UHGV virus genome: UHGV-0047541
Source of the DNA: a virus
Length of the DNA stretch: 35,471 nucleotides
Strand: one strand, 5' to 3'
In this document: positions 1-35,471 of the stretch, piece after piece
Layout of the letters: every line of letters begins with the position of its first letter
How positions within the stretch are numbered: the first letter of the stretch is position 1
Notes under the pieces: generated by a model
Told to the model about the DNA's origin: nothing
What the model saw: the letters and a program-made list of their open reading frames with translations, nothing else
Database searches by the model: none
Translations under genes and position numbers: made by a program

Positions 1-2492
1 CGGGCCATGTCATACACCGCCTTCAGAGCAGCCGGACCTATCTGCCCGTTCGTGCCGTCGTTGTTAATCACCACATGGTTATTCTGCTCAAACGTCCCGG
101 ACGCCTGCGACCGGCTGTCTGCCATGCTGCCCGGTGTACCGACATAACCGCCGGTGGCATAGCCGCGCATCAGCCGGTAAAGATTCCCCACGCCAATCCG
201 GCTGGTTGCCTCCTTCGTGAAGACAAACTCACCACGGTGAACAATCCCCGCTGGCTCATATTTGCCGCCGGTTCCCGTAAATCCTCCGGTTGCAAAATGG
301 AATTTCGCCGCAGCGACCTGAATGGCTGTACCGCCTGACGCGGATGCGCCGCCACCAACAGCACCGCCAATGGCGCTGCCGATACTTCCGACAATCCCCA
401 CCATTGCCTGCTTAAGCAGAATTTCTGTCATCATGGACAGCACGGAACGGGTGAAGCTGCGCCAGTTCTGCTCACTGCCGGTCAGCATCGCCGCCATATT
501 CTGTGCAATACTATCAAAGGTCTGCGTGGCTGCACTTTTTACCTGCGACATACTGTCCGTGGAGCTCTCTTCCCACTCACTCCAGCCGGACTTCAGGCCT
601 GCCATCCAGTTCCCGCGAAGCTGGTCTTCAGCCGCCCAGGTCTTTTTCTGCTCTGACATGACGTTATTCAGCGCCAGCGGATTATCGCCATACTGTTCCT
701 TCAGGCGCTGTTCCGTGGCTTCCCGTTCTGCCTGCCGGTCAGTCAGCCCCCGGCTTTTCGCATCAATGGCGGCCCGTTTTGCCCGTTGCTGCTGTGCGAA
801 TTTATCCGCCTGCTGCGCCAGCGCGTTCAGGCGCTCCTGATACGTAACCTTGTCGCCAAGTGCAGCCAGCTGGCGTTTGTACTCCAGCGTCTCATCTTTA
901 TGCGCCAGCAGGGATTTCTCCTGTGCAGACAGCTGGCGACGTTGCGCCGCCTCCTCCAGTACCGCGAACTGACTCTCCGCCTTCCACAAATCCCGGCGCT
1001 GCTGGCTGATTTTCTCATTTGCTCCGGCATGCTTCTCCAGCGTCCGGAGTTCTGCCTGAAGCGTCAGCAGGGCAGCATGAGCACTGTCTTCCTGACGATC
1101 GCCCGCAGACACCTTCACGCCGGACTGTTTCGGCTTTTTCAGCGTCGCTTCATAATCCTTTTTCGCCGCCGCCATCAGCGTGTTGTAATCCGCCTGCAGG
1201 ATTTTCCCGTCTTTCAGTGCCTTGTTCAGTTCTTCCTGACGGGCGGTATATTTCTCCAGCGGCGTCTGCAGCCGTTCGTAAGCCTTCTGCGCCTCTTCGG
1301 TATATTTCAGCCGTGACGCTTCGGTATCGCTCTGCTGCTGCGCATTTTTGTCCTGTTGAGTCTGCTGCTCAGCCTTCTTTCGGGCGGCTTCAAGCGCAAG
1401 ACGGGCCTTTTCACGATCATCCCAGTAACGCGCCCGCGCTTCATCGTTAACAAAATAATCATCCTTGCGCAGATTCCAGATGTCGTCTGCTTTCTTAAAC
1501 GCAGCCTCTGCCTTAATCAGCATCTCCTGCGCGGTATCAGGACGACCAATATCCAGCACCGCATCCCACATGGATTTGAAGGCCCGCGCAGTCCTGTCTG
1601 CCCAGGTCTCCAGCGTGCCCATGTTCTCTTTCAGGCGGCGGGTCTGGTCATCAAACCCTTTCGTTGCGGCCTCGTTCGCCGCCTGCAATGCCCCGGCTTC
1701 ATCGCCGGAACGCTGCAACTGAGCAACATACGCAATCTGCTCCGCCGTCACGTTATGGAACTGGCGTGCCATCGCCGTCAGCCCCGACGTCGGGTCTGTG
1801 GTCAGCTTCCCGAAGGCTTCAGCGACCTTGTCCACCTCCACGCCGGATGCAGAGGAGAAACGCGCCACACTCTGGCTGATGGACGCAATCTGAGCCTCAC
1901 CGCTTACCCCCGCCTTAACCAGTGCGCTGAGTGACTCGCTGGTCTGGTTAAACGTCAGCCCTGCCGCCTGCCCGGCTCTGGACAGGACCAGCATACGATC
2001 TGCCGTCAGTCCCGCCTGATTGCCGGAAAGGACCAGCGTTTTGTTGAAATCGGACAGGGTTGAGTTGCCCTGATACCAGGCATACGCCAGCGCACCGGTC
2101 GCCACCGCCAGCGAGGTGGCCCCCACCATCGGCAGGGTGATCGCACCGGCAAGCCCCCTGAACATGGGGATCATCCCGCCGAAGGAGTCCTTCACCTGCC
2201 CCCCCTGTTGCAGCAGGATCAGCCACGGACTTTGCCCGCCTGCAAGCTGCGTGGCCACGTCGGTGAACTGTGCAGGCAGCATACGCATGGCGGCTTTATA
2301 CTGCCCGACGGAAATCCCCGCTTTCTGTGCAGCCAGCGCCTGTCGGCTCAGCGACTGTTCAACGACTGCCGCTGTTTTTTTCGCATCACTTTCCGTACCG
2401 GAAAAATGACGCCTGACTCTGGCCATCTGCTCGTCAAATCTGGCCGCATCCAGACTTAAATCAACGACCAGATCGCCTACCGGTTCAGCCAT
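1..2492 (-). CDS. H: tail tape measure protein (lambda gpH-like), 3-prime partial; start codon at 2492, 830 codons in window
   Basis: Minus-strand translation from ATG at 2490-2492 reads MAEPVGDLVVDLSLDAARFDEQMARVRRHFSGTESDAKK... and continues in frame to position 3 (…TNGQIGPAALKAVYDMAR), matching recalled lambda H. Absent from the ORF track only because it has no stop inside the window. Confidence 0.9.
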   Translation of the reverse strand, partial: MAEPVGDLVVDLSLDAARFDEQMARVRRHFSGTESDAKKTAAVVEQSLSRQALAAQKAGISVGQYKAAMRMLPAQFTDVATQLAGGQSPWLILLQQGGQVKDSFGGMIPMFRGLAGAITLPMVGATSLAVATGALAYAWYQGNSTLSDFNKTLVLSGNQAGLTADRMLVLSRAGQAAGLTFNQTSESLSALVKAGVSGEAQIASISQSVARFSSASGVEVDKVAEAFGKLTTDPTSGLTAMARQFHNVTAEQIAYVAQLQRSGDEAGALQAANEAATKGFDDQTRRLKENMGTLETWADRTARAFKSMWDAVLDIGRPDTAQEMLIKAEAAFKKADDIWNLRKDDYFVNDEARARYWDDREKARLALEAARKKAEQQTQQDKNAQQQSDTEASRLKYTEEAQKAYERLQTPLEKYTARQEELNKALKDGKILQADYNTLMAAAKKDYEATLKKPKQSGVKVSAGDRQEDSAHAALLTLQAELRTLEKHAGANEKISQQRRDLWKAESQFAVLEEAAQRRQLSAQEKSLLAHKDETLEYKRQLAALGDKVTYQERLNALAQQADKFAQQQRAKRAAIDAKSRGLTDRQAEREATEQRLKEQYGDNPLALNNVMSEQKKTWAAEDQLRGNWMAGLKSGWSEWEESSTDSMSQVKSAATQTFDSIAQNMAAMLTGSEQNWRSFTRSVLSMMTEILLKQAMVGIVGSIGSAIGGAVGGGASASGGTAIQVAAAKFHFATGGFTGTGGKYEPAGIVHRGEFVFTKEATSRIGVGNLYRLMRGYATGGYVGTPGSMADSRSQASGTFEQNNHVVINNDGTNGQIGPAALKAVYDMA

Positions 2493-2919
2493 ACCGGACT
2501 CCTCCTGCGATCCCTTCTGATACTGTCATCAGCATTACGTCATCCTCCGTCATGTCCGCCACATCCGGGGTCGCGGGGATAATTTCATTCCCGTCCGGAT
2601 CAAAGCGGACGCCTCCGGCAAGCCCTGCCGCTTTCTGCATCAGCACATCATCTTCAGACGCTTCATCAACCTCACGCCGGTTCAGCAGACTGAAATCCAG
2701 CGGATGCAGATCCGGATCGCTGAAAAACAGGCTGAGCACGGTGTACGTCAGCCCGGAAAAGTGCATATCCAGCAGAACATCATGAAAATAATGGGTGCTG
2801 TAAAAGCGGTGCCAGTCGGCATACTCCGTGGATGACATCCCGGCAAGCATGGCGCGCCAGTCGGGTCGCCCCATCTCGCGCGCCAGTTTCAGGGCAAAAC
2901 TCAGCTCACCGTCGAACAC
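2485..2919 (-). CDS. T: tail assembly chaperone T frame (expressed as G-T fusion by -1 frameshift)
   Basis: 144-aa ORF in the -1 frame overlapping the 3-prime end of G; slippery heptamer present (see 2919-2925). Confidence 0.8.
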   Translation of the reverse strand: MFDGELSFALKLAREMGRPDWRAMLAGMSSTEYADWHRFYSTHYFHDVLLDMHFSGLTYTVLSLFFSDPDLHPLDFSLLNRREVDEASEDDVLMQKAAGLAGGVRFDPDGNEIIPATPDVADMTEDDVMLMTVSEGIAGGVRYG

Positions 2920-3323
2920 TTTCCCGCAGAAACAGGCTCTGCAGGCCCGGCGTCTTCTGTCTGCTCAGGAGCATTATTCACAACAAACTCAGACATACCG
3001 GACAGACGCATTACCACATTTTCAGCCTGAGCAATTGCCTCTGTGGGCCAGGTGGTAAGCACTTCCTGCTCAATCTGTTTAACGGCTTCATCCATGGACG
3101 GCAGCTTTGTCTTCTGCGGATGGTTATGCCACAGGGACATCGCTACCAGAAAAGCGCCGGTTCTGACGAGATCTTCCACGCTCACCAGCAGGTTATCGCC
3201 ACCTCCCGCCCGTTCTGCCTGTCGTTTCAGCAGGGCGAGATGCTCAATACGCTGCAGGGCTGACAGTTCAGAAAGCGTGACACTTACGCCGTTATATTCA
3301 AATGATTCAGTTTTCAGGAACAT
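2901..3323 (-). CDS. G: tail assembly chaperone G
   Basis: 140 aa, MFLKTESFEYNGVSVTLSELSALQRIEHLALLKRQ...AGKCSTVS, near-identical to recalled lambda gpG. Confidence 0.9.
   Translation of the reverse strand: MFLKTESFEYNGVSVTLSELSALQRIEHLALLKRQAERAGGGDNLLVSVEDLVRTGAFLVAMSLWHNHPQKTKLPSMDEAVKQIEQEVLTTWPTEAIAQAENVVMRLSGMSEFVVNNAPEQTEDAGPAEPVSAGKCSTVS
2919..2925 (-). other. programmed -1 ribosomal frameshift slippery site G GGA AAG in G frame
   Basis: Plus strand 2919-2925 is ctttccc, i.e. GGGAAAG on the minus strand, phased as G-GGA-AAG in the gpG reading frame a few codons before the G stop. Confidence 0.8.
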
Positions 3324-3338
3324 CGCTGACTCTCCGGA

Positions 3339-4079
3339 TTAACTGTCGGTGACGGTGATTTCTGCAACCGCAGCAAGTTCACCATTACCGGATACGACCG
3401 GAATGTTGACCTTACCTGCAGCAACGCCGTTCACGGTGATGGTCATACCACTGACCGACACGGTGGCTTTTGTTTTATCCGCTGACACCGCACGGAAGCT
3501 CTTGTCGGTTGCGCCCTCCGGCTGGAATGCCACGGTCAGCGTGATGCTCTTCCCTTTCACCACCGAGGTGCTGGCAGGCGTCACGGTCATGCCGGTTGCC
3601 GCTGTTACCGTGCTGCGATCTTCAGCCATCGACGGACGGCCCACATTGGTGACCTTCACTGTGCGGGTGATCACTTCCTTCGCCGTCACCGCCTTACCGA
3701 TACTGCTGACCCAGCCACGGAACACATCGACCGTGCCGTTCGGGAAGCGGATTTTATAGGCACGGGTATCACCTTCATTAAACCACGCCAGCAGCGCCTG
3801 CTGACCCTGCTCTCCGGGCATCCACGCCAGCGTGAAGCTGGTATCTCCGGCGGATTTCTGCCCCTGCCCGGTCGCAGTCCAGTCTGCATCTTCATCATCG
3901 AGATAGCTGTCGTCATAGGACTCAGCGGTCAGTTCGCCGGGCGTCAGGTCTTTAACTTTTGCCAGACGCGACCAGTCAACGTCTGAAAGCGGATTCGCAT
4001 AAGGGTCACCGCTTCCCTTATAAACCCACAGGGTGGTCCCGGCACCTTTCACCGGCATTACAGGATTTGGTACAGGCAT
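3339..4079 (-). CDS. V: major tail tube protein V with C-terminal Ig-like (Big_2) domain
   Basis: ORF 3339-4109; the lambda V start [27 protein letters not shown] is the internal Met at 4079. Confidence 0.9.
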
Positions 4080-4086
4080 AGCGTCC

Positions 4087-4482
4087 TCACATTTCATAGG
4101 TAATGACATAAGTCAGATCGGCTGAACTCCACAGGCCCGCATCATCGTCGCGCCGGTAGTCATAGCCGCTGGCCACCATACTGGTGATCAAATCTGACAG
4201 TGCCGGGATATCGCTCATCACCGGATAAATCCGGGACTCCATCCACGCATCCAGCTCTGAATCCGGCACCTGAGCAGGCAGGAAAACTTCGATATGCAGC
4301 TCCGCCTGCCAGGTATCGCTGTCCAGCTCTTCGCCCGTGTATTCAGCGCCGGTGAGATAAACGGCAATTGCCGGAAAATCCGCCTCATCAAAAACAGCGG
4401 GGCGACCATCAAAAAGCGTCGCCCCGGTATCATGTTTCTCCAGTGCATCCAGTACGGCTGCACGGATATCAGTATGTTTCAT
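4087..4482 (-). CDS. U: tail tube terminator protein U
   Basis: 131 aa, [36 protein letters not shown]..., lambda gpU-like. Confidence 0.9.
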
Positions 4483-5057
4483 CGCTTTATTACCATCCTC
4501 AGTTGATGCTGCAGCGCATAGCCCAGCTCTTTCGGAAGACGTTCACGCCGTATCCGCTCAATATTTTGTTTAAACGCCGTGGTCAGCGGCACCGCCATCG
4601 GGATTTTCACCACATCAATGGGGTAACGGTTTTTTCCGGCCACACGCTGCATGACATGCCACCGGCCATTTTTCAGTTGCTGAATAAACGCGCCGGGAAT
4701 ACGACGGTTACCCACCACAAGCACGCTGCCGCCACCTTTCAGGGATGAACGCTGCCCCTTTTTACGACGCCTGCGGCGCGAAAGGACAACCCGCGCATTA
4801 CCCAGCTTGATTACGGGCAAATCCCCCCGGTTAACTTTGATTCTGGCCTGCGGATTTTTGACCGTGGCCCTTTTCAGCCTGGCCCTTTCCTTTACCAGTT
4901 TCCGGCGTACCTTTGTCTCACGGGCAACCTGTGACGCCGACTGCGATATCGCGGATGACGCAACGCGGTTAATGGCCATTGCGGCGGCACCAGGCACCGC
5001 CGTTTTGCTGATACGGCTGAGGTTTTCAACGGCCTGCTCAAGACCTTTTATGACCAT
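4479..5057 (-). CDS. Z: tail completion protein Z
   Basis: 192 aa, lambda gpZ-like; position between FII and U. Confidence 0.85.
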   Translation of the reverse strand: MVIKGLEQAVENLSRISKTAVPGAAAMAINRVASSAISQSASQVARETKVRRKLVKERARLKRATVKNPQARIKVNRGDLPVIKLGNARVVLSRRRRRKKGQRSSLKGGGSVLVVGNRRIPGAFIQQLKNGRWHVMQRVAGKNRYPIDVVKIPMAVPLTTAFKQNIERIRRERLPKELGYALQHQLRMVIKR

Positions 5058-5068
5058 ACATCCCCCTT

Positions 5069-5422
5069 TCAGCGGCGACGGTTAACGGCAGGCGGTACGC
5101 CCCGTCCAAGCCAGAGATGACAACTTCCGCCATCATCCGGCGAAACCCGGTCCACCCAGAAATTTTCCTCACCGATGGTCAGCGTGTCTCCACGCCGCAG
5201 CTGCCGCACCTCATCAGTCCGGACAAACAGGGACGGGCTGGAGCCTTCAACGCGCACGCCCTGTCCGGCATAGCTGATATTTTCAGGGTCATCAAAAACA
5301 CCACGTATCACCGCACCTGACTGCTCACCGGATGTCATGGTGGCTGACGTTCCCATGTACCCGCGTATCGTTTCATCGGCGCGGGCAATGGCAGCATCGA
5401 ACAGGTTATCGAAATCAGCCAC
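5069..5422 (-). CDS. FII: head-tail joining protein FII
   Basis: 117 aa, MADFDNLFDAAIARADETIRGYMGTSATMTSGEQSGAVIRGVFDDPENISYAGQGVRVEG..., near-identical to lambda FII. Confidence 0.9.
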   Translation of the reverse strand: MADFDNLFDAAIARADETIRGYMGTSATMTSGEQSGAVIRGVFDDPENISYAGQGVRVEGSSPSLFVRTDEVRQLRRGDTLTIGEENFWVDRVSPDDGGSCHLWLGRGVPPAVNRRR

Positions 5423-5433
5423 AGCGCCTCCCG

Positions 5434-5832
5434 TTATTGCATTCTGGCCAGGCCATGTTCTGTCATTTCGGCTGCCACACTGACAGAGACACGAAACGCC
5501 GTTCCCGGCAGTACAAAAGCCACAGGCTCATCCCGCGTGGCGTGAAGTGCATCAGTATGCAGCGTCACCAGTGCCACGACCGTGACCAGAGCAGCCGTAT
5601 CAGTCACGGTATCCGGCTGCGCTGATACCACCTCATTTTCATGCCCGGTCAGCACATTTTCCCGGCTGAGAGGGGTGTCCTGACCGGAAGTTTCATCCGT
5701 GTCATCAAGCTCCTCTTCCAGCTCTGCCACACGCTGTGCAATATCTGCCGCACTTCCTGACATATCAGGTTCACGTCCCAGCAACTCTGATAGTTCTTTC
5801 AGGCGTTTCAGATTCTCGTCTTTCTTTGCCAT
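5434..5832 (-). CDS. FI: DNA packaging protein FI
   Basis: 132 aa; C-terminal half (ELEEELDDTDETSGQDTPLSRENVLTGHENEV...HTDALHATRDEPVAFVLPGTAFRV) matches lambda FI. Confidence 0.85.
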   Translation of the reverse strand: MAKKDENLKRLKELSELLGREPDMSGSAADIAQRVAELEEELDDTDETSGQDTPLSRENVLTGHENEVVSAQPDTVTDTAALVTVVALVTLHTDALHATRDEPVAFVLPGTAFRVSVSVAAEMTEHGLARMQ

Positions 5833-5884
5833 ATCTGTTTCCGGTTGAATAAAAAAGGGGGTATATCACCCCCCCGGTTATATG

Positions 5885-6913
5885 TTATTTCACCTGTACC
5901 ACTACGAACTCATCCGGATCAGGGAGTACCATCAGCGGCGCGGACTGCGTCATGGTGAATTCACGGGCGGGATCACCCACTGTCATCCAGTGTTTCGGGT
6001 AACGGGAAGAAGCCACCACACCTTCCGACAACGCCTGCGCATCCTGAATGGCACCGTAACAACGGATCCCATCTGCAGCAGTATTCCCCAGGACCAGCGT
6101 GCCATCTGGCAGATAACGTTTTTCGGTACCATCCTCTGATACATAAGACGTTTTCGCCACCACAATGGCCAGATCGCCGTAATACCCCTTGAAGGACACC
6201 ACTGCGCCCAGATCTTTCACTGCCGTTTCGAGTTGTGAATTTGAACCGCGACGGGTATCCAGTTTTTCGCGAAACAGCTTAAAACCATTCAGCAGACGCC
6301 AGACGGTACCGTCCATGATGGCAATATTCACAAGACCGCTGGCCTGGTCGCAGTAGAGGTCAATATCATGTGTAGGATCGAACGTGTCACGATCCTGTTT
6401 TGACCATTCCTTACCGCTACCCTGTGTGATGTTATTCTTCGTCGACCTGCCAAAATCGACCTCAATTTTCTCGAACTGGTCTCCTTCCATGGTGTATTTG
6501 CCATACAACACAGCATTTACCGCCTGCATTTCTTCCACCTGGACAATCGCGTGCTCTTCCTGTTTGAGGTTATCGGTAATGATACGCAGACGGCGGTAAG
6601 CCGGATCGTTCAGTTGAGATGGATCTTCACCAGGAAGGCGCTCAACCGCCTGCTGGTAATTAAATTCGTGTTTCGGCTTGACGTAGCCCGGACGCAACAC
6701 GCGGGTTTCACCACCACGATGACGCAGCACTTTTCCTTCAACAACCGGGGAGACATAGGCCGCCACCGGCGTTTTTCCGGTAATTTTGTCCAGCATCACC
6801 TCTTCGGTCTGGAAATTCACCGTACGGCGGAAAAACAGCTCCAGAAACAGCGCACGAAATTTAACTTTTTGTTCGGTATAACCGAGCAACTGGCGGGTCG
6901 TAAACAATCCCAT
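5885..6913 (-). CDS. E: major capsid protein E
   Basis: 342 aa, lambda gpE-like (PGYVKPKHE, KEWSK, DTRRGSNS, TVGDPAREFTM, SAPLM motifs). Confidence 0.9.
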   Translation of the reverse strand: MGLFTTRQLLGYTEQKVKFRALFLELFFRRTVNFQTEEVMLDKITGKTPVAAYVSPVVEGKVLRHRGGETRVLRPGYVKPKHEFNYQQAVERLPGEDPSQLNDPAYRRLRIITDNLKQEEHAIVQVEEMQAVNAVLYGKYTMEGDQFEKIEVDFGRSTKNNITQGSGKEWSKQDRDTFDPTHDIDLYCDQASGLVNIAIMDGTVWRLLNGFKLFREKLDTRRGSNSQLETAVKDLGAVVSFKGYYGDLAIVVAKTSYVSEDGTEKRYLPDGTLVLGNTAADGIRCYGAIQDAQALSEGVVASSRYPKHWMTVGDPAREFTMTQSAPLMVLPDPDEFVVVQVK

Positions 6914-6969
6914 AAATCAGTTCCTTCATTCAGAAATAAGTCAGGCCACCGCAGTGGCCTGATAATGTG

Positions 6970-7317
6970 TTACGGCAGCGCCGCATGACTCAGGGCACTG
7001 CCGGAAAAGGCGTTGGCCTTTTTGTGTTCATCCACACTCTCAGGCCAGTGAATTGCCTCCGTCGCAAAAGTCCCCGACTTGTAATACGTCAGTACCGTCT
7101 CTGTGCCTTCAAGCGGCAGTACCAGTATGCCAACCGCACCACCGGCTTTCTGTCCGTCCCAGACCACCAGTTTCCCGGTGGCCTCATCCAGCATCAGAGG
7201 CGTCAGAGCCGGTGTCGCCGAGGAAATCCCGCTGCTACCTGTGGCTGTATGAGCCGGATCATTACCGGAAAAAATACGTACTTCCGCACGCTGTTAAGTG
7301 ATGGTTTTCGTTACCAT
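6970..7317 (-). pseudogene. D: head decoration protein D homolog interrupted by an in-frame TAA at codon 8; an N-terminally truncated 74-aa product could start at 7194
   Basis: Minus strand from ATG 7317: M V T K T I T TAA(7296-7294) Q R A E V R I F S G N D P A H T A T ... continuing in the same frame into the lambda D-like body (SGNDPAHTAT, KSGTF). Confidence 0.6.
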
Positions 7318-7353
7318 ATTATTAAAACCTCATATTGATGATCAGCAGTGGCT

Positions 7354-8859
7354 TTATGGCATGGCCATGAGCATTTTTACGTCCGCATCACCGTCTGCTG
7401 ACGTTTGTGACATGCCGCCCTGCACCGCTGCCGGTGAATGGTTCGCCATGAAACGTTCAAACATGGATGTCGTGGAGGCAGAGACTGGTTCAGCTTTACC
7501 TGATGCAGCAGCCAGTACAGCCCGGGCATTCTCCACGGACATCCCCGGGCAGGCCGCCAGTTTTTCAGCCTGCGCCTCAGCCCCTTTCGCCTCATCCAGG
7601 GCCATGATTTGATCACGGAGTGATAGTCCGGCATCCGCCCGTGGTGAAGCAGCCAGGATCGGGCGGGCTTTTTCCACTGTCATATCCGGCATCGCCGCCA
7701 GCGTTGCAGCCAGTTGTTCACGACCTTTCGCTTCTTCACACGCCATAATGCGATCGGCTTCACTCAGCGGGGATGCCTCCGGCTGCTGCGGTGCCGCCGC
7801 TGCCAGAATCGCCCGGGCCTGCTCAACGCTCATTCCCTGTTGTCCTGCCAGCATCGAGGCAAGCTGTTCACGTCCTTTCGCTTCCTGGCATGTCAGGATC
7901 CCCATCACTCGCTGGTTCTCCTGCGCGACGGCTTCCGTTGCAGTTAATTGCGGCATAGTGCCTCCTGTATCATGTGTGTTCAGCGTCGCGGCCATCACGC
8001 TGATGGCATCCGACGCATTGATTAATTCATCCGCCAGCCCGGCCTCAATACCTGACTGCCCTTCAAAAACAGCGGCCTCTGTCCCCATAACCGTATCCAC
8101 AGATAAACCGGTATACATCGCCACTTTTTCAGCAAACATCCGGCGCGCCGCATCAATGCGCTGCTGCATGTCCTGGCGAACCTCTGACGGCAGGGATTCA
8201 AACTGATTGCCATCCACCTTGTGCGATCCGGCGTAAATAAGCGTGATATCAACACCGGCCTGCGCCAGATGACCGGCATAGCTGACATGGCTCATCATCA
8301 CACCAATGGAGCCGATACGTGATGTCTGGGTAATCAGCCGTCGGGAACAGGCCGATGCCAGCAGCATTGCGGCAGAACAGGCCGTGTCATTGCACAGCGC
8401 CCAGACAGGCTTCTGCTGCCGGAGGCGGTAAATCATGTCAGCGCAGTCAAACGCGCCGGCGGCCTGCCCACCAGGGCTGTCAATATCCAGCAGTACACCC
8501 CGCACCTGGGTATCCGACATTGCCTGCTGAAGACAGGCGACAATGCCGTCATAACCTGTCATTCCGGAAAATGGCCGCATCCCCCCCAGCCGGTGCACCA
8601 GCGTGCCTGTCACCGGCAGTACAGCAATACCATTCACCACCCTGTAAACACGGGCCGGTCGTTTTCCTCCGGCCATGTACTCGTCCGTTTCAGCCAGCAT
8701 CCCGGGAGCATCAAGCTGTACCTGCTGTTGCGGTACCGAAAGACTTGTCGCACCCATCTCACGCCCCAGCGCGCAAAAGAAAACCCGCGCATAGGCGGGC
8801 TCCAGAAGCAGCGGTTCATTGAATGCTGCTGCAATAATGTGTGAAAGATTACGTCTCAC
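7354..8859 (-). CDS. C: capsid assembly protease C with nested scaffold (Nu3-like) C-terminal region
   Basis: 501 aa; N-terminal and S49-peptidase-like core similar to lambda gpC; C-terminal three-fold repeat of EAKGREQLA...GMSVEQARAILAAA-type motif. Confidence 0.85.
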   Translation of the reverse strand: MRRNLSHIIAAAFNEPLLLEPAYARVFFCALGREMGATSLSVPQQQVQLDAPGMLAETDEYMAGGKRPARVYRVVNGIAVLPVTGTLVHRLGGMRPFSGMTGYDGIVACLQQAMSDTQVRGVLLDIDSPGGQAAGAFDCADMIYRLRQQKPVWALCNDTACSAAMLLASACSRRLITQTSRIGSIGVMMSHVSYAGHLAQAGVDITLIYAGSHKVDGNQFESLPSEVRQDMQQRIDAARRMFAEKVAMYTGLSVDTVMGTEAAVFEGQSGIEAGLADELINASDAISVMAATLNTHDTGGTMPQLTATEAVAQENQRVMGILTCQEAKGREQLASMLAGQQGMSVEQARAILAAAAPQQPEASPLSEADRIMACEEAKGREQLAATLAAMPDMTVEKARPILAASPRADAGLSLRDQIMALDEAKGAEAQAEKLAACPGMSVENARAVLAAASGKAEPVSASTTSMFERFMANHSPAAVQGGMSQTSADGDADVKMLMAMP

Positions 8860-10441
8860 GTGGTGTTGTCTCCTCTTCCGGCCTGCGACTCTCCGCTATC
8901 TGCTGCTGATACGCCTGCGCTATCCACACCGGGCGTGAGAGCCCGGCTTTTTCCCGCTCTGCAGATTCCCTGACCTGCTGGCGGAAAATGTCCTGATAAT
9001 CCTCACCCATCAGCGCCAGCTCTTTCTCATACGTGCTCAGTCCGGCCTCAATGCGCATCACCGACTCCTGAACCTCCTTGAGTCCATCAATGGCCATTCT
9101 TCCGGAGCCAATCCACTCTGCCCGTGACCAGGCTGAACGCGCCTGATAAAAATCAAAACGCGCCCGTGGCGGACGAATAATCCCCCGAAGAAGCGCCTCT
9201 TCCAGCCAGCAGGAAAACATCTGCGTGGCCAGCCGGGACGCAATAAATTTTCGTCGCCCCATAAAATAACGCCACGACTCATTGGCTGAGGCACGGGCAC
9301 TTGAGTAACTGACCTTCGAGTAATCACGGGACAACTGTTCGTAGGAAACACCAAGACCGGCGGCGATATACCGCAGCAGCGCCTGTTCAAGCGCAGAAAA
9401 TCCATTATCTGAATCCTGCGCAGTCTGCAGTTTCAAATCATCCCCGGGGAAAAGGTGCGGAATTTTGACACCGCCCAGCGTCACGTTATTCGTGTCATAC
9501 CAGCGGGTGAACTTCTCCAGAATATTAATGAGCGGATTATCCTGCTGACTCTGCGGTGCACCCGCGATATATTCAAAGGCCTTTTCGGTATCGAGTTCAC
9601 TTTCAATCGTCGCTGCATACATCGCCTTCACTATGGCCGACTGAAGCTGCGTGGTCTGCAGGGAATCGAGCATTTTCAGCCGTTCCATGACGCTGTAAAA
9701 CTGATTAGCCCCACGGGTCTGCCCGTCCTCAACCGGCTCGAAAATATGCAGCATGGCCGGACGCCCGGTGGGAAGTTCACGCGGGATCCGTTCCCATCGT
9801 CCACGACCAGAGAACGGAAAATCATCCTCACAGATATGGTACGCAACGGCCCGTCCATACCGATCGACTTCCACCCCGGCCCGCAGGAAACGGTTACCCA
9901 TACCGTGTCCCGGCGTGTCCACCCGTTTAGGGCTCACGGCTTTAAAACGCGTGCGGAATAACCGTGTGGTTTCCGTATCCCAGACCGGCTGCACAAAGAT
10001 TTCACCGTTAAATGCATGAACGCCCACACCTTCACGGATAAATTCCGTAAAGGTGCGTTTCCCTTCCACATCGATCTCGCCAAACATTCCTTCCGCGTAT
10101 TCCGACCAGGCCGCCTCCACCTCATCGACAAAGATTTTTGCCGCGGACTCCCGCATCCCAAGCCAGCGCCAGTTCGGACGGTAACTAATAAGAAACATGT
10201 GCCCGACAATGTGATCCTTATGCAGGGCCACCGCATTGGCCGCTATACCGTTATTGCGTACCAGATCATCTGCACGGGCATTCCCCAGACGCAACGCAGG
10301 CAGCAGGGCAGCATCAACACCCTGCGCCGGTGGTAACCACTCGGCCATTTGCCCGCCAAATCCTGCGCCGCCCCCGTTGTAGCTGAGACTCTCACGAAGC
10401 GGAACGCCGTTCACATCAATCAGGACTGGCGTTCGTTTCAT
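8849..10441 (-). CDS. B: portal protein B
   Basis: 530 aa, lambda gpB-like length, position and sequence. Confidence 0.9.
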   Translation of the reverse strand: MKRTPVLIDVNGVPLRESLSYNGGGAGFGGQMAEWLPPAQGVDAALLPALRLGNARADDLVRNNGIAANAVALHKDHIVGHMFLISYRPNWRWLGMRESAAKIFVDEVEAAWSEYAEGMFGEIDVEGKRTFTEFIREGVGVHAFNGEIFVQPVWDTETTRLFRTRFKAVSPKRVDTPGHGMGNRFLRAGVEVDRYGRAVAYHICEDDFPFSGRGRWERIPRELPTGRPAMLHIFEPVEDGQTRGANQFYSVMERLKMLDSLQTTQLQSAIVKAMYAATIESELDTEKAFEYIAGAPQSQQDNPLINILEKFTRWYDTNNVTLGGVKIPHLFPGDDLKLQTAQDSDNGFSALEQALLRYIAAGLGVSYEQLSRDYSKVSYSSARASANESWRYFMGRRKFIASRLATQMFSCWLEEALLRGIIRPPRARFDFYQARSAWSRAEWIGSGRMAIDGLKEVQESVMRIEAGLSTYEKELALMGEDYQDIFRQQVRESAEREKAGLSRPVWIAQAYQQQIAESRRPEEETTPRET

Positions 10442-10641
10442 AACCTCACTCCCAGCGGGCGACGGCGGCGGGTTGTCCCCAGTACCGACTCCGCATCATT
10501 GATAGCACGATTAAGCTCATCCAGAGAGGCTGCCGTATATTCAATTCTGCGACCATCTTTCTGGACCGACACCACCCGTTTACCGGTTAATAAATCAAGA
10601 CGCGCCTGACGCAGCGCCTGCAGTTCAGCGACTGTTACCAT
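10438..10641 (-). CDS. W: head-tail joining protein W
   Basis: 67 aa, ...LLTGKRVVSVQKDGRRIEYTAASLDEL..., lambda gpW-like. Confidence 0.85.
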   Translation of the reverse strand: MVTVAELQALRQARLDLLTGKRVVSVQKDGRRIEYTAASLDELNRAINDAESVLGTTRRRRPLGVRL

Positions 10642-12553
10642 TCACTCCTCCGGACAGCTTCGCTGCCAGTTCTTCAAGGGTTGGCCGGGTCGTCTCTTCT
10701 TCCCGGGATTTTGCCAGTACAGCCAGATCAAGCTGCCAGCGTTGCACGGACACACGTAATGCTGCGTAGGCATACACCAGGCAGTCCAGCGCTTCGTTAC
10801 GCCGCTTTTTGTTATCCCACAGCAGGCGCATCTTTCCTTTTTCCCACTTCTCCACAAGCTCTTCCGCGACCAGTTGCTGCGCCTCTGTCTGCGAAAAAAT
10901 CTCCGGATTATCAGGAAAACGGATGGCATACGATGTGGCTTCATCTGCAGGTGTGGGACTGGCTTTCATACGGGCATAGAGAATTTCTTTTGCGGTGTCC
11001 GTCCCCACTTCACACAGATACAAGCCCCGCTGATTGCGGGTTTTCGGCATGGTGATCACCGGCTTGCCATAGACAGACGCACCTTTTACCGGTAGCACAC
11101 GGAAAACACCGTGTTTTTTTGACCTCTGGTAAACGATTTCGCCATCGATCCCCCCGGTGTCCCAGCAGACACGGGAAATAGTCATTTCGGTGCCATCCGC
11201 ATGGCGGTATTTTTTGTTAATCACCGCGTCCACACGTAACAGCGTCTCTTCCTCATCAGGACGCCCCATAATGATGATTTTATCCACCAGAAAAGCTTCC
11301 TCTCCCGGTGCCCATCCCCAGACATACATCTCAAAACGGTTTCGCTGCGAGTCAATGCCCGCCGTCAGATAAACCACCCGGTCAGGTACCGCCGCCGTGT
11401 AATGCACGACCTTATCCATCAGAACCTGGTGATCGAGTTTTTCGCCCACGGCCTCTTCCCAGGTCTCGCCCAGCGTGGTGTTCACAAAGGTTTTCAGGCC
11501 GTTGGGATCTTTCAGCGCATCCAGCCAGTCATAGACTATCTGTACCCAGGTGGTAAACGGGCTATAGGCCGTCCAGATGTGGAAAGTGATGGATCGCGGT
11601 GGCGGCATCTCCTCATCACCCGCGCTGTAAAATGTCAGGCCGTCACGTGTCCACATGCCCGTGTTTTCACAGATCCACCGCCCGTTATTCTGTTCAAGCT
11701 CAGACTGATGGATCACACAGCCATGATGCTCACAAAGGTAGAAAACACTTTCTGGCTTATTCTTCTCCCACTTAAGACCGAAAAGCGAGGCATCATCGCC
11801 AAATTTCAGATACTGCTCCTCCCCACAGTGCGGACAGGGCACATAAAAACGCATGAAATGTGCCGACTCGTTAGCGGCTTTTTCGATCTGGCAGGAGCCT
11901 TTGATTTTAGGCGTCGAGCCGCGAATGGATTTTGGCCATACAGAGCCCTCAATACGCTTATCCCCCAGCAGGGTTGGCGAGCCCTCTTTTTCGACATCCG
12001 GCTCGAACGAGGAAAGTTCGTCATAGCAGACCACGTCCACGGATTTTTCACGGTAGTTTTTGGCGGCAGCGCCGCCCAGGCACCAGAAGCCCACACCCGA
12101 TGAAAAGCGTTTCAGCGTGAGAGTATTGTCACGATGTTTACGACCCAGCCATGGGGAAAGGTCTTTCAGGCATGGCACGTCCCGAATCGTCGCCTCCACG
12201 TGAGACTTCATAAAATCTTCAGCGGCAGAATCCGTGGGCTGAAAAAGCAGACTGTTTCGGGATTTATGCTCAATAAAATATCCGACCACCCCCAGCAACA
12301 TCTTTGTATAGCCAACACGGGCAGATTTAATCAGATTAACAGTGCGGATCTGATCATTCCCCATGCTGTTCATGATGGCGATCTGGAATGGCAGCGTTTT
12401 CCATTCTCCCTCACCATATGAAGATTCTTTCGGCAGATAATAATTTTGATCAGCCCATTCAACTGGCGTCACCGGCAATGCCCTTATCAGGGGCTGTAAT
12501 GCTGTTGTGACAGCGCTCATCATATTATTCAGTTGTTGCTCTGATATATTCAT
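10625..12553 (-). CDS. A: terminase large subunit A
   Basis: ORF 10625-12610; probable start is the internal MNISEQQL (12553), matching lambda A MNISNSQ; rest highly similar to lambda gpA. Confidence 0.9.
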   Translation of the reverse strand: MNISEQQLNNMMSAVTTALQPLIRALPVTPVEWADQNYYLPKESSYGEGEWKTLPFQIAIMNSMGNDQIRTVNLIKSARVGYTKMLLGVVGYFIEHKSRNSLLFQPTDSAAEDFMKSHVEATIRDVPCLKDLSPWLGRKHRDNTLTLKRFSSGVGFWCLGGAAAKNYREKSVDVVCYDELSSFEPDVEKEGSPTLLGDKRIEGSVWPKSIRGSTPKIKGSCQIEKAANESAHFMRFYVPCPHCGEEQYLKFGDDASLFGLKWEKNKPESVFYLCEHHGCVIHQSELEQNNGRWICENTGMWTRDGLTFYSAGDEEMPPPRSITFHIWTAYSPFTTWVQIVYDWLDALKDPNGLKTFVNTTLGETWEEAVGEKLDHQVLMDKVVHYTAAVPDRVVYLTAGIDSQRNRFEMYVWGWAPGEEAFLVDKIIIMGRPDEEETLLRVDAVINKKYRHADGTEMTISRVCWDTGGIDGEIVYQRSKKHGVFRVLPVKGASVYGKPVITMPKTRNQRGLYLCEVGTDTAKEILYARMKASPTPADEATSYAIRFPDNPEIFSQTEAQQLVAEELVEKWEKGKMRLLWDNKKRRNEALDCLVYAYAALRVSVQRWQLDLAVLAKSREEETTRPTLEELAAKLSGGVNGNSR

Positions 12554-13034
12554 CGAGTAAATCCGGTAATTTATCCCCCGCCCGCGCACACTGATTTGCC
12601 CCCTTCGCAATAAGGGTTTTCAGATGGTCAAGATGGCGCGGTGTTAAATCAGGAAACTGTCGCTGCATGGATAAAGGGATGGAATCAAGCGTACTGGATA
12701 ACGCCATTGCCAGCTTACTGAGGGCAAAAATACAGAACCCGGTGTCAATAAGTTTTCCTTTTGACACCTCATTTTTTAACTGCTGTGTAACAGCCTGTTC
12801 TGCTGTCAGTTCCCATCTGGCAATAAGCAATTTCTCCTCATAGTCGTCTTCGCTATCGCCACCAGGCACATCGTTTTTACTTCTCCTCAGATACGATATG
12901 TAAAAATCGCGCCAGGCATCCAGATCCAGTTGCCCTCGCTTATTCGATATCGGGGCACCCGGCAATTTCTGCAATCTGCGAAGCTGGCGATCGGTCAGAC
13001 TTAAATGCCTGGCAACTTCAGTCTGCGTAGCCAC
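12525..13034 (-). CDS. Nu1: terminase small subunit (Nu1-like C-terminal region, divergent N-terminal DNA-binding region)
   Basis: 169 aa; C-terminal FCIFALSKLAMALSSTLDSIPLSMQRQFPDLTPRHLDHLK resembles lambda Nu1; N-terminus differs; stop overlaps A start; about 185 bp from cosN. Confidence 0.8.
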   Translation of the reverse strand: MATQTEVARHLSLTDRQLRRLQKLPGAPISNKRGQLDLDAWRDFYISYLRRSKNDVPGGDSEDDYEEKLLIARWELTAEQAVTQQLKNEVSKGKLIDTGFCIFALSKLAMALSSTLDSIPLSMQRQFPDLTPRHLDHLKTLIAKGANQCARAGDKLPDLLDEYIRATTE

Positions 13035-13176
13035 TCCTCACCTCGCAAAAACTCTCACCTCACAATCACAACAAAACCGGTCATGTCCGGCTTACATGTT
13101 TATTTTTTGTTCACGTCCGGTTCACAGAAAACCTGTTTCTATATTTTTCATATAGTTAACCTGAAGAGAAACCGGA

Positions 13177-13240
13177 CATGGATCCCGGAAAATTTTCATA
13201 AATAGCGAAAACCCGCGAGGTCGCCGCCCCGTAACCTGCC
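13177..13240 (-). other. cos site: cosN with lambda-type 12-nt cohesive end GGGCGGCGACCT (minus strand, 13229-13218) and flanking lambda-like sequence
   Basis: Reverse complement of 13177-13240 reads GGCAGGTTACGGGGCGGCGACCTCGCGGGTTTTCGCTATTTATGAAAATTTTCCGG, matching the recalled lambda left-end cos sequence. Confidence 0.85.
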
Positions 13241-14395
13241 GGATCGCCGGAAAGGACCCGCCAGCCAGAGCGGGCCTAAATTCATCAACCAATCAGCTTA
13301 TAGCGGCCATCCCGTGCATTACGGTGTACACGCTCAATATTGAGGCATAGTGCACATCTGGCTTTTTTGGCACAGGAACACGGCAACATTCAGAAGCGCG
13401 AGGAATATTATTTATCCAGTCGATCACTTCGCTTAAATACCAGGCATTGCGTCCTTACGTAACTGACACTGCCTCCAATATTGAAGATGTAAGTTGATAA
13501 GACCTGATAAAAGTTTATATCCAAAATCAAGATAAGACTTATCACTTTAATAAATTAGCAAGAAAACAATACCTCTGATTTACCATGCGGAAATAACTAA
13601 TAGACATTCACTTTTCAGTTTATTATTTTCCAGCAGTACTATACCTTCAGTTAAACACCATTTTTTTACATGTTCAATTTTTATATAACTCATTCAGATT
13701 TATCACCACCAGATTGTGTTTCCACAGAGAATAGCCGGCTAACCTCTGTTATATCGTTGCTTATTTCATCACACGATAACGATATTATTTCCGTTACTGA
13801 TTACCTTAATAAAAATGGCATTTCGCATTGTTTTTACTTTCTGTCAACAGGGAATATAAGGTTTACCACACATAATCAAAGTATGATCACGGTACAGACC
13901 CAAAAAAGATCTGCTTATATAAACCACAGGCCAAATAATATCTGGACAAAACTGGTTATAAAAAAACATTTATCCGGAAACATACCCTTCTTCCGGAGCC
14001 ACTTTACTCTGTCCCGTACAGGCATCTTTAAATATGTTCTGGATGTAAACAGAAAACACTGCCAGTATTACTCAGTAAGAAACCACATTTTGCATTCACA
14101 ATTCATTATTCCGGTTTCTTCCACCATCGCACCGGAAAAGCGACTATGAGGGTAAACCTGCGTCCGTCAGCGCACTAAAACCCGGTGTGCATCGTTTTTG
14201 ATTATTCCCGCACACTCTCGCAGAAGGAGTTCCCCGTCGGGCTACGGTCTCTGTTAATACGGGAATACGGCGACGATACAGCGCATGATGTGTCAGGCTT
14301 GAATACCTTTATCCGTTAAAAAGGATATCAGTTAAGTTATCCCGTGCAGGGTATAAGCCATTATCAAGCCCACCCGTAGATAGGCTTTGTAATGG

Positions 14396-14653
14396 CTACT
14401 TCGCTTTTGCTTCCGCTCGCTTACGCCGGCGCTCTTCTTTCCTCTCGGCTTTTGCCATGTCCATGAATGCCTGCATGATCGAGTTCCGCATCATGTAGCT
14501 AACAAAGTGATGATTGACACAGCCGTTGAGGCGCAGCTGCTCGCCAAACTCATCCACCGAGGCCAATGCTTCCATCATGCCCTTCTCGCCTTTCATGAAC
14601 TCTGAGAAGTCACGCCCCGCTCTGGAGGCGCATTCAATGACACGATCACTCAT
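14396..14653 (-). CDS. hypothetical small protein (85 aa, charged C-terminus), translationally coupled to upstream KilA-N gene
   Basis: ORF with ATGA start/stop overlap with 14650-15147. Confidence 0.5.
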   Translation of the reverse strand: MSDRVIECASRAGRDFSEFMKGEKGMMEALASVDEFGEQLRLNGCVNHHFVSYMMRNSIMQAFMDMAKAERKEERRRKRAEAKAK

Positions 14654-15147
14654 CCCGGAAGCCCCGGGATCGTTATCTGCAGCTGGTTAGCCAGGGCGTT
14701 AATCTCAGCGACCAACACTGGCTTCGTATAGCGCCATGCCGCCAGCCCTTGTCCGCAGAAGCTCGCCATATCTTTTTTCTGATCAAACTCATGACACTTC
14801 ATATTGAGCTGCGCACTTAAGCTGTTGCGATGATGAAGTTCTCCGGTGAAGTAGTCATCCAGGACTTTATAGGCTGCATATTTAAATCCGGGGTTTAGCC
14901 ATGCTGCATAATCATAAGCAACAAACTTCCCGCCATATGTTCCACCGTGTACACCGCGCTCAGTAAAAACCACAGATTCGTGGTTTTTCTCCAGCTCGGC
15001 TAAGAACTCTTTGGTCTGCTTGTTTCGCAGGTAGTGGTACGGAGATTCAGATTCACTTTTACCACTGGCTTTCCACATATCAGTGAGACAGATCATGCCA
15101 TCTTCACCGATGCGAATTGGTTGATTGAAGAGGGTTAATGATTTCAT
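14650..15147 (-). CDS. KilA-N domain protein
   Basis: 165 aa; N-terminal PIRIGEDGMICLTDMWKASGK resembles the KilA-N signature. Confidence 0.55.
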   Translation of the reverse strand: MKSLTLFNQPIRIGEDGMICLTDMWKASGKSESESPYHYLRNKQTKEFLAELEKNHESVVFTERGVHGGTYGGKFVAYDYAAWLNPGFKYAAYKVLDDYFTGELHHRNSLSAQLNMKCHEFDQKKDMASFCGQGLAAWRYTKPVLVAEINALANQLQITIPGLPG

Positions 15148-15365
15148 AGCGTGTACCTACTCTTTGAAATGAACCTTTGCCGCACAGGAAACCAGCCCAC
15201 CGAGGCTCGCCAGCACTAACTGATATCCTCAAAGGCCCATTCCAAAGGGTCAGGTTCGGTGGTTATTGTGCGCTGCGGTGCGCGGTGAAATACCTATACA
15301 AAAACGCCCCGCATCTGCGAGGCATTTTCCTGAAAGTCACTTGTTAAATTTCAGTGAAATTAAAA

Positions 15366-15803
15366 TTATTTTAAGCACTGCGTCCTAATGTAATCCTGCA
15401 AGTAGTTAACCTGCGCGGTTATCCTGTCGATTCCACTTCGGAGACGGTAATAATTGAGTTCAGCATCTGCTGTAAGTCTTGGGCTTTCTCCATCGCCCAT
15501 GCTGCTGGCTCCGGTCGTTGACTTTGCACAGGTGGCGGCGACCTGCAGGCGCTTACGCCCAGCAGAAACATCAGCACGGAGACTTTCGATAGTCGCGTTA
15601 GCATCAGCAAGCTCCTTTGTATATCTGGCGTCGAGTTCTGCTACATCACGTTGACGCTTCTGCATGTCAGCGATGATGGATGTGGCTTTATCGCGCTGTT
15701 CTTTGTAGGCGATTGCATTATCACGGTAATGATTAACAGCCCATGACAGGCAGACGATGATGCAGATAATCAGAGCGGAGATAATCGCGGTTAACCGACT
15801 CAT
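15366..15803 (-). CDS. Rz: i-spanin Rz
   Basis: ORF 15366-15932; likely start at internal [19 protein letters not shown] (N-terminal TM helix) followed by coiled-coil region; contains embedded Rz1. Confidence 0.8.
15419..15610 (-). CDS. Rz1: o-spanin Rz1 lipoprotein embedded in +1 frame of Rz
   Basis: 63 aa, signal peptide with lipobox LGVSAC followed by proline-rich [13 protein letters not shown]; entirely inside Rz. Confidence 0.8.
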
Positions 15804-15891
15804 GACATCAACACTCCAACGGCCAGAAACCACGGCCACGCATCGTTGCCATTGAATGCGAGCAACGCTGCCATGAAAAAGCAAATCATGC

Positions 15892-16389
15892 TCATTGTTG
15901 CCCCCACAAACAGACTTCACGCTCAATCTCACGACGAGTCATCAGACCTTTCCATTGCTTACCGCCAGCGTATGTCCAACGCCGTAGCTGATCACATGCG
16001 CCTTTGATATCGCCCTGGTTTATTTTGCGAAGAAGCGTAGATGTTCTGAAATTGCCAGCGCCCACGTTGTAAACGAACGAGTAAAGAGCGCCGCGCATTG
16101 TTTCCGGTATATCAACTTTGATGTACGGGTTAATTTGTCTGGCGACGGTGGCGAGGTCTTTATTCAGGAGGGCTTTGCATTCTGCTTCGGTATACGTTTT
16201 ACCGAGCATGATGTCTTTTCCGGTGTGTCCGTGGCATACAGTCCATACACCAACAATATCTTTGTATGGTATGTAACTGACACCTTCCAGACCATCGTCA
16301 CCACTCGGACCAGTGATTAACACAGATGCTATAGCAATAGCTCCGCCACCAATAGCAACAGCAACGGCTTTTCGTAATGATGGAGGCAT
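15892..16389 (-). CDS. R: SAR endolysin (T4-lysozyme-like, phage 21 R-type)
   Basis: 165 aa, [30 protein letters not shown] domain, then [25 protein letters not shown] catalytic region; matches recalled R21. Confidence 0.9.
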
Positions 16390-16604
16390 TATTCACCTCT
16401 CGCAGCCTTTCTTCTGTCTTCTCTGATTTTGAAGTACAGATTTGTCAGATAAGTCAGGAAGCCCAGAACCAGACTCCCCAGTACACCAATCGCAGCCCAC
16501 TGTGACGGACTGACCTGATCAAGCCACTGTAAAAACCAGTAGCCAGCACTGCCTGCGGAGGTGCCGTAGGCAATGCCCGTTGAAATTTTGTCCATGGATT
16601 TCAT
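16389..16604 (-). CDS. S: pinholin S21 (71-aa form with dual-start MKSMDK)
   Basis: ORF 16389-16661; functional start [28 protein letters not shown]... matches recalled phage 21 S; stop overlaps R start (TAATG). Confidence 0.85.
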
Positions 16605-16704
16605 AGCCTCACCTCCGCGCAGAACGGATGGCGTAGTTATTATGTGCAGGCTTTCAGACACATCAATCAGAGCCTTAATTGATATATATGCTGGAGACGA
16701 TGCA

Positions 16705-16735
16705 ATATAAAAAGCTCGCCGTAGCGAGCTAATAA
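16705..16735 (-). terminator. intrinsic terminator downstream of the lipoprotein moron (minus strand)
   Basis: Hairpin AGCTCGC-CGTA-GCGAGCT at 16713-16730, followed on the minus strand by TTTTATATT. Confidence 0.5.
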
Positions 16736-16855
16736 AATGTATATCTCTGAAATTATGTTTATTTGTATTAGCTCAGACTTGACATCACAGATTTCGTATA
16801 TAGAACATCATCAAATCTGTCAGTTTGCTATGAATGAGATATAGTAATTGAAGAG

Positions 16856-17251
16856 CTAACCTCGCATGTCAAAGCCAGATTTCTGAAAATCTCTGTAGAC
16901 TTCCGGATTGTTGAAGGCCGGAAATTTGGCTTTATGAGCTGCGGACTTTATCGCTTCGCAATAGGCTTTATCACCGTTACTGGTAGATATTTTTAAAGCC
17001 GTGCCATCCTGAGAGAATTCCATATGCAACCTGCATTTTTTCCCTTTCCAGTTATGTGGCTCATCAAGTTTGGCATTAATTGCAGCTCTGATTCCCCGCG
17101 CTTGCGCCCCCCATTCATCCTGATCATCCCAGCGTCCTGAACTGCAACTACCTGTAGCAGTAGTTTTGTGGCAATCTGAAGGGTGTAAAGGTGTGCATCC
17201 CGCAACAAAGCCGACCCAAAAAGTCAGCATAACGATTTTCTTTAATCCCAC
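16856..17251 (-). CDS. lipoprotein with TolA C-terminal domain III-like fold (divergent paralog)
   Basis: 131 aa; signal peptide plus lipobox VAGC; C-terminal KKCRLHMEFSQDGTALKIS...AYCEAIKSAAHKAKFPAFNNPEVYRDFQ aligns with TolA domain III (two conserved Cys, P..EVY..F). Confidence 0.7.
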   Translation of the reverse strand: MGLKKIVMLTFWVGFVAGCTPLHPSDCHKTTATGSCSSGRWDDQDEWGAQARGIRAAINAKLDEPHNWKGKKCRLHMEFSQDGTALKISTSNGDKAYCEAIKSAAHKAKFPAFNNPEVYRDFQKSGFDMRG

Positions 17252-17372
17252 TTCTTGCTCCCCAATCCATTAAAATCTCAGCAATAGTAGTTGTTACGTC
17301 CGCCACTGGCTCAGTGCCGTAGTTGTGTCAGAACAAACCTAAGCCGAAATCTTTATTACAAAACAATAAATA

Positions 17373-17801
17373 TCAGGGTTTAAAATCCAGCACCCCATTT
17401 TGAAATACTTTATATACTTCCGGCGAAGGGGGGGCAGGTATATCAGCATTCTTTATCGCATTCATCGCTTCACGACATAAATTGGGGTCTCCACTTTCTC
17501 TTTTAACCTCCAGTAGAAGGCCATTCGGGGCCATATGCATTCTAAGCGTACACTCTTTTCCTGAATACTTACTCGCATCCCCGAACTGTTTTTCGATGGC
17601 GTTCTTGATTTGATGGGCATACTGACGGATATCTTCACTAACATCAGTAGTACGTTCAGATGAACTCACATACTGTGTTTCTGTTGATTTATCGGAGTAA
17701 TATGATGCCCGGTCGTAATAATTTGTCGATACAGCATCAGTGCACCCGATAATAATCCCACTAATAATCAACGTAAGAATTGATGCGCTACGAAAACCCA
17801 T
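17373..17801 (-). CDS. lipoprotein with TolA C-terminal domain III homology
   Basis: 142 aa; lipobox IIGC; C-terminal IKNAIEKQFGDASKYSGKECTLRMHMAPNGLLLEVKRESGDPNLCREAMNAIKNADIPAPPSPEVYKVFQNGVLDFKP closely parallels recalled E. coli TolA C-terminus (...IKSAIESKF..AGKTCTLRIKLAPDGMLLDIKPEGGDPALCQAA...PKPPSQAVYEVFKNAPLDFKP). Confidence 0.8.
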   Translation of the reverse strand: MGFRSASILTLIISGIIIGCTDAVSTNYYDRASYYSDKSTETQYVSSSERTTDVSEDIRQYAHQIKNAIEKQFGDASKYSGKECTLRMHMAPNGLLLEVKRESGDPNLCREAMNAIKNADIPAPPSPEVYKVFQNGVLDFKP

Positions 17802-17880
17802 TTTTCCTCACAATATGTCATATAGTAATGGATTATATATACCGTCGTTTTGGACGCTCAAACAGCGAATCAGATCAAAT
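17802..17880 (-). promoter_or_regulatory. putative sigma70 promoter and RBS for lipoprotein gene
   Basis: Minus strand reads TTGAGC-(18 bp)-TATAAT about 25 bp upstream of GAGGAAAA-ATG. Confidence 0.35.
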
Positions 17881-18780
17881 AAAACGCACATTTGTTAACA
17901 TTTACACAAAGTCTGCGTGGGATATTCTGAAAGAATATCCATAATGTGGAGAGAATCTATTGAAGTGCATGGTGCCGGGTGCCTCCCGGTGAACAAAACG
18001 TTCGTGATACCTGTCGGCGACAGAAAAGGTTAATGGTATCACCCCACCGCACAGGGGGATTCACCATGCAGGAGTTTTCTTAGCAAACTCTCTGCGCGCC
18101 CGGCAATTCCCAACCACATAAAATGCGGAGTTTGTAGCATTTATGCATATAACTCGCAGGAATTATCTTAAAAAACTGATGTCGATCCGGATTAAAAAGA
18201 AGCAGGTCATCATCAGATGACTGGAAAAAAGGAAAACAAAAAATACTCATCGTACAGTTTTGATTGCAGGGATGAGCCTGCTATGCACAATATACAGAAT
18301 ATAAGCAAGATAAAAATATGCAGGCATATTATTTCGGATTTTGTTATTAACACAACCTTTTTAATAATCATTTGGCATACAATAAACCAGCCCAAAAAGA
18401 ACCGCCTAAACAGGCGGTTGGTCAATACAAAGGATGCTTCGTCTTTATTATAGTAATCTGAGGCGTCGGCCCCCCCGAAGTATTCCGCACTGCATGGATA
18501 CTGTGGTTTCCCGCTAAATCACTATGTAAACCACCCTCGCACTGAGGAACATCTTTTTAGTGTTATTTACAACACCGGGATAATGCATCATCGGCCCTGC
18601 CAGGAAATACAAAATCTCCACCGATAATGCACCATTCTGCTGCCGTAAAAAGATCAGCACTGAGGCTACACCCGGCCTCAAATAATAGCCAGAGAACAGA
18701 ATGCTTTTTCAAAACAACCAGCTCCCACGTAGTAAAAAAATACGCCAGTGCCGCAATACAATAAGGCTTGTTTCAAATGC

Positions 18781-18855
<75 letters not shown>

Positions 18856-18858
18856 ATA

Positions 18859-18934
<76 letters not shown>

Positions 18935-18936
18935 AC

Positions 18937-19013
18937 TGGACCGCCACCGGAGACTCGAACCTCGCACACTCAACTTAAAGGGTTGATGCTCTTCCCTGAT
19001 GAGCTAGTGGCGG
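18937..19013 (-). tRNA. atypical tRNA-like gene (anticodon loop CCUUUAA, putative UUU/Lys, C at position 33; possible pseudo-tRNA)
   Basis: 77 nt with 7-bp acceptor stem CCGCCAC/GTGGCGG, D and anticodon stems, TTCGAGT T-loop, encoded CCA; non-canonical C33 and T-stem mismatch. Confidence 0.5.
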
Positions 19014-19014
19014 T

Positions 19015-19090
19015 TGGTGGCCCTTGCTGGATTTGAACCAGCGACCTGGCGATTATGAGTCGCTCGCTCTCACCACTGAGCTAAAGGGCC
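19015..19090 (-). tRNA. tRNA with CAU anticodon (ileX/ileZ-like tRNA-Ile2, formally Met)
   Basis: 76 nt, GGCCCTTTAGCTCAGTGGTGAGAGCGAGCGACTCATAATCGCCAGGTCGCTGGTTCAAATCCAGCAAGGGCCACCA; close to recalled E. coli ileX. Confidence 0.8.
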
Positions 19091-19663
19091 AAGCGCAGAA
19101 TAGTAACGTTACGAAATCAATGTTGCAAGCGTTCAAAAATCCACTGGTAAAAAATTACCCTTAACTCCTCCACCAGCGCATTCACCATGTTTATCCGAGA
19201 TAAGTGGCACAAAAAAACCGCTCAATGGCGGGTTTAAGCTGTGTGACGAAGCAACCACTCTTAACAGCATAACCAATTTTTTACGTACGTAAACCACTAA
19301 ATGATATTTGCGAGAATGCTACCGAGTATTGAAAACACCACTACAAATACATAAGCAAATCTCAACAAATAACTAACAAATAATTTCCAGTGTTATTTTT
19401 AGTCGATTTAAATTGAATATTCAAATTATAGAGCACTTATAAATAACATCCGTTAATATAAATTAACTAATAGATTTATTTTTATTCAGCCAAGAGCCAT
19501 GAATAGGATTCGATAGAAAAAAGTTCAGATAAAAATAGAGATCTACTTCACAAATCAAACGAGAAACCAAAACTTACATCTTGAAATAATCACATTGATT
19601 AGATGAATATTTATCGTGCAGTGACATCATTTTTTAATAATAGTTCAAAAAAAAGGACTCACG

Positions 19664-20746
19664 ATGAAAAAATTAACAGTGGCAATTTCTGCTGTAGCTG
19701 CATCAGTACTGATGGCGATGTCTGCTCAGGCAGCTGAAATTTATAATAAAGACAGTAACAAGCTGGATCTGTACGGGAAAGTTAATGCTAAGCACTACTT
19801 CTCCTCTAATGATGCAGATGATGGCGATAAGACCTATGCCCGTCTTGGCTTCAAAGGTGAAACCCAAATCAACGATCAACTGACTGGTTTCGGTCAGTGG
19901 GAATATGAATTCAAAGGCAACCGCGCTGAATCTCAAGGTTCCTCCAAAGATAAAACCCGTCTTGCCTTCGCTGGCCTGAAATTCGGTGACTACGGCTCCA
20001 TCGATTATGGCCGTAACTACGGTGTAGCATACGATATTGGTGCATGGACCGACGTTCTGCCAGAATTCGGTGGCGATACCTGGACCCAAACAGATGTATT
20101 CATGACTGGTCGCACCACAGGTGTTGCAACATACCGTAACAAAGACTTCTTTGGCCTGGTAGATGGTCTGAACTTTGCTGCTCAGTATCAGGGTAAAAAT
20201 GACCGCACTGACGTAACTCAAGCTAATGGTGATGGTTTCGGTTTCTCCACTACTTATGAGTATGAAGGATTCGGCGTAGGTGCAACCTATGCTAAATCTG
20301 ACCGCACTAATAATCAGGTTATCTACGGTAACAACAGCCTGAATGCATCTGGTCAAAATGCTGAAGTATGGGCAGCTGGTCTGAAATATGATGCGAACAA
20401 CATCTATCTGGCTACTACCTATTCTGAAACCCAAAACATGACTGTTTTTGGTAAAAACCATATTGCCAACAAAGCACAAAACTTCGAAGTAGTTGCACAA
20501 TATCAGTTCGACTTCGGTCTGCGTCCGTCCGTTGCTTATCTACAATCTAAAGGAAAAGACTTGGGTGCTTGGGGTGATCAGGACCTGGTTGAATATATTG
20601 ATGTAGGTGCAACCTATTACTTCAACAAAAATATGTCCACTTTTGTTGACTACAAAATCAACCTGATTGATAAGAGCGATTTCACGAAAGTATCTGGCGT
20701 TGCTACCGATGATATCGTTGCTGTAGGTATGGTTTACCAGTTCTAA
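19664..20746 (+). CDS. OmpC/OmpF-family general porin (NmpC/Lc-like lysogenic-conversion porin)
   Basis: 360 aa, signal peptide [39 protein letters not shown]..., C-terminal MVYQF; AT-rich upstream region. Confidence 0.9.
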
Positions 20747-20883
20747 TTTGATTACTAAAAGATATGTTGCGGGAGGCTTTGCCTCCCCAACATATAAGTG
20801 GCTCCCTCAAGCCACTTCCTTTAGAAGCACAACCTTGCTTCTAACTATATAAACCTTCTGTTATATATTACCCTTTATTTTTA

Positions 20884-20908
20884 GGGGCGTTTCAACGCCC
20901 CATTTTTA
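20884..20908 (+). terminator. intrinsic terminator (plus strand) downstream of porin gene
   Basis: GGGGCGTTTCAACGCCCC hairpin followed by ATTTTT. Confidence 0.6.
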
Positions 20909-20934
20909 ATAACTCTCAGTAAACAATTAGCATA

Positions 20935-21333
20935 TTAATTAGAGTTATTAATAACGATATCCATCTCTAACCGGATATCTAATGCCATTAACATCCCTTC
21001 AATTATGCCCTCAGCCTTCTGTAACCTTTTCCCGATATAACCATCAGAGCAGCAATGCTTACCTGCCAGTGACATGAATGTCATACCGACTACATAATAA
21101 TCTACTAATAAATCGTGCAAATCGCTGTTGTTCTTTTTCAGACGGGCCATGCACCCGCAAATGATCATCGCGTCATCGTCACAACATTGCAGGCGAGATT
21201 TTACTTTTGAAGGAATTAATCCCTTAAAACCGGCGGCAATGGACGACCAGGTCACATCTTCATGATTATTAGCCGCCCACGCTCCCCAACGTTCAAGAAC
21301 CATCTGAATATCACGCATCAACTTACTCCACAA
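20935..21333 (-). CDS. late-gene antiterminator Q (QuuD/phage-82 type)
   Basis: 132 aa, ...[34 protein letters not shown]...CGCMARLKK...; position immediately upstream of the late region. Confidence 0.8.
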
Positions 21334-21336
21334 AAA

Positions 21337-22326
21337 TCAGGCCAGCACGCCTATTGCCAGCGCACGATCGATAAAACGAAATATCAGCTCCAGCTGGGAG
21401 CCATACTTCTCTTCAAATGCCACGGTATCCGCATGCAGCTCGTCGTGATGCTTTCTGCACAAAGGCAACACAAAGAGGTCATGCGCTTTTGTACCCATTC
21501 CACCCTGACCGTGACCTATCAGGTGGTGGGGATCATCAGCAGGCTTTCCACAACATGCACACGGCTGCGTCTTAACCCAGCGCGTGTACTTTTCGTTAAC
21601 CCAGCGGCGACGTTTAGGGCGTAACATAAAAGACTCCGGCGACTCCGGATCCACTTTCAGCGCCAGCACCTTTTTCGCTTTATCCTGGATGATGCTGGTG
21701 GCAGGAACCGAAGGCACAAGGTCACTTTCCCGGGTGACAGACGGCACAACAGGCTTCGGTAATCTCAGTGCCTTACGGGCTGCACTTTCCGGTAAGGCAT
21801 CCGCCAGGTCATTACGAATCAGCCACCAGCACAGTTCCGGCATTGTCACAACGTGACTATCATCAAAACCGAGATCCCGACGCACAACAGACAACACCCA
21901 GCGGGCACAGTTATCCGTTGCCATTGATTCCAGCCGTTCCGTGAACTGATCGCGCAGCTGGTTATCGCAGTGCCAGCACAGACGGATTGCGCCCGGCGCG
22001 TGTCGCATTGTTGTCATGTTCTCGCTGTGCCAGTCGGAATGAGACCACTGGCAGCCTTTTTCACGAAGTAACCAGCTTTCAAGACATTCCACGCCACCAG
22101 CACGACGGATCACCGCCTCATTGCGGAACATAGCCCGAACGGCAGGATCATCCGCCAGCGGTTGTGATGCCGCCGGAACGGCACCACTGGCGAAAGATGA
22201 ATAACGTTCCGGCTCAGGCTCCAGCAGGACACGCCCCTGCATAAACAGGGGCATCAGCTCTGAACCGGGTCTGAACAATACGATCCCCATACGTGGGGCA
22301 ATTTCAGGGGTCAGTAGTGCTCTCAA
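21337..22326 (-). CDS. DUF968 domain protein (C-terminal HNH-like Cys/His motif)
   Basis: 329 aa; C-terminal QPCACCGKPADDPHHLIGHGQGGMGTKAHDLFVLPLCRKHHDELH. Confidence 0.7.
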   Translation of the reverse strand: MRALLTPEIAPRMGIVLFRPGSELMPLFMQGRVLLEPEPERYSSFASGAVPAASQPLADDPAVRAMFRNEAVIRRAGGVECLESWLLREKGCQWSHSDWHSENMTTMRHAPGAIRLCWHCDNQLRDQFTERLESMATDNCARWVLSVVRRDLGFDDSHVVTMPELCWWLIRNDLADALPESAARKALRLPKPVVPSVTRESDLVPSVPATSIIQDKAKKVLALKVDPESPESFMLRPKRRRWVNEKYTRWVKTQPCACCGKPADDPHHLIGHGQGGMGTKAHDLFVLPLCRKHHDELHADTVAFEEKYGSQLELIFRFIDRALAIGVLA

Positions 22327-22335
22327 CGTAGAACC

Positions 22336-22851
22336 TCACAGCACAATCTGTTTCAGTTTCTGTACCGCTTTCCCCATATCCGCCATAGCATCAACAAACT
22401 CATCAAATTTACGACTTGCCATTCCATACGCCTGGAGGATTTCCAGTTTCAGAGGATCCAGTTGCTTTTTAATTTCCGCACGATCATTAAATTTCTTCTC
22501 TGCTTCTTCCGCAGCCCTGATCAGCTCCTCAGCATGCCTGCGTAATTCATCCGGAGTAACGGTCTTTTTAATCACAACGGGTTCCTCTGTTTTTACTGGT
22601 ATTTCACTATTTACTGCCTGATGTCCAAATTTAGGATGATGTAACGTTGTAGTTCTTCCATCATTCGCAACGACCAGAAGTCCACTGTCGCGGATAATGC
22701 CAATGAGTATCTCCTTATCCCTTTTATTCAGCAGACTGTACGCCTGCACTTTCTGTGATATCTGGGTCAGTGTTGCGCCTTCCGGCATTCGTTCAACAAA
22801 ACGTTTAACCCTGGATAAAACTGGCTGCAGATGGGGTGGTGTAATTCTCAT
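22336..22851 (-). CDS. hypothetical protein
   Basis: 171-aa ORF in operon context; no confident family. Confidence 0.5.
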   Translation of the reverse strand: MRITPPHLQPVLSRVKRFVERMPEGATLTQISQKVQAYSLLNKRDKEILIGIIRDSGLLVVANDGRTTTLHHPKFGHQAVNSEIPVKTEEPVVIKKTVTPDELRRHAEELIRAAEEAEKKFNDRAEIKKQLDPLKLEILQAYGMASRKFDEFVDAMADMGKAVQKLKQIVL

Positions 22852-22866
22852 GCTCCACGCCTCCCA

Positions 22867-23676
22867 TCAGTGAACGGTATCGAGCAGCTTTAACAGCTCA
22901 GGGAATCGGGATTCGAAGAAATGCGGCTGCGTCTCGCGCGGATTTGCAGGACTGGTGATGTTCTTGCCGAACATGCAGCCTTTCGCTGTCAGCGACCAGA
23001 ATTTTTTGATGTTGTTAATCGCTGTACGGCTGTATCGTTCGCGCTGTTCGACGATCCCCAGCTTCGCCATCTGGTGATATACCTGATTAGCCGTAAGGCG
23101 GATACCATACTGTTTCAGCAGTGCACTCAGCGACAGCGTGGGGCGACTTGAGCCATCAGGCGCGTCAGCAGGAGCATCAATGGCATAGCGCGGTGCCAGA
23201 TTCGGTAAGCCAACAGCCTCCTGAAGTTTCTGACAGGCACCAAGCACTGATGAGTTAGACAGATTTAACTCCCGACGCATAAAGTCCAGCAGAATCACGC
23301 CAGCCTGCATCTTGTCAGCAGCCTGCCCGGATAATTTTTCCGGTGTGCTGGTTACCATATCGAAAGTACGGATCACCTTCAGATGGAATGACGGGCTGAT
23401 CCACATTGCATAGGCATACACCAGTTCTTTGCAGACATACGTTCCCCGTTCATTTCCCCCATGAATCACACTCACCGGGTCAACACCCAAATTCTGGGTG
23501 TTGGTCAATTCATGAACAAGCTCAACAGTTTGTTGGCTGGAAAGAAACTTTCCTGGCTCCTTGGTTCTGGCATTTGCACCAAATGCTACTGCTGCGCGAT
23601 GCAGATCGTTCAGGCTGTAACGCCCATAAGCATCACGACGAACTTCAATACCATCAATGACCATCAGATTATTCAT
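22867..23676 (-). CDS. KilA-N domain protein (antirepressor-like)
   Basis: 269 aa; N-terminal IDGIEVRRDAYGRYSLNDLHRAAVAFG KilA-N-like motif. Confidence 0.65.
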   Translation of the reverse strand: MNNLMVIDGIEVRRDAYGRYSLNDLHRAAVAFGANARTKEPGKFLSSQQTVELVHELTNTQNLGVDPVSVIHGGNERGTYVCKELVYAYAMWISPSFHLKVIRTFDMVTSTPEKLSGQAADKMQAGVILLDFMRRELNLSNSSVLGACQKLQEAVGLPNLAPRYAIDAPADAPDGSSRPTLSLSALLKQYGIRLTANQVYHQMAKLGIVEQRERYSRTAINNIKKFWSLTAKGCMFGKNITSPANPRETQPHFFESRFPELLKLLDTVH

Positions 23677-23695
23677 ACTTCGTTTCTCCTCTTAA

Positions 23696-24085
23696 TCAGG
23701 CGGCTGCACCCGCCGTTTTCTCGTACTTACTGATAGTGATCTCGACCTTCCCTTTCGGGATAACCGGTCCCCACTCCACCAGCATTCTTTTCACCTGTCT
23801 GTCGTCTTCCCACACACCCGCGTGGGTCAACGCGTCAAACAGCGCCTTGTTATAGTTATCCAGATCGCGGATCCTGTTATCAGGAGGAAACAACACGATC
23901 TCTACTGAAGCAGGTGCCGACGTTGGTTTTGGCAGACGACGTAACTGCTCAACTATTGCTGCACACGCCGCGCTCTGGAATTTGCGCCCCGCCGCGCTTA
24001 TCAGGCTCTTACCTGCAAACGCCCCTTTGTTGGGGTGTCGCCAGTACGTGTTCACGCTGGGCGGGAAAGGCAGTATTAGCTTCAT
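23696..24085 (-). CDS. rusA: Holliday junction resolvase RusA
   Basis: 129 aa, LPFPPSVNTYWRH...DLDNYNKALFDALTHAGVWEDDRQV, RusA motifs. Confidence 0.85.
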   Translation of the reverse strand: MKLILPFPPSVNTYWRHPNKGAFAGKSLISAAGRKFQSAACAAIVEQLRRLPKPTSAPASVEIVLFPPDNRIRDLDNYNKALFDALTHAGVWEDDRQVKRMLVEWGPVIPKGKVEITISKYEKTAGAAA

Positions 24086-24408
24086 ACTTTCAGGCCCCTC
24101 TCATGTAACCAGTGGGTTGCACGCAGCCTGGCGTTTTCCTCACCGGAAAGCAGTGAGCGGATAATCCCGACCGCCTCGCTGTCGTCGTCCTTCATCGCAG
24201 TATGAAGCGTTATCCCCCGGGCCACGCCACGCTTTATCGTGATGACGCCTTTTTTCTCCAGTGCGCGAAGATGCTCTACCGCTGCATTCACTGAACGGTA
24301 TCCCTGCATGGTTGCCACCTCCTGATTGGTTGGCGGGAAGCCACGTTCTTTCTGATAAGAAATCAGCATATCCAGCACCTGCTGCTGGCATTGAGTTAAC
24401 GTCGTCAT
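24082..24408 (-). CDS. LexA N-terminal DNA-binding domain-like protein (no peptidase domain)
   Basis: 108 aa, QQVLDMLISYQKERGFPPTNQEVATMQGYRSVNAAVEHLRALEKKGVI winged-helix LexA-like. Confidence 0.6.
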   Translation of the reverse strand: MTTLTQCQQQVLDMLISYQKERGFPPTNQEVATMQGYRSVNAAVEHLRALEKKGVITIKRGVARGITLHTAMKDDDSEAVGIIRSLLSGEENARLRATHWLHERGLKV

Positions 24409-25058
24409 GCCGCCATCTCCCTGACCAGTTTTTCCGCCTGCTGGCGAACCTGCGCCAGAAACGCCTCACCACATGCCTCAAGTTCATCGCGCCCGATGTA
24501 GCTGATTGCCGGTCCCTTCCATGTCTTGTCGAAAACAGCAATAGCACCAGCGAAGAACGCTCCTGTCGGCACCTGCTTCTCGTCTTTCGGGATAAACCAG
24601 ACAGGCAGTTCAAAACCAATACGCCCGCGAATAAAAGCAATATGATCTGCATCTTCCGGCCACCACACTTCGCTGGTGGCAGCTTTGATCAGGAAAACAT
24701 AGCGCCCGCCTTTATCGCGCATGGCACTGGCATGCTTCATGATGTAACGCATGCCAGTGATGTATTGCCCCTCATGCTGACTGGCGCGGCTGTATGGGGG
24801 ATTACCAAAGGCAGCACCTTTAAGCTCCGCAAGACGTTCTGACCAGTCATGCGCCAGCGCGTTGTCTTCCGCCGTGTAATACGCGGCACATTTGGCGTTA
24901 TCACCGTCAGTAAACAGATCCAGAACAAACGGACCAAACAGGGTGTTAATTCCCCAGAAAATGTTATCCGGCGTGCGCCACTGATCACCTACTTCCTTCA
25001 GTTCATGGGCTGGTTTGTTCCGCAGTTCCACCAGCGCCTGGCAATATTTATTACTCAT
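24405..25058 (-). CDS. phage DNA N6-adenine methyltransferase (Dam family)
   Basis: ORF 24405-25091, likely start MSNKYCQAL at 25058; catalytic FGNPPYS motif. Confidence 0.8.
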   Translation of the reverse strand: MSNKYCQALVELRNKPAHELKEVGDQWRTPDNIFWGINTLFGPFVLDLFTDGDNAKCAAYYTAEDNALAHDWSERLAELKGAAFGNPPYSRASQHEGQYITGMRYIMKHASAMRDKGGRYVFLIKAATSEVWWPEDADHIAFIRGRIGFELPVWFIPKDEKQVPTGAFFAGAIAVFDKTWKGPAISYIGRDELEACGEAFLAQVRQQAEKLVREMAA

Positions 25059-25552
25059 TAAGCCCCCACGTAATTCCCTGACAGATACCACTCTTCACCC
25101 GATGCAGCGCGCTTGCTGCTTTTCCGTAAGCACCGCTCACGACGCGCCAGAAAATTGTTTCGTTCTGGCTGGGAGTGGCTTTCACGGAATGCCGCCATCC
25201 ACACGGTTGCAGCACGACGAAATAAGCCCCTGGACTCCAGTTCTTCCGCCTGGCGGGTCAGGCACAAAATCACCCGTGGATCGTTAGTGCCGACATAGAA
25301 ATTGCGCACAGGTCTGGTTTCACGAACTGGTTGTAGTTCCGGCTCCTGCGCTCTCTCAGTCAGGCGCGGGAAATGTCTGCGTGTATCCCCTTCGCAACGG
25401 TGAGCCACACGCCCACTCTGACGTAACTTGCTTGCTGACTGCAGAACGCGCTGCCGTGAGTAACCTGCAAAAGCATCCGCAATGTCTCCGGAAGTACACC
25501 CCGGATGGGCTTCAATGTATTTCTGAACTTCATTCAAAAGACTCATGATCAC
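25058..25552 (-). CDS. hypothetical protein (basic, possible DNA-binding)
   Basis: 164-aa ORF, coupled to flanking genes. Confidence 0.5.
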   Translation of the reverse strand: MIMSLLNEVQKYIEAHPGCTSGDIADAFAGYSRQRVLQSASKLRQSGRVAHRCEGDTRRHFPRLTERAQEPELQPVRETRPVRNFYVGTNDPRVILCLTRQAEELESRGLFRRAATVWMAAFRESHSQPERNNFLARRERCLRKSSKRAASGEEWYLSGNYVGA

Positions 25553-26367
25553 CCCCTGAATCCTGCCGGGATCTGGCTGTAGTCCACGTTGTCGTAACTG
25601 GCTTTGAAGTACGGGTCCTCGCGTCTGGCTGCAGATACCGCAGGAACTTCCCAGGATTCTTCGAAATGACGATCCGGACCAAAGAACGTGACAGCCTGTT
25701 TCACAAATTGTGTGCCGCTGTTACCCATCGCAGATACCCAGCACGAGTAGCGTTTCACACCTTCCAGCATGGTTTCGGGGTTTACCCCCTCATTCAAACG
25801 GGCTTTCCAGGCTTTGAAGGCTGCTGATTTTGAATTGCCACCAGCACGTTTGGGGTATGCCAGCCATGCCTGCTCAAACTCCGGAGAGTATTCCGGTCGG
25901 TTTGAACGAACTCGCACAGACTCATCAGCAGATTCACCAACAGCTATTGGTTCATTGACTGGTTCTTTGACTGGTTCAAAAGAGTGACTGGTTCTGGGTG
26001 AATCTCCTGCACTACCCCCTGGTGCAACTCCTGCACTACCTGGTGAATTTGCTGCACCAGATAGTGAATTATTTGCACTACCCCCTAGTGAATCTCCTGC
26101 ACCATCCAGATGAAGGAGATAGATATTACTTGAGTTACCTTTTTCACCTTTCCGGGTGACTTTTTTTACCAGCCCGGACTCACAAAGGGCCGCAATATGA
26201 TTCATCACAGAACGTTTGCTAATCTCGCACTGGTCAGCAATATGCTGGTAGCTGGGCCAGCACTCACCCTGATCGCTGGCATTATCAGCCAGCTTGATCA
26301 GAACCAGTTTTCGCAATGGATTACCCACTCGAATTTTCATCGCTTTAACCATCAGCTCCATACTCAT
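25549..26367 (-). CDS. replication initiation protein (N-terminal HTH, low-complexity linker, conserved phage C-terminal domain); lambda O analogue by position
   Basis: 272 aa; WPSYQHIADQCEISKRSVMNHIAALCESGLV HTH; linker SGAANSPGSAGVAPGGSAGDSP encoded by DNA repeats; C-terminal EFEQAWLAYPKRAGG..AAFKAWKARL. Confidence 0.6.
   Translation of the reverse strand: MSMELMVKAMKIRVGNPLRKLVLIKLADNASDQGECWPSYQHIADQCEISKRSVMNHIAALCESGLVKKVTRKGEKGNSSNIYLLHLDGAGDSLGGSANNSLSGAANSPGSAGVAPGGSAGDSPRTSHSFEPVKEPVNEPIAVGESADESVRVRSNRPEYSPEFEQAWLAYPKRAGGNSKSAAFKAWKARLNEGVNPETMLEGVKRYSCWVSAMGNSGTQFVKQAVTFFGPDRHFEESWEVPAVSAARREDPYFKASYDNVDYSQIPAGFRG
25940..26110. repeat. iteron-like direct repeats inside the replication gene (candidate ori)
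   Basis: Three copies of TGACTGGTTC (25956, 25968, 25985) followed by about five imperfect 20-24 bp repeats of the GTGAATCTCCTGCAC family (25998-26103). Confidence 0.5.
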
Positions 26368-26588
26368 GCTGCACCTCCGAGATGCTTCATGTTTTTTCCG
26401 GAGCGAAAGGCTATAAGCGGCATACTGACGCGGTAATTACGACCCAGCGGTTCACAAATCACCTTCTGACATTCACGGTCCACCAGGCTAACACGTAGAA
26501 CATGCCCTGCAGACGTGGTGTACCACTGACCGGGGCGAGGACAACGGAAAGTCTGATTGGTAAATCGTTTGAAAATATTCCGGATCAT
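26364..26588 (-). CDS. hypothetical small protein
   Basis: 74-aa ORF with overlapping start/stop coupling. Confidence 0.4.
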   Translation of the reverse strand: MIRNIFKRFTNQTFRCPRPGQWYTTSAGHVLRVSLVDRECQKVICEPLGRNYRVSMPLIAFRSGKNMKHLGGAA

Positions 26589-27736
26589 TTGCGCCCCCTT
26601 ACCTCTGAAGAGTTCAGCGACGAATGAATAAGACGGGCAAGAAATGCCGCATCGTTAATTCGGTCATACAGACTTACAGCCAGCGGTGATTCAGCTTTTT
26701 CCAGCATGGGATAAAGCTGCTGCAACCAGACCTGATGAATTGATGAAATGTAGGAATAGAGAACGCTGGCGTTATGTGCAACGTCGCTCGGTACAGAGGG
26801 CTTTGAAAGCTGTTTCTCCATCTGGTTAAAGGCATTGATGTATGCCTCTTTGAACTGGGCAGCACGTTTACCCGTGAAACCCATAGCAAGAAACGCAAAA
26901 CCGTCGCGTGTGATTTGGTAGCAAGGAAGTTTGCGACCTGTGCAATCAGTGTAATCACTCACCGAAAAATTGCGGGCAGTGAATGATGCTGAGCATTCAA
27001 GCGTGCGGATCTTTTTCAGTACATCGTCATGACGTTTAGAGAAGAAGTCAGCAACAGCCAAAGAAGATGTAACAGCCTGACCATCAACGATGGCAATTTC
27101 AGGTTGAGAGATGGTTGGGAGAGTAGTCATGGTGACAGCCCCGGTAGTCAGTTTTTTAGAAAACTCACCACATGGGACGCCAATCACAGAGGTGGTGAGA
27201 CGTACAGGGTTGGCGTTACCGGAGACTACCGAACCCGGCCCGACCGAAGTCGGCCCTGTACGCCCCACCATAATTTGGGCGTAGCAATGCTCATGACACG
27301 AAAAAACCGCATGAGCGCGGTTATGCTCAGTAATCAATTTCAGGACGCCAATCCCGGCACCCGCTTTATAAGGTGCCTGAACAGTGTAACGTCCCGGAAT
27401 GGCAGAATCAATGTGCTGGTGGTCCTTCACACTCAACAAAATCACGCCTGAATTTCCACAAAGGACTAAAGCACTCATGCGGGTAGTCTTTGCGAAGATA
27501 GATAACGCGCTGTGTTTCTGGCTCCCAACGAATAACATGGACATAAAGCCCTCTTCCGTCACGAAACCAGCGGTTAAGTTCCTGCACAACTCGCCCCCCA
27601 CAGTCAGGTAAAGTTCTCTGTGGTTACTTACAGCCAGGTGATTTGGTAATCTGCATTCATGCCGTAACAACAGGTGTTCAGCGACGCTGACCACCTGCTG
27701 TTGCGACAAACGGTTATTTGCCGTTAAACTGTTCAT
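26585..27736 (-). CDS. Rha-domain regulatory protein with about 200-aa N-terminal extension of unknown function
   Basis: 383 aa; residues about 205-300 IAIVDGQAVTSSLAVADFFSKRHDDVLKKIRTLE...YQITRDGFAFLAMGFTGKRAAQFKEAYINAFNQME are Rha-like; N-terminal 200 aa open in the same frame. Confidence 0.6.
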   Translation of the reverse strand: MNSLTANNRLSQQQVVSVAEHLLLRHECRLPNHLAVSNHRELYLTVGGELCRNLTAGFVTEEGFMSMLFVGSQKHSALSIFAKTTRMSALVLCGNSGVILLSVKDHQHIDSAIPGRYTVQAPYKAGAGIGVLKLITEHNRAHAVFSCHEHCYAQIMVGRTGPTSVGPGSVVSGNANPVRLTTSVIGVPCGEFSKKLTTGAVTMTTLPTISQPEIAIVDGQAVTSSLAVADFFSKRHDDVLKKIRTLECSASFTARNFSVSDYTDCTGRKLPCYQITRDGFAFLAMGFTGKRAAQFKEAYINAFNQMEKQLSKPSVPSDVAHNASVLYSYISSIHQVWLQQLYPMLEKAESPLAVSLYDRINDAAFLARLIHSSLNSSEVRGRK

Positions 27737-28284
27737 GCGTTAGTTTCTCCACAGACACAAAACGCCACGACGCCCGGAGCTGCACACTCGCGGGCGTCAC
27801 TCTTTTCTGGAGCGCAAAAGATTTTGTAGACCAGTGCTGCATGCTCCTGGAGCTTCGAAATTGACAGATACAACTCATCATTAATTGCTGTCTGCTCGTG
27901 TGGCTCCACTACCCCATCTTCGATTGCCGAACGAATCTGCTTTGAGTAACTCCCGATCTGTTCGATGACTTCCAGCAGGCGCTGGTTTATATCGGCGTTC
28001 TCTACTTCCTCAATTTCAGGAAGCGATACAAACACCCCACCAGCAGACTGTGCGACAGCATCCGCAATGTGGTGAGTACCAGCCGCACGCTGTAAAACCA
28101 TTGCCCATCCCAGCGGAAAAAACTGATCGCCATCGGCACGAAGGCGGTTAAATAATGCGTTCTCTGTTACATCCAGCCAGTCAGCAGCTTCAGCGTAACC
28201 ACCTGGCAATGCCGCGATAGTTTTTCTGACAGCTTTCACGTACCACTCAGGTTGTTTTTCCACTTTCCAGTGATGCTTACCCAC
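27733..28284 (-). CDS. CII-like regulatory protein (by position; possibly Phage_CP76 family)
   Basis: 183 aa immediately downstream of cro-like gene. Confidence 0.45.
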   Translation of the reverse strand: MGKHHWKVEKQPEWYVKAVRKTIAALPGGYAEAADWLDVTENALFNRLRADGDQFFPLGWAMVLQRAAGTHHIADAVAQSAGGVFVSLPEIEEVENADINQRLLEVIEQIGSYSKQIRSAIEDGVVEPHEQTAINDELYLSISKLQEHAALVYKIFCAPEKSDARECAAPGVVAFCVCGETNA

Positions 28285-28537
28285 GGCTTACCTCCTGTTC
28301 CTGTGGTTTTAACTCATTCCGGTTTTGACTAGATTGAAAGCGTGCAGGATAGAGAATCTGCATTTCGCTGATTTCTCCCTTAAAAAAATTGGCCAGACGC
28401 TCTGCAAGATCGATAGATGGAATTTGTTCCAGTCTCTCAATACGACTCAGCGTTGCTGGATTAACCTGAACGCCCGCAGCAACATGCTGCAAAGTAAGCC
28501 CGTGCGCCTTACGCACATTTCGTAATGGTGATTGCAT
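28277..28537 (-). CDS. Cro-like HTH (XRE family) repressor
   Basis: 86 aa, KAHGLTLQHVAAGVQVNPATLSRIERLEQIPSIDLAERLANFF HTH; divergent from cI-like gene. Confidence 0.8.
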   Translation of the reverse strand: MQSPLRNVRKAHGLTLQHVAAGVQVNPATLSRIERLEQIPSIDLAERLANFFKGEISEMQILYPARFQSSQNRNELKPQEQEVSRG

Positions 28538-28634
28538 ATAACCTCCACATATTGCGTGATAAGCATATTATTTCACGCAAATATTTTGCGCAAGTTGATT
28601 TGCTTAACGCGCAATAAAGAAATGTAATAAACGC
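28538..28634. promoter_or_regulatory. oR-like divergent promoter/operator region between cro-like and cI-like genes
   Basis: 97-bp intergenic region with dyad elements TTGCGTGATAAGCAT (28552-28566), CGCAAATATTTTGCG (28576-28590) and TTGCTTAACGCGCAA (28599-28613). Confidence 0.6.
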
Positions 28635-29327
28635 ATGAACATAGGAAATCGAGTCAGACAACTTCGCCAGGCGAAGAACATGAAAATCGCCGATCTCGCT
28701 GAAGCAATAGGAGTGGATGCGGCGAATATCTCGCGCCTGGAAACAGGTAAGCAGAAACAATTCACTGAACAAGCTCTGAGTAATATTGCCAGGAGCTTAG
28801 GTGTTGATATTGCTGATCTCTTTACCTCAGACTTCAAAAGTAATACTGTATGTAAAAACAGTATTAGTGAGGATGTTGCGCAGGTGAAGGATGTATTCCG
28901 TATTGAAATGCTGGATGTCAGTGCCAGTGCGGGAAATGGCCTTATCCAGGGCGGTGATGTCATTGATGTGATTCATGCCATTGAATACAGAACTGATAAT
29001 GCTGTATCGATGTTTGGCGGACGACCAGCCAATCACATTAAAGTTATCAACGTTCGTGGGGACAGTATGTGTCCAACCATTGAGCCAGGAGATCTCATCT
29101 TCGTTGATGTCAGTATCAATCAGTTTGATGGAGATGGTATCTATGTATTTGGTTTTGATGATAAAATTTATGTCAAACGACTGCAAATGATACCTGACAA
29201 ACTACTGGTGATTTCTGATAACCAGATTTACCGTGAATGGGGAATTACCAGCGAAAATGAACACCGGTTTATGGTCTTTGGAAAGGTCTTAATCAGCCAG
29301 TCACAAACCCTTAAGCGACACAATTAA
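28635..29327 (+). CDS. CI-like prophage repressor (HTH plus LexA-like S24 peptidase domain)
   Basis: 230 aa; N-terminal HTH (IGNRVRQLRQAKNMKIADLAEAIGVDAANISRLETG), C-terminal VRGDSMCPTIEPGDLIFVD and KIYVKRL Ser/Lys dyad. Confidence 0.85.
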   Translation: MNIGNRVRQLRQAKNMKIADLAEAIGVDAANISRLETGKQKQFTEQALSNIARSLGVDIADLFTSDFKSNTVCKNSISEDVAQVKDVFRIEMLDVSASAGNGLIQGGDVIDVIHAIEYRTDNAVSMFGGRPANHIKVINVRGDSMCPTIEPGDLIFVDVSINQFDGDGIYVFGFDDKIYVKRLQMIPDKLLVISDNQIYREWGITSENEHRFMVFGKVLISQSQTLKRHN

Positions 29328-29347
29328 CCCTTACCTCCTCATCAATT

Positions 29348-29374
29348 AGCCACCCGAAGGTGGCTTTTCATTTT
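29348..29374 (+). terminator. intrinsic terminator after cI-like gene
   Basis: AGCCACC-CGAA-GGTGGCT hairpin followed by TTTTCATTTT. Confidence 0.7.
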
Positions 29375-29382
29375 CCATAAAA

Positions 29383-29421
29383 TTGCACATCTCGCAATAA
29401 AAACACTTGCATAATGCGCAA
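29383..29421. promoter_or_regulatory. oL-like operator pair
   Basis: Two TTGC-N7-GCAA dyads: TTGCACATCTCGCAA (29383-29397) and TTGCATAATGCGCAA (29407-29421), same motif as in the oR region. Confidence 0.5.
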
Positions 29422-29449
29422 CTTCATTTTATCTTTCTTTCCAGACCAA

Positions 29450-30049
29450 CAAACAAGGTACTAACAAAATTTGGTTGTAACACGGCGTATGGCACATGCG
29501 TCGTTAGCGGTCTGGGGACGTTAAAGGGGACAATCCACTCCTTGCTCGGGCAAACAAACCAGGTAGCCGGAATGTGCAAGTCAATGATGATGCTGATAAG
29601 ACGCCTAACCAGCGTGGCGATTCGGTTTGACGCCTGGGAAGAGACCAGGGTGCAACGATGAGGGCATTTATGGAACCGCCACAAAGTGTGGTGCCGTAAC
29701 TGGCTAAGTGCTCTCAGCGTTGTGGTGAATGCGCAGGCTGATGCGCGAAAGACATTGCAGCTATTGCGGAAAAGAGCTGTTCGGCGGGGCAATTAAATGC
29801 CCGTGAGAGTCTGAAATAACCGCAAGCCGGAGATCAGCACCGGTCACCACAACAGCCACTGCTTTGGCGGTACCAGTTTGTACACTTGCTTCCGGCTGGT
29901 ACCGCTCTTTTTACAAAACAGAGAAGAGCATCACCGGACGACGGGCTCATAACCCAATCCACCCGGGCGGCTGCCACCGCAGGTGTTCTTCTCTGTTTTG
30001 TGGAGAAACCAACCGACCTTGCAGGGTCGATATGATGAGGAGCAGCAAA
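29450..30049 (+). ncRNA. long structured untranslated leader of the leftward early operon (candidate cis-acting antitermination/processing element; no N gene)
   Basis: About 600 nt without credible ORF; nested inverted repeats (GGGCATTTA/TAAATGCCC; GCGGTACCAG/CTGGTACCGC followed by TCTTTTTA; 15-bp ACAAAACAGAGAAGA/TCTTCTCTGTTTTGT) and a boxA-like CGCTCTTTTTACAA. Confidence 0.4.
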
Positions 30050-30412
30050 ATGGCTAGCGAACGCAGTACTGATGTGCAGGCATTTATCGGGGAGCTGGAC
30101 GGCGGCGTATTTGAAACCAAAATCGGCGCAGTTCTCAGTGAAGTCGCTTCAGGTGTGATGAACACGAAAACCAAAGGTAAGGTCTCACTCAACCTGGAAA
30201 TCGAACCATTTGATGAGAACCGTGTGAAAATCAAACACAAACTCTCATATGTTCGCCCGACTAACCGCGGGAAAATTTCCGAAGAAGACACCACCGAAAC
30301 GCCGATGTATGTCAATCGCGGTGGTCGCCTGACTATTCTGCAGGAAGACCAGGGACAATTACTGACTCTTGCCGGTGAACCTGACGGAAAACTCCGCGCA
30401 GCAGGTCATTAA
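30050..30412 (+). CDS. yfdP: YfdP-like protein (120 aa)
   Basis: Start MASERSTDVQAFIGELDGG at 30050 with GAGG RBS; length and position match the CPS-53 yfdP-yfdQ-yfdR order. Confidence 0.55.
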   Translation: MASERSTDVQAFIGELDGGVFETKIGAVLSEVASGVMNTKTKGKVSLNLEIEPFDENRVKIKHKLSYVRPTNRGKISEEDTTETPMYVNRGGRLTILQEDQGQLLTLAGEPDGKLRAAGH

Positions 30413-30477
30413 TATCGTTCTTAATTAACCGATTATTTATCTCATCACTGAATATCTTTATATAGTGAGGACTTATT

Positions 30478-31302
30478 ATGTCTCAGAACTTAGACGCAAC
30501 CGCAATTAATCAAATCCATGCCCTTATTTCTGCTCAGGGTGTTAATGAAATTATCAGTAAGATTGGTGCCGATGCTGTGGCATTGCCTGAGAATTTCCGC
30601 ATTCATGATCTGGAAAAATTTAATTTAAATCGCTTCCGTTTCCGTGGTGCGCTTTCCACTGCCAGCATCGATGACTTTACCCGTTATTCTAAAGATCTTG
30701 CAGATGAAGGCACCCGCTGCTTTATCGATGCCGATAATATGCGAGCAGTCAGTGTGCTTAACCTGGGTACTATTGATGAACCAGGTCACGCAGATAACAC
30801 CGCCACTCTCAAACTGAAAAAGACAGCACCGTTCTCTGCCCTGTTGTCTGTTAACGGCGAGCGTAACTCCCAGAAGTCACTGGCAGAATGGATTGAAGAC
30901 TGGGCCGACTACCTTGTGGGCTTTGATGCTAATGGTGACGCTATTCAGGCAACAAAAGCGGCTGCGGCGGTCCGTAAAATCACGATTGAAGCAAACCAGA
31001 CCGCTGATTTTGAAGATAATGACTTCAGCGGCAAACGCTCCCTGATGGAGTCTGTCGAAGCGAAGACCAAAGATATTATGCCAGTGGCATTTGAATTTAA
31101 ATGCGTTCCGTTTGAAGGTCTGAAAGAACGTCCATTTAAATTACGCCTCAGCATTATCACTGGCGATCGTCCTGTACTGGTTCTGCGCATTATTCAGCTG
31201 GAAGCAGTGCAGGAAGAAATGGCTAACGAATTTCGTGATCTGCTTGTTGAGAAATTCAAAGACAGCAAAGTAGAAACCTTTATTGGTACTTTCACCGCCT
31301 GA
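30478..31302 (+). CDS. yfdQ: DUF2303-family protein YfdQ-like (274 aa)
   Basis: 274-aa [28 protein letters not shown]...; length and context as in CPS-53 yfdQ. Confidence 0.6.
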
Positions 31303-31430
31303 TTTCATTACTGCAAATGCCCCTGCGGGGGCATTTATGGAAACGTAATTAACTAAATAATCGCCGGATGGTGAGGGCTTCCTTTTACCCGAATTCAGCG
31401 CGGTGCAGCGCATATAACGTGGAGAACAAA

Positions 31431-31967
31431 ATGTCATTTATTAAAACTTTTTCCGGGAAGCATTTTTATTATGACAGGATAAATAAAGACAACATCGATA
31501 TTAACGATATCGCGGTTTCCCTTTCAAATATCTGTCGCTTTGCCGGTCATCTTTCACACTTCTACAGCGTCGCCCAACATGCGGTGCTTTGCAGCCAGCT
31601 GGTGCCGCAGGAATTTGCTTTTGAAGCGTTAATGCATGATGCAACAGAAGCGTATTGCCAGGACATCCCCGCGCCACTGAAACGCCTTCTTCCTGACTAT
31701 AAACGGCTGGAAGAAAAAATAGACGCCGTAATCCGTGAGAAATACGGGTTACCCCCGGTTATGAGTACGCCCGTGAAATATGCCGATCTCATCATGCTGG
31801 CAACCGAACGCCGCGATCTCGGGCTTGATGATGGCTCTTTCTGGCCTGTACTGGAAGGCATCCCGGCAACAGAGATGTTCAACGTGATTCCACTGGCACC
31901 GGGCCATGCCTACGGGATGTTTATGGAACGCTTCAACGAGTTATCGGAATTACGCAAATGTGCATAA
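31431..31967 (+). CDS. yfdR: HD-domain 5-prime-deoxynucleotidase YfdR-like (178 aa)
   Basis: Start MSFIKTF at 31431 with GGAGA RBS; HD-domain residues (H...HD: SVAQHAV, ALMHDATEAY). Confidence 0.65.
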   Translation: MSFIKTFSGKHFYYDRINKDNIDINDIAVSLSNICRFAGHLSHFYSVAQHAVLCSQLVPQEFAFEALMHDATEAYCQDIPAPLKRLLPDYKRLEEKIDAVIREKYGLPPVMSTPVKYADLIMLATERRDLGLDDGSFWPVLEGIPATEMFNVIPLAPGHAYGMFMERFNELSELRKCA

Positions 31968-32836
31968 CTCATGTAGTTAGTTTTTCTGGCGGGAGAACAT
32001 CTGCATATCTTGTTCACCTGATGGAAGAACAAAGAAAGGCTGGCAATAACGTCTGCTACATCTTTATGGATACCGGTTGCGAACATCCGCTGACATACCG
32101 CTTTATTCGGGAGGTTGTGAAGTTCTGGGGCATACCGCTAACTGTGTTGCAGGTCGATATAAATCCAGAGCTTGGGCAGCCAAATGGTTATACGGAATGG
32201 GAACCACAGGATATTCAGACACGAATGCCGGTGCTTAAACCGTTTATGGACATGGTAAAAAAATATGGCACGCCATACATCGGCGGCGCGTTCTGCACTG
32301 ACAGATTAAAACTCACCCCCTTCACAAAATACTGCGATGACCATTTCGGACGAGGGAATTACATCACATGGCTGGGTATTCGTGCAGACGAACCTCGTAG
32401 GCTGAAACCGAAATCGGGCGTCCGGTATCTTGCCGAGCTATCTGATTTTGATAAGTCGGATGTTATCCGGTGGTGGCATAAACAACCTTTTGATTTGCAA
32501 ATCCCGGAGCACCTCGGGAACTGTGTTTTCTGCATCAAAAAGTCCACGCAAAAGCTGGGGCTTGCATGTAAAGACGAACCTGGTCTGATGCGAGTTTTTA
32601 ATGAGCTGGTTACAGGTAAACACGTCCGGGATGGTCACCGAAAGACAAATAAAGACGTTATGTACCGTGGTCATCTGAGCCTTGACGGGATTGCCAGAAT
32701 GTATGCCGACAGCGACTACAGAAATTTGTATCAGGCGATGGTGCAAGCCAGGCGATTCGATACCGGCTCGTGTTCAGAGTCATGTGAAATCTGGGGTGAT
32801 CAATTGGAATTGAAATTCGAAGAGGTGGTGGCATGA
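31958..32836 (+). CDS. phosphoadenosine-phosphosulfate reductase family (PP-loop ATP pyrophosphatase) protein
   Basis: 292 aa; N-terminal VVSFSGGRTSAYL PP-loop (SGGxxS) motif; Cys-rich C-terminus. Confidence 0.65.
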   Translation: MCITHVVSFSGGRTSAYLVHLMEEQRKAGNNVCYIFMDTGCEHPLTYRFIREVVKFWGIPLTVLQVDINPELGQPNGYTEWEPQDIQTRMPVLKPFMDMVKKYGTPYIGGAFCTDRLKLTPFTKYCDDHFGRGNYITWLGIRADEPRRLKPKSGVRYLAELSDFDKSDVIRWWHKQPFDLQIPEHLGNCVFCIKKSTQKLGLACKDEPGLMRVFNELVTGKHVRDGHRKTNKDVMYRGHLSLDGIARMYADSDYRNLYQAMVQARRFDTGSCSESCEIWGDQLELKFEEVVA

Positions 32837-33036
32837 CAATCGTAAAAACCCATACCGGCATTGTGATCACCAAAGACGGCCCGCAGGTAAAAAAACTTCA
32901 CCAGACAGAGCGGATGTGGGTCGTGGGCAAAAACGAGTTTTACCACAAAGAAACCGGACGCCGCCACTTTGCAGAAAATACGCGCCGCCGACTACTGATC
33001 GACACCATCAAGCCTATCGAGGTGAAGCATGTTTAA
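32833..33036 (+). CDS. hypothetical small protein
   Basis: 67-aa ORF translationally coupled in operon. Confidence 0.45.
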   Translation: MTIVKTHTGIVITKDGPQVKKLHQTERMWVVGKNEFYHKETGRRHFAENTRRRLLIDTIKPIEVKHV

Positions 33037-33253
33037 ACAGAACGAAAAATCTATCGCTCAAATTGCTGAGTATATCCCGCGTGCGTGCCGGGGTATGCAG
33101 TTGCAGGAAGCCAAAGCGCGCCTGGAGAAAAAAATTGCGCTCTATATCGATGACGGCTGTGATGCTGCCGTTCTTAACGCGGCGTTCGCGCCAGCTCTTA
33201 ACAGTCATACGCGGGAGTCTTTTTTTTTCGCGCATCGCAGCGCAGATCCGTAA
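33029..33253 (+). CDS. hypothetical small protein
   Basis: 74-aa ORF overlapping previous stop. Confidence 0.45.
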   Translation: MFKQNEKSIAQIAEYIPRACRGMQLQEAKARLEKKIALYIDDGCDAAVLNAAFAPALNSHTRESFFFAHRSADP

Positions 33254-33265
33254 AGGAGGCAACCA

Positions 33266-33577
33266 GTGAGCAATTATCTGTACTGGTCTGGCTTAGTGGC
33301 TAACATTGCGCTCATGTTGTTCGTGGCTCTTTGCATCTGGGTTTGGTTTATCTGGCCTTTTGTAGAGGCCATGAGCATAACTCGGTGCTTTATTTGCGCA
33401 TCAAAGACTTCTGGATGCAAACCAACTGTAAGAGCAATTATCAGAACTTTAAAATACTGGTATCTGGATTTGCTTTTCGGCAGGGGCTGGACGCGAATTA
33501 GTAACCGCCAGTTTGAATGGGAAGGCGTCGGTAACTGGCGAATTCACAGCAGCAAAGAAACGCAGGAGGTGAAGTAA
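33266..33577 (+). CDS. hypothetical membrane protein
   Basis: 103 aa with N-terminal hydrophobic helix LVANIALMLFVALCIWVWFIWPF. Confidence 0.5.
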   Translation: MSNYLYWSGLVANIALMLFVALCIWVWFIWPFVEAMSITRCFICASKTSGCKPTVRAIIRTLKYWYLDLLFGRGWTRISNRQFEWEGVGNWRIHSSKETQEVK

Positions 33578-34149
33578 TGAACAACTTAATGATCGACCTT
33601 GAGACGATGGGGAAAAATAAGGATGCACCAATCGTTTCCATTGGCGCGGTGTTCTTCACCCCAGAAACCGGAGACATCGGACAAGAATTCTATACGGTTG
33701 TCAGCCTGGAAAGTGCTATGGAGCAAGGGGCCACACCTGACGGCGATACCATCCTGTGGTGGTTGAAACAGAGCCCTGAAGCACGAGCTGCAATCTGTAT
33801 TGATGATACTTTGTCGATCAGCGATGCACTCTCTGAACTGAGCCATTTCATTAATCAGCATGCAGACAATACAAAATATTTAAAAGTCTGGGGTAACGGG
33901 GCCACCTTCGACAACGTAATTTTACGTGGAGCTTATGAGCGAGCAGGACAAATCTGCCCGTGGGCATACTGGAATGACCACGATGTACGCACGATCGTTA
34001 CGCTTGGGCGTTCCATCGGATTCGACCCCAAAATGGACATGCCTTTCGATGGCGAACGGCACAACGCCCTGGCCGATGCCCGTCATCAGGCAAAATATGT
34101 TTCCGCTATCTGGCAGAAATTAATTCCTGCCACCAGCACAGAATTATGA
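33577..34149 (+). CDS. DEDDh-family 3-prime to 5-prime exonuclease
   Basis: 190 aa; Exo motifs MIDLETMG, WGNGATFD, H-NALADA; AGGAGG RBS upstream. Confidence 0.7.
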   Translation: MNNLMIDLETMGKNKDAPIVSIGAVFFTPETGDIGQEFYTVVSLESAMEQGATPDGDTILWWLKQSPEARAAICIDDTLSISDALSELSHFINQHADNTKYLKVWGNGATFDNVILRGAYERAGQICPWAYWNDHDVRTIVTLGRSIGFDPKMDMPFDGERHNALADARHQAKYVSAIWQKLIPATSTEL

Positions 34150-34185
34150 TTTTCCCGGGTGCAGCCGGTTTTGATGGAGAAAATT

Positions 34186-34467
34186 ATGAACACCTTGTTT
34201 TTACTGATGGCTGAATTCAATACCCCTAACATTGAACTCTCAGCAGTTAGCCAAAAGTACTTTGGCATGAGTCCAGCCACGGCAGAAGCAAAAGCAAACG
34301 CTTGTAAGTTGCCCGTTCCAACATATCGCATCGGCACATCACAAAAAGCAAAACGTTGCATCAATATTCAGGATCTTGCGGAATACATAGACAAAAGACG
34401 AGAAGAAGGACGTATCGAGTGGGAACAGGTCAGAACAAGCAAACAGAAGGGCAAAGAACATCACTAA
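34186..34467 (+). CDS. excisionase-like (AlpA/PrtN-type) DNA-binding protein
   Basis: ORF 34159-34467; start MNTLFLL at 34186 preceded by GGAGA; small basic protein at the distal end of the early-left operon. Confidence 0.5.
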   Translation: MNTLFLLMAEFNTPNIELSAVSQKYFGMSPATAEAKANACKLPVPTYRIGTSQKAKRCINIQDLAEYIDKRREEGRIEWEQVRTSKQKGKEHH

Positions 34468-34469
34468 AG

Positions 34470-34497
34470 AAAAAACCCGCCTTTAGGCGGGTTTTCA
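34470..34497. terminator. bidirectional intrinsic terminator
   Basis: AAAAAACCCGCC-TTTA-GGCGGGTTTT with A/T runs on both sides, between convergent genes. Confidence 0.75.
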
Positions 34498-34514
34498 AAA
34501 AGCACCAGCTATGA

Positions 34515-34688
34515 TCATGCTGCTTTGCGACGACGAAGCTTACCCTGCTGCTCTTTACCAGAGACAGTAGCGTGAGTGAACGCATTAGGAGCAGCCTTCA
34601 TCAGAACTTCAACAGCAGCACCCATACCTGCGAATGCTTTCATTGTGTCGAACTTAACCTGTGGCTTGGTTGCTTTTTGATCTTTCAT
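34515..34688 (-). CDS. hypothetical small protein (57 aa), below ORF-track threshold
   Basis: Minus-strand ATG at 34688 preceded by GGGAG RBS; MKDQKATKPQVKFDTMKAFAGMGAAVEVLMKAAPNAFTHATVSGKEQQGKLRRRKAA; ends at the bidirectional terminator. Confidence 0.5.
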   Translation of the reverse strand: MKDQKATKPQVKFDTMKAFAGMGAAVEVLMKAAPNAFTHATVSGKEQQGKLRRRKAA

Positions 34689-34884
34689 AGAAAACTCCCG
34701 AGACAGTAAAGGCGTCTCTAACCCTCTCTTTAAAGCTAGCTTGTTTCGCTAACTTATGCCAATCGATCATGTCGATTGGTGACATCGTTTCTTAGTAGTT
34801 TAAGCACAAAACGACTGCCATAGATGTACCTTTAAGGTAATCTGGACGGGTATCCTACAATTTGTAGACCCTTCTCGTCTATAC

Positions 34885-35421
34885 CTACTGAGCAAATTTA
34901 AGAAAGATATCCTGCAGCTCATCAATGACTGCAGACATCACATAACCGCACTGTTCCATGCGGAAACCAAAAGACTCGTAATACTGCACCAGTTCTGGTA
35001 CTGGCTCTACAATGTGGACAACTTTACATTCAACAGCTTTACAAAATATAAAAGCACTCATAAGAGTGAGTAAAACCATGCGCCCTTTCAATGGGTGAGA
35101 TTCATCTTCTCTAGAAAACCTTTCGATCATATGGATACGAAAGATGTTTTCTTCAACCCCATAAACACAAATTGCTGCTCCTGATGGTATTCCCTGAACC
35201 CGACCTTGCTGAACAAGTTTTATGCAGAACTCATACTTTTCTCTGGAGTTGCCATAGGTGCTTAACGCATAGTCCCATTCAAGCTCACCATAGCCACCAC
35301 ACAGAATCTTGTAATCATCATCACTGAGCGGACCAACAGCAAGAGGTAAGCCGACATGATCAATAATCAACTGGATATTGTTACGTACAGATTGACCTAT
35401 CTCGTCTAGGGTAAGCATCAT
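34885..35421 (-). CDS. hypothetical protein, low-GC cargo gene
   Basis: 178-aa ORF in a region of about 42 percent GC; no confident family assignment. Confidence 0.5.
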   Translation of the reverse strand: MMLTLDEIGQSVRNNIQLIIDHVGLPLAVGPLSDDDYKILCGGYGELEWDYALSTYGNSREKYEFCIKLVQQGRVQGIPSGAAICVYGVEENIFRIHMIERFSREDESHPLKGRMVLLTLMSAFIFCKAVECKVVHIVEPVPELVQYYESFGFRMEQCGYVMSAVIDELQDIFLKFAQ

Positions 35422-35471
35422 AGACTCTCAAGCGGAACACTAAAAATCTCATTATATCTCATTCTGATGCC

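Follow-up and report, generated by a model that had tools for sequence, protein, structure and literature searches.

Gene Order at the Right End of the Window

The window, that is, the whole 35,471-nucleotide stretch of the virus genome UHGV-0047541 that was analysed, ends in an arrangement that raises two questions: why no integrase gene follows its Xis-like gene, and what the two genes that lie there on the opposite strand might do. A gene for a 3'-5' exonuclease (Rv2179c-like) was located at 33577–34149 on the plus strand (Pfam PF16473, 1.2e-75), and the same gene is labelled exonuclease in the annotations of E. coli and mEp460. It is the second-to-last gene of the leftward early operon, and xis is the last. 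The Xis-like gene belongs to the PrtN family (34186–34467, plus strand) and matched PF11112 at 3e-23 and PHROG 1300, "excisionase", at 1e-39; its counterpart in mEp460, gp25, is annotated as an excisionase. By sequence similarity, the product is a candidate excisionase or recombination directionality factor. A hairpin terminator at 34471–34496, placed between the convergent xis and 57-aa genes, is common to both. Its stem has 11 bp with 6 G-C pairs and is followed on the minus strand by TTTTTTCTTT; the T-run on this strand is stronger than its plus-strand counterpart.

Past the terminator, three features were found on the minus strand: the gene for a 57-aa small protein with a basic tail (34515–34688), a structured intergenic or leader RNA (34689–34884), and the gene for a divergent acyltransferase of 177 or 178 aa with a GNAT fold (34885–35421). 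The original prediction had placed the two ORFs in this way, and the ORF list confirmed both this placement and the lack of an integrase ORF from xis to the end of the window. The description of the two genes as AT-rich was about right. The GC contents of the 178-aa gene, the spacer and the 57-aa gene were 41.7%, 41.8% and 47.7%, respectively, compared with 43.3% for xis, 47.3% for positions 30000–34500 and 50.1% for the entire window. The region is mildly AT-rich but scarcely differs from xis.

The Attachment Site Separates the Cargo Genes from the Integrase Gene

An mEp460-like lambdoid prophage lies in the 5' end of the host gene dusA, which encodes tRNA-dihydrouridine synthase, and the region is the final ~1 kb of the prophage's right arm. 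The prophage integrated via a dusA-associated tyrosine integrase. Phage mEp460 and 742 E. coli genomes contained near-identical DNA, and the last 1.9 kb of the window shared 97.8% identity with gp23–gp26 of mEp460 (NC_019716). The order in mEp460 is xis (gp25), the 57-aa gene (gp24), the 178-aa gene (gp23), a 340-bp gap and int (gp22). In the free phage, exo and xis read towards the 57-aa and GNAT genes, which are oriented against them, and attP and then an outward-reading int follow. The attP of mEp460 includes 107 bp that imitate the 5' end of dusA.

E. coli 873.10 and OZ038590 had dusA–int–DinI at one end and xis–57aa–GNAT followed by zur at the other. RefSeq annotates a dusA 5' pseudogene between the GNAT gene and zur in 873.10; the remnant in OZ038590 is unannotated. 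A 365-aa tyrosine recombinase is encoded 88 bp after dusA in the closest relatives, at the far prophage end and beyond this window. A dusA-like 107-bp repeat was found at both junctions, with 83% identity, and the four-way alignment of attB, attP, attL and attR gave ATGCTCGA, in dusA sense, as the crossover core. Position 35412 of the window corresponds to 47226 of L003, in which the attR repeat occupies 47380–47486. From this mapping, the att core and the displaced dusA 5' remnant begin ~95 nt past the end of the window, and together with the four-way alignment it assigns positions 35422–35471 to the start of the phage P-arm of attR.

Integration leaves int beside a rebuilt dusA at attL, and carries xis and the two cargo genes to attR, ~40 kb from int and beside the native dusA 5' remnant. 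The cargo and int stand on opposite sides of attP and are parted by integration, which accounts for the lack of an integrase after xis. The integrase that seemed to be missing is therefore at the opposite end of the prophage, next to dusA, in this phage family. Such an arrangement is ordinary. In dusA-targeting phages, integrase and excisionase are separated by the attachment site, so one end of a prophage can appear to have no integrase, and annotation pipelines should expect this. A dusA-specific integrase family that leaves a dusA 5' remnant behind has been described (Farrugia et al. 2015, PMC4482086).

The strand switch and terminator at 34471–34496, together with the slightly lower GC, could be read as the end of the prophage at 34470–34500, with the two genes being flanking host or island DNA. 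This reading was refuted and retains practically no probability. Both genes are inside the packaged mEp460 genome, between xis and attP, the att repeats fall outside both of them, and the unoccupied dusA locus of K-12 contains neither. The boundary proposed in the original prediction was thus placed too far to the left. The empty K-12 site also excludes the two genes as core host genes of prophage-free strains, as does the rarity of the 178-aa gene, found in only 358 of the 5426 complete E. coli genomes. The suggestion that the genes are a moron at the end of the prophage is supported: the two are the last genes of the right arm, they occur in the mEp460 virion genome, and sister phages differ in this slot.

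The Larger Protein Has a Divergent GNAT Fold

Two ATGs stand in tandem at the start of the larger gene; homologues begin at the second one, and the RefSeq length is 177 aa. Comparison of the sequences makes the second ATG, at 35418, the probable start codon. The 178-aa protein gave no match in Pfam or NCBIfam at E ≤ 1–10, curated GNAT models included, and neither protein matched Pfam, NCBIfam, PADLOC or PDB sequences. PHROGs assigned them only to families of unknown function, 4350 (178-aa protein) and 2741 (57-aa protein). A profile search of 1.84 billion representatives with the 178-aa family recovered only 96 relatives. When 50 distant relatives were scanned against Pfam, one marginal match, to Acetyltransf_1, was obtained; since these relatives are essentially without Pfam matches, they offer no bridge to a characterised GNAT subfamily. 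A broadened profile matched nourseothricin acetyltransferase in register, at a marginal E value of 0.075. Searches of the literature on mEp460, on both protein accessions and on GNAT and prophage topics found no characterisation of these genes.

At the level of fold, the larger protein is well supported as a GNAT. The order β1-α1-α2-β2-β3-β4-α3-β5-α4-β6 that defines the fold was present, and the best structural matches were eukaryotic and archaeal N-terminal acetyltransferases and bacterial RimI. The earlier view that both proteins lack a recognisable family thus stands for their sequences but not for the fold of the larger one. The motif A position is occupied by an invariant, shortened H109-P-L-K-G113-R-M, and because this pyrophosphate-binding motif is non-canonical, the use of acetyl-CoA is not assured. 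Motif B was present and invariant (Y148..G152-F153). H97 and E100 in strand β4 and Y148 in helix α4 are also invariant, and by analogy their positions appear to correspond to those of the catalytic base and acid in active GNATs.

The Small Protein, the Leader RNA and Expression Signals

Among 27 homologues of the small gene, 2048, 2023 and 5414 base differences fell at codon positions 1, 2 and 3, respectively. This excess at the third position indicates that the 57-aa ORF is a real coding gene and rules out a non-coding artefact. Its homologues were found across Enterobacterales and in Shewanella. No Pfam domain, and hence no TacA, DUF1778 or RHH domain, was detected in the 57-aa protein, whose C-terminal tail reads QGKLRRRKAA. 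The AF2 model had a low-confidence pLDDT of 60 and a single short helix at residues 23–32, and suggests that the protein is largely disordered on its own.

The sequence between the two genes is predicted to fold strongly on the minus strand. The MFE structure contains hairpin B (34822–34843, core TTACC/GGTAA), hairpin F (34780–34820), hairpin C (34759–34779, CCAATCGA/TCGATTGG), hairpin D (34733–34755, AAGTTAGC/GCTAGCTT) and the E region (34700–34728, GAGAC/GTCTC), where the coordinates are those of MFE regions and may include unpaired flanks. A Shine–Dalgarno sequence, GGGAG, directly follows the E region. The sense strand had an MFE of -60.3 kcal/mol (z -3.48, reached in 0 of 200 shuffles), and the antisense strand had values of -50.2 and -1.96, respectively. 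Across 30 sequences, the stems were conserved and the loops were variable: 93% of cells were paired, compared with 20–43% when the partners were slid, and double-sided changes were counted in 35 cells, compared with 13 ± 3 in shuffles. The B-extension and helix F were evaluated from per-sequence folds only, since MAFFT placed bulges too inconsistently for column-wise covariation. Sequestration of the Shine–Dalgarno sequence and AUG was seen in the MFE structure and was absent from the centroid. Comparative sequence analysis, including covariation, therefore supports a hairpin-rich RNA of ~190 nt that joins both genes in Enterobacteriaceae.

A covariance model of the leader had a single match in the window, at 34686–34786 on the minus strand (94.5 bits). 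It had no match in the cassettes of Photorhabdus, Edwardsiella, Serratia, Brenneria, Xenorhabdus and Shewanella, which indicates that this RNA is confined to a subset of Enterobacteriaceae. Rfam gave no match within 34689–34884 at E ≤ 1. Elsewhere, Rfam matched the terminator hairpin weakly (34463–34566), and one spurious sub-threshold match fell inside the GNAT gene.

The terminator of the cassette is clear, and on the promoter side there is a perfect TATAAT hexamer with a poor -35. This -10-like element lies at 35451–35456 on the minus strand, 30 nt 5' of the first ATG, and is a candidate for the cassette's own promoter. A consensus promoter scan of the window and the att regions returned nothing above chance; the hexamer was not called because of its poor -35. 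Within a lysogen, the cassette points away from the early operon and lies downstream of both the native dusA promoter and its own TATAAT. Judged by this promoter geometry, it is placed for expression during lysogeny.

Linkage, Spread and Position of the Cassette

The two genes and the leader form a self-contained, horizontally mobile cassette. A small-gene homologue was found downstream of the GNAT gene and on the same strand in 108 of 108 loci, from more than 10 genera, with spacers of 93–197 nt. Of the 5426 complete genomes of E. coli, 358 contained the GNAT gene, 358 contained the pair, and 562 contained the small gene. The pairing held across four insertion contexts and down to ~40% identity, and the two proteins co-diverged with an r of 0.87. 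The small gene also occurs beside other cargo without this GNAT, so it may be independent or a mere conserved recombination flank.

This bears on a different account of the locus, which we regard as possible without being probable. The GNAT could be a lysogenic-conversion enzyme whose acetylation does no harm; its target would be a host protein or a small molecule with antibiotic or toxic action, such as streptothricin, aminoglycosides or microcins, and the 57-aa gene could be an independent moron or conserved flank. However, the GNAT gene was never seen without the small gene in the 108 loci and 358 genomes described above, a dedicated structured leader connects the two, and resistance GNATs normally act alone.

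Within phages, the pair was found next to att, in the interval from Q to the lysis genes, behind cI and within the tail genes. Phages of Citrobacter, Serratia and Edwardsiella have the cassette in late-gene orientation, immediately downstream of the antiterminator Q, and in Photorhabdus it lies within the tail operon; at these positions it would be transcribed late. This would suit an anti-defence or host-takeover GNAT that acetylates a bacterial immune protein or host factor during lytic growth, as AcrVA5 acetylates Cas12a. We consider such a role unlikely. In E. coli, Salmonella and Brenneria, the cassette either adjoins att, on the opposite strand, or directly follows cI, positions that are typical of expression in lysogeny, and no similarity to known Acr proteins was seen beyond the generic fold. 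The alternative cargo is moreover of the toxin-antitoxin type rather than anti-defence.

The slot that the cassette occupies is a variable one, in which sister phages carry such toxin-antitoxin-type genes. The same position between xis and attP held a Panacea-antitoxin pair in Lys8385Vzw and SKA5 and a DUF4065 pair in phiSTEC1575-Stx2k. In Shewanella baltica, TacA/TacT-like and HEPN-like genes were found as alternative cargo.

Proposed Function

As a whole, we favour, with some reserve, the reading of this region as the arm of a dusA prophage that carries a mobile cassette of a GNAT, a leader RNA and a 57-aa protein, in which the two proteins may be effector and partner. The roles themselves are tentative. 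The GNAT would act as a potentially harmful acetyltransferase effector that requires the small protein as its partner. In the simplest case, the small protein would be a labile antidote or inhibitor, and its basic tail might occupy the substrate groove of the GNAT. Synthesis of the small protein might be tuned by the structured leader, and the module would serve the lysogen in addiction, exclusion or abortive infection. Of the two guesses to which we give equal weight, one is this toxin-like enzyme held in check by the small protein and the other is the conversion enzyme discussed above; each is possible at best. The toxin/modulator pair considered in the original prediction may likewise be plausible: the two genes are strictly conserved as one unit, but they do not pass as members of the known GNAT/RHH toxin-antitoxin family.

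If the effector reading is followed further, the cassette would be a new GNAT toxin-antidote, abortive-infection or exclusion module, with a disordered 57-aa neutraliser whose translation is gated by the ~190-nt leader; we put this forward as a speculative proposal. Temperate phages would be what spreads this module, through E. coli, Salmonella, Citrobacter, Enterobacter, Serratia, Photorhabdus and Shewanella.

The cargo offers a more useful lead than the apparently missing integrase. The two-gene cassette is present in ~7% of complete E. coli genomes (358/5426) and in Salmonella, and among the matches listed were O157:H7, O145 and O111 strains, many of which came from cattle and food. It combines an enzyme fold that is invisible to sequence tools with a small partner that is strictly conserved and a structured RNA for which there is no record. 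Should it turn out to serve defence or addiction, the GNAT toxin systems would gain a new architecture. Since mEp460 is a culturable phage, the cassette is easily testable.

Comparison with Known Systems

The prophage resembles the dusA-associated integrase (DAI) prophages and islands (PMC4482086) in that the integrase adjoins the dusA 5' end, as seen in its relatives, dusA receives a substitute 5' end from the element, the native 5' remnant stays behind at the element's far end, and attL and attR are imperfect direct repeats. There is no essential difference from DAI elements or mEp460, and the window shows the attR-proximal arm only. The structural genes are mosaic, being lambda-like here compared with Mu-like baseplate genes in the closest chromosomal relatives, 873.10 and OZ038590.

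Compared with its best structural matches, the N-terminal acetyltransferases and RimI, the larger protein shares only 8–14% sequence identity and has a β4-α3 loop of 13 residues in which HPLKGRM replaces Q/RxxGxG/A.

The cassette shares with TacT/TacA, AtaT/AtaR, KacT/KacA and ItaT/ItaR a GNAT fold of ~175 aa, a small protein and a location on a mobile element. The C-terminal tail of the partner is basic and probably disordered, and it calls to mind those antitoxin tails by which the active site of a toxin is plugged. Membership of this canonical type II toxin-antitoxin group (TacAT, AtaRT, KacAT, ItaRT), with acetylation of aminoacyl-tRNA, is nevertheless very improbable and failed on the defining features of partner domain, gene order and relatedness to TacT/AtaT. 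The partner is a 57-aa protein without a TacA, DUF1778 or RHH domain, and its gene is downstream, not upstream, past the structured RNA and ~190 nt away (93–197 nt across loci), so the two do not form a tight operon. At the sequence level there is no relationship. Pfam GNAT models miss the larger protein and gave one marginal match among its 50 distant relatives, hhalign of the family against a TacT-like toxin gave a probability of 5%, and matches to TacT were no better than those to dozens of unrelated GNATs.

In genome organisation, the cassette is like phage morons, of which lambda bor, lom and rexAB, HK97 gp15, and stx in the Q-lysis slot are known examples. As expected of a moron or accessory cargo, the cassette is inserted between backbone genes, varies among close relatives, in which it is present or absent, and occurs at several positions, which are the classic ones next to att, after cI, in the Q-lysis region and in the tail operon. 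It is likewise compact and apparently autonomous, with a GC content below that of its surroundings. What sets it apart from these morons is that it comprises two genes and that a structured RNA is conserved between them.

Gene Order and Integration at dusA

At the right end of the window, the plus strand carries a gene for an Rv2179c-like 3′-5′ exonuclease (33577-34149; Pfam, 1.2e-75) and xis, an Xis-like gene of the PrtN family (34186-34467; Pfam PrtN domain, 3e-23; excisionase in PHROGs). They are followed by a hairpin terminator with an 11-bp stem (34471-34496), the sole convincing terminator of the region, and by two minus-strand ORFs of 57 aa (34515-34688) and 178 aa (34885-35421). The ORFs, the Xis-like gene, the terminator and the strand switch had all been named in the original prediction, and all were confirmed as real features. 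The GC content of the 178-aa gene, predicted at about 42 percent, was 41.7%, barely below that of xis (43.3%) and moderately below that of the neighbouring 4.5 kb (47.3%). Tandem ATG ATG starts are present at 35416-35421; all homologues and RefSeq use the second, which gives 177 rather than 178 aa. As had also been noted, no integrase gene was found between xis and the window end.

Of 5426 complete E. coli genomes, 742 have the last 1972 bases of the window at 95-100% identity, and the cultured lambdoid phage mEp460 carries them at 97.8% identity. The gene order in mEp460 is exonuclease gp26 and excisionase gp25, the oppositely oriented gp24 (57 aa) and gp23 (178 aa), a 340-bp gap, integrase gp22 and DinI. 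The whole prophage was read in two E. coli chromosomes, 873.10 and OZ038590, the latter being the nearest relative of the right arm seen in the window. Each has its integrase and DinI genes beside an intact dusA at one prophage end, with xis and the 57-aa and 178-aa genes about 40 kb off, at the opposite end. The 178-aa gene is followed in 873.10 by a 105-bp dusA 5′ pseudogene, yjbM and zur, and in OZ038590 directly by zur. BLAST of the junctions showed the dusA 5′ end as a 107-bp, 83%-identical direct repeat at both prophage ends, and the phage copy of this repeat in mEp460 lies between gp23 and int. Alignment of attB from K-12, attP from mEp460, attL and attR located the crossover in an identical 8-bp core, ATGCTCGA (dusA sense).

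Because attP sits between the cargo genes and int, the integrase that seemed to be missing is found at the other prophage end, beside dusA. Window position 35412 corresponds to 47226 in L003, a chromosomal prophage with a similar right arm, and the att core therefore starts about 95 nt past the window end, not at 34470-34500 as had been proposed for the boundary. Both genes are inside the phage, in agreement with a moron at the prophage end. They are neither flanking island DNA nor core host genes, since mEp460 contains both and K-12, in which dusA is unoccupied, has neither. This integration architecture is biology already known: dusA-associated integrases insert in the dusA 5′ end, the gene is rebuilt and a 5′ remnant is left (PMC4482086), and the prophage family of the window has the same arrangement.

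The att core, just outside the right end of the window, is flanked on either side by repeats of GGGAACC/GGTTCCC motifs, e.g., TGGGAACCCG (L003 47290-47345 and 6690-6730; 7940-8180 in locus L002). These repeats are probably arm-type binding sites of the integrase or Xis. Positions 1-25000 of the window contain lambda-like head and tail genes (terminase A, portal B, tape measure H), and L003 and L119, whose right arms are the most similar among chromosomal prophages, carry Mu-like baseplate and sheath genes; mosaicism around the common dusA integration module is strong. A PAPS-reductase-family gene of 292 aa in the early operon (31958-32836) is present in OZ038590 and absent from 873.10 and mEp460. 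At its sharpest GC dip (32.6% at 13501-14000), the window has a 159-aa ORF on the plus strand (13670-14149) between minus-strand ORFs at 12525-13034 and 14396-15147, and this ORF may be another moron.

Pairing of the 178-aa and 57-aa Genes

Loci were collected from contigs encoding homologues, a species-representative genome set, IMG/VR and annotated collections. In 108 of 108 loci, with 41 distinct spacers, a 57-aa homologue was located downstream of the homologue of the 178-aa gene, on the same strand and 93-197 nt away; this count preceded, and so leaves out, the Salmonella and Shewanella baltica loci. The records were from Escherichia, Pseudescherichia, Franconibacter, Enterobacter, Citrobacter, Serratia, Edwardsiella, Photorhabdus, Xenorhabdus, Brenneria and Shewanella, and the Salmonella loci read later likewise contained the pair. 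Of the complete E. coli genomes, 358 contain the 178-aa gene, the same number contain the pair, and 562 contain the small gene, so the larger gene never occurs without the small one, and 204 genomes have the small one without the larger. The pairing is strict and asymmetric. The two proteins co-diverge (r 0.87), as would also be expected from linkage alone.

Differences among the small ORFs numbered 2048, 2023 and 5414 at codon positions 1, 2 and 3, respectively, a pattern that shows purifying selection on the encoded protein. Modelled alone, the 57-aa protein was predicted to be mostly disordered (pLDDT 60), with a single helix at residues 23-32. Its conserved C-terminal tail, E-x-QGK-x-R-x-RKAA (34515-34545), ends in Ala-Ala, which we speculatively take to be loosely like ssrA-like ClpXP degrons.

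Fold of the 178-aa Protein

Neither cargo protein had a match in Pfam, NCBIfam, PADLOC or PDB sequences, and both fall in PHROGs of unknown function. The prediction that they have no recognisable family was thus correct for sequence; for fold it was not, as the AlphaFold2 model of the 178-aa protein, built from 39 sequences, was confident (pLDDT 90.1, pTM 0.88) and indicates a GNAT-fold enzyme that sequence methods overlook. Its relatives form 51 clusters among 5.8 billion proteins searched, all from Enterobacterales plus Shewanella, and only 96 were found when 1.84 billion representatives were searched with a profile. The invariant residues are H97 and E100 in strand β4, H109-P-L-x-G113 ahead of helix α3, and Y148 and G152-F153 in α4. 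By comparison with the known fold, they would occupy the GNAT positions of the catalytic base/acid, the pyrophosphate loop, which is shortened and non-canonical, and motif B. No curated GNAT model matched the protein, and essentially none matched its distant relatives; a broadened profile gave a marginal, in-register match to nourseothricin acetyltransferase (E 0.075).

A Structured Leader RNA Between the Two Genes

The two genes are joined by a structured leader RNA of about 190 nt (34689-34884, minus strand, 196 nt in the window), which the original prediction had not mentioned. Across 30 distinct Enterobacteriaceae-type cassettes the loops vary and the stems are conserved. For helix C the window has CCAATCGA/TCGATTGG, and other cassettes have CCAATCGG/CCGATTGG, CTGATTGG/CCAATTGG or CCAATTG/CGATTGG; for helix D the window has AAGTTAGC/GCTAGCTT, and others have GGATAG/CTATCC, GAGTAG/CTACTC or AGTAGTGG/CCACTACT. 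The arms of helices B and F change too, with pairing kept, and helix E (GAGAC/GTCTC), the last hairpin, adjoins the Shine-Dalgarno sequence.

Pairing was counted for four helices on a MAFFT alignment, with no model fitting and with slid partners and shuffles as controls. Paired cells made up 93.2%, compared with 20-43% for slid partners; double-sided changes were seen in 35 cells, compared with 13.0 ± 2.9 in shuffles (0/500); and the covariation score was 0.247, compared with 0.175 in shuffles and at most 0.082 in slid versions. A second alignment gave the same outcome. With phylogenetic relatedness left in the controls, this alignment-based support is good but not proof.

The sense strand contains many G-U pairs and folds better (-60.3 kcal/mol, z -3.48, 0/200 shuffles) than the antisense strand (-50.2, z -1.96), with mean z over 41 spacers of -2.7 and -2.0, respectively, which points to an RNA read in the same sense as the genes. 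No Rfam family matched within 34689-34884. A covariance model of helices C-E had a single match in the window (34686-34786, minus strand, 94.5 bits) and, among the loci searched, otherwise matched only its source Enterobacteriaceae-type cassettes and L003, with no match in more distant cassettes or in loci with a Panacea-type gene. In the minimum-energy fold the SD/AUG is paired to GUAGGAU, a segment further upstream, but the centroid lacks this pairing, so translational gating by the leader is only a suggestion.

Mobility, Alternative Cargo and Possible Function

The two genes form a conserved, mobile unit that occupies different phage positions. The pair is att-adjacent in E. coli, Salmonella and Shewanella frigidimarina and comes directly after a cI-like repressor in Brenneria. 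In Photorhabdus it lies within a tail-gene cluster, and in Citrobacter, Serratia and Edwardsiella it is flanked by antiterminator Q and the lysis genes. Late-operon positions would fit an anti-defence role for the GNAT protein, but the lysogenic positions do not, and we regard this role as improbable. Four copies came from E. coli plasmid records, which may be phage-plasmids or misassembled prophages.

The slot between xis and attP is a cargo hot spot. Lys8385Vzw and SKA5 keep the xis, 57-aa gene, attP and int frame, and the GNAT gene and leader are replaced by a Panacea-domain antitoxin gene (PF13274, 2e-19) that overlaps a 139-aa gene, with the small ORF only 39 nt further on. In phiSTEC1575-Stx2k, a DUF4065 (Panacea) gene and a 182-aa gene directly follow xis and the small gene is absent; in 1720a-02 xis is followed by the same 182-aa gene, after which the record ends. 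The small gene of Shewanella baltica comes after a TacA1/TacT-like pair and a gene of HEPN-like type. The alternatives to the GNAT gene in this slot (L005 4955-6156, L006 4954-6155, L007 3432-4476, L118 1610-4174) are therefore toxin-antitoxin-type cargo, and some of these loci keep the 57-aa gene without the leader RNA.

One tentative explanation is that the GNAT protein is a potentially harmful acetyltransferase and the disordered, basic-tailed small protein its obligatory antidote or modulator. An antidote would fit the asymmetry, because the GNAT gene is never alone and the small gene tolerates being alone, and it would fit the slot, because the neighbouring alternatives are toxin-antitoxin-type cargo. 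We give equal, likewise tentative, weight to a rival in which the enzyme is harmless and serves in modification or resistance, and the small gene is independent of it or no more than a recombination flank; the occurrence of the small gene beside unrelated cargo supports this rival.

The cassette points away from the early operon, and upstream of it, on the same strand, would be the native promoter of dusA and the 5′ fragment, both displaced. A perfect TATAAT (35451-35456), 30 nt ahead of the ATG of the GNAT gene, is a candidate promoter element. The GNAT gene may thus be placed for expression in the lysogen.

The cassette of GNAT-fold gene, structured leader and 57-aa partner occurs commonly in prophages of E. 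coli and Salmonella and is uncharacterised, and the culturable mEp460 makes it a reasonable experimental lead. Membership in the canonical GNAT/RHH toxin family was rejected, as its defining features were absent, and no specific link to TacT-type toxins was found for the 178-aa protein. The cassette differs from known GNAT toxin systems.
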